From assembly GCA_025201805.1 (NCBI GenBank), contig MU619303.1, forward strand, positions 19,827-83,826: DNA of 64,000 nucleotides, given 5' to 3'. Below the pieces are notes generated by a model. The model was not told the DNA's origin. It did not search any database and saw only the letters and a program-made list of their open reading frames with translations. The translations under genes were made by a program, and so were the position numbers. Each line of letters begins with the position of its first letter. Position 1 is the stretch's first letter. This DNA is from Parasitella parasitica NRRL 2501 (taxonomy: Eukaryota; Fungi; Mucoromycota). Shown here piece after piece: positions 1 through 64,000 of this stretch.

Positions 1-1955
1 TACGCTACGAGTTGCCTATCCCAGCGCTCGTTTTAGATGAAGCCTTGGCTATTTTGGGTCCCTTCTCTGACCTGCTTCGACTTGCCGGTGCAGTATTCAT
101 CAAACGAGACCCCAATACTAGGTCGACGTTAACTACTGCTGTCACTTCAGCCTACCTTCAACATCTCATGCAGGAACACGGCGCAATGACACTGATACTG
201 GATAAAGTGAGATCAAGAACGGGCATCTTCCAAAAACCTTACCAGGATGGGCTTGTGGATATGATTATTGGCCAAGATGTTGTATTTATTCCCATCAATG
301 TGTCATACGAGGAAGTACCTGATATTGTATTGCTGATCGCACAAGATTTGCAAACGAGCAAGAGGAAATCACAACACAATGGCAACAATAATGGTATACA
401 AAGATCGGCCTCCCATCGCATGTCGACACCTACCAAAGTGTCAAGGCCCAGCGAAAGTCGATCCCATCGTGTACGAAGCCGCAGCTTGAATGGATGGCAA
501 GAAGAACAAAAGACGAAGTCAGGAGCTGAGCAACAAGCGATGCATTGTGGCAGATTGCTTGTAGGTTTTGGGCAGCCAATTTCGGTGGATGGCAGTGTTG
601 TTGGGGCGCAATGGGCGGATACGATCCAGAAAGAGCAAAAGAGAGCGACGGTCATCAGTCCAATTTCACTGGTGGCATCAATTTTGCTATATAGCCGAGT
701 CAGAGGAAACTGCATTGATTTACAGACAATGAAGGACTATTTGGAGTATTTGCGCGTCTTTGTAAAGAGCCAAAGCATTGCAATGGATTGGCAAGGTAAG
801 CATGCCAAGATAAAAAGGAGCATTCGGTTTAACAGATTGCGCTGTGGGTATTACAAAGACTTTGAAGACACGGAAACTATCATATTTTACAACATACGGT
901 TATTGGAAAAGACTTCGAATTTGGTTACATGGGACGAACGAAACAGTGGATTTACGTTTAAAATTAGCACTAAATCGGAAAGCATACTACAGCTGGCATA
1001 CTACGCAAACCAGGTAAGCCTCTCAAGTGCTGTTTTGTGTGTAGCATGCTGCTAACGTTTCGTAACATCTAGGTGCGCGAGCTGTTTGTCTTGGACTCCA
1101 TCTTTGCGAGCACTTATCTGTCATTTGGTAGCTTAACAAAGGTTGCTGAAATGATTTTTATCGAGAGATTCGAGTTCTTGGCAACCTTATTTCAGTATCA
1201 CTTTGAAACGTCGTGGAACATTAAAGAGGAATACCAGAGATTGAAGCTAAAGTACCAAGAGTACATGGGCGGAAACGAGGGCACTTTGGAGAGAATAGTA
1301 ACCAAGGTCAATCTCAGTAAAAAGTACAACCAGTTTGGTCTGTTGGCATCTTTTATCTACCCCATCCTTGATTCGTTCTGGGTCACTTTGTGTGCATTGT
1401 CGTCGCTGAATGATGTCAAAGCCTTACCATTGTCTTTGGTACCAACCCTATCTCAGTGGATAGGCATGCATTTGATCAGCGGTAGAAGAACCATCTACAG
1501 CGAGGTTCTATCCACTGAATACAATCAAAACACTCTACAGACTTTGGTTCAGTGGGGATTATTGAGTAAGAAATCAACAAAGCTAATCCTCTCTCCCGAT
1601 GCTCAAATGCTGATGCAGGCACTGGGACTATCTACCAATGAAGATTTGATCATTTTAGAGGTAAATCACTTTAAAAGCAGTGCATTCGTCCAGCCATTGA
1701 CAGTATTTTTAGCATGAATCTGATGAAATTGCTGAACTGTGTAAAAAAGTTGAACAGCTACGAAAACGAGACGAAGACGACAGTTTATCCAGATATATTT
1801 ACGAGAAATGCCAAAATCAAATCAGATCATTAGCCAAAAAGTCCACGTCTTTCAGCAAAAAGCAGGGTGCGACTGTAGTTGAAGAGAAAGAAGAAGCCAT
1901 GATTCAGCTTGGCTATGCTTTACTACAAAGCATGGACAATAACGCTACCCTTTGA
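1..1955 (+). CDS. Glycerol-3-phosphate/DHAP acyltransferase (GPAT/DHAPAT)-like protein, 5' part outside the window
   Basis: Acyltransferase blocks II GAVFIKR, III-like DKVRSRTG and IV FIPINVSYE, plus C-terminal LAYYANQ and FIYPILDSFW. Introns 796-858, 1014-1072 and 1661-1712 join the ORFs; stop TGA at 1953-1955. Confidence 0.75.
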
Positions 1956-2202
1956 CAACGAGAATAAGACCACTGTAGTTACACGTGAACAATAGCGTCA
2001 TTTGTACTGTAAAACATTCCCTTTTTCGGCAATCTGACAAAGAATCTTGATAGATTTATTAGGTGTAGTGCCAAAAGATAACATCATTGCTGGGCGATCC
2101 CAAACATTCAATTTTGAAACCCATTTAATAAAGGTAATTTACCAAAATGAAGTAGTTTGCTCTTCTTTACTGTTCTCTGGGGAGATAATAAACATACACA
2201 AA

Positions 2203-3595
2203 ATGGCATTATTCACAAGCAATAATTCAAGGTCTAAAGTCAACATACTTTTACTTTTGTTTGCAACTTTTATTGTGTATTGCATCTATATCATTTCATA
2301 CAACCTGCCAACCACGACCACAGCTAGACATGAATCATCCACCAGCATCCCAACTAGAAACCCTAAATCTGATATCTGCAAAACTGATCAGGTTCTGCGA
2401 AATGTCGATCCCAACCACACAAATGCTCATATCGAATTTTGGAGACATTTGAACGAAGCGACGATTCAAGTATACAAGAAACGATGGCAAAAGTTTGTTT
2501 CTAGTGTCGAGCACACGCACATGCCTCGTGGTGTGTCGGGTCGAGGTATTGTGCTGGTTGCTGGCAACGGAGATACATTCGACCGCGCATTGACAACAAT
2601 TAAATTGCTGCGACATTTGCAGCGTTGCAAGCTAAATATCGAAGTGTGGCACTTGTCTGATGAACAACCCTCCCAAGCAATGAGGCAAGAGCTTGAAGAC
2701 TTGGGTGCGACACCAAGAGATTTATCAGATCCTCAGCTAGTTCGGCCCATCATTCATCGAAGAAATGCAGACAAGCAATTTCAAATCAAAGCAGCTGCTG
2801 TCATCAATTCTGCTTTTAAAGAAGTGTTATACCTTGACTCTGACAATGTGCCGGCTCAGGACCCAACATTTTTGTTTGACACGCCTGAATACAAATCCAT
2901 GGGTGCTTTGTTCTGGCCCGACTTTTGGTATGTATGCTTGTGGACGAAACAAATGAACCCAAGTGACTTATGCTTATTATAGGAAAACTCATGGCGATAA
3001 CAAGATTTTCAATGTACTCGACATTCCATGTGAGGATGAGTGGGAGCAAGAGTCTGGACAAATGGTGATTGACAAAGAAAAGTCTTGGGTCCCATTGCAA
3101 TTAGCCTGGTACATGCAAAAGCATTATGAAATATACTTTCAGTTCTTGAACGGCGACAAAGATACGTTCAAATATGCCTGGAAAGCGTTAAATAAGCCGT
3201 ACCACATGGCAGAAGCTTTTCTTGGTATGGCTGGTACTATGGTCAATAATCGATTTTGCGGCCATACAATGCTTCAATACACTCCTACCAGTGACCAAGA
3301 CGACGATCGAATATTGTTTGTGCATGCAAACTTGCTCAAGATTACCGACAAGAATCATTTCATCCATGGTGATCAGCCTGAGCATCCTTGGGATTTGGCA
3401 AAGAGATCTACCATGAATCATGCCAACACCTGGATTAAGCCAGAATTTTATATTTCGAATCAAGGGCAAGCTTGTATGGATTTCACTCATCGCCAAGGTG
3501 AACCAGATGCCATTACTGAAGATTTCGATTATGTTTTACCGGATTTCCAGGCTAATTACTTCAAGTTTGGGGGGATCGGTGGCGAAACAAGATAA
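2203..3595 (+). CDS. Golgi alpha-mannosyltransferase, GT71 (MNN2/MNN1 family)
   Basis: N-terminal TM anchor; motifs GRGIV, KAAAVINSAFKEVLYLDSDN, ALFWPDFW, EQESGQMVIDK, GDKDTF, FVHAN. One intron at 2928-2982. Confidence 0.9.
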
Positions 3596-4256
3596 TGACG
3601 ATTGTGAATGGAACCATTACAAGCCCAATGCACCAAGTGGTTATTGATCATCTATTTGTTAAATAAATCTCTTGGCTGCTGTTTCAACTCTGAACACCCA
3701 AAAAAAGATATCGCTAGTTGCTGTGGAATACACATTGTGTATTTGATCTGACCTTGAGTAGAAAAACTTATCAAATTACTTTGAATATATAGCGAAAAAA
3801 AAAAAAAAAAAAAAGTAGTTTGTGAATTTCGTTTCAAGTATATTTCATTGCCAAAAAGAATTAGCAGGAAAGGCGATTTATTATGGCAAGCATTCAAGCT
3901 GATATATTGAAGAGCAAAAGTCTGTTATTTCATTGTTATTGTTTTAGTCAAAATATAACTACTTTTGCATATAAACCTTGATATAAGCATTGCCCAGCTG
4001 AAAATAAGATTGCGGTGTCAGACAACTATTATAAGGTGTAATTTGGTTCGTTCTTCATACCTTAAAAGCATGTAACAGAAACGACAAGGAATATACCAAA
4101 TAAAACCGACTCAAGGGTAGGATATGTGTCTAATTTTGGATAGGCAGGGCGTGAAGCTGCACAGACCAAAATGACCTGCGTTTTTACGCTGTCATAGTCC
4201 TAAGCCCACAATGGGTTGAAATTTTTAAATCTTAAACATTTACTTGTGTGTCAAAT

Positions 4257-5189
4257 ATGTTAAAGTCAATTTTTCGAGTCAAACCCATTAATGCTAGGCT
4301 GTTCTCGAGTGAGAATAGTGCTCCAGTAGCAGCAACAGCCAACTGGGTGCCCAAGAAACGTGTATCTAGACCTACTATGGAGAAAATCCGAACTTTAGCA
4401 GCCTCTGTAAACCATACGATACATATTAAAAGCCATAATTGGGACTAAAGAAATTGTTTTACATAGCAACCTGAAGTGTACAACACTGTGTCCTTATCCA
4501 AAGAATTCAAGTTGTCTGTTGAAGCTGTACGACGAATTCTAAAATCCAATTATGTGCCTCAAGAACAAGACGCCGAAAGACAAGAAAGCAACCGCTACAG
4601 AGCAATGGGCGATCGTAGAAAAGAGTTTAAAAAGGTCTACAACATTCCTGAGGACAATCCCAAGACATTTTGGAATAAAAAGACAACTTCGAAGGAACTA
4701 GATTTTTCGACTAGAAGAGAAGAAAGAGGAGGAAAAAACATGTGGTCAAATTCTGTATACAAGAGAAGATCTTTTGATGACAGTGCTAGTAGATTCGATA
4801 TTGACAAGGATAACCGACCTCAAAGACATTTCGATAATTATGAGCCAAATGTTCATTCAAGACGAAATTCATATAGTAGGGATGATCAGAAAAGAAATGT
4901 GGTTAGTGGCGATGCTCGAAGAAATTTTGATCAAAGACAATCTTTCAGAAGAGGTCGTAATGGTGGCAATTATGGAGAGACATCTTACAGAAAAGATAGA
5001 TTTAATGCTAATGAAGGACGAGAAAACAAACCCTTTGGACGGTTCACTAATGAAAATAGATCATTCAATGATAAAAGATCCTTCGAACGAAACGACCGTT
5101 ATCAAGACACTGGTAAACGACCATTTAATCGTCAAAGAGACAACAACAATGCAGCAGGTGACCGCAGATTCCCTTCTAACCAGAGATGA
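4257..5189 (+). CDS. RRG9: Rrg9/neugrin-family mitochondrial protein with an R/D/N/F/G-rich tail
   Basis: Presequence-like N-terminus; KRVSRPTMEKIRTL..P....LSKEFKLSVEAVRRILKS is the Rrg9 signature. Intron 4407-4466. Confidence 0.8.
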
Positions 5190-5258
5190 TGTGATTGATG
5201 AAAAATGTACCAAATGATTCAACCAATAAAAGCAACAACGACGCGCGTTAATTTCTTC

Positions 5259-5308
5259 ATGTGTGTATGTGTGTGTATGTGTGTGTATGTGTGTGTGTGT
5301 GTGAGAGA
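5259..5308. repeat. Compound (TG)n/(TGTGTGTATG)n microsatellite
   Basis: gtgtgtatgt repeated three times, then (gt)n and (ga)n, between the convergent RRG9 and NHP6 3' ends. Confidence 0.9.
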
Positions 5309-5392
5309 AACAAGAATATTCATGAATGGGTTTTTATTTAATTTAGCCAAGGAATATATCATTAAACTATATGGACATTATAGGGTTTTGAT

Positions 5393-5760
5393 TTATTTAT
5401 TTTTAGCAGCCTTCTCGTCTTCATAACGGCTCTTGTCAGCTTTAGCTTTATCATCATAGGGCTAAATGAATTTTTTTTAGTGGTTAATTTTAGTAGAGGT
5501 GAGGGGAGCTAACCTTCTTTTCTTTAGCATCCAGGCCCTTCCATTTTTCACCAAGAAGCTTACCAATAGTACCTAATAAATAGAAATTAAGATGCTGCAT
5601 AGTGGGATGAGATGAATCCGAGGTAGGTACCAAATGAAGCATCGGGGTTCTCTTCCTTGATTTTAGCACGATTTTCTTGAGAAAAGAACATGTAGGCAGA
5701 TAAACTACGCTTGGGAGCAGCAGGATCTTTCTTTGATCTTGGTTTGGTAGCTTTGGGCAT
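5393..5760 (-). CDS. NHP6: Non-histone HMG-box protein Nhp6
   Basis: Spliced translation [85 protein letters not shown]. Two coding introns; an AG directly precedes the ATG, suggesting a 5'UTR intron. Confidence 0.93.
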
Positions 5761-6885
5761 CTACACAATGAAAAGATGAGTTTTTCGCTTGCTGATGCGA
5801 ATTTTAAACTCATCATTAGATGTATATACAGTGTGTATTCGATTTGCTTCAATGAAATGAATTCATGATATAGCAATACAAGAAATAAAAAGGAGATTAA
5901 CTAGTTATTTATATGGTCAATTGAAAACCGCGTTGAATAGAAAATAATGATTTTCGTAAATGTATGGATGGAGGAAGGGGATGGAGGTATTGGGAAGGCA
6001 AATGTTTAATTTTTTTAAAAAAAAATTAAAAAAAAAAAAAAATATCGCTTACACACTGTATAGTGTTCAATGAGAGGAGCTTTTATCTCTTACCTTGTTT
6101 CAACACTAGAAAGTTGTGTGAGAGAGAATAAGTGTAAAAAAAATAAGGTGAGTGTTCAGAGCGGTAAAAAATAGCAGTGTAGAAGGGAGGGCAGGTAGTT
6201 GCAGCTACCAGTAAGATTCAAGATGGTATCAGGATGTCCAATCATTCCTGTATTGCTGCATCCTTACAGTCACGTATAAAGGAGGGATGAGGAAGGATGG
6301 GGGAATGGCATAGCACAGCCGAAGGAAAAATCTTCCAAAACAGTCGTATTACTCAACAAAACAACACCAAAACACGTGTATCACTATAAACTAAGCCTTT
6401 GAAGCAATTATTAGCATGATGTTTTTCATCATAACATGAAGATGATAACAATAGTTTTATTCACTTTCTTACAAATGTAAATGTTGATAAAATTAGTTCA
6501 ATCCGAGACACGCAACGTATGTTGAAATTTTCTTTTGCGCATTTAGATCACAATTGAGCTTTTTTTTTTTTTTTTTTAGTTCGTTTACATCAAGAAGCTG
6601 TTGGATTCCTTGTTTGGGAAGTATTCGTATTATTGCCGATTTGCTGTTTACCTCGCTTCTCTATATACTTGCTTTCATCAGACATAATCCAATCAGTCTC
6701 CTGTTAAGATAGCTTTAGTATCTTTCATATTACAAATTTGATTCTAATGATATAAAAATAAAGCAGCATTGAGTTGCTGATAAAAATATACAAATGTCAA
6801 CGCTTTCAAAATCCGTTTCAATAAGGATTATAATGTCCTTTGTACGTACATTTACTCGCAACAGAGCAATTTAAATTTAGGGACC

Positions 6886-6924
6886 GTTGCTATGGTTACA
6901 TGTTACATTTGTTCTCATAGCAAC
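6886..6924. promoter_or_regulatory. Two tandem RFX-type X-box motifs
   Basis: GTTGCTATGGTTAC (6886-6899; reverse complement GTAACCATAGCAAC) and GTTCTCATAGCAAC (6911-6924) both fit GTHNYY-AT-RRNAAC, about 350 bp upstream of the class IV chitin synthase. Confidence 0.5.
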
Positions 6925-7274
6925 TACAGCCAAATGGACATTGTCAGGTATTCAAACAAGTTTCAAACCATCCCTCAGCAAATGTCGAATAAATAAATAT
7001 CTTAAATTGGTAACGTTTAGCTCAGCTGAAAAATAAAATAATAAGGTTCGCCGCCCCATTTCAGGAACATATTGGTCCCAAAATCCAAGACATATATCGC
7101 TTTTAATTCAGTCAAAAAAAATTATTTTTAAACGTCAATTGGAGCCATCAAATGCGTATATTTTGCCCATCATACAGAATTATTCCTCCTTCTTATCTTT
7201 TTCACTTGTTTTTTTTATTTCTTTTCTATTTGCATAGAATTTGAATCTTAAAAACAAAAAATAAAAGACAGGAC

Positions 7275-10200
7275 ATGTCAAACACACCACATCAAATTAA
7301 TGGAGATAACCATTTTAATAATGCATATAACAACAGCAATAATCAACATGTCCACCCTCAGTATCACAATGGGTCATCTAACTTGATTGACCAAAATAAT
7401 ACGAATCGACAAAGACCATCCCAAAATTACATGTACCAACAACAACATAATTTACCCGGAGGTGCTGCTACTACCACTGCTATTAATAGAATGCCTCAAC
7501 CAGCAAGACCATTCAATGGTGTCACCTCAACTCACTTGCAGCCAAGCCCATATCATAGAGAATCTAGCAATATCAATAGATCTAAATCACTGACCAGACC
7601 GGAGCGTCAGAGGCCAAGACCTGGCATGATCAATGCCTCCAACAATCTCGGAGCAAGCCAACGTCGTACATCCGGCTTGAACCATCGTAGAAGCAACTAT
7701 GGCCACACCGGAGACATCTCTCATAACACACATAATCAGCCAATGTCAAATAACTTGCAAACGCAGCTGGCACAACAAAAACAGCAACTGAATCATGGTG
7801 CAGTGCCTGTTGCCAGTAACATTTCTGACGTGAGTGAAGAGAAAGAGGAAAAAGAACCCAGTCCACTCAATAACTGGTGGGCGTGGATTGCGTTTCTGTG
7901 CACATGCTGCTTTCCTAATTATATCATTCGTGTTTGGTTTGGTAAACCAAACAAAAACATGCAGCAAGCATGGAGAGAAAAGGTATGCACAAACACAAGT
8001 TTTTATTTTTTTTATTTTGCAAGAGATTAATTCAAATTAGGTGACATTGTGTTACTTGGTGGGCTGTTTGTGTGGATTGTTGGCATACGTTATCTACGGT
8101 TTAAATGTTGATCTATGTCCAAGAGATAGATTAAGTTATCCTTACTCTGCCATCAGCGCACAGGGTGTTCGTGTGCCCTCTCAAAGAGAACAAGTTTCTG
8201 TATTCGGCCAGGTCTTCCAGTTTGATACTATGCAAGGCTACTTTTCATCTATCAATATGAATTTAACCTCGGATTTCCAAGGAATGGAGCTTGGCTCCGT
8301 CTTCGATAGTGATACAAAAGGTTACTGTACTCCATTCAAGCAAGGCGACGTTGATCCCACTCTTCCTAGCTGCTCAGTCACAAGCCCCTATGGCGCTACA
8401 TTGCGACAAGCAAATGGCTCGTGTGTTCCTCTTGATAGCTTGCATAGATACAGCAACAATGATGATAGAATCAGCTTTGACTGGGCAGATATCCACACAA
8501 GTCTTTCCGAAAGGGAGAATTCAGACATGGTGATCATTGGGGACAGTGTCCTGAACATGACATCTTATTTCCAAAAGAATGACCCTTCCATCTTTGGTGA
8601 ACAAGTAGATAGAGCTATTCGAATTTCTCGTGGAAATGACTTGACCTATGCTCTTTTGTACACTCCAGCGGGAAAGAATGCACGCCATTGTATTGCTGCG
8701 AGATATACAGTTGGCACTGCATCTCAAGAAGCCGCAAGTTGTATTGCTGATAACATTATCATGACAGTTATGTTTGCAGTTATCATTATTATCATTATTA
8801 TTCGTTATTCCATGGCTTGTCTCTTCCAATGGTTCATTAGTCGTAGATTGACGACACCAGGTGGTCGATCTAACTGGTTGGCTTGGCGTTCTATTAAAGG
8901 AGGCAATAATGATCCTGCCAACCACATTCCGGGCCCATACAACAACTATGGTCTCATGGCACAAGGATCTGTCAACTCATTTAGCAGCGGCTCTGCAAAC
9001 AACAACAGCAGCAACGGCAACCCAACACTAAGCGTTCAAAGCTCTAATCATGGTCTTAATGGTCATCGTACAGACATTGTGGAAACCGAATTGTATACTG
9101 TCATGTTGGTTACATGTTATTCAGAAGGTGAAGAGGGCTTACGAACTACTATGGATAGCTTATCGAACACTACTTATTCCAACAAGCACAAAATCTTTTT
9201 CGTTATTGCGGATGGCTTGATTACGGGGGCAGGCGAAACCATGTCTACGCCTGATATCGTTGTGAATATGATGGATTTGACTCCTGCCATGACTAACCCT
9301 AAACCTTGCTCTTATCTTGCTGTTGCCGATGGTGAAAAGCAACTAAACATGGCCAAGGTATACGCAGGCCATTACAACGGAACTGCCTGTGTTACCATTG
9401 TAAAATGTGGTACTGAAGAAGAACAGCAAGGCCCAAAACCTGGAAATCGTGGTAAACGTGATTCTCAAGTTATCTTGATGTCGTTCTTCCAGCGCGTATT
9501 GTTCAATGATCGTTTCTGTGAACTGGATTATGAGATATTTTGGAAAATGACTTGGTTGATGAAGGGCGTTACGCCTGATAAATTTGAAACAGTATTGATG
9601 GTGGATGCAGATACTCAAGTGCTTCCCGAGGCCCTGACTTATATGGTCGCTGCTATGGCGAATGATATCACTATTATGGGACTTTGTGGCGAAACACGCA
9701 TTGCTAATAAGCGTGCTTCTTGGGTCTCTGCAATTCAAGTGTTTGAGTACTACATTTCTCATCATTATACAAAGGCGTTCGAGTCTTTGTTTGGTATGGT
9801 CACTTGCTTGCCAGGTTGTTTCAGTATGTATCGTATTAAATCGCCTAAAAACGGGTCCTGGGTCCCCATTTTGGCTAACCCAGACATCATTATGGAATAC
9901 AATCAAAATGTGGTTACTACACTCCACGAAAAGAACCTGCTGCTCCTTGGTGAAGATCGCTTCTTGTCTACTCTGATGCTGCGTACATTTCCCAAACGCC
10001 AAATGATGTTTGTGCCCAATGCTCGTTGTCGTACAGTAGTTCCCGATGAATTTGGTGTATTACTGTCTCAGCGTCGTCGATGGATCAACTCTACAGTACA
10101 CAATTTAATGGAATTGGTGCTGGTATCTGATCTCTGTGGCATCTCTTTCTTGTCCATGCAATTTTCTGTGTTTATTGATTTGATCGGTACATTTGTTCTT

Positions 10201-10710
10201 CCTGCAGCCATTGTCATGTCTATTTATTTGATTGTTGAAACTGCCATCACACCCAACCCTCAATGGCAATCGCTTGGTCTTTTGATTGCTATCCTAGTTT
10301 TGCCTGCGGTCTTGATTACAATCACTACATTGAAGTTTGTCTATGTGTTGTGGATGATTAGTAAGTGCGTCATAGCGTATATTTGTTTTGCAGTAATTGA
10401 CTCGTGTATTTTAGTTTATATTTGCGCTTTACCCATTTGGAACATGGTGTTACCCTTGTATTCATTCTGGCATTTTGATGATTTCAGCTGGGGCGCTACT
10501 CGTGTAGTCGTGGGCGAAAAGAAGGGGGATTCACATGGTGATGCAGACGGCAAATTTGACTCAAAGAGATTGGTCTTGAAGAAGTGGGAGGATTGGGAAG
10601 CAGAGCGTACTGGCCATCGTCAAAGTCGTAAATTCCACCTTAAAACGCCTCAGCAGGATGTATTTTCTGCATTTGATGGTGTAAAGTATCACTCTCCATT
10701 CTTTAAATAA
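7275..10710 (+). CDS. Chitin synthase, class IV (CHS3-like, division 2), GT2
   Basis: [70 protein letters not shown]. Introns about 7983-8040 and 10361-10413. Confidence 0.95.
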
Positions 10711-12410
10711 CGTTTCGTTTGCTTTTTAGAACATCATATCCTCTCATTTCTTTAGGCAGTAATTATTTTGTATTCTTTCTTGTAATATATATATCGTAGT
10801 TGATAATTAAAACTCTTGATAAGCATTTTGGCAAAGTCAAATTGGAATCTCGAACGGCATATCATCCTGTCTATATATTAACTAATTTTCTGCGCTCTAG
10901 GAATACTACTCGCATGTGCAACAATCATGATGCTAAAAATAGCTCTGTCAGATTGCGGATGTTTTACATTAACTCATATATGTCATTTAATATACACCAT
11001 TATACCTTGGTTCAGTGAACCGTTTAACCATGCAACCCACAGAGAGATAAGCCCCACGGTACAGATGTATATTAGTCTTATAGCATATATCCATTTACAT
11101 GAATTGTTCAACATTTTACTAATCGATAATATATATTGGTTTTATAATATTATACAGAAACCCGGATACCACCAATTTTTTTTTGTTTTTGTTTTTGTTT
11201 GAGAAATTTGATCGATTGTGATGCTAGATTCAGCATGCCACGCTGCTCTTCAATCACCGTTTGACACGATATGAGAAGTCGATAATGATATTTGCCTCAG
11301 TGAGATACAAGTTTCTCAACGATAAAGAGTAAACTTTTTAATTTTGTCATTAATTTGAATTAATCAAGTATAATAAGACCTAATGGTTCATATCTTTGGA
11401 TACTGTAGGCTCTCCACTATAGTACCAACTAGCCCATATGTCGATCAGCTGCAGTAATTGGCCAGGAAGCTTATTTACATCTATTAGTAATTTTTATTAT
11501 ACACGAACAACTTTAAAACAATTATTCTTTAAAGAGAGTTGTTCTTTTTATACTGGTTAGTCTATACCAGTAAATTTCTTATAAAAAAGCATATACATAT
11601 CTTTATTTTTTTTTTTTTTTTAATAAAGCGTGTTATATCAAAAGAGCCTTCATATTAGACCCTGGACCAAGACACCTAGACGACAAGCACTAATGCATGT
11701 ATTACACGGTACATTTAAATGTACATTATTTAGCCAAACACTTTATTGACACATAATGCCTTTAAAAGTTCATCAATAAAAGCTGTTATTTCTGCACAAA
11801 GAAAAGTAGTGGATTGGAAATGGTGTTTAATAAGATTTATAAAATCGTAAAGCTGCCTTTTATCTCCTGGTATGATTTTGTATAAGGATGAATGCCCTTG
11901 AAAATTGACGAGGATGCCAACCAAGCAACAAGTTATGCTTAGTTTGGATTTGTCGTCTTAATCATCACAATCCCATTTTCTGTGGATCGCCCAACGTTAA
12001 CAAGCAATACAGTGAGCCTCAACTGATGACAAATGACACCTTGAGCCGACTTTATTGTACAATCTGTTGATAAGGATCGCCGTTCCATGGCCCAAAATAA
12101 AAGGAACAGGAGCACGCAATTGAACAATTTCGAGCCAATCCAAAGCTTGATTGCATTTGTCTACTACTCAAATTGACACTGTGAGACGCTAATGTCTCGC
12201 TCTTTATACAAGTTTGACGTGACCTAATGCATATCCCATTGGCCGTGGATAGCTCTAAAACGTCACTTTTACCTGATAGCCATGGCATATAAAAAAAAGG
12301 AGACAAAGAGGAAGCCCGAAATTAAAAAAAAAAAAAAAGCACTCTCACCCTTTTTTCCCTTTCTTTTTCAACATAAAGGATTTTATCAATTCTAACCAAA
12401 AGTCTTCAAC

Positions 12411-13427
12411 ATGACCACGCTTTTATCAAACATGCAATTGATAAACCAACAACAAAAGGATACCCTGCAAAGATTCATTCAATCAAGGACTGTCGGTGAT
12501 GTTTTGGACAAAGCCAAGCCTGGCCTCCGTGATTTGGTTGATCTCCCTCTGACCTGCACTGTGGAAGATGCCTTGGATCTGCTTTTAGCCAAGGACATTT
12601 TATCCGTTCCAATCTATCATATTGAAGGCAATGAAAAGAAGTATGTTGCCATTGTAAGTGCTTTGGATTTACTCAAGTTGCTGAGTGCAAAGGTAAACGT
12701 GTAAAAAAAAAAAAAAAAAAAAAATTTGTGTAATGATCGTGAGAAATTAAAAAACGGGCAGGTCTCCATAGAGACGTTGCAATCAAACAGTGACACCCTG
12801 TTAATGCAGCTAAGCGAAGCTATATCCATTTCAGAGCCATTGGCTATTCTCAAGACAACTGATAGCTTGGATCAACTTCTCCCTCTTCTGAGCGTTGAAA
12901 AGGTTCACCGCGTCTTGGTTCAACAAGCCTCTTCCTCAAACTTTGTGTTACTTTCTCAAATGGACTTGATCCGCTTTTTTCAAGCGAATAATCATCACAT
13001 TGGCTCGTCCGTGTTGGATCTACCTGTAGATAAAATCAAGTCTTCCGGCATCAGATCAAGCATTAATTTCAAATGTACGGCAGCGGTGGCTTTTTTAAAA
13101 TTAGCTGCTGACGCACATATCAGTGCGCTTCCTATAGTTGATGATAATAACGACCTTATCGGGGAGATCAGCGCCCAAGATTTACGTGGTTTGAACAGAA
13201 ACCGATGGGATTCACTCTTGAAGCCTGTTGTGATGTATTTAAAGGCTAGCCATGGCGATTTGTATGCTCCATTAACTTGCCATGATCGCTTCACACTGTC
13301 CCAAATTATGTCGGCTTTTGTCTTGCGTAAAACACATCGGCTTTGGTGGATGAATTACGAAACTGGGGAACTGAGAGGCGTTGTTACATTGACTGATATT
13401 TTGTCCACTTTTACATCAATACATTAA
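12411..13427 (+). CDS. CBS-domain protein (SNF4/Sds23-like, four CBS repeats)
   Basis: ILSVPI, VHRVLV..LSQMDLI, ISALPIVD..LIGEISAQDLRG, HRLWW..GVVTLTDIL. Intron 12693-12761. Confidence 0.85.
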
Positions 13428-13869
13428 AATTATGGATATTCTAAATTTCTTGGCCGTTGAAGATGTCATGTTGTTGGATTTGAGGTTTTTACACCCTTAC
13501 TGGGTAATCTGACGGTCAGTTATGACTACAGGCACCCTTGGCCCAAGGAACCTCAATGATTTAATGATCCACCTCCGAGAATTTTCATGCAGCTTTAACT
13601 TTGCAGATACGACGTTGAAAATGCTGCGAGTACTCGCTGCAAGTCGACATATTCTTGTGTTTATTTTTTTTGGTCTATCACGCCTTCTGTAATGGAACTC
13701 CATTAGTAAACTTCTTGATCTCTTGTTTGTTTGTCGTGTTGACATCAGTAATACTGCAGCAGGTTGAGCATCATGTGAAGTGACACAAAAAGTGTGCTGA
13801 AGAAAAGCAACAATAACACAACGCCTTGTTTTGTCTTCTTTTCCTTATAATATCTTGATTTCTATTAAA

Positions 13870-14397
13870 ATGGAGGAATCCCCTTTTTATCCACCACAAC
13901 TGCATCACCAACAAAATATAACAGCCACTGTTCCACCACATCGTGCAAGGTCTTCTTCATCTCCTCATCTCCCGATGTCGCCACCATCATTGAATCACAA
14001 CTCTTTTCCGCCTTCTTCAAATCACTCTTCTCAAAATCACATTTACCCACCTTTTCAACCACAAGGACAGCCAGCTTTTCAGCCGTATCCGGTGCCGTTA
14101 CAGCAAAATCGGCAAGTGCGGCGATACAAGACAATAAAACGACTTGTACAAATACCCAAAGGTAAACTCGTACTGGACTGCCCTGTCCCAATTCAGTATT
14201 TGGAGCGAGTGCCACTTCGCGATCCAAAGGAATTCAACATGGTGAGATATACAGCCATCACATGCGACGCCAACGAGTTTCACCAAAAGAAATATACGCT
14301 TCGACAAGAAATTATGAAAAGAGAAACTGAAATTGCGATTTGTATTACAATGTATAATGTCAGTTCTCGCAGTAATTCTTGATCTTGATCTCAGCAC

Positions 14398-14438
<41 letters not shown>

Positions 14439-16768
14439 TTTTTTTTTTTTTTTTTTTTTTGATAGGAAGATGAGATTTTATTGTCAAGAACACTACATGG
14501 TGTCATGAAGAATTTGACACAGCTAACTAAACGGTATCGGTCTCGTATTTGGGTAAGCTGCTGCCGTTACTTGGCTCTATGGAAACAGCGTTGATTCGAG
14601 TTATTTACTTTTAGGGCGAGCATTCCTGGCAAAAGGTGGTAATTTGCATCATAGCAGATGGAAGAGAGAAAATACATCCAAGGGTCCTGGATATGCTCTC
14701 TGTCCTGGGAGTCTATCAGGAAGGGATTGCAAAAAGTACTGTCAACGAAAATCCTGTTCATGCGCATCTATACGAGGTTTGCACTGGTTATACACAGCAG
14801 CGAGATGATTTTGTATACTAACGTGTTTTCCACCCAAAAACAAAAAAAAAGTATACGTCTCAATTGTCACTCACGCCAGACCTCACGTACAAGGGTGCTA
14901 TTAACGATATTGTACCTGCACAGATCGTATTTTGCTTGAAAGAAAAGAACCAGCGCAAGATCAACTCTCATCGCTGGTTTTTTCAAGCAATATGTCCTAT
15001 TCTCAGGCCCAATGTGTGTATCCTGATGGACGTTGGAACGAAGCCGGGCCCTCACTCGATTTACAAGTTATGGCTGCCATTTGAAAAGCATCGGGACATT
15101 GGCGGCGCTTGCGGTGAAGTACGTGCTATGACAGGAAAGGGTGGTATATACTTGATGAACCCATTAGTAGCTGCGCAGAATTTCGAGTACAAAATCTCCA
15201 ATATATTAGACAAGCCATTGGAAAGCGTGCTGGGTTACATTCAAGTATTGCCAGGCGCATTTTCAGCATACCGCTATGCAGCAATTCAAAACGATTTGAC
15301 AGGTGAAGGGCCATTGAAAAAGTATTTTCTGGGAGATACGTCTAGTGCCAATGTATCTGAAGGGATTTTTGAAGCCAATATGTATTTGGCAGAGGATCGT
15401 ATCCTATGTTATGAGTTGGTAGCAAAGGCAAAGTCGCAATGGAGGCTTCATTATGTGTCTGGTGCGTATGGTGAAACAGACGTGCCTTTTTCTGTGGCAG
15501 AATTTATATCCCAAAGACGACGATGGCTAAATGGTATGCACAAGCCCATGTATAAAGTAACTTGATTATGCTTACAGTGTAGATGGTATGTAACTGTATA
15601 GGGTCTTTCTTTGCTGGTGTTTACAGTCTGGTGCACTGGGGGAAAATCTTGAATACAAATCATACAGCAGGACGCAAATGTCTACTGATCATCGAACTGA
15701 TCTACTTATGTATCAACTGGTTGTTTTCATGGTTCGCCTTGGTACGTATACTGTACTTGTGTGGCCTTATGTCGAATGCATAGTATTGATGATTCACTAG
15801 GGGAATTTTTTCCTCAGTTTTTACATATTAACAGGTTCATTAGCGGTAATGGAACGACCGCCATTCTCATCAGAAGCAGCGAGCATCGTCCACACAGTGC
15901 TGACATACATATATGCGGTTTTGATTATCTGTTTATTTCTGATTGCAATGGGTAATAGGCCCCAGGGGTATGTGAAGCGAATGTCAAGAATTTCACTAAA
16001 GGATACGGGCTAACACACCCTCTTTGCCCTAGATCCCAAGGTTCATACGGCTTAATCATGCTTTTTTTTTCGTTGCTCATGATTTATGTCATCTTCTCAT
16101 CTGCTTGGATTGTGTATGTTGGTATTTCAACAGAGCTGTCAAAGCCTCAGGAGATATCCAGTCTACTGTCAAATGGGCCATTTCGAGATATTATTGTATC
16201 TATGGCCTCAACATTTGGTGTGTTTGTGCTGTCTGGTATTATTTTCTTTGATCCGTGGCATATGTTGACTAGTTTTGTCCAGTATTTTATGCTGACACCA
16301 TCTTATATCAACATCCTAAACACCTATGCATTCTGTAATACGCATGATGTGAGTTGGGGAACCAAAGATATCTTTGAAAATATACCGTACTTAGGTCATG
16401 TCAAAACCAAGGCAGACGAGACAACTGCTGAAATAGTGTTACCCCAGCAAAAGGACGTAGGATACCTGTACGAGGAGTCGTTCCGCAACCTCCAAAAGAA
16501 AAGCTCAAAAAAGGGCAAGAAATTCATCGATGCAAAGACACGGCAGGAGGATTATTATCGAAATTTCCGCACAAGACTAGTTGTATGCTGGATTTTCACA
16601 AATCTAATATTGGTCATTTTGGTTGGAACGCTGGATAATCTAGGAAGACTGGGCAACTTTGACGACAGAACAAACAGCTACATGTGCTTCATTCTTTGGA
16701 GTGTCACTGGCCTCTCTTTGTTTCGCTTTATAGGCTGCATTATTTACAGGCTTTTATCCTTTTTTTAA
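13870..16768 (+). CDS. Chitin synthase, division 1 (class I/II/III)
   Basis: [13 protein letters not shown]|[79 protein letters not shown]. About 6 introns, the first at 14359-14465. Confidence 0.95.
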
Positions 16769-17576
16769 TATAGTGTTCGTTTATTTTGGGGCTGATTTTC
16801 CTGGAGGGTCAGAATAAGTTGGAGAGGAATGTTTGATGACAGAGGCCTACTCGGCAGATGAGGGGGGTGGATCCTCAGCCATGTTAGTATCATGGAACAG
16901 AATCATGATTTTAGATAGCTTGCTGTCGAAATCCTACTGAAGAAATTGGTCTTGAGAGACCAAGTATTGGGTCGTTTCAGCACATTCCTGGGAGCTCTAC
17001 TGGGTGGGTAGTTGCAATAGTGGCGAGCTGAGTCATTGTGGACATCTGAGCGGACAATGATTTGAATTCAGGAGAGGTGGGATCAGGAGAGGCAGAATCG
17101 TCTCCTGATTTGCAGCACACAGGTCCTTCTGAGTGAGGTCGGTCAGATCCGTTTAGAAAAAGAGGCTTTTTTTTTTTTTTTTTTTTTTTTTTTTGCAGAG
17201 AGTCAGAAGGTTTTTCAGCAGGTGCTGGCGAAAGAAGAGGATGATCGATCTCCAAAGGAAAATAGGCGGTGAAGAGGGCGGGTGGCAAGGTGGGATCGAT
17301 AAGAAGGAACGATGCAAAGGGCGGGGATGTATCCTCTGGAATGGCGAGGTGATTGTCCAGTAGGACGTTGGAATGTAGTGTTGGAGCGGTGGAACCGGTA
17401 ATGCTTGTGGTGGAGGGTGATAGTGTATAAAGTGACGGGCGGTGTTTCGAACTAGCAAAAGAAGTAATGTCTGGAGGAAGAACCTGAATGCCTCTCCTTT
17501 TCTCTCCATCTCTCTCTCTTTTTTTCTTGGAAAAAAAAAAAAAAAAAGAACAAAAAAAAACGCATCTTACAGTTAT

Positions 17577-19325
17577 ATGCCAAACAGAATACCCTTATTT
17601 GCACTGTTCATCTTATTGAGAAGTATAGTGGGGCATCCTTTAGCATCTTTATTAAATGAACCCATTGTCGATCCTCCTGTCATCTATGAATCGCCTGAGT
17701 TTTGGGAAAGGCTATTCAGCATCACATTTCTGGTTCTTTTAGGCGGAGTATTTGCTGGTAAGGCAATCCTCAACATGTGAAATCGATTAGTGAGTCTGAT
17801 CTGCTAAAACTCCCAACGTAGGTCTTACTATTGGGCTGATGGGCCTTGACCAAACGAATCTCCATGTGCTGATTCAATCCGGATCGCCTTCAGAAAGGGA
17901 GAACGCCAAAAAAGTATTGGCATTGTTGGAAAGAGGTAAACATTGGGTTTTAGTGACGTTATTGCTGTCCAATGTCATTGTAAATGAAACTCTGCCTATT
18001 CTTTTGGATGGCGTCTTGGGAGGTGGATGGCAGGCAGTAGTGATCTCCACTGCACTAATTGTAATTTTTGGAGAGTAAGTTAATTGCATGCTTTTACGGA
18101 CTGGCTATTGACCATTGCATTTGTCTTGTAGAGTGATACCTCAATGTAAGGTGAAGCATCCCATTTTGACTGATTAATCTAATTTTTTTTTTGTTTTTGT
18201 TTGGTGTAGCCATATGTGTTCGACACGGTTTAGCAATAGGCGCAAAAACTGCCTGGTAAGATTCAATATAAGCATCAGGAGAGATGGGATTCTTGGCTAA
18301 CCAAGAAATTTTAGGGCCGTTCTCATTTTGATGTACATTATGTATCCAATTGCTTATCCAACAGCATTGTTGCTGGATTTCTTTCTTGGTGAATCTCATG
18401 GAACAGTGTACAAAAAGGCTGGTCTCAAATCGCTCGTGTCACTCCATCAAGCAGTACATCCTTCAGACGTAGACGCACTCACAGCAGATGAAGTTACCAT
18501 TATTGGGGCCGTGCTTGATCTAAAGTCAAAGCCTGTCTCGTTCATCATGACGCCCATGAATGACGTCTTTACACTATCGACAGAAGACATTTTGAATGAA
18601 GAGCTGGTAGATAAAGTAAGGGACTGATTTACAAAGGAGCGGCTGGCATAATGAATTTACATATTTGTACTAGATCTTGACTGCAGGCTATTCTCGTATC
18701 CCTGTTCATACACCTGAGGACAAAGAAAACTTCATCGGGATGTTGTTAACAAAGCGGTTGATTGCTTATGACCCTGAAGACGCATTACCATTGAAGCAAT
18801 TGCCCTTGAACACTCTTCCAGAAACATGCCCAGATACAAGTTGTTTGGATATCTTGAATTTCTTCCAGGAGGGCAAAAGTATGCATATTTTAATACCCTA
18901 TAGTTCAAGTAGTCTTTGTCAATTAATTATCTCCTTGCTTTGGTTTAAAATAGGTCATATGGCAATAGTCTCCAGCAATCCAGGTAGCTCAAGCGGTGCT
19001 CTGGGCGTAATTACATTGGAAGATGTCATAGAAGAATTGATAGGAGAGGTATGCATTAAAGGATTATTGGTGGATGTGTTACTCATGCTGTAATCAAACA
19101 GGAAATCATTGACGAAACAGACGTCTACATAGATGGTGAGCTCCTTTCACAGTTTGATTTGATATTTAGATACCCAATTGACTAACCCGTCTTGATGTAG
19201 TACGAAACAAAATTCGTGTTGTTCGCCGGCAAATGATGAGCAAACGAAATACGTATTTGACAGCCAGAAAAAAGAGTGCACCAAACGATAGATCTGCTGA
19301 AAAGCCATCCTATGGTGCTATTTAA
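17577..19325 (+). CDS. CNNM/DUF21 plus CBS metal transporter (Mam3-like)
   Basis: [80 protein letters not shown]. Many introns, including a 14-nt exon at 18132-18145; stop 19323-19325. Confidence 0.9.
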
Positions 19326-19439
19326 TGCAGTTTTCGCCTCCAACAATACTCAATAAAGTTTTTAACAAAATAACATGTAATATTGATCGTTTCAACGTGA
19401 TTATTTTTATTGAATGGTGCTGCAAAAGTGAATTGAAAT

Positions 19440-19959
19440 CTAGTTGGCCTTTCTACGGAAAGAGCAACCTACAAAACTGGATCAATATATGATTCCATCT
19501 ACCGAAATCAAAGTACTATTACCTTCAGTCAAACGAGCACGGCCACCAGTAGGTTGACAGAGGACGGTACCGCAAGAAGAACACAAGACAACAGTTTGGG
19601 CGTGGCTGAAGACAGTGCTGATGTTCAAACAACCTTTTACAATGTTTAGCTTTTCGAGAATCTTGTAAAAAAAAAAATGAAAATAAAAAAAAAGACTTAC
19701 CGGGACACTTGACATCCATGAAATAAGAATTGGGAGATTGCACTAAACGCTTGAGCTTATGAGAACGCTTCTCGTGTTCGACAGAGGGGTTCAAGAGATC
19801 AATAGCCAACTATAAATTGAAATCGTTGGTTAATCTGATACTATTGTGCCTGCAGACACATCCATCCAAAATTTGAAAAATTCACTGGATCTAATACACA
19901 TCCATCCTCATACAGATTATCTCTTTTATCTCTTATTATCCAAGTGTACTTACAGTCAT
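19440..19959 (-). CDS. RPS27: 40S ribosomal protein S27 (eS27)
   Basis: MT|LAIDLLNP...[21 protein letters not shown]|[37 protein letters not shown]|CSFRRKAN*. First coding exon is 6 nt. Confidence 0.97.
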
Positions 19960-21876
19960 TGTTCAATAAGTGATCCTACGCAAAAGAAGGAAGGATATCA
20001 AGTAGATCTACTGCGGTTACTAACCAGAACGTGGATCGTGTTGGAGGCATCTCAAAGGCATCGGTCTTGTGCGGACGAGCTGCATCAAGTCAATGGTTAT
20101 TCTCGGTCCGGAAACTTTATAATGAAAAAATCATTTGGGTTTTTTGTCCATCTAATTTGAGCCGCTAGATGTTTTAATTATCCTTTCTATAATCCTTGCC
20201 ACGTTAAATTTAAATGGATCTTTTTTTTACTTTCATATAATGTAGTATCCAAGCGTATAAATCTGCTCCTTTCCCACAAGTTGTCGGTTACGGGTTCCAG
20301 CTGAAAATATGGTAGTGGTGATACATTTAAAGACAGCAGTAGTTGGCATTTTTTCCTTTCTGGCACTACATTTTGCGATCTTTTGAAACTATTTAGTCGA
20401 TTTATCGATAGTTTCTTCAAGAATTGGGTGATATGCGTCAATTCGTTTGCTGAAGGATATTTAGAAAAGTAGTTTTTAAATGGTTTTTCAATAAACAAAA
20501 AAAAAACAAAAAAAAAAGGCAAACACATCTTTTACTCTAAATCACATTTTCGATTAATATTTACGATGGAAAGAGGCCGAATTTGCACAATAGCGATGCA
20601 AATTCAATAGAAGAACTACATAAAGTACAGTCTAAGGATTGCCCGAATACTGTAAAGTGTGGTCGCATTACTTTATAGAGAGTTCAAACCATTTCTTTGG
20701 CAAGGTACTTACCTATATAACTATTAAAACCCTCGATATTAGTACTATATTATTAGAGATATTTAAATCATATGAATATCTTCATTTTCGACTGAAATAA
20801 ACATTATTTCAATGGATCTAAAAATTAATGGTATGGCAGGAAAGATGGGAAATTGGGTTTCAGTGAGCGATACAACAGCCTGAGAGATTAATATAGAGAA
20901 TGAAATAACTTATATAGTTTGACAAAAGATAGCATATACAAAATTGACTAATGAAAAGGGCATGTTTAGGCACATTTAAATAAATGCAAAGGCTATAGTA
21001 ATGTATGGATGCTTAATTTTAGGTTTTACCAGATCAAAGAGTATATTTTAAAGAGCACAAGAAGGTATCTGGAAGATGAAGGTAATGTGGGCTTCAAGTA
21101 AAGATATGATTGGGCATTGATAGTAAAGACTGAAGAGAATTTTGGCAATATAGATGGTGACAATTGACCTTTCACAAGCTTGATCCTAATGCGTTGTGTT
21201 ACAAGCAGCAAAAAAGAAATATGGTGTGTTGTATTTGTACCTTCATATGCTACTGTAAGTGCATGCCAATACGCCGCCATGTTATTGTTTGATTCAATTA
21301 GGCTCTCCAGTGTACAGATTAGCTTTAGCCAATCAAAGTCAAAACGCCCCTTCTGATCAGCAGATTTCATGGAAAGTCAAGAATAACAACAATGAGACAG
21401 TGATAGTGTTTCTGGATAATAAATCACTATCCAAGTGTTTGCTGTAAAGTATATTTTATCAATGTAAAGCACGAAACGTATGCAGATACATAAAGCTGAC
21501 AGGAGAACTAAATGCGTTCTTGGGCTAAAATAAATCAGCATGTATACAACAGCAGAGCCATAATATGTGGAATAATAGAGAGTTTCCAAAATATGTATAT
21601 TATAACCACATCTGTTGTATGACAAAGAGATCAGAATCAAAGAGCTTTCTGTACGTTCTGTTCTTAAAGTCGACCCCACCTGTTTAAGCGTGTGGACTGG
21701 AATATTTCTATGATTGGCTAATTATATTAGATCAAGAAACGCCAGAACTTTTTTAGGATATTCATAACATACATATACAAATATAAAAGAGATCAAAGAC
21801 TGAAGTCTCGGTATTGCTTGAATCAACCCCTCTTTTTTTTTCTTCTTGTCTTTATCTTTTTTCTCATCATTTACAC

Positions 21877-23553
21877 ATGGAGCCTGGTGAGTATACTTGG
21901 ATTTTCGCTGTTGCCATGGTAGTGGCGTTTGCAGATGCGTTTGGCATCGGTGCAAATGATGTTGCAAACTCATTTGCCACATCAGTTTCTTCAGGCTCGC
22001 TGACCTTGGCCCAAGCCTGTATTGTTGCTTGTTTCACTGAATTTGGTGGTGCTGTGTTGCTAGGTGCTGAAACGGCCGAGACAATCAAAGGTGGCATCTT
22101 GGCAGTTGAGAATTACGTTCAGCAACCTGAAATGCTCATGCTGGCCATGTTTGCTGCTCTCATCGGTTCCGCTTTTTGGGTGATAACTGCCTCTCGATAT
22201 GGCTGGCCAGTGAGTACTACTCATTCCATTGTTGGTGCTATTATCGGTACTGGTATCGCTGCGTTTGGCGTTGACTCAATTGACTGGGGCTTCAGCGGCG
22301 ACTTCTCGGGCGTTGCTCAAATCATCACCTCCTGGTTTCTTTCGCCCGTTGCAGCTGGCATTGTTGCTGCCATCATTTATATGATTACAAAGTATGCCAT
22401 TTTGCGCCAAACAGAGAGCTTCAAGTGGGGCATTCGATTGGTCCCTATCTACTTTTTCTTTACTGCTGGCATCGAAGCCTTTTATATCATCTACAAGGCT
22501 CCTGGAGGTGGATCCAAAGAAATGAGTATTGGCACTATTGTCGGTATTGCTGTTGGTGTTGCTGCATTCTGCGCTGCCTTTGGTCAATTCTGTTTCTGTC
22601 CTTGGGTAGTCCGCAAAATCAAGGGAAGAGAAAACCTCAAACTGTACCACATGTTCTACATTTTCCTCGTCAAGAAGCAGCCGACTATCGATGAACTCAT
22701 CGCTGCTGAAGAACGCGTCAACTCTCGCCCAGTCTCTATTCACTCTGCTACCGCTGCCGGCAATGACCACGAAGCCTCTGTCGGTACTGAAGTTGTCGCA
22801 TGTGCCGATGAAAAGCTGAAAAAGTTAGATTCTGATAGTGAAGTTGTTCAAAGCGAAAACATAGCTAGTGCTCAAGACGCGGTCGAGGGTACATTCCTTG
22901 TTAGAAAGTTTCAGCTTGCAAAAGCCAAGTTTTTGGGTGTTGCTTTAAATGGAATTCGTCAAGATGTTAGAAATTTGGACAACAACAAGCTTGCTCATGT
23001 TCATCAACACGCTGAAATCTTTGAAGACGATGCTGAGTATCTCTTCTCTTTCTTGCAAGTTATCACTGCATGCATGGCCTCTTTTGCTCACGGCTCCAAC
23101 GATGTCTCCAATGCTGTTGGTCCTATTGCTTCTATTTATGAGGTTTGGGTCAGTGCTCGTGTTGACATTACTGGTAAAGTTCCTATCCCTATCTGGATTC
23201 TTGTATATGGTGGCGTTGGTATCGATCTTGGTCTGGCTCTTTTAGGCTACAGAGTCATGCGTGCTATGGGCAATAACATTACCTTCTTTACGCCTTCTCG
23301 CGGTTTCTGTGCCGAGTTAGCTGCTGCTCTTACTGTTCTTACTTGCTCCCAAATTGGTTTGCCTGTTTCCACCACTCATTGTATCACTGGCGCTTCTGCA
23401 GCCATTGGCCTATGTAACACGAACGGCTGGAAGGCTGTCAACTGGAAAATGCTTGCCTGGTGCTTCTTTTCTTGGTTCATCACTTTGCCTGTTGCTGGTC
23501 TTGTTGCTGGTCTTGCGTTTGCTGTCATGGCAAATGCGCCTCATTTTGTGTAA
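21877..23553 (+). CDS. PHO89: PiT-family (SLC20/Pho89/Pho-4) sodium-phosphate symporter
   Basis: GIGANDVANSFATSV, PVSTTHSIVG, FAHGSNDVSNAVGP, PSRGFCAEL, PVSTTHC. Intronless; first ATG at 21877. Confidence 0.93.
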   Translation: MEPGEYTWIFAVAMVVAFADAFGIGANDVANSFATSVSSGSLTLAQACIVACFTEFGGAVLLGAETAETIKGGILAVENYVQQPEMLMLAMFAALIGSAFWVITASRYGWPVSTTHSIVGAIIGTGIAAFGVDSIDWGFSGDFSGVAQIITSWFLSPVAAGIVAAIIYMITKYAILRQTESFKWGIRLVPIYFFFTAGIEAFYIIYKAPGGGSKEMSIGTIVGIAVGVAAFCAAFGQFCFCPWVVRKIKGRENLKLYHMFYIFLVKKQPTIDELIAAEERVNSRPVSIHSATAAGNDHEASVGTEVVACADEKLKKLDSDSEVVQSENIASAQDAVEGTFLVRKFQLAKAKFLGVALNGIRQDVRNLDNNKLAHVHQHAEIFEDDAEYLFSFLQVITACMASFAHGSNDVSNAVGPIASIYEVWVSARVDITGKVPIPIWILVYGGVGIDLGLALLGYRVMRAMGNNITFFTPSRGFCAELAAALTVLTCSQIGLPVSTTHCITGASAAIGLCNTNGWKAVNWKMLAWCFFSWFITLPVAGLVAGLAFAVMANAPHFV

Positions 23554-24077
23554 ATCCTTTCACAAACTACTTGTATTATTAAATTCATGCAATCTTGCAC
23601 ACTTTGAAACATATTAATTATTAAAATAAAATCTAATCTACTCTACTTTATCCTATAATATAGGTACATGTTTAAGCTTATTAGCGCTAAATGTATACAT
23701 TTAACGTTATTTCATACTGAACGTTTGAATTTTATCATGAGTTTCATTCATCGAACAAAGAGCAACACATACGTACTACTAGCGTCATTTCACAAATATC
23801 CTACTATACCATATAAATCCTCAACCTTAGGGTTCCAGAACAACAGGTTACTGAACAATGATGATGATGAAGATCATTCATCATTGAAAGGGGGTTGGGG
23901 TGGAGCCAAATAATAAACAAAAGCACGTTTTACAACATTTGTCCTACGCTCGTGGCTTCAACTTATGATATTTGTTGCACCACTGGCAAGTCAATAAAGT
24001 ACAACTTGTAATGTGCACGCCATCTTTTTCTTTTCTTTACGTTATCTATTACAAAAAACAAAAAACAAAAAAAAAAC

Positions 24078-26464
24078 ATGGGTCTTTTAAACTTGGGTGG
24101 TCTTTACAAAAAGAAAAGCAAAAAAACTGAAACTGTACCTACCCCTGTGACCCAAGTCGAGCCGATTGTGTTGAAATTAGACCTCGACCTGAACAGCTCC
24201 CCCTCAATTCCAGATATCAATACCATAGCAACAACTACGTTACCACAGCAACAACGGAACGTTAGCAATAGCAATGCACCTGCTGGATCAGGAAGTCTGT
24301 TTGACGATATCTTTGCAGAATTGACCACAACTAGCATTGCTCAAGTAGACCAACAGGGTAAGTCTTTAAAATCGATTGTTTACATTAACTAGTCTGTATT
24401 AAATAACATAAAGACTCGATGCAAAATGACATTTCCTTGGCTATCGCCCTATCGCAGCAACTTCAATTAGAGGAGGACAATAGCACAACTGTGGTGACCA
24501 ACACTCCCAAGAAGAAAGGTGATGCCATGTCGAGTAACAGGGAGAATAAAGCATCCAATTTCTTTCTAGGCGGGGACAGTATCTACAGCAATTATTCGAA
24601 AAAATCTTCAGCATTAGATGGTAATAACGGCCAACCCAATTCAGCGTTCTCAACGTCAATGTTTGACAATTTACTCGGTAGTAGTAGTCGAGACATATCC
24701 ACATCTTCTATTTCTGCTGCAAATACGAATAACACCAAGTTCAGAAGTACCACGCTTACTGTTACTACAAACGTCGTGCTAGACTCGGATATTTCAGACC
24801 CTGACGAAGATGATTCACAAAATGAAAGCCAAGATGGCGATAGACACCTACAAAATGCCGATAGAAATCAGCGTGTGACAAAAGCTGTGCGGCCCATTAT
24901 GGAAAGGAAATCACAGCACGATCGACTCTTGGTTCAACATAAAGCTGATAATTGGGCCATTCGAGTAGACCCAGAAGCTAATCGAGTAGAATCAAACGAA
25001 TCCGTGATTCATAGAATGAAAGATAGACATAGAAATCAAGTAAGATTAGCTGCGTTAAGACAGCAACAACAAGATCAACAACAATACGATATGATGCCCC
25101 GCCATATGGTGACACAACCTTATGGCCCATTGCCACCAAATGTCGTATTACCACACCCAGGTATGCTCATGGATCCAACCCAAATGTACTTTTCGACTCC
25201 TTTAAATGAGCATATTTCAAAAACACCCGGATCCAAGACAACAGCGGCGCCACCTGTTCCTGTACCATTACCTGCAGGATTTTTTCCAAATCCAACACAT
25301 GCGACATTGGCTATTTCTCAAAATAAAGGGATAGAGAAGACTGATAAACACACGACACCACCACAGCGACAACTATCAGCAAGACCTTTCCCCACACAAA
25401 GCTGTTCAACTCCTGCTACATCAGGTCGCCCTAGGCTTAACCTGTCTCCACCAGCAATGCCATTATCAGCAACAGTCGTGCCACATTCTGCTAATACCAG
25501 TAGTAATACAAGCGGCAACATCAACACACAAACACTTGAGCCATCGCCTGCGTCTTCATCGGTCACTTTACAATCAGCTCCGTCTTCTCTCCCTACGGAT
25601 GTCGATGATGATAATATCGATGATAAATCAGCTATCGTTGAATCTCCAATTCAGGAGAACTTTCAGCTCTCAATGGAGGAAGACGCTGTTGGAGCTGAAG
25701 CTGATGCCGAAAGTAGCGACGATGAAGAAAGAAAGTCTGTCATTATCCGAAAGAAAAAGTCCACCAAAAAGCTACTTCAGAAACAACATCAACATGGCAC
25801 TGATTCGCCGTCTTGTTCGAGTGATACAAACAGCATGAGGAGTCACCAAATACGATCATCAAGATCTGCACCCAATCTAAAAAAGAAGCACTCGTCTAAA
25901 AAGGTTAGCAAATCGACCAGTCGATCCAGTAGCAGCAGAAATTCACAAGAAGCTTGCACGCCACCTTCTGAATTGATTGCCACTCCCCCTCCATTGCCTA
26001 GTAAACACCAAGAGCAGCTTCACTACCATTTGCCCCGTTCGCATAGCCATCAACAGCAGCAATATCACCATCTACAAGACAGACACCGTCATAGTCAACC
26101 ATTACGACACATGAAGAGCGCATCTGATTTTCCCAGAGGTCAGCATCTTTCTGTCCAACAGCAGCAATTGAACAATGAGTGGGAACGTATGCAATACTAT
26201 CATGGCCATAGTGTACCGCTCATTTTACCGAACAATCAACAACAACAGCAACCAATGCCATATACAATGCCCATGTATTCTTCTCCTCTATATTATTCTA
26301 CGATACCACGACCAATCATGCCATACACAACTAATATTACCATGGAAGCCTACAATCCACAACAAGACAATGCGCTTCGTGCCAGTATGGTGGGTGGGAA
26401 CGGTAATATGATGGTGTACCAATCTCCTCCACCACAAGGCTATCAACATTATTCCTTCCAATAG
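24078..26464 (+). CDS. Hypothetical low-complexity (S/P/Q-rich) protein
   Basis: Long ORF of 681 aa plus an upstream exon joined in frame by intron 24358-24413. No recognisable domain. Confidence 0.75.
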
Positions 26465-26673
26465 ATGTTTGTACGTTAATCCGAATAAAAATTTAGGCTT
26501 TTTTTTTAGCCCCTATGTTGTATATGTATACATGTACATGGTACTCACGATTTTGTTCTTTATATCTCAGAAGTTAATTAGTGCATAAATTGATTCCAAA
26601 GAAGAGGCATATATCATTGTCTATTAAGTGTTTATTATTTATATATAAAAAAAAAAAGAAGAAACATTGATGT

Positions 26674-28376
26674 TTAATGAGTGCCACATGTCATCAAAGA
26701 CATAAAACTATGCCAGAATCCACGATGTTCATGTTTGTTATTTTCATGGTCATAACTGTCTGAAATTCCATGGGTGGGTCCAGACATTTTCTTGTAGGCA
26801 TCATCCGCATTAGTTGTTGTAATTGCAGCAGTGGGAATTTTTGGCATAGGTGTATTGTTGACAGTGTTGGTAACGGGTAAAGGTGGGATATTATTAGTAC
26901 TAGTATTTTGGGATATCTTTGGATGTGATGCATGTCGTTTTACAGAGTTGGGCGTGTTGGATCGACGAGATTTTGATTGCTCGTCTTTAGCTTGGCGTTT
27001 ACTCTCGCGGGTTTCCAGTTTTCCGTTCAGCAACCAGTCGTAAACACCATCATCAGATTCGCCGAGACGACGAAGCACTTTATTGAAAAGCTCTCTTACA
27101 AAGTCGTAATCTGGCGATTCTTCAAATCCCAGTTTACGAACATATTGTAAATAAATGCCGAATTCTTCAGGAAACCCTTCACACAGTTCTTTAATCGGTG
27201 TCGTCTGTTTCTTTTCACCAATCCGTTCGTACTTTTGCTTGTTGGTGGCTGCTTTAAGTCCTTGCCAGGGCAAGGAGCCTCTTAAAAAGTACATGAATAC
27301 ATGACCCAAGGATTCTAAATCATCTCGTCTTGATTGCTCTGTTCAAACAAAAGGTTAGAATAATGTGCTGCAAAGAACAAATATTTAAAGAGGCGAGTAA
27401 TATGCATCTGATCTAGCCAATCAAGAAAGGTGTACCTCTTTCCAATTACGTAAATTGAAGTTTTCCCAAGGTACATGATGGGAGAAAGGGGAGAGAAAGA
27501 AAAGGACCCAGGGAAGGTAAAAGTGCAGCGTATTGTATATAAAGAAAAAAAAAAAAAGAATAAAATAGACAATATTTACCTCTTCCTAGATGAGTATTGA
27601 TGCTCATATATCTGGCTGTTCCCGACAAATTTTTATGTTCTTGGTAGGGTACATGTACTTTTGTCTTTGGATCACGATATAGTTTCGCCATTCCGTAATC
27701 AATCATAAACACCATGTTGGCATATTTGGTTCCTGGACGACCAATTAAAAAGTTATCTGGTTTAATATCTCTATAAATCAAATTTCGTTCATGGACGCTT
27801 TCTACACGGTTGATCTAGGGAATACATGTAAGTTAATGAGCAACGGAACAAAAAGAAAAAATTAAATTTACCATTTGTTTGGCCAACATTGCAACTGTTT
27901 TCACCGAATGCTTTCTTCCACACATGTCAAATAAATCCTCCAGACTTGGCCCTAATAAGTCAATCACTAGAATGTTGTGCAATCCCTCTTGGCCATAGTA
28001 ATAAGCACTCGGAACACCGGCTGCAGGTTCCGTTTCAAGAAAATGGACGTTTAGTATGCTATAGTCAATTTTGGTGTGTTGCTACATTACGTAAACCAGC
28101 CAATACTTTGTAGGTTCTGTATTCACTTCTCAGCTGTGGCGCATCTGATTTTCTAGGCTCGAATTTAATAGCTACTAATTGATTATTCAACAGGTTCAAG
28201 CCTAATTGTATTGTTGTTAGCTGACCAATCATATTCGAGTACTCGAGCTACCTGCCTTCGTAAAGTACACCAAAACTGCCTTCACCCAACTTTTTACCCA
28301 CTCGGTAGTGTACACCTACAATGTTTGCCGACGGTTTAGATGGATTCTTATGTACTGGTGATTGGTGACCGGTCAT
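26674..28376 (-). CDS. Casein kinase I (Yck/Cki-type)
   Basis: [63 protein letters not shown]. Four introns, the first GC-AG. Confidence 0.95.
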
Positions 28377-29689
28377 TTTAAACAAAATCTACACTGTTCT
28401 TATATCTCTCACACACTACTGTTGTTGCTATTTTTTTTTTTCTTTTTTGCTGCTAAATGCTGCTTCAAATTGCTTTGAGGGTATTTAAAAAAGAAAAGAA
28501 AATATAAAAAGAAAAAAGAAAAAGGACAAAGGGGAAAGGAAGAGAGGGAAAGAGAACAGAGAAAAAAGAACAGAGAAAAAAAAAAGGGAAAAAGACCAAG
28601 AAGAAAGAAAAGGAGAAAAAAGGGGATAATATCACTCTTTTTTTAACTGCTATTAAGCATTTTCCAAACTATACTATAGCAAATAAGCAAGTTCTTCTAC
28701 TTAACTATAGGTGGGATGAAGGCGGAGAAGATAAACCAGACTACTTTATTGATACAACAGGGTAAAGAAGTTGTTGAGGAAAATGAAAAGAGTTACACTC
28801 GTTGTTATTTCTGTAGGACAGGTCCTTCTTGGTGAACATATTGAGGTAACATTTGCAAAATACTGAGCTCCCTATCAAGTTCAATTTAACATTTAGGCTT
28901 TATAAATATACAATGTAGCATGTTATGCTACATAATGAGCTCCTTGCCATGAACTATAATAAATGAAGACGATTCAGGCAAAAGCATGGAAATATACAGG
29001 CATACGTGATAGACTGAATACATGTTTGTTTATGCATTGGATTACAATATTTATTATCAGGGCAAAGTCTTGTAAATATAATAATATATATAATCCGTAT
29101 AAAAATAGATCCACTAACGGGACTAATCATTATCTGTTTTATACTCATCTTCTGCCATGTACACCAACAAGAGTATTCGGCTTGCATCCGTTTGATGTCG
29201 GTACGAACTTTCTTTGTATCTGCATAATACTCTCCAATACGCGCAAATTTAAACTTAAAACCAACTTGGGCCATACATGTATATCACATACATGTAGTCA
29301 GTCGATCTTCTGTAGTCGCAATGTTGTTTGTTGTTACACTCATTAATATCAAATAAACTAGAAAGTTGTTGTTAGAAGAAGCCCTTTTTTAGTATATATA
29401 CATTGCAAGGTTCGAAATAATGAAAAACCTCATGTTAAAAGCGTTGCACACATTTGGTTGCAATTATCTAGAATTACCTGCTTGATCTGCCGAGGTCTGC
29501 TTGGTACATTCACATAAGGAAAATAATGTTTTAAGCTTTATTTCGTTTTACTACTACAATGAATATGTACATATGCTCAATGCTAGTCGGAAGTATGGAC
29601 AAAGATATACGACAAGGTGCATTGCGTATCATGATGTTGTATTTGTATGCAAATCACGAGGTAAAACGTTTATCTTTATTAAGCTTATT

Positions 29690-32600
29690 TTATGTATTAA
29701 ATAAACATCTTGCTACTCTCTGATCGTCATCGTAAGCTGTATTATCTTGCAGATAGTCATTTTCATCATAATCATCACTGCTAGTATTGCATTCGGAAGA
29801 CGAGTAGAGTTCCTGATCAAACACCTCAAAGAGCTTGAAATGATAATTGCTACTATCATGCTTATCATCAAACGAGAGCCATTTCTCGGCTGCTTTTTCT
29901 TGTACGTAGAACAAGCGAGACACTATCTCATCCTGCGTTTGCAACTGCCAATCTTCATTTCTTTGTTCCTCTTCTGCTGGCTCCTCCAATGATAGTGGTC
30001 GCAGATAGGTTCTGCTATTCTGAGTACCGTCATACCGGAACAGAGGTGTCAAATTTTTCGGTTTAGGGGGAGATTTCCAAGTTTCTTCGCGCTTTTTGTT
30101 GTGCGTAGGCGTGATGGTCAATGGCATAGCGGGTCTGAATTCTGCATTAAGCTCTTGAATGTATAGTTTATTGATTTCAAAAGTCAGCTCTTCGGGTGTA
30201 AATTGCTGCTCATTATCGTGATTTGAAGGATATGGAGACGAGGGAATCGGCGTATCGCAGCCAAACAGCTGTGTTGGCTCCTGCTCTTCTTCTTGATCTG
30301 CATTAAGTACCTCAGTTTCCAACCAGGCGTTATAATGATTGAAAAAATCAGCATCCAATTCAATAGAATTATAATCGAGAGACTGATCTAAATCGTAATC
30401 TTGAAAGCCATTGAAGCCCGGTCCACCCGACGTACTCACTTCATCATGAGCAGGCAAAAACGACGGCATGTACCTCTCGCCATTGTAAATTTGAGTTAAT
30501 ATACGTAAATTTTGCTCTTCCGTCTTCAAATATCGTGTATGATGTGAGCATGTATGTGCAATAAAATGGTGATGTATATATACATATTAAACTCTACCTT
30601 TCCATCATCTACGTCTTCATCAGCATTAAGTTTGCTTATCCAATCATCCTGCAAAACTGTCTTGCAGTTTAAATAAATAGCAGATATGATCTTCATGTTC
30701 TCTGATTATGTGATACATTAAGTACGCATTTTTAATTCACGAGTTGCCAACTTACGAGACTTCCATTTACGTCCAAGAAAAGGAACCTGGCTCTTGAGTA
30801 GCTTAAGCACATACTGCTCTAATACAGGGTGGGATATTTTCAACAACCTTTTTAAAATGGCCTAGTATAGACGAGATTAGCACACTCTCCATTAAACAAT
30901 AAAATGACATATGCTTGCTTACTGCTGACTTATACTGCACTAGAAGCATGATGCGATGTGATTTATGCTTGGTAAGCATTTGCAGGATTCGCAAATGATT
31001 GATTGAGCAATACATGTTTCTACAATTTGTGTATAAACCTTCCTCTTTCTTATCGTCTGCGACAACTCGGTTGATGTTATAGTCGAAAAAACTGTAGTAT
31101 GGCACATCTGTACGCGTGCTGACCATTTCGGTTACTTCTTGTAACCCGATCATCTTTAAAATAAGGAGCATGCAGCCAGAATCTGCCAGCAACTGGGAGA
31201 TGTACTCATATTTAAGCACATCTAAACGATTTGATGAGTCGATCGCCAGTTTCTTTAAATTGGTTGGAATGCATATGCTTACGAGATGATTTGGACCATT
31301 TGAGTAGTAGCAGTAAAATTCCAGATATTGCTTTAGAGTAGATTTCTCGATTTCGTTTTATATCAGCCTCCTCCAGATCCTCTAATGTAACTATATCGCC
31401 TGAGCTTTCAAATTTCTCTTTGCTATCTCGCTCTTCATTGCTCCTATTGCTTGCTGTGTTGGGCGACACGGATGTCAACAGCAATTTAAGAAGTACTACA
31501 ATGACATTTTGAAGTTCAGGCAAAATTTTCGCGTATAGCCCCTCCATCAAGGTCTGTTTCTCATCATCAATATCCTCCTCTGTTGATTTGTTCCTATCCT
31601 GCCATTTGTGGATACCTTTTGATCTTTCTTTTATGACTTGAAAATTCGCCAGCGATACATGCATATTCGCAATATAGGCATTTCCTGCCTCAGAAATGCT
31701 TTGTGGGACGTCAGACCCTGTATGCGATAGTGGTAGTGGAAATGCAGGAGACACATAAGGAGAAGAGGGAAAATAATTCTGTAGTAGATGCTGCTGCTGT
31801 TTGTTCTTTGCGCTGTTGACTATCGACTTTGGAGGAAACAGTGTCTGGTACAATAATTCGACATTGTCAACTGCATTGGCGTAGCCCATGGCTTCTGCTA
31901 ATCCAGAGGAAGCATTTACGGTCATTGGAGAAGCTTCTTTAAACGGGAAATTAGGCGGTGTGTAGCCTGGATACTTTTTCGTGATTTCATGTTGGAATAA
32001 TAGCAGATCTTGTGGGGTGCATTTGGTGATAATAGACGCTGTTCAAAGGTTAGGGAATAATATCAATAGTCATTTTATCAGTATATACCTTTGGTATCAA
32101 GCCCCATTGCCTCCTTCAATGCCATTGCGGATGATTTGACACATTTTAACCCACCAGACATAAACAACAAGGATTTCCAAAGCAGCAAAACTGTCTGTTT
32201 TAGACATAGTTAGACCTCCGTAGCTCTCTGAATTAAGCTCCCATACCTTTCTTATAGGAAACTGTTTATCTGGCAGTCTCTCTCGAAGTTTGGCCAACAA
32301 TAAAAACAGAAATTCCATTAGGTTTGGCTCTAATGTCACTAATGCATCAAATAAATACATTGTTGCATCTCATTCAAAGCCATAACTATACTTTACCAAG
32401 TTCATTTCTGAAGTTTTGACTTGATTCTGATGGGCTCTGATGTCGTTGCGATTCCAGTAGCAGATAGATTAACGTAATATACAAATCTATCTCTGCATAT
32501 ATAGCCATCATATTCCTTTGTCTACCTGACTGCATAAATATCATGTTGTACAAAGCTTGTTTATCAACATTATACTAACCTATTGATAAGACTATCGTGA

Positions 32601-33118
32601 TATTCAGCGCAGGATTGCTGCAGTTTTTGAAAAAATATAGTAAACGCACCATGGGAGATCAAAATGTTATTATTGCGTATCAATCTGTCTACACGTTGCA
32701 GTTTTGTTTCCTTTTGATCTGTTGTAAAACATCCAAGTGCAAAGTACGTTATGTGTTTGCAGGTCTGTAATCGCAATTCCTGATCTTTGAATTCTAGTCC
32801 GTCTAATAACGTAGTTATCTGATCTACGGCGCTGATAGGGAACTCTTTTTCAAATGACCTTCGATAGTCTTGCAATTGAATAGCAACTTCCGTATGACTG
32901 AAAAATTCGTTGATTTCGTTTTCAAACGAATCAGAATCGCTATTGTATTGATAATCGTCATGTTGATGCTATTGAGACAATAGGTCGTTAAGCAGAATCA
33001 ACAGTAAAGCGGGAAACCTTACTTTAACCTTCCCAGGCAGGTTTTCGACGATCTTCCGTAGGTTACCTGGTGCTAAGATAGGGTCAAAATACTCTTGACC
33101 AGCGTCTTTTTGAGTCAT
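29690..33118 (-). CDS. FAR11: STRIPAK subunit Far11/STRIP1 (N1221 + DUF3402)
   Basis: YNSDSDSFENEINEFF, FPIRK..LLLWK, RNREIYSKAISGILLLLLKW, EYISQLLADSG, LQMLTKHKSHRIMLLVQYKS, KSQVPFLGRKW, NMKIISAIYL. Multi-exon; ATG at 33118. Confidence 0.9.
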
Positions 33119-33230
33119 TCTCAAAATATATGAATGAAAGAAGAAAAACGTTGTATCATTTCCTTAGTTGATTGCATAATAAATGATTTAGGGAGATGAT
33201 CTTCCTAATGTCGGATTCAAAGGTCCCAGC

Positions 33231-33236
33231 ACGCGT
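33231..33236. promoter_or_regulatory. MCB element (ACGCGT) in the FAR11/CAF1A-like divergent promoter
   Basis: Exact ACGCGT about 75 bp upstream of the ATG of a CAF-1-like (S-phase) gene. Confidence 0.35.
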
Positions 33237-33308
33237 GACTCTTCAGGTGATACATCTTGGTTGAATTAAACTATTTTTCTCTGTTATTCAAGGCATCAAA
33301 AAGCTAAT

Positions 33309-35334
33309 ATGGAAGCTGCTGTCAATGATTGTAACGTCACTAAGTCAAGGATATTATCAATTTCACACCAATTAACATTTTACGTTGATGATGATAGTGT
33401 CGATTGCAAAACCAAAACCACTGGATGTAAGTCGTGAGCCACGTATTAATGAAATACTAATCTAAGTAATAAAAAGGGTCATCGTTTTATAGAGAGTGGA
33501 CAAGTGATATACCATGAAGAGAGATTGAGAATCGAGAACCATGAAGCATTTAGTAATGGTAATTGAGAAGCCAAATGGTTGATCTCTAGCAAATATTTAC
33601 GTAAAGCAGCAATTATGCGTTTTAGAGAATGGAGAGCAAATGTTGAATCTACAAGAACCAATATACGTTCTTCAGATATACCCCAAGAATACATAAATTT
33701 AATAGCCATGTTGACACATGAAAGGTTAGAATCTACTGCTCCCTCCTGACAACCAAAATCGGTTGCCTAGCATTGTACAAATTGAGATTTCTTACACACT
33801 TTACTCTACAGCGACGAGAACTTAAATTCATTAGCAAATCGATTAAATGATCTGCTCTCACCCTTTGAAAAAAACCATGAAGGTAGCTATGAATACATAG
33901 AAATAACTAGAATTTACCAACTGTTTCAATAGCCTCATTTTCCTTTTTCAAAGCGATCAAACAAATAATTAAAATCGCTGCATTTCAAGAGCGGTATGGA
34001 TTAGCAGATGTAGTGCTACTGATGAAAGGATCCCCTTCCACGATGCCAAAAGTATGACATTTTTTTTTTTTACTTGAAACAGAGCAAAACTAACGGCTTG
34101 TTAATAGAGATTATCAATTTTTCGATGGCAGGCCCTCGATACAACAAAGTTTCCCCCAGATGTGATAAAGGCTGCTACAAAGAAGCGAGAAAAGCGCAAA
34201 CTAGTAAGTCAAAACAATTCTGTCACTACTTTGTTCCCTAAATCAACAGCCAAAGTTTTCTTCAATGTTTACAAATGCATTCCAGAGTTTATCTGAAAGC
34301 GAAAGAAAGGATTTGTTATATGACGATAATGGGAGTTTCATCATCGAATCCTTCATAGACGAAACCAAGGATACAAAAACTGCCTTATTCTCATCTTTTA
34401 AACGACAAGACTATGTTAGTTTGGCTCCTATTACACAGCTACCACGAAAAAAACTCTGCCCTAGCTTTGATACTTTATATTATGTTGGATTAAATAATAC
34501 ATTCGATCTTCGCCAACGATTTTTGCAGGAACTACCACTCGAGGCAAAGTTAAAACGAGGGATTCCAAAGCTAAAGGTTGATTTGAAAAAAGCATGGTCA
34601 GATAGTATCAAAACAGGTGCAGTAACTCTCAATGTCTGTGGCCTCAAGATGAAGTTATTACAGTATCATGAAGATGTTCGTCCTGCATATTTTGGCACCT
34701 GGACAAAAGGGATCAGCAGTCAACGTACTGTAGTAACTGGGCAAAGACCTTTTGCTAAGGACACAGCATTGGATTATGACTATGACAGTGAAGCAGAATG
34801 GGATAACGACGTTGATGGCGATGATATTTATACATTAGACCTTGATGAGGATGAAGATATACTGTTTCCTACCGACGAAGAAGAAGAGGGAGAAATGGGA
34901 ATTTCTAACTTTTCTATAACTAATGTAAGCTTTTTTTTTTTTTCCTCCGCCAAGAAAAAAGATATTAAATATAACGTTTAGGAAGATGAATATGAGAGCA
35001 AATGGGTAGTTCCTGAAGGATACCTCTCTGAAGATGAGGGTATCCATGTTGGAAAATTGCAAAAACATAAACAGGGTGTTGTTAGTCGCCCTGCAAAGCG
35101 GCCTATTTTTGGCAATAAGGTAAAAATCTCCTTGCGGTATTTGCAAGACAGATTATCAACTGAACTTTTTTTTTATAATAGCACCTTTCAATGAAGCCAG
35201 TAGTATCTGGACCGTACTTTGAATCAGCAGAGGAACCAGGAAGCCATCCTCTTTTAGATTTTAGAGTGCACATGCTGGTTAGCGTGGAAAATTTCGAAGG
35301 ATACTCCCCATTTTCTATGCTTCAAGCAGAATAA
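33309..35334 (+). CDS. Chromatin assembly factor 1 subunit A (Cac1/Rlf2)-like protein, short form
   Basis: KMKLLQYHEDVRPAYFGTWTK, RPFAKD..LDYDYDSEAEW, an acidic tract and WVVPEGYLSEDEG. Exons joinable via many short introns; stop 35332-35334. Confidence 0.8.
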
Positions 35335-38300
35335 ATGAAGATCCTCATTGTATAAAAAGGAGGTTTGGAAATAGTCCTCTTATATTGTAAAACAAACAAA
35401 CCCCAATTGCACACGATAAATCTTATGACAGGGCTACTTTGAACAGCTAATTTTACATAAGGGATCTATTTAACAAGAGTTGGATATACATAATCATAGG
35501 TATCTGCTATTTCTGTGAACAAAGGCCGTTGATTTTTCAAATGGATTTCGATATACATGGTCACCTAATGAAAATAAAGTATGTCGCAAGTAATACTGAT
35601 TATATCGATATATATCTGGCAAGTATAATAAAGTTATTCTATTTAAATCAATGTATGTATGGATTCGACTCCGGATAATGGATGAGGAAATATTTGAGTA
35701 AAACTATATTGTTCAGGGAAAGATCTCCTTATTACATGGAAGATATGATGCTTTACATAATACTTAAGTGAATCTAAGTGATGAACTAGTGAGAGGATAA
35801 GGCACAAGTATGGGACATGGAGCAATTTAGGTAGTGGGACGCTAAATTGTCTCTATTGTCCATAAATATATGTTGAGTTATGAATATGGAGCACGATCTA
35901 CAGTCTTTTTATGGTTTCTGATAAAAAAAATTCAAGTGAATGATAAATCTATTAGGGTTTCTGATAACAAACCTTTTATTCTGATAAAAGTTGAGACGTT
36001 TCCAAGAAAAGAAAAATGTCTTCCTTAGGATATTAAGCAGGGACAAGAAATATAAACTATTACAATCACATTTCAAGATTTCTATTCCAGATAAGAATGC
36101 TCAAGAATAGAGAACATTTTATAATGATATGCGAAATTGCGACGCTCTGATTTATTTTATTTTGATCAAATAGCCATTGTGCAGGAGCAATAAGTACTTT
36201 AAATGAATGAGTATTTGGGTTTTTTTATTATCCAATTTGTCGATACAATAAACATTCTTTATTAGCACTATTCCCATGTACTTCAGATACCTGAAACTGA
36301 ACAATCACCAACGGGCCAAAAAGCTTAAAAGCAAGAACTTTAACTTTGCATGTCATTTTTTGACCGATTTTCATAATCAAAAGTGTCCTGAAAACGCTAC
36401 AAATAGTATCCAATGGCAAAAAACTGTATTATATATGATTTTGGTGAAATTTGAGCATGATTTTTTTTTCGATGCAAAATGACAGATTTTTTCAATTTTT
36501 CCCTTGTATCCACACATCTAAAATCATCGATTATGCATTATCCTCGATTTTGACCTCAAAAATGCAACTTTTTATTATATCATATATTAGTGGAAAATGA
36601 TCGCAAAAGGTCATTCCTTGATCTGAAAGACTGGAAATACGGCCTGTTTATGTAAAATATTAACTTTTACCTCTTGATCTGTTTTGAGGTTTTCTAAGCA
36701 GAATTCCTTCCATAGGCATACGGGAATCATGAAAAGATACCATCGTGTAGAGCGCCCAAAAATACAGCTATTATCATAGACTGACAGCCGTGGTATGCAT
36801 AGTACAAGAAGATAATATTTTGCCTCAAAGAAGTAATTTAGTTTTCGAATCATCCAAATGGAGTTTTTGAGAGAATCTTTTCTTCCTTATTTTGGACGCG
36901 TTTAATCTCCGCTATCAATGAAAAATAGTGTTATCTTTTGGAGAAGGCATTAGCTTTGAGAAGCCATGGCTTATCCAGTTCAAAAAAAAAAACTACTAAA
37001 ATTTAGTTTATTTAAATGGTGTGCTTCTTAGCTTTTTAATGGTAGTCCTTGCATGTCTGTACCTGGCTTGGTGATCTCACGCTCCGATTTTGAAAAATAC
37101 TTTTCCAAAAAAAGTCAGAAAAGTCGCCGCCTTTATCTGATGTCAACTTAAAAAGTACAAAATCTTGCTCTAAGCTATCTAACTTTGTAATAAAAAGGCG
37201 CCGTATAGTTTAATGCATTACTTTGAATTACTCAATTTTGCGTCTAAAATCGTTAAACATTGTTTTATTACAGTTTTTGTCTTTTTCCTCGACAACGATT
37301 TGCCACCAGGAAAGCATACCCATTTATAAAAAACTATCTGTATAGAAATTCATGAAATTCCAAAGATATAAATGAACGTTACTCTCCGTTTTTGAATCTA
37401 ATTAAAGGTTTTAGAGGTTTTTGATCAAAGTCATCAGACACATTTACACCCAAAATCACAGATGTTTGTCAATAGACAACCATAAATTTTTGTAAAAGCT
37501 ACTTTGAACTTGAAGGTATAATGCAGATAGCTTTTTATACAACACATTCTCTTAATATTTACACTACGAAGCAAACAAATTAAAGCAATTACTCTTTTTC
37601 TTTTAATATGGAAGTCCCCACTTGAAATCTTTTTAGGGTGACATTTCTCATCTCTCAGAAACTTCTTAGCTTTTATCAAAAATAAGAGGTTTGTTACCAG
37701 AAGCCCTCATATATATATTATCACAATTACCAAAACCTTTATCATTTACTTGAGCCTTTTTTTATCAGAAACTGCAAAATGACAGTAGTGAGATGTGTTC
37801 CTGCGTTAGGAAATTGACAAATCAACAGACAGCCATTACGTTGGCATTTAACCTCCTGAATTGCGTGTTGCTTGCTGAATCCTTTCAATATCGATACATC
37901 CGCCACTATTACACGAAAGTTTAAGAAAAACATAGCGGCAACTTTGCTGGACTCGGCAATGTTTTACACATTTCCAATTCTTTGACATCCAAGTTGTGTG
38001 AAATATTTTTGCATTTTACAAAAAAACCATGCAATGTTTTTGCATATTACTCTGAATAGATATGTCATTCTAACACGTAACAACTGGGAGAAGATAGTGG
38101 CAGCTTTTGCGTATTCAGCAACCTATTTTGTACCTTTGCATGTCTCTTAGACGGTATGTCATGGACGATAGTGTCATATTTCCTGCAAAATCACTTCAAC
38201 ATTGTTGCTTTTGTTACTTTGGATAAAGACATCACACTTATATGAAGCTGTACAGAGGAGTAGAAATAACGTAGGTGAGTACTGCAGATGTTATATTATA

Positions 38301-40087
38301 TTTTGAATCCGTTATTGTGAAATATTGGGGTATTGTATTATCGGACTACATATACAAAAATTATGTGAAGATGGATATTTTTTTAGCGCAGCACACATTA
38401 GTTTTATTCGCAACTTTAATGTCAATTTCGTGATGTAAACTTTAATAAACATTTCAGTTACCAAAAGGTATATTCATAAAGACATTGTCTATAAACAAGT
38501 CCATATTATAGTTGTCAACCTATACCTTTATCATCATCTACATTCAATCTTTTTGTCAGAATCATTAGTCACTCATACATCAAGTGATGTCAAAAGTCAA
38601 ATAGAAATAAATCTGCCAATTAAAGAGTTACACTTTTTTACGAATGCATCCTATAGGTGTATTTATACACAATGTCATCATGCTAAGGTTAGCATATTAT
38701 AAACTATAATAAAAGGGTTTTACTATCTAAAATTTGTGGAATGTAGGATTACCCATGATTTACCTTAGATATCTGCAAAACTAAGGATGAGACCTTGTAG
38801 AAGAGACCTATGTGATAGCCTTGATATAATACATCACAATGTATATTTCCTCGCATTTTTATATTGCGCATTCAGTATAAATAGCAATAGATCTGCAGAA
38901 GAAGTATACAAATTTTGATTAATGGCAGCAGTGAAAAAAGAAGCCCAACTTGCCCCCCCCCAATTCTCTCTTGTAACTGTAAAAACTAGAGAAAATAATA
39001 AAATAAAATTCTTTTTAAAATGTTGTTTTATACTTGTGGCCAAGAATAATATGCGTCACTCAGTCAAAATAAAGCATATATCAGTTGGCCCTGATCATGG
39101 CGGCATCAGACAACATATATAAACGTGGATTGGTTTGCTCCTTATGCAAGCGTTTACTTGAATTTTTTGTGATCTTTGTTTGTAAAGGCGCACAGCAAGA
39201 ACATTAACGTATGCATAAAATGAAACTGCCTCCAAAAGATATACGATATGTCTAATCTTGGATAGTAGGCAGTGTCTCTAGTAGAATCTCAGACTAATCC
39301 TTTACATTGTAGTGGCGAAGTGAAGGTAGTATCAAGGATGTCACACTATCGTTAGAATTAACTGTTTGCCATCACCAAATGTGGCGCGATAATGATATTG
39401 AACAGCTTTGCTTTTTTCGTGAAGCGAAACAAACTTGCAGACCAGCTCTTTACGTGTAAAAAAAATGAAACTTTATCTATGAGTACCTGTTTAGCATGTC
39501 CTATGGGTTCTTGCTGAATTAATAAGATATTTAGGTGATATAAAATAGAGTAGAAAGTGTATCTTTTAAATTGCTATGCAATCAACCTTGCTTCTAATCA
39601 AAATTTAGTAGAGCGACATGGTTTCAGTTTGCGTATTACATTCCAAATTGTAATACGAGGGATGTCTGAAACAGAGATCAGCAAAAAAAAAAAAAAAAAA
39701 AAAAAAAGGAGGCTCGTCTTTTCATTGTTTTGTGAGTGATCTGCTATTGTATTGTAAACTCAATAAGCATTTGTGTCCACTTGCAAGCCATAGTATACAA
39801 ATATCACGACAGACTTCCTTTTTCACTTCTGTAATTTGCATTGGAATCATTTGATGAAAGGTATAATGAAAAGAAGCGTGTCCTGATGTTAACAATTTTG
39901 AAGATGTAAAAACCATGCAAGCTAAAAGAGGTGATCGTGATGATGAGAGATTTTTTTTTTTTTTTTTTTTTTGAAAAATGATTGATTTTGTTGGTTTACC
40001 ATTGCATTAAACTCTCTTTCTTCTCTTCTCCTTTTGTTTGGTTGTGTATCGACTAAAACAGACAACTGCGTCCCCAACAAGAAAATA

Positions 40088-40883
40088 ATGCTCAGTTACT
40101 ACAGTAAATTCTGGAACGGAAAACTTGGACGTATTTCGAGCCTTCATAAGACTACAACCCCTTCAACGTCTACATTAGAACTGCTACCAAACGATGACAG
40201 TAAGAAATTGAAGAATGATTTAGATTTGATGTTATCTTCACTTTCAAAGGATCAAGGCAACAATAAAACCAATAAAACCAATAAAACCAATAAAACCAAT
40301 CAAACCAATAAACAAGAAGCAGATGCAGGATACCCACTGCAGGAAGCTCTATATGGACTCATTGAAAAAATACAGCAAGCAACAGAACGATCACTCGACA
40401 ATCAAAGAGTAGATCCAAGTGCAAGGTTGCAGCAACAATTAGATGTTGCTTCGTTTGGTGCATTAGTAGATCGCATGAATAAAAGAAGACTGATAAGCCA
40501 AGTAAGCAATTCTTATTTGTGTCGGATGTTCGTGTATTGAATAGATTTGGAAAAAGGAATGGATATCGAATTCAGAGCAGCTAAGCATTGATATCGCGGA
40601 ATTGGTTGCAAAATCATCATGTTTTTTCAAGGTTGAAGATGAATATGACGAGCAGCGATACGAACTATCTCCCATCAAAGAGAGAGATATGTACTTGTGC
40701 CATATATTCAGTAAGATCAACCGACAATCAGCCAGAAGAATGGCCAACCAAGATGCCGAGATAAAACCTAGGAGGTCTATGGAAGATGAAGAGGACGACG
40801 ACTTGTTTTCACTTATCCACAAAGCTTCGAGCCATAATGCAAAATTCGCAGATCAGCGAGCCACCATGAAACTGCGCCCTTAA
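40088..40883 (+). CDS. Hypothetical protein of about 250 aa with five GoLoco/GPR-like repeats
   Basis: Two ORFs joined in frame by a 43-nt GT-AG intron (40502-40544). Repeats end in LDNQR, LISQI, YDEQR, MANQD and FADQR. Confidence 0.7.
40259..40312 (+). repeat. Coding 9-bp minisatellite (AATAAAACC)n encoding NKT repeats
   Basis: caataaaacc aataaaacca ataaaaccaa taaaaccaat caaaccaata translates to NKTNKTNKTNKTNQTNK. Confidence 0.9.
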
Positions 40884-41011
40884 TCGACACAAAAACAAAA
40901 CCCCTCTTGTTCTTTTCTCCTTGTGAACACAAGATGATCGAAAGAAATAAATATTTTACATGTTTTTTTTTAGCTATTTTATTACAATATTTAGTATAGA
41001 CATATAAAATT

Positions 41012-43507
41012 TTATTCTTCCATAGCTGTGCTCTTGGCTACAGAAGATGTTTCAACAGATTTATCTAATCCACCTCTATATAATTCGGTGTTCCACTTGG
41101 GAAAAATACGTTTGTAGAGACACATCATGATAGTGTCTTGTTGTGTCAAAGTGCCGTCGAATATACACTTCATATAACCGTGCGTACCTAATGATTCACT
41201 GATATGACCTACTCGGCCGTACTTTGTTGTGAGTTGGACAGGCTTAAACCAGTAGATGTCCTCTACATTAAAGAACATGAATCGAATAACGGCTGATCTT
41301 TTGTGACACTTGAAGGGGTGGCCGCTCAAAATGATACGCTTGGCAATAATACGCTTGATATCCACATCCATAAATGTGCCTGAAGACACCAAAATTGGTT
41401 CTATCGCAGTGAAAGCAAGCAAAATTAAAAATGCGATTCACTCCATACATCATATCAACATACCATTCACATTATCGGTTTCTTTGTAAAACATGACAGG
41501 CATTTTACCAAACACGACAGGTCCATAGATGGTGGCAACATATGAGCGGCCCAGTTTCATGAATCTTTCGAATTTATGCACATGGTTGGTGCCCTTGCTG
41601 GTATTTTGGGAGTAGATGGGCTTAACATTGTACCTTCTAAAGCCCATGTGCATAACCATAGGGTCCTTTGATCTGACAGTCTCTTCGTATGCATTGTCGC
41701 GCTGCACTTGCAAGTTGATAAGGGACATTTTGTGCTCGTACTGCAAAAGACCAAATAGAATATATGGTCTAGTTCTATCATAAGCCTCTACAAATGCATC
41801 CATTTTAGAAAAAATATATATAGCGACAAATGCTGTTTGAAGCTGCTACTAACCATAAGCCTGAAGAGGGACATTGCTGATCCATACTGTAATTCTTGAG
41901 GCAGGCTTGACATTACCAACAATAGCTTGGCTAACAACACGATGTTTGGTGCGTCCAAAATTTTCAAACTGGAAAATCCTACCATAATCAATGGGCAAGT
42001 TTTCATAGGGATCCCAAGGAGAAGTTCTGAAAGACTGGAGGCCACGATAGCGGGCAAAGCGTTCTCTAGCTGTGATGTGCATAGGCGTATCGATCTCATC
42101 AGGAAAGTCGTTGTGAGACTCAAATTCAGTTTGTCGCTTTTTAAGGTATTCCTCGTACTCTCTGGCCTCTTCTTCGGCGTTAAATTCATCCTTGTAGGTC
42201 TCCTTGGATTCCATATCAATCTCTTCATACTCCTCATCGTCCTCTGAAAGAGCACCAATAGCTGGTTGGACAATATCATCATCCTCCTCCTCTTGCATTG
42301 TGGTGTCTTCTTCGTCTTCCTCTTCGCTATAATCTGCATCATCATCATCGAAAATCCACGCAGCTTGATAGGACGATGTGCCCTTGGGGACTCTTTTCTT
42401 TGTTGGTTCTCCACCGTCTAAATTGCGCATACGACGCACATGGGCATCTGCTTTGGCCAATTCCTCTTCTGTAGGCCAAGTCTGCTCATTGTTCATGAAA
42501 TCAGGTTCATTTTCAGCTATCAAGTCATCTTGTTCTTCGGGTTTGGGGGTATCAACGACTTGAATATCTTCTTGCATGTCAGATGCTGCAGTAGCAATAG
42601 AGGCACTAGTGATTTGCTGTATCTGAAAATCGCCAAAGTTTTGCAAATGAACCAAGCGATTCGCATTAAAGGGGTTGCCACGGGCATAACCAGTGACCTT
42701 CAATGTACCTGTTTCAGCAGAAGTAGGGTCGAATTCGACTTGTTCCGCTAACATGTAGGGATGATTATCACGCCACGACATGGGCTTGGGGCGTTGCGAT
42801 GTGATGAAACGTAGGGCATTAATGCATTCATTGTCAGAATCCAACGTAAACAGGTGTTCTTCCTCTGGGAAGAATTGCTGAACAAATGCAGTCAGTGATT
42901 TTCTAGTGCTATTACGAAGTTTTGCGGGTGTGTTCTCCATGTTCTGAACAACAGGAACGACATTAACAATGCCTTGATTGAGAATAGCTAGCAAGCAGTT
43001 GATGCCAAATTGATCCACCTCCACATCAGCCGACATGAGAAGGATACCGAAATCAGCAACCTTGAAAGCATCAATGACGTCGATAAAGTTGCGCTTGAGA
43101 GGCACTAGCTGAATCTTTTGCTTGAATCGCTCAACATGGAGGATAGTGGCTTCTTGGGTGGCATGTGCAGGCATCTCAAGGGCAAGAGATTTGTAAATGG
43201 CTTCAATAGCGGAATCAACGTCACTGTCAGGGCACAATGGCAAGACAGGAACAATCTTTGGGGCTCCTTGACGTCCCTCAAAGATACGGCTGATACGAGT
43301 AATGTCCTCACGCTTCTTTTGCTGGATGATCTTTGCAGCATGGCGACGATCGGTTTTGCTGACGATTTTGACATTGTTGCCTTGTTTGATAGCATTGCGA
43401 TTAATTTTACCTTTGGAGGCCTCCCTCAATGCACTCTTGGTGGCATGTCGACTCTTGAAAGGTTTGTTAGACTGGTGGGAGCTACCAGCTCTATGGCGAT
43501 GTTCCAT
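41012..43507 (-). CDS. TSR1: Pre-40S ribosome biogenesis factor Tsr1
   Basis: [89 protein letters not shown]. Two introns. Confidence 0.95.
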
Positions 43508-43540
43508 GATGGATGGTGGTTGACAAGGCAAGAAAGGCTT

Positions 43541-43590
43541 NNNNNNNNNNNNNNNNNNNNNNNNNNNNNNNNNNNNNNNNNNNNNNNNNN
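43541..43590. other. Assembly gap (50 N)
   Basis: Run of N within the TSR1/WD40 divergent intergenic region. Confidence 1.
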
Positions 43591-43651
43591 GCTATTATTC
43601 GGCAGTCACCGCTTTGACATTTTTTCCTGGAAGCCATCATTCATGTAGCGA

Positions 43652-45132
43652 ATGCCTTCTTCTGTATCAGCCACTTTAAGCATGAGCATAAAGAGCATTA
43701 ATCCACTCCATGATTTGAAAGGCCATCAAGCTTCGGTTATTGCTGTTGAATACTCTAAAAAATCATTTTTGGGCGAACATCTGCTTGCTTCGGGATCAGG
43801 TAATGCATGGTCTGCCAAACATCTGTAACAAAATTCATTGAACATTTCAGAGGACAAAACTTGCAGAATATGGGATTTGAAATCAAGAAAGGTTCTCAAG
43901 GGCATTAAAAATCTTGCTGACCCAGTAAATACATCCATGCATTCAATAAATTTGTATAGATACTGGGCTAAACCCATCTATTTTCAGGTCACATGCATCA
44001 AATTTGCAAAAAAAAACCAACCCTACATTTACCTGTCTTCTGGGACCAAGGTAGCGTATGCCTGCGAGATATTAAAGCCTGTTCTAATGGGAATTGTTTA
44101 ATCAGGTGCTAGTGTATGACCTTGGGACTGAAGGCATAATTATCACCAACCCAATTCGAACATACGAGTTTAGCAATGATGAAATCAATAGTGTAAGATA
44201 TAGCATTCGCATTTGCATGGTTAATGCCAGTCTTTACCAACACATGATTGCTGTTAGATTGATATCAACGATAACAATAAATTCCTTGCCACAGCTGATG
44301 ATGAAGGAATAGTTAACATTAGTAAGATATTGCATAGAACACAGCAACTAAATCAAGCTAATTGAAAAATACAACTCCATAGTTGACTTGAGCACTCATA
44401 AGATTTACAAAAAAACTCTTAAAAGGCATAGCAATGTACGGCAACATCAACGCCCTTACAAAGTTCATTTTTTAATCAAATATCATTTTTATAGATTTGC
44501 ATGTCTGTCAAGTTCAGGGCAAAGCAATCATGGCAAGTGTGGTCAGGCAGCATGGATAGTAAAGTATATGAATGGGATTTCTCCCGTGGACTACCAACAA
44601 ACATCTACGACATGAGTAAGTTTTGCAGGCATGCTATTATATTGTGTACTAATATGAGTTCCAGGTCCCAAAGAGCAATCAACTGCACAAATGTTCAACC
44701 CTCCTTTCGTATATGACGTTGCCATATCACACAACGGTGAATGGATTGCTGCAGGTTTGGGAAATTGCACAGTGCGATTAATAGCCCCACCCAACAAAAA
44801 GCAAAAGAAACATTTCAGAGAAATTAGTTTAGAGAATGGACACAACTTTATGGTAAACTCTGTGTAAGTGCTCCAGTGGACCTTGGGTTTTTCGAATATT
44901 CATGTATATAATTAGATCGTTTCTGACAGGTGAGAAAGGCCTGCTCATCTCAGCGTCAGCCGATAGTAGAGTTACCATTTGGGATTACAACGATGATACT
45001 CCCATTGTTTCCATGTTCCAACTAGATGCCAGATTAGGAAAGCTAAATTGTTTGAGTGCTTTTGAAATGAATGGCACATTGTTTATTGCAGCTGCTGGCA
45101 CAGGTGAACTGAGCATCTATCAATTGCAATGA
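43652..45132 (+). CDS. WD40-repeat protein, WDR53-like
   Basis: LKGHQASV..LASGSEDKTCRIWDL, CMSVKFR...VWSGSMDSKVYEWDFSRG, MFNPPFVY, ISASADSRVTIWD. About 8 short introns. Confidence 0.8.
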
Positions 45133-45279
45133 AAAAGCCACCTATTCGCACAAAGGATTATATGTCACCGTTTGCTGGCTGCTTGGATGTGCAAGTTGTG
45201 TGCGTGACTCCATCACAACTTCAAATGTTTTTTTTTGTGCCCATTGTAGTTGACTTTTTTCCTCTCACATCCTAATAAA

Positions 45280-45626
45280 ATGATTATCCCTGTTCGTTGT
45301 TTCTCTTGTGGTAAGGTTATCGGTAACAAATGGGACAACTACTTGTCTTTATTACAAGCTGAGTACACCGAAGGGTAAGTTGTAGATTTGGGATCATAGC
45401 AATCCATGCTGATTGTTTGAATTACATTTAGTGAGGCATTGGATGCTCTTGGGCTCAAGCGTTATTGCTGTAGACGTATGGTCTTGACCCACGTCGACTT
45501 GATTGAAAAGCTCTTGCATTATAACCGTAAGTAAAAAAAAAAAAAAAAATGTGTCATGAGTGGAACACTGACATTTAGTACTTTTTAATAGCCTTGGAGC
45601 GTTCAAGAGACCGTGGACGTGCTTAA
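45280..45626 (+). CDS. RPB10: RNA polymerases I/II/III subunit RPABC5
   Basis: [18 protein letters not shown]...EG|[32 protein letters not shown]|[10 protein letters not shown]. Two introns; missed by the ORF track. Confidence 0.97.
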
Positions 45627-46614
45627 CTTCTTTAGACCAAATATAACCCTTTCTCAACGTCGAATCAATCTTCAACATTATCCTGTACAATTTTTAAATA
45701 TGCAAACAAGTTTGCCTTGGCATTTTTTATATAATCACTTACACAAACAAGCAACTAGCCATTTTATTTTATTATTTCGACACACACCTACGAGATACAA
45801 TGAATAAACTAGCGTTCTTTTATTGTAGATTTGTTCTTTGTTACTATGGCGCGAAATGCATGAAATGTCAAATATTGAGGATTTTTGACTTTGGCGAACA
45901 CCTTAACTATTACCTTCATCGCTATATTTTTGATGAAGAGCAAGAATACATTATATATGTACAAAAGCACGATTTTGTTATCTTGATCAAGTCGGGATTT
46001 GGTTAAGCTTGCTTGGAAACCCTCGATAATTGCTAACATGAAATGAACACGTACATTCGTTTTATTTTCGTCAATCGTAGCCAAGTTTTTGGCTAAGACT
46101 ATATAATCTTGCCATCTATAATAGCAATTAAGTTTAAAAAAAAGCTTTTTCTCGAATAAATAGCGTTTGTTAGCTTAATTTGACCCAAGTCAGCACTTTG
46201 AAAGTGATATTTTGTAGGCTATAGGGCATTTATATCATCCAAAAGTATATCAAATGAATGCTTAAGCTTAGCAGATTTGTTTTTTTCACAATATTGTGAT
46301 TTTTCTTGGATCTTAATTTCAATCTGATTTTTCCCTTATACCTGTAGGCAAAAATTGTCAATTTGGTCAAATCTCAATTTATCAAGGGAAAAAATAGATT
46401 TTTAACTATTGTATGCATAATAAAAATTAATTCCATAAACATTCTCTATAATATGAAAGAATTTTCTTTGGCGTTTCATAGGGAAAAAAAAAGTCTCTTC
46501 TATTGTATGTCTGAAAATCAACATTATTGAGCATAACGAGCGATTTACTGCTAAAACAAAGCTAAAAAGAATACAAGACTATAGAGAATTAAACCTAGCA
46601 AAAGTCTACTTTAA

Positions 46615-47510
46615 TAAATATTCAACATTATCCATAAGGAAACAGAGAAACAATTTTTGACATGAATTTTTGAAAGCAACAGAGACATACTTGCAGCAGC
46701 ACGAAATCAAAAACACATTTGTATTGACAACAGCACATCAGATACAAAAAAAAAAAAAGAAAATGTGTCGTACTACTGTGGCGCCATATGGAACGAGAAA
46801 CATGAAATCATGTTTGCTATCCTCGCGCAAGAAAACAGATATCTGTATGCCTCAACTCTATATGACGAGGCACGGCCTGAAGCAATTGGATTGCTTACAA
46901 AAGACCTGTTGGAAACATCGCTCAATGTTCAGGGTTTGCATGGCTATCAGCCTGTTTTGGATGTACTTTTAAATGCAATTGAGACGCAATCAGCAATGAC
47001 ATTTCTAAGGAAATTTGCTACTATGAGTTATAAACTGAAGCAAGTAAAATGGTCTCCCCGTTCCAAAGAGATTCAGCAGCCAGATCGACGAGTTTACGAC
47101 TTGCCCCCGCATCTGATTTTGATTTACTGCAAAAATGGACTATTGGCTTTATTCAAGACGCATTTGATGACTCCAAAATCATCAACGAGCCTGTAGTTTC
47201 CATATCTCGGTATATGATTACCTCCAAACAGCTGTATCTTTTGTGCATTCATGGATCTCCTGTTAGTATGGCTTGGAAAGTCAGGCCGTTGAAGTACGGC
47301 ACATCGCTGGCATATGTGTACACGTCCCGCGAACATTGAAATAAAGGATATGGTGCTGCATGCGTCGCCATGACAAGTGAGGCTATCTTGAGGGATTATT
47401 CGTATATCACATTATTTGTAGACGTCAAAAGTGATCCTGAGGACAATCTGTATACTCGAGTTGGTTACAAGTACTTTGGCGAGGCTGATCGATTGGAAAG
47501 GCTTATATAG
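46615..47510 (+). pseudogene. Disrupted GNAT (FR47-like) acetyltransferase
   Basis: EFLKATETYLQQHEIKN... then ...PVSMAW...LAYVYTSREH*NKGYGAACV...ITLFVD...NLYTRVGY. Frameshifts near 46750 and 47070, an in-frame TGA at 47337-47339, and no clean start. Confidence 0.8.
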
Positions 47511-48119
47511 CCGAGTATATCAGTGCTATTTCAATATAAAAGTGCAATATTGAAAGCCATGTAAAAAAAAATTTACAATGAAGGGCACACAAATTTCATT
47601 CTCATTTATATCTCTAACCTCATTTTAGTGACAACCAATTCTGCATGAATGCTTCTCCATGGTCCTTTGGTCCTAGAAAATCGCATTATTCAGTATTTGT
47701 TACACCAAATGGTGCATAAACCCAGACTTGGATGGCGCCGGACTCTTACGCACAGCATTTTCTGATGCTGAAACCATGCCAGACGATTTTCCTCATTTAA
47801 GTGCTACAGCATTTTTGCAAGGTTTACAAATCCATGATTTTTTTTTTTTTTGATATTGCATGAGGTACCCCTCATAAAAAACAGTGATTTGGACAAGATC
47901 AAAGATTTCACTCGGAAAATTGAATTTCTTCCTCTTCAGTATGTTTAGATGGTATTTGATACGAGCATGTCAACTCCTGGTATTTGCTAGTAATTTAATT
48001 GACCGTTGGCTGACGATGAGTCGATTTTTTTTTTGTTACAAAATTGGATATCCACTAGATAATATTGCAAGTATTAGTTGATTTTCCTGGTATATTGTAT
48101 TAATATTCATTTCGAGATA

Positions 48120-49385
48120 TCATCAAAAGATGGTTTCGAGAGAGATTTTGTAGAAAAGATGCTGCCAAAGGGGCGGCGGTGGGTTCATCTCCGCCAGGCA
48201 CTGCAAAAATATGGTAGCAGATACCCAATTGTTACGAATTATGATCGAGTCAACCTGGACTACATGAAGACAGTGTCACTCCACTACGGGTTTCTGATGA
48301 TGCTGGTTCAAGCAATATACTTTCTGTTCAAACACAACCACATTGTTCTCAATGTCAATGGACACTTGTCGCCAGACACAGTTCCCAAGCTGCGAGGCTT
48401 AAAACAAGGCGATCCCATCTCCTGCATTCTATGCAATTTTGGCTTGGCGCCTCTGCTACGCAACGTTTTGGCTGATACCCGTGTCCAGGGATTTACCTTC
48501 CATCGTCGCTATGCTGAGCAGTCGCCTGCCACACCATCCATCAAAATCTTCAGCTATGCCGATGGCACTCTCTTGTTCCTCCATGATGTTGCTGATTTGC
48601 AGATCGTAGCTGCTCATTTGCAGAACTGCAGCCTGGAGTCCAACGCACAAATCAACTTCCACAAGACCCATGCCATCTCGCTCTCTGGCCAGGATATTGC
48701 ACCGCCACTGGATCCCATCCCAGGCTACCGCCACCTACCTAGCCATCTCACGTTTGTCGCCCGCCGGTTTCATCAGGCGTTGACCCATACTGATTGCCTC
48801 TTTCACCCCCTTCTTCCGTGCTTGTCTGGAACGCACAACGCTTAGCCTCTATAGCCAAGATGACCGCCCCTCATATCCAGACAATGCTGAATTTCGCCTC
48901 CTTCCGCAAAGGCTTGCATATCCAACCTAGCGATGACAATTTTGCCTACAGCCAGGGACGAACGCTCAACTTTAGACAGATATTTCTGGAGGCCACTGAG
49001 CGCCGACTGCCCGCTACACAGGCTATCGCTGCCTCATCGTGGAAAGCTTTCTATGCCCTCTTCCTCAACCACACCCAACGAAATGTCTTTTACCGCTTGA
49101 TCCACCACAAGATTCCTACCCGATTGCAGCGCTCCCACTGCAACTCGCCCACCGTCTTCGATCCCTTGGTAATCTTCATTGTGGCCCTGGCCGAAGTGTG
49201 GAAAGCGCACTGGCGTTTCATGTTCGATGCTGCACCTTTGACAACGAATTCGCTCTTTGTTTCTTTCCAACGTGTACTGAAAAAATTGCAAGCTGAAGAC
49301 AATCTTCCCCTTTCTGCTGGCTAAATGCATCCTCCATTTTGTTTTCTTTTTTTTCCTTTCCTTTCTTTTTTTATTTTTTTATTGT
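48120..49385 (+). mobile_element. Decayed non-LTR (LINE) retrotransposon ORF2 fragment
   Basis: RT motifs YDRVN, GLKQGDPIS and YADG (from YADD), INFHKT, and a downstream zf-RVT-like WKAFY..RNVFYRLIHHKIPT. Frameshifted and internally deleted; GC-richer than the flanks; T-rich 3' tail. Confidence 0.88.
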
Positions 49386-49754
49386 TACTACATAGGGTTA
49401 TACTATCCACACATTGCAATAATGAGCAGCAAATTTTGGCAAACTTTTATACGTTGTTTTCCTTTTCTTTATTTTTTGCACAACTGCTGAGCAAACTCTG
49501 ATTTTAGTGCCAAATGTACACCAAGAAATTTACCGTCTGCTTGAATACAAAAAGACTTTTTTCGACATTCAAAGATGGATAATGTCATGTCTTGAATATA
49601 AAATACAGTACAGCTTTTTCCTGGTCCAATTATTATTATATCTGAAATGTAGGCCATGTTTTTATAGTGTTATGAACGTTGTGAATCAATTGATTTCGAA
49701 TGCATAATGGAAAAAAAAAAAAGTTTATAAAATATTTAAAATATAAGCATCAGT

Positions 49755-49872
49755 TTTAATGTAAAATATAGGTTTTATGTTTATTTTCAACATTTAATGT
49801 AAAATATAGATTTTATGTTTATTTTCAACATTTATTTCTTCAATTTGTTTTATGTTTATTTCAACATTTATT
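49755..49872. repeat. AT-rich tandem duplication of a roughly 38-bp unit
   Basis: tttaatgtaaaatatagRttttatgtttattttcaacat occurs twice, followed by a partial third copy. Confidence 0.75.
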
Positions 49873-49927
49873 TATTTCTTTAATTCTATTCATCCGGGGG
49901 AAAAGGTACACTGAAAAATACTATCAC

Positions 49928-50712
49928 NNNNNNNNNNNNNNNNNNNNNNNNNNNNNNNNNNNNNNNNNNNNNNNNNNNNNNNNNNNNNNNNNNNNNNNNN
50001 NNNNNNNNNNNNNNNNNNNNNNNNNNNNNNNNNNNNNNNNNNNNNNNNNNNNNNNNNNNNNNNNNNNNNNNNNNNNNNNNNNNNNNNNNNNNNNNNNNNN
50101 NNNNNNNNNNNNNNNNNNNNNNNNNNNNNNNNNNNNNNNNNNNNNNNNNNNNNNNNNNNNNNNNNNNNNNNNNNNNNNNNNNNNNNNNNNNNNNNNNNNN
50201 NNNNNNNNNNNNNNNNNNNNNNNNNNNNNNNNNNNNNNNNNNNNNNNNNNNNNNNNNNNNNNNNNNNNNNNNNNNNNNNNNNNNNNNNNNNNNNNNNNNN
50301 NNNNNNNNNNNNNNNNNNNNNNNNNNNNNNNNNNNNNNNNNNNNNNNNNNNNNNNNNNNNNNNNNNNNNNNNNNNNNNNNNNNNNNNNNNNNNNNNNNNN
50401 NNNNNNNNNNNNNNNNNNNNNNNNNNNNNNNNNNNNNNNNNNNNNNNNNNNNNNNNNNNNNNNNNNNNNNNNNNNNNNNNNNNNNNNNNNNNNNNNNNNN
50501 NNNNNNNNNNNNNNNNNNNNNNNNNNNNNNNNNNNNNNNNNNNNNNNNNNNNNNNNNNNNNNNNNNNNNNNNNNNNNNNNNNNNNNNNNNNNNNNNNNNN
50601 NNNNNNNNNNNNNNNNNNNNNNNNNNNNNNNNNNNNNNNNNNNNNNNNNNNNNNNNNNNNNNNNNNNNNNNNNNNNNNNNNNNNNNNNNNNNNNNNNNNN
50701 NNNNNNNNNNNN
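49928..50712. other. Assembly gap (about 785 N)
   Basis: Run of N. Confidence 1.
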
Positions 50713-51215
50713 AAAAAAAAAAAAAAACGGGTATGACCTCAGTGATACTTGATTTGAACGTATCTAATTGTTAAAGAGCCCAATTGACGAGAAAGAAAGA
50801 GCATTCAATTCATGTTTGCAAACGCCATCAGTAGCAGCTGTCAATTCGCAAATAGCTCTGGCAGCAAAGCACATTAATTTTCTGTCATTTTAAAGGGGCG
50901 GGGTGGGGGGGAAGAAGCACACACAAACAAATGACATGATAATTGCATGCAACCATGTTAGTAGACCAACAGACAACTATGTCATTTAGTACATAATATT
51001 TCCATACACTATTGCTTGATGCGTAGTTTTGTTGCCATGGTTATTTCAAGTACGAGAACCGCAGACTGAAATTTATAAGTGTGTGGGGGGGGGGGAAGGG
51101 AGGATTACCCACCAATCTACTATATCAACTTTTTCTTTCCTTTGTAACACAGTTTCAATAATCCTGTTTATGGAAAATGTAAAGATGCTTCTCAAGTAAA
51201 ACTAAAGCAAGTACA

Positions 51216-51270
51216 CCCAAGGCAAATACTCCCAAGGCAAATACTCCCAAGGCAAATACTCCCAAGGCAA
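51216..51270. repeat. 15-bp minisatellite (CCCAAGGCAAATACT) x3.7
   Basis: Perfect tandem copies visible in the sequence. Confidence 0.95.
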
Positions 51271-51631
51271 GTAAACGATGAATTACATGCTCTTTATGTA
51301 TAAAAGTAAACAAATAGAGGTAGTGTAAAAAAAAAAAAAAAAAAAAGTATTGGGAACCAAGGTTAGTATTGCCAGTTTTACATTATAGTACTGGTTTACA
51401 TAAACCAGTATAAAGTAGTGTGTCACGCATGTTTGCATGAATTAATTGAGTACTTGGTTTTCAATATTTATGCATAAAACACTTAAAAGCATGTAGCTAA
51501 ATCAATCCAAGGTAAATTTTTTTATTTTTATGTTTATGTTTTTTTCATGCTTATTTTCATGTGGATAAAAGCGGGGATTGTACAATTTATTCATGCGAAA
51601 TAGAAAAGTTCTAATGTGTCCATATTTTGAT

Positions 51632-52424
51632 TCAAGAGGAAGCTTGGGCTGCAGCTTGAGCACCAGCAAAAGAATCCATAATGTGAGCATAAGCAGGTAA
51701 GCGCTTAGCAAACAAAGCAGCCATACCGTTGATATCCTTGCGCCAATCACGACCTAATTCACAAGCAACACTAAACAGTTCATGAGTTGGATGCCAGCTT
51801 GTTGCATTCTCAACCAAGAAGCATCTCGAACAGCCTCAGAGAAAGTACCGGAAGCATCAGTGACAACAAAGACTTCATAGCCAGCCTTTTTGGCAGAAAG
51901 AGAGACAAAGGTAACACAAACATCAGTGAAGATACCTGAAATAATAAGTTGTTTTTTTCCAGTCTTCTTGATTGCCTAGAAGCGTAACGACACAATAGTT
52001 AGTATATATACACGCAAACATAAAAAATACACAAAAAGAAAGAAAGAAAAAAAAAAAAAAACTCCAGGCATACCTTGACAAATCGTTCATCATCCCAAGC
52101 ATTAATTTGCCCAGGTCTGGCAATGTAAGTAGAGTTGGGGAACAAGCTTTTAAGCTCAGGAAGCATGATACCGTTGGGACCATCCTCACGAGAAGTAGCC
52201 AAAATGGCAGGGACATTAAAGTACTTTGCACTTTCGGCAAGACCCATAAGATTGTTCAAGTATGTATCAGGGTTGTAGTCTTGGACCAGGTTCATGAGGC
52301 CAGTTTGGTGATCCACAAACAAAAAGAGAGCATCATCGAGGTTGAGACGATTGTAGAAATCGGCAGAAACAGTAGAGATCAAGGCAGCAGCACCGACAAA
52401 AGCAGCAGTAAGAGAGAAACGCAT
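51632..52424 (-). pseudogene. YcaC-type isochorismatase/cysteine hydrolase with signal peptide, carrying a 1-bp frameshift (pseudogene or assembly error)
   Basis: LFVDHQTGL, SREDGPNG, RPGQINAWD, GIFTDVCV, VVTDASGT, ELGRDWR. One intron. The conserved MNWFSVACEL reads aac tg- ttt agt, i.e. a missing G at about 51776. Confidence 0.75.
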
Positions 52425-53013
52425 TTTATAGAAGCTAGTGGCAAATACCAAGGATGTGTATAATAAGAAGTTAGTGTATTTGACTGTTTTGCCCTGTATT
52501 TATACTGTTTTCCTGCGGCTCTATTGAGATATGGTTTTTGGTGCGCTGCCAACAGAGAGGCTTTCACTTTGGTGCTTTGTAATGGTGATCTCATTTACAT
52601 TTCAAAGAGATTTGATGAATAAGCAAAAGCATTCTGTATACTAGCAAGGAAGAACTGATCTGTGTACACGATTAGCACATTGATATGTAAATCCCGCTAT
52701 ATGCAGTTTTGTCAAATCTTTGATTTAGAATAGCTTATATTGAAGAGTTCACAATCGTTTAATGTCACGAATAAAGCCAGAAGTATGTGCTGGCAAAACA
52801 ATTCATAATTTATTAAAATTGGGATGCACAGTATTCCATCGGCTTAATTGCAGCTTGATCCAGCTTTTTTTGATTGTTTCCTGTAGGTATGGCACACCAC
52901 CGCCATCTGGTGACTGCGCGAATAACACCCATATTTCAAATCAAAGCCAAGTTTAAGCATAGTATGTTGGTCTTTCTTTCATCTATAGACTCACCAAAGC
53001 ACATAAACCGACT

Positions 53014-56000
53014 ATGCTTACCGAGCTTGGCAAATACGAGCCGTATGGCAAGATATTTCTAGAGAATAAGCCTCACTTGGGACAAGAATGCAACCTAAAT
53101 CCCGTCATTGACTTTTCAGCCCGTGATACTTTTGACAATAAGAAAGCGCCGCCGCCATCAAAGACAATGCACAAGTTATTCAGCGTCAAAGACAACTTTA
53201 CAGTAGATATTGGTGACCGAGTGGATGAGCGAAACTTATATGAGACGGGCAAAATATATAATCCAGCGCTGCAATTAGAGCAAGAAGTTTATGTGAGAGG
53301 ATCAACAGTAGTGTGGAGTCAAGCCGGCTGCGTGATCAAGACGTTTGATTACAGTTCAGAGATCCAGCCTATACAGCAAGTCTTGTTTGCTTGGTTTCCT
53401 GTAACGTCTGCATTTTTCAAAAATGACCCCACTAATAAACCTGCTGTCGATGCTGTGTTGGACGATGTAGAGGGAGACAAGTATATGGTTGAAGGCTATT
53501 GGGATAAAAAAGGACCTCAATCTATTATCAACCTGAATAAGAACGTTGCCTTCAAAGACGATGAAATGGAAGAAGAGAATGATCTTGTCAAACGATTACG
53601 ACCGTTGAACAATATACCCGAGATTGAAGAAAAAGATGATTTTTTACAAAGGCGCACATTATGCATTGTGTTTCAAGACTGCATTAAATTACACTGCGAG
53701 GATGGCATTCATCTAACTGCTCATATACCCTTTGAAATCGGTCATGTTGTTCCGTTAGATATGGGCGTGCTCGTGAGCCGAAAGTATGTTCCTGAAAAGT
53801 TAAAGAGGGCTTCTGGTCGCCCTAGATCCTCAAGCATTACCAATTTAGCGACCCTAGCAGCCGGTATGAAGAAACCAACGCCCATAGAGAATACACTTTC
53901 GTTTTTTGTTACTGTTACTCACCCACTGAAAGGAGCCTGCCCTGTTAAATCAAAGGATGTGAACCATATCGGAATATCGACCTTGCCTGAACCATTGACA
54001 AGTCCTCAGAGGCTGCTGTTTGCCACTACCAAAGTATCTGATACAGGCCGATTACCTGTCATTGTAACGTTGAATCTCAAAGAAAATCGACATTATATCT
54101 GGACATATGAGCGACGCAAAGAAAAAAACCAACAAACGCTGCGAGCTCCCGCTAACATGACGCTACCTGTCAAACGCAAATCACACAATAATGCAGCACC
54201 ATTTGTCAAAAAAAAGTATAAATCTGGAGCTCCATTAGCCCTGAATCGAAGCAAAAAACAAAAAATAGACTCTCCCGCAAGGTCACATGCTCAGTTCCAT
54301 GAAGATTACGTTTCAGACGAAGAAGATTTGCACGAAAACGAAGTCGAAAAAGACATTTACAATGAAATGCTGGACCCCAGCGAGATTTCACTTCGTTTAT
54401 TATGGCGAGAACCAGCATACAAGTAAGTTATGCTTTTTTTTTTTTTTTTGGTTAGCCACTACAAATGTTGAACAAATTTTTGTTTTTTGTTTTTGTTTTG
54501 TAGGATACCAGCTAAATTAAAACCAAGCAGAAAAGTGAATTCAGAGGCATTCTTAATTCATGACTTGAAGGGGCAAGAGCTCATTTGCATAGTCAATCAC
54601 TCCATGGGCCATCTTCAAGTGGTCAATCTCGGTAAAGCAACCCATCTGGTTAGTAACTGCATTGAAATGAAGATACCTGCAAAATCTGCAGTTCCTATCA
54701 ATGCAACCAGAGATGGATATAATGACCTCTTATTCCTCGATGCTTCCAACAACCTTCAGCTATTCATCGATGCCTCCATGCCGCGCATGCCTCTTGGCAT
54801 GTCTGGCGTCACACAGCTCATGGATCCCGTATATGATCGTGTTACTGCTATATCTGAAAAAGGCATGTTTCGATATCAGATCAATGGTCGCTCGGAGACC
54901 TCACTTGTTCGAGATTGCTTTGCTGCTATAGACTGTGCCAATACCCTGTACTTTCCTAAAATATGGGCTCGCTATCTATCGCTTCAAAAAACTCCTTTGG
55001 ATGATGATCGTATTCACATCAGCGAATGGGAGAACTTTTTCGTTTCTCTTTTGTCGTTCCTCAGGGTCCAAAAACAAGGATATTACTATCGACAGCCTAA
55101 TTTCAAGAGCATCTCTTCGCGCGAGATCCAGTTGCAACAAATACGTGCATCGAACAACGATTTCTTGACAAAAGAACTCGGGTTTCCGTCTGCTGCAGCT
55201 GCTCATAACTTTGACTTTCTCCTGGATGAAAACTATTTCCAGGGAGTTCCCACAAGATGGATTGATCGCGTGGTTCATACTATTGTAGATGATGATGTTA
55301 TGGATATCTCGGTCTTTGTAGACATAGTCAACAGTCTCCATGTGGTTTACGAAGATTATCGCATCAAAAAGTCTATGATGGTGCATGCTAATTTGCTTGG
55401 ATACTTGCTCATGCAAAGCGCCATCATCCTGAAGAACAAAAATTACATTGATTATTATGCAAACCTTGGAATACAACCTTCTTTTACTGGAAATTGTAGC
55501 GTATCATTATCTAATTATGTATAATTCAGTGATTGCTGACTTTTTTTTTTATCTACTAGTACACCTTGTGGATGACCTGGTTGTAGACGAAGTCTTTTCT
55601 GAACCGCCTAATATCCAAGTATGTTTGAGACAGATGACGCCGTTTACAACGTCCAACCCTACTTTGTTGAGTTCTTTTGGAGTGAACACGCTAGAACCAT
55701 CTCTTGGACACTGTCGGAATACATATGCCAAGACTATCAAAGACCTCTGGGCTCTGTACGGCGCCATCAATCACGTCTCTAATGATAAGAGCATCTTATT
55801 GGATCGCATGATCCTTCATAGCATCACTCGCAAAGACATTGGGCTTTTGATCGAGTCGTTAGCAACCCCCATCTTGAATGTGCTGGATGACCTTCAGCTA
55901 AACCCCTTGGTACATTGGACCAAAGAAGCTTACAACATAATCGGCAGAGATGATATCTATCAGCAACTTCAGATGAGAGTAACTGTAAATGATCCCAATA

Positions 56001-58261
56001 CTGATACATTCAAGCTTCCGTTCTTAAAGGTATATATATATATATATATTTTAATATTTATACATATAATAGTTATGGATACGCGCATCTTCTTATTCCA
56101 GGCTCTAATTCAATTTGGTGATACATTTACGTAGGATTCTGCCCACCCTCAAAACATAAATGATTTGATGAAAGATTACTCTGCTACACCAGTTATAAAA
56201 TGCGTATACGAATCTGATGTGCTCAATATGGAGACAGAGCGGCTTCGATTTGGCTTTGGCGGCTTCATTGAAAAAGTTCGAGTTATGTTGGATGCAACAC
56301 GTATACCAGATCATACCACGCTTGAGAAGCCTGATCTGAACGACGAAGAACTGGCTGCTGAACATCAATCACAAGTTTCCATGTTGGTTCAACGTACATT
56401 GTCTTTGGCTGTTGGCCGTGCAATCTACGCGTTTGGAACGCATGTGCCTGATTTAACACGAGTGCTGCCGCTGGAGCCAATTACTTTGGCAGCAAAGATA
56501 TTGCCATTGCGCACAGTAGTAACATTAGACGATTCGTCTTGGAGCAAAGATTTTCTGCATTGGCCCCAGTTTCACAATGGCGTCGCGGCTGGTTTGAGAA
56601 TATCGCCTAATAATCAATGCAACGATTCCTGGATCGACTTTTGCGTTCCTCAAGAGCTGGATCCTCAAAGCGGCGGCGTATTGCTGGCTTTGGGCTTGAA
56701 TGGCATTCTAAAGAAACTTCCACTAGTGCACTGGTATCGTTTTGTGACGCAGCAATGCGACCTGGTCAATGTTGGCTTTATTCTAGGGGCTGGCCTTGCT
56801 TTCAAAAGCTCCAAAGATATCAAGGTGACCAAGGTACTAAGTGTGTATATTCCAGCACTGTTACCGCCTGCATCTGCCTCGTTCAACCATTCCAATGCGA
56901 TTCAGGCGACTGGTTTACTTAGTATGGGTCTGGTTTACATGAACTCTTGCGACAGATTGATGTCATCTATCATGTTGGGCGAAATAGGTAGACATGCTCT
57001 TAGCGATCCTTCGACTCTAGACGCAGATTATGAAGGTTGTGCGTTGGCTGCTGGCTTCTCTTTGGGCTTCATGACGCTGGGCCTTGGTGAAAATGCCCTG
57101 CCAGTTGTTGATCCACAGTTACGAAACAAGCTTTACAGCCTAATGACAGGACGAACAACAGAAGAAACTACAAGCTCTATCAATCTTGATGTTACATCGC
57201 CTGGAGCTACAGTAGCATTGGCTCTAATGTATCTAAAAACGGAAAACAGCCGTGTGGCAGAAGGCATTGAGTTGCTGGAAACAAGGCCTTACCTAAACTA
57301 CGTGCGTCCTGATTTCTTACTGATTCGAGTAGTAGCAAAGAACTTGATTATGTGGCGGACTATCCAAGCAACAGAAGACTGGATAGATGCGCAAATCCCA
57401 GACTTTTTCAACGACATAATGCTTGATAGCAACTCTTCTTTAGATATGGAGGTGTCGAAGCAAGCAATGTACAACATTATCTGCGGTGCCTGCCTATGCA
57501 TTGGATTACGATTTGCAGGATCAAAGAGTGCCATGGCATTCCAGTGTTTGTTGTCTCGTTTGGATGGCTTCACAAAGGAGCTAAACACACCTGCAACCAG
57601 TCCTCAGCAACGAGTAACTAAATGCGTCATCCGAACGGGCATAGATGTACTATGCACAGCAGCGGCAATGGTGATGGCTGGTACAGGCAATGGTGAGCTC
57701 TTACAGCGTTTAGAACTGCTGCATCATCGTGTTGCAGCAGACATGAGCTATGGCAACCATATGGCTGTTTCAATGTCGCTGGGCCTTCTGTTCGTGGGCT
57801 TGGGCGGCTACACACTAACAACAACAAACGAGGCCATTGCAGGCTTACTGTGTGCGTTTTACCCTTTCTACCCTATGACCACGAGCGATAATAGATATCA
57901 TCTGCAAGCATTTCGACATTTATGGGTATTGGCTGTGGATTCACGCTGGCTGATGCCCTATGATGTTGGCAACAAAAAGCCCTGCCGAGTGCCAATGAAG
58001 CTGGAAATTTACAATGATGATGTGGAGCGCAAAGTACGACAGGTGCGCATCGAAGCACCTTCTGTGGTTCCTGATTATAAGCTGATCAAGTCGATCAAGT
58101 TGGACGGAGACCGATATTGGCCATTGTCCATCAACATGTTAGATGACGGCAACTATCCGAAATCAATCATCAAATCAGGGGTTATTTATGTCCAAAGAAA
58201 AGACAAAAAGAAGAGTTATGAGGATGATCCCCATGGAAAGCGAAATCTTGCTTGGAAATGA
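53014..58261 (+). CDS. APC1: Anaphase-promoting complex subunit 1
   Basis: LHVVYEDYRI, QRTLSLAVGRA, WPQFHNGVAAGL, GVLLALGLNG, DVTSPGATVALALMYLKT, YVRPDFLLIR, YGNHMAVSMSLGLLF, DNRYHLQAFRHLWVLA. Three introns, the first at 54423-54503. Confidence 0.95.
56030..56049. repeat. (TA)n microsatellite at the 5' end of an APC1 intron
   Basis: gtatatatatatatatatat immediately after the GT donor. Confidence 0.85.
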
Positions 58262-58583
58262 TTCGAAAAATTCTAAACATGTGGAGGTTTATTTTTTTAT
58301 AAAGAGAGAATATCCTTCTTTTCAGTTTCTTTAGTCGTTTTCAATCAAATATAGTTCTTAACAAAAATGTCCTCTTTTTTCCCTCCCTATATATATATAA
58401 TAAATAAGGTAAGAGCAGGAAGATGGTGAAATTATACAAGTATATATAGAAAATATCAAGCAAAGAAAAAAATCGAGTTTTGTAGTGGGAGAAAAATAAG
58501 AGAAATTATAATAGAATTAATAGCATTTCAATGAAAAAGACAGAGACACAGAGAGAAAGCGGGAGATACATCAGCAATTTAAT

Positions 58584-59853
58584 TTATTTGGGAGGACTAG
58601 TAAAGAAACTGTTAGAACATTTTGCTCAAATTAAAAAATTTACTTAAACTTACTTGTAAACAATCTTTCTAGTCTTGAGAGGAGCCCACTTGAACTTCTT
58701 GAGGTAAACAGACAAAGCAACTAAACCAACAGTGATAACAGTAGCCTTCATGCCCATCTTCTTACGTTCATCATGCTCGGGTTCGGCAGCCCATGCAAGG
58801 AAAGTACAAACATCTTTTGCCATTTGAGAAGCAGTAGCAGGAGTGCCATCTTCATATTCAACAACACCGTCAAAGAGGGTTTGAGCCATGGCAATGGCAC
58901 CACCGGGGAAGTAAGGGTTGTAGTTCAATCCTTCACGAACTTCAACACCTCCAGGAGCATCAACATAACCTGTAAGAAGAGCAAAAACATAGTCCTGTAG
59001 TTATATCCATTAGTAATTGTCAGAAAGGGCGCTTTTTGCGGTTAAATGTACCTCACCACCATGGCGAGCCTTAGTGATCAAAGAAAGATCTGGAGGTAAA
59101 GCACCAGCATTAGCAGCACGAGCGGCTTCTTCATTAGGATAGGCTTTGGGCATATAGTCAGCAGGCTGTTTACGCACAAATTATAAGAATCAAATAACAA
59201 AATGCTCAAATTTGTCAATTTTACCTTGCCAGGTCTCATAAACATCTCACCATTCTCATCAGGTCCATCTTGATATTCGAATTCTTCAGCCATAGTCTTA
59301 ATTTCTTCTTCGGTGTGAGAAACGTCGATCAAGTTTCTCCATGCAATACGGTCAAGGGAATGACAAGCGGAACAAACCTCTCTGTAAACTTGATAACCAC
59401 GACGAATACTAGAATATAACCATGTCAAATTACTGTCGACCTCAACATCTCAAGACATGAATACGTACGAAGCATGATCAAAAGTATCTAAAGGACCGCT
59501 ATGGGGCCAAGGATGACTGGGAGGATGGAGACCTTCATCAGCCATATTGGCAGAAGCATCGACATACATGTAGGTCAAAGCAGTGGCACCAATGATACCA
59601 GTAGTTACAGCAGTAGCTTGCTTGTTAGAATGCTATTAAGAAAAATAAATACATTGTGTTAACGATACATCAATACTGAACTTACACCAGCAAAGCTAGG
59701 TTTGGTTGAAGCAAAGCGAGTCTATAAGTGTGTAGTGGGTTAAATCTCCAATGTTGATGATATTTTGATTTTTATTCTCGTAATTTTTCTTACCTGTTGA
59801 GACAATTGCTTAACAGAACGTCTGGCAGTTTGAGAAGCAATTCTAGAGAGCAT
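58584..59853 (-). CDS. CYT1: Mitochondrial cytochrome c1
   Basis: Presequence; [36 protein letters not shown] (CXXCH); [12 protein letters not shown]; [14 protein letters not shown]. Terminal 13-nt exon gives YNPPK*. Confidence 0.97.
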
Positions 59854-60572
59854 ATTTCAAACCTAGAAAAAAAAAACAGAGTAGGGAGGAGGGGGGTTTT
59901 TTTAGAAAATAAAAGAAAAAGATTAGAGTAAAGAGAAAGGTTTTTACAAAACACAACCACCACCTTCGGGGTCTACAATCAAATAAAAACAATAGGAGGG
60001 AGCTTACGATCAGGTAAACATAATCCCCAGGGTGATGAGACTTTTTTTTTTACAGGCGTCAGAGGGGCCAAAGAACATTGAATGTTCCCTTTCAATGGCG
60101 AATAATACTCGGAGTTTATGATTGATTTGATGAATATTCATTTCACTGATCTGTTGCAATGTATTTTGACAGCTGGATGCTCTTATTTCCATGCTCAACC
60201 AGGCAATTTTCTGGCATGTCTTTTTGACCTCAATCCCTGCTATCTTCTTTCTCGATTAGCTGCAATTTGCAGAGGTTATTTCTCCGTAATATTGGATGAA
60301 AAACCAGTATTCAATCAAATATTTCAAATCATCTATACATTCAGCTCTTTATCACGACACTTTTACGCTTTAATTGCTACATTTTTATTACTTTATCAAG
60401 CTAATATCAGTGGAATACATCAACCATAGCTTCCATTTCCATTGAACATCCGCAGAAGTGCACTTCTACGTCACCTTTTCCTCTACTGAGCGAAAAATTT
60501 TGTCTTCCTCTTTCTTACAAGTATTGCTCGAAAGAATTAACACGTCTTTCAACCACACATACATACAACAAA

Positions 60573-61123
60573 ATGAGGTATTTACATTTATATACAGAAA
60601 TCAATCACTGGAAATAAATCTCGACATCTCAAACTAATGTCTCGCTTATCTTGGTTCATCTAGTTCCATTGCCAACAAGCCACGATCAGAAATGACTGAG
60701 GAAGAGCTTCGTCAACAAGAAGAACTTGAATTTAACACTGGTCCGCTTTCTGTTTTGCAACAATCAGTTAAAAATAACAATCAAGTTTTGATCAGTTGTC
60801 GTAATAATCATAAATTGTTGGCTCGTGTTAAGGCATTCGATCGTCATTGTAACATGGTGCTTGAACATGTCAAAGAAGTATGTGTAAAAAATGGCCAGCA
60901 GACACAAACTGTATTAATAATACGTTTTTCCTTAGATGTGGACAGAAACACCTCGTAGCGGAAAGGGAGCAAAGGCAAAACCTGTTAACAAGGATCGCTA
61001 TGTAAGCAAGATGTTCCTTCGTGGCGATACCGTTGTCCTCGGTAAGTGTTGCCTTTTTTTTTTTTTTTTTTTTCAATGTCAATGTTTTAACGCAACACTT
61101 TAATAGTTCTTAGAAACACTTAA
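60573..61123 (+). CDS. SMD2: Small nuclear ribonucleoprotein Sm D2
   Basis: [48 protein letters not shown]|[26 protein letters not shown]. 5-nt first coding exon. Confidence 0.96.
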
Positions 61124-63617
61124 TAAAAAATACATTCGACATTTTTTTTATGTTCTTACACTCCTGCTTCATATTCACGAAACACGCTCACATACATGCC
61201 CACCCGCCCACCTTTGTCCAATCGAAAAATTGAAATAATAAACAGAAACGATAACATTTAAAATGTTCCAAGATAATTAAACGGTTTTTATACAAGATTT
61301 TTCGATGTGGATTATTGGTTTCTTGAGACATGAAAAATATATTTTGTTTTATTTATTGTTGTTTTATAGCAGGTCAACATTCCAGCCACAAATCAAGATA
61401 CAGTTTAGGATCTTTGCTATTTGTATACCATTTACATCAACCAATGACTATGACCAGTCATCGGCAGTTATGTGGGTAATCGATTGAATGTTATACTAAT
61501 AGCGCTTCACAAATACTATTTTGTCATCATAAGAATCTTAATGTGCATGAATAACTGCACAAGGCATAGGTGTTCATGTAAGTGCATCCTGTTTACTTCT
61601 CTAAGGACTATGACAAATGGTAGGTTGTATACAGTGAAGTATGAATATCAGATTCCAACGTCTTTAGCAATTGCTAAACATAGAAATCTGAAGAAAAACT
61701 ATTTTGTAATGCTTCTGTTGTTGTCCATTCCATTCCAGTGTTTGAGCATTTAAAAGATCCGGGTTGCACCTGTTACAAACTCTTTATTGTAAAAAGCGCC
61801 ATACATCATTACAATCAGTTTATATCATGCATTAAGTCAATAAACGCATATTCGTTTTGATACACAGGAAAATAAAATCGTGTTTTAAGCTAGATTAAAA
61901 CAGGCATAATCACGACTATCTGAGCGTAACAACTTGATATAATTTTAACAGACATTTATAGACATCCGGTCGTTAGTATCAGCAAATCGGAACCGAGATC
62001 TAACTTGGAAAACTTAGTGTTGATTCACTTCTGTAATAAAAAGTGTAAAAACAACAATAGATACAATTTAATTCCTTCTTTATTTTCGGAATAGGATATC
62101 ATGCAAAGGTTAGACATTTCTACTCTATTTATATTCGTTGTTGTAAACGGTCTGTCTGTCAGTTACGCCGTAACTGTCAGTCAAGTTTTTCTGTATTTGA
62201 TTTTACATAATCAAGTACGGTATTCTAATATCGATGTTTCTGACACATTTGCAAATGATATGCATGGGCCAGTCCTTACATTGGTCTATGCGTTCCAAAT
62301 GTGGTGTGTGGTACGATTTATTTTCATAGATGCTTCGCGGTTTCACGGTTAGATATTTAGGTAATCTGTTTATTAGCTTGATTTGGTATCTCTAAGGTAG
62401 CTCCGTAAGAGATGACATTCAATTACTTTTTGTGAGAAGTTCTATCACATCAGCACAACCTCTATTTGGAAACAGCATTCATATCTATGTTTTCATTGAC
62501 ATCTATAAAATTATCAGATGATATCACAAATTAACATATCAGAATTGCATATAATCGATGATACGCTTCGATAATAACCAAAATAAACACTGTCTTATGC
62601 GCCATAAGAACAGGCATGATCATCGCTATCTGAGCATAACTTGATTTCCAATGGCCGATGTCTCTATCAAAAATTATCTGCAAAAACACTTTCGCGTTTT
62701 TGGTGTCGGAGTTGTAAATTGTAATCACGTGGCATGGCGGGTTGTAAAATGTGTGAAAGGCAGACAAGTTTAGGATATTCTATATCCATGGAATTCATCA
62801 TAAATAGCAGGATGACACGATCATTGAAGATAACTATTTCGCAGGTAAGAAAATGAATGGTTTCTCATACAAGCCATTTAACAATTATGAACTCAATTGT
62901 TGTATCCATATAAAGGCTATATATCTGTCATATCTACCATAGTTATTATGTACGGATTATGATATTAATCGTTGGTAATTCTTTGAGAAATAAGAAATAA
63001 GCTACAAGTTGTAATTAAGCCTCTTGCAAGATTCTAGGCTTATTCAAAGATTACATCAAGATCAGGTCGTAGGATGCCGGGAAGATATTCTTCCCAGTCC
63101 TCTCTTATTGCCAAACAACAGATGTAATGTGGATAAACATTGATTATAGTATAAATAGAGATCATATCTTACGTCAATAAAAGACTTCAATTTTGTATCT
63201 GGCTTCATTCAGAAAAATTCTTTATTACTTCTTTCGTATAACATTTACACAACATTTTGCTGCGCCTTTTGACAATGGCACAACTGGCTTGGCACTATCT
63301 GGCAAAAACATTTGCGTAAGTTGTATCATTGATGTCTAGGAAGCTATCAGCACAAACGATTGATATTTAACTTGTATTATTGAGATCTCTCAGAATAGGA
63401 ATTACTATATAAATGACAATTACTAAAATATATGCAATTGTCAAGCTATGTAGCATTTCCCACAGAAGCATTATAAGAGTAATTTGCACTTGGTGATTAT
63501 TATATTTATATCTAATTCACTCAGTTAATGATCATCCTAAAGTATCCCACAGCTTAAAGCAAACAGTATAAATAGCTATAAATACATTTATTCATTAACA
63601 AGTTGGGATTACCCCGA

Positions 63618-63820
63618 TCGGCCCATTTGGGCCGACCCTTCCATAATAAATTTCTCCACAGAAATTGAAGATAACATGTTAAAAACTCTTTTTAATATTG
63701 AAATGGGTGTTCTTGTCAGCGATCTAATTGATTTTGTTTGAAAAAAGTGAAAATTGAGCTATCAGGGATTGATTTTCCGGAGGCTGTTTTGCCCGATTTT
63801 AATCAGCCCAAATGGGCCGA
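63618..63820. mobile_element. Possible MITE or DNA-transposon remnant bounded by 18-bp inverted repeats
   Basis: TCGGCCCATTTGGGCCGA (63618-63635) and TCAGCCCAAATGGGCCGA (63803-63820) are reverse complements with one mismatch. Both are GC-rich islands in AT-rich DNA. Confidence 0.45.
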
Positions 63821-64000
63821 CTTTTCGATTATATATAATTTGTATAGTGTATAACAATTTATAAAAAAAAAATTTATAGAAATGTACTTAAGTTAATGTA
63901 GAATTATTCAAGAGCTGTTGGCGAGACCAAACTTCTTGTATATGTCTGTCATGACAAGGTTTGCACATGGGCACATCTGGGTTACAAGTGCAAGATTTCT

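Follow-up and report, generated by a model that had tools for sequence, protein, structure and literature searches.

The GoLoco (or GPR) motif is found in proteins such as GPSM2/LGN, GPSM1/AGS3, Pins, RGS12/14, Pcp2, and GPSM3, and consists of an amphipathic helix followed by [RK]-hydrophobic-x-[DE]-Q-R. In a true GoLoco motif, the N-terminal helix occupies the switch II/alpha3 cleft of GDP-bound G-alpha (PMC12329598; PMC4660580). Its occurrence appears to be confined to metazoans and choanoflagellates (de Mendoza et al, 2014; PMC3971589), and later papers call it primarily metazoan (PMC4760084; PMC2954821), in agreement with a preliminary description of the locus studied here, in which GoLoco is given as known mainly from animals and their relatives. 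Full-text literature searches for a fungal GoLoco, or for the repeat family described below (including its member BATDEDRAFT_34058), returned no report. The locus encodes a small fungal protein with five tandem repeats; from the sequence comparisons presented here, it is a GoLoco-like array that diverges from the known motif, stays below the Pfam threshold, follows a unit grammar of its own, and belongs to a new lineage.

The gene lies on the forward strand of a 64,000-nucleotide stretch of fungal DNA, referred to throughout as the window. An ATG at 40088 opens a first exon of 138 codons (40088-40501, +), which carries units c and d (repeats R1 and R2) and is followed directly by GTAAGC; a second exon (40557-40883, +; 108 codons and a stop) completes unit d with E-W and adds units e, f, and g (R3, R4, and R5). 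Together, these exons encode 138 + 108 = 246 aa. The length of about 250 aa given in the preliminary description includes four extra residues, I-W-K-K, that stem from a 43-nt intron model. This model does not hold. In annotated orthologues, the junction reads N-K-R-R-L-x-D-Q followed by E-W-I-S-N, without the added I-W-K-K. In a four-species DNA alignment (A7), the AG at 40555-40556 is the sole conserved candidate acceptor, and the sequence around it (AG, then GA(A/G)TGG) is invariant. Two Mucor species lack the upstream AG (40543-40544), and in Parasitella that AG falls out of frame owing to a 1-nt indel between the candidates. With an HMM of distant long forms of the protein, the match to exon 1 stops at model position 127 and the match to exon 2, read from 40557, starts at 128. 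Because the orthologue proteins, the DNA alignment, and the contiguous HMM match at 127 and 128 agree, we assign a conserved intron of 55 nt (40502-40556, +; GTAAGC...AAAAG).

The N-terminal part of exon 1 encodes a Y-x-x-K-F-W segment and a conserved helix, K-L-x-x-D-L-D-x-M-L-S-S-L, followed by a low-complexity (NKT)n stretch. The latter corresponds to an in-frame coding microsatellite with a 9-nt unit (CAATAAAAC, 5.8 copies; 40261-40312, +) and is longer in the window than in the Parasitella orthologue P0001, which has a single copy-like stretch there. A perfect T22 homopolymer at 39951-39972 precedes the start codon by about 115 nt and lies in what is presumed to be the promoter or 5' region. 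In all searches reported below, the exons were used separately and P0001 served as a stand-in for the full-length protein.

A word-based search with the open reading frame of exon 1 retrieved 21 proteins, including Parasitella and Mucor sequences; orthologue species include Parasitella parasitica, Mucor circinelloides, M. lusitanicus, M. fragilis, and M. saturninus. Identity to P0001 is 79% over exon 1 and, judged by eye, about 92% over exon 2. Across Mucor and Parasitella, orthologues share 56-79% identity, and the repeat residues are invariant. The genomic neighborhood is also shared: in the window, open reading frames from 41012 to about 43500 (-) match the C-terminus of a ribosome-biogenesis GTPase-like Tsr1, convergent with the repeat gene, and the two genes adjoin on opposite strands in both Parasitella (L001) and M. 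circinelloides (L002). A 3380-nt Logan contig from SRR14532552 (L014) carries an orthologue of 206 aa together with Tsr1, both without the introns of related genomes. Convergent transcripts were probably merged in its assembly, and its intron-free state suggests that the orthologue is expressed and spliced between D-Q and E-W.

The repeats R1 to R5 of the window protein correspond to units c to g of a larger family, in unchanged order. R1 (unit c; 40349-40408, +) comprises a helix followed by R-S-L-D-N-Q-R, and R2 (unit d; 40454-40501, +) is of the Q-D/E-W type, has no arginine, and is interrupted by the intron after its glutamine. R3 (unit e; 40593-40658, +) features a helix, a long acidic linker, and D-E-Q-R-Y-E-L; R4 (unit f; 40704-40754, +) is a helix ending in R-R-M-A-N-Q-D-A, a Q-D type with no Arg finger; and R5 (unit g; 40797-40859, +) has an acidic cap, D-L-F-S-L-I-H-K, and a terminal K-F-A-D-Q-R-A. 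The five related segments picked out in the preliminary description recur exactly at these positions in the translation of the two exons and are conserved in the orthologues. Their endings are [DN]-Q-R in R1, R3, and R5 and x-Q-[DE] in R2 and R4. The translation likewise bears out the earlier observation that only R3 (D-E-Q-R) and R5 (A-D-Q-R) carry an exact [D/E]-Q-R triad, with D-N-Q-R in R1 and no arginine in R2 and R4.

In an alignment of seven close orthologues, the [DE]-Q-R of R3 and R5 is kept in all seven sequences, I or S replaces the arginine of R1 in three short-form orthologues that are more distant, and R2 (S-Q-E) and R4 (N-Q-D) lack an arginine in every member. Conservation in this alignment spans the whole C-terminal two thirds of the protein, beyond the Q-R ends. 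Profile-profile comparison (hhalign) of the units from these seven orthologues gave modest scores for the pairs R1-R4 (15.3), R1-R5 (16.1), R4-R5 (15.8), and R2-R4 (14.7), with reversed controls at or below 11.3 and a weak R3. Judged by these scores, the repetition in the window protein exceeds chance.

Searching 1.84 billion representative proteins with a profile of the seven orthologues yielded 128 matches at E ≤ 1e-3, of which 68 also pass a threshold of E ≤ 1e-10. Most matched proteins are 400-1440 aa long, and the repeat region of the window protein aligns to their C-terminus. All named members among the 30 matches looked up belong to non-Dikarya fungi, and the named matches sampled include no family member from Dikarya. 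The family is present in chytrids (Batrachochytrium dendrobatidis, B. salamandrivorans, Polychytrium, Entophlyctis, Thoreauomyces, and others), in Mucorales (Absidia, Radiomyces, Blakeslea, Mycotypha, Spinellus, and Fennellomyces), and in Mortierellomycota, Endogone, Glomeromycota (Acaulospora), and Zoopagomycota (Syncephalis and Basidiobolus). Examples are the hypothetical proteins BATDEDRAFT_34058 of B. dendrobatidis ("expressed protein"), RUS13739.1 of Endogone, and XP_051422160.1 of Radiomyces. The repeat family is previously undescribed and, by this sampling, old in early-diverging fungi.

The long forms of the family consist of an N-terminal region, a near-invariant P-P-x-Y, and seven C-terminal units of 32 residues (a to g), in which a helix is followed by R-[ML]-x-[DN]-Q-[R/D]. 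The P-P-x-Y is located just upstream of the array, and its first proline is conserved in at least 90% of long forms (alignments A2 and A4). Five units (a, b, c, e, and g) have a Q-R ending and two (d and f) a Q-D ending, in a fixed order; a frequent form of unit b reads R-L-S-R-G-R-M-D-D-Q-R-A-x-L. In the family HMM, the conserved glutamines of successive units are spaced by 32, 30, 32, 32, 32, and 32 residues, and the Q (and R) positions rank among those with the highest information content, so that the preliminary description's question whether the QR repeats are the conserved parts is answered in the affirmative. Unit e has a Q-R-[YF] that hardly varies within the family, with Q159, R160, and Y161 among the top positions. 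Family-wide profiles of the units align in register in each of the 21 pairings, with hhalign scores of 15-39 vs 4-11 for reversed controls; units d and f align over 32/32 columns with a score of 39.3. In three long forms, including P0035 from Thoreauomyces, the region upstream of the array matches the BET (bromodomain extra-terminal) domain with a best E of 5.9e-8; either a fusion or merged gene models could account for this.

An HMM of the long-form C-terminus, built without any short-form sequence, matches exon 1 of the window gene with 48.9 bits (E 4.6e-15; model positions 62-127) and exon 2 with 78.3 bits (E 5e-24; model positions 128-228). By both this match and the order of its units, the repeat array of the window protein belongs to the family. 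The protein lacks the N-terminal region of the long forms, the P-P-x-Y, and units a and b and, unlike long forms, has its own N-terminal segment and the (NKT)n insert. This short form has so far been found in Mucor, Parasitella, and a few relatives. The same genome also encodes a long-form paralogue (G000:C33:51503-52820, -; loci L009-L011), which comprises the N-terminal region, P-P-A-Y, and units a to g and is 61-65% identical to P0030 of Blakeslea. Its intron lies in the same place as that of the window gene, after the glutamine of unit d; this common position shows that the short form derives by truncation or duplication from a fungal long form, not from animal genes. By homology, the window gene is a truncated short paralogue that has lost units a and b of the seven-unit family, and not an orphan.

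The likeness to GoLoco is found at the edge of detection. The gathering score of the Pfam GoLoco model (PF02188, among 24,736 Pfam models compared) is 25.1 bits. A relaxed search with this model, as proposed in the preliminary description, gave no match at E ≤ 10 on the window exons or on seven close orthologues, and no other credible Pfam family was found on these sequences. A six-frame search of the whole genome with PF02188 yielded no candidates, and singly scanned chytrid and Mortierella members likewise had no match to it. On the long forms, no Pfam family recurs as often as PF02188, which matches 11 of 82 at E ≤ 0.1 (best E 3.5e-5); the next in frequency is found on three. The best match, to unit c of P0068, covers model positions 3-21 and scores 23.5 bits; further per-protein scores are 20.1, 19.5, 17.7, 17.5, 15.9, and 15.6 bits, and the long paralogue in this genome reaches 11.3 bits at unit b. 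Scores of the long-form relatives range from 8.5 to 23.5 bits, none reaching the 25.1-bit cut-off, and most matches span just the 9-10 residue core (model positions 13-22). The two units missing from the window protein, a and b, are in sequence the most GoLoco-like of the seven.

Unit profiles were also compared with 177,635 distinct PDB sequences. For a profile of 26 long-form units from five loci, the GoLoco chains of GPSM2/LGN (4jhr, 4g5q/4g5r, and 4g5o) took ranks 1-3 at E 0.19-0.26. An independent profile of 20 short-form units, from the window and four orthologue loci, had three matches only, the top two being the LGN peptides 4g5o and 4g5q at E 0.8-0.9. Solved LGN GoLoco chains are thus the best PDB match for both profiles in this reciprocal test, although E-values of 0.19-0.9 are not significant alone, the information lies in the ranking, and HMMER slightly favours short targets. 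Positions 2-25 of the short-form profile align to residues 1-21 of the LGN peptide, covering the whole motif with a 3-residue gap. Together with a MAFFT alignment in which the linkers of units a, c, e, and g are 2-5 residues longer than those of b, d, and f, this gap substantiates the earlier remark that the linkers of the Q-R repeats are 2-5 residues too long. PDB searches with exon 2 alone, with the orthologue profile A1, and with a profile of R5 only (A5) did not retrieve GoLoco, and the whole-family profile A2 matched designed helical proteins only. A search of ESM Atlas, a protein language-model atlas, with P0001 and with the array of P0027 gave no usable match.

Some other candidates were discarded. 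Ferritin and RNA-polymerase matches to the long-form unit profile are attributed to chance, as they rank below GoLoco at non-significant E-values (0.56-1.4) and involve an M-T-N-Q-D-like string only. By motif pattern, readings of the units as PKA pseudosubstrate, Sfi1/centrin, WH2, IQ, D-box, or RVxF motifs were rejected, as the key residues are absent.

Like GoLoco motifs, the fungal units combine an amphipathic helix with a downstream R/K-led, Q-R-containing end; when the LGN peptide is compared with R5 of the window protein, the helix half is nearly identical and the Q-R end is matched too. The fungal units form tandem copies spaced by about 32 residues and are predicted to be unfolded outside the helices; a comparable interval separates the GoLoco copies of LGN and AGS3. 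The structures of LGN with G-alpha-i described by Jia et al. in JBC in 2012 reportedly define a "double Arg finger" consensus, R-psi-[DE]-[DE]-Q-R. Unlike GoLoco, the fungal units often have an asparagine in place of the acidic residue before Q-R, and two unit types end in Q-D, with a strictly conserved aspartate in units d and f at the position of the GoLoco Arg finger. The canonical helix-to-triad spacing (a core of about 19 residues) is exceeded in the Q-R units of the window protein, whose linkers are about 2-5 residues too long. The GoLoco consensus also has a first conserved glutamine, and reading of the unit sequences revealed no conserved counterpart of it in the family. In contrast to animal GoLoco proteins, the fungal family lacks TPR, RGS, or RapGAP partner domains. 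GPSM3 (AGS4) and Pcp2 (L7) resemble the window protein in being small and having no recognised domain besides two to five tandem motifs, and the coexistence of the window short form with a long scaffold paralogue in one genome fits the same comparison, although no homology to GPSM3 or Pcp2 is detectable outside the motif. Taken at the level of sequence, the GoLoco likeness is reproducible in both search directions, at the edge of detection, and formal membership in PF02188 fails. The original designation as GoLoco/GPR-like repeats is supported in part: GoLoco is the closest motif in Pfam and PDB, and all Pfam matches stay below 25.1 bits.

Structure prediction bears on how the array may be built. 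With the seven-sequence alignment, AlphaFold2 was uninformative (pLDDT 48); with 94 sequences, it predicted seven helices at a mean pLDDT of 75.9, reaching 84-97 over units d to f, but with a pTM of only 0.29 and no confident packing. In P0001, the helices that each precede a Q-[RD] span residues 72-92, 100-120, 131-157, 165-186, and 206-226, so that the amphipathic helix expected before each triad is present by AlphaFold2 prediction. By amino acid composition, the protein falls on or under the Uversky order/disorder boundary. Such helices without a compact fold fit a conditionally folding array of helical motifs, as in GoLoco arrays, and would also be compatible with an extended structural repeat. 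The latter could be a folded alpha-helical repeat, a zig-zag of helices of about 21 residues in which N-Q-R and N-Q-D serve as helix caps and turns instead of ligand contacts. The strict 32-residue period with its short linkers would suit this architecture, as would the confidently predicted helices d, e, and f and the placement of every Q-[RD] in an inter-helix linker, with the Q-R and Q-D types in fixed order. We nevertheless consider it unlikely: the pTM stays low despite 94 sequences, a Foldseek search of the predicted model against the PDB gave no fold match (TM ≤ 0.13), and the composition is polar, with few hydrophobic residues, near the disorder boundary. Moreover, one helix per 32 residues would be unusual among known solenoids.

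An array of helical motifs need not bind G-alpha, and the family could instead form a multivalent scaffold for another partner, such as a kinase, a phosphatase, or a cytoskeletal or ubiquitin-pathway protein, with a coincidental likeness to GoLoco. We regard this as a genuine possibility, albeit a somewhat doubtful one. The likeness rests mainly on a core of 6-10 residues (a short R-hydrophobic-x-[DN]-Q-R). Of the seven unit types, two are Q-D and thus unable to supply an Arg finger, and among the named matches the family is not seen in Dikarya, where G-alpha-i-like subunits persist. The near-invariant P-P-x-Y of the long forms, a type of WW-domain ligand recognised, for example, by E3 ligases of the Rsp5/NEDD4 type, also points to other partners. 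Coincidence is harder to reconcile with the fact that GoLoco is the recurrent best match both ways, among 24,736 Pfam models and 177,635 PDB sequences, that the alignment of the short-form profile takes in the helix half besides the core, and that no different motif family surfaced in the Pfam and PDB searches. It is very improbable, finally, that the locus is non-functional, be it a decaying duplicate or a chance open reading frame. The shortness of the protein and the microsatellite within its coding region speak for such a reading; set against them are the intact frame and conserved splice sites, the orthologue identity of 56-79% with invariant repeat residues, the conserved synteny beside Tsr1, and the intron-free contig L014, which suggests a spliced transcript.

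We think it possible, though short of probable, and likelier than any of the other readings, that the family units dock in a GoLoco-like manner on GDP-bound G-alpha. In such a mechanism, the helix of a unit would lie in the groove between switch II and alpha3 of G-alpha-GDP, and the Q-R units would extend their arginine to the phosphates of GDP, slowing the release of nucleotide. One array could hold several G-alpha subunits together, and the short form might act as an array-only buffer, competitor, or modulator of the long scaffold, comparable to GPSM3 and Pcp2 relative to LGN and AGS3. The genome contains at least 12 loci above the Pfam cut-off for G-alpha (on contigs C128, C10, C148, C34 with two loci, C32, C79, C17, C24, C135, C111, and C154 of G000). 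The case for GoLoco-like docking is weakened by the strictly conserved Q-D units, the long linkers, the loss of the R1 arginine in some orthologues, and the lack of any Dikarya member among the named matches sampled. More broadly, and as a tentative proposal, early-diverging fungi may possess an ancient multi-GoLoco-type regulator of G-alpha-GDP that has been missed since every copy falls just under the Pfam threshold.

Fungal G-protein signalling has been described without a GoLoco-type GDI, and a conserved GoLoco-like array would add a missing class of regulator. The at least 12 G-alpha loci of this genome amount to an unusually large repertoire, and the family has been sampled across early-diverging phyla, including the amphibian pathogen Batrachochytrium and the Mucorales, an order that includes agents of mucormycosis. 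If the GoLoco-like reading is true, the mechanism either predates the animal-fungal split, in the opisthokont ancestor, and was lost in Dikarya, or it evolved twice by convergence. The fixed succession of Q-R and Q-D types would then represent a new sub-grammar, in which, for example, non-inhibiting anchors are interspersed among Arg-finger GDI units. Even without a G-alpha partner, early-diverging fungi share a widespread, unannotated family of seven 32-residue repeats with a near-invariant P-P-x-Y.
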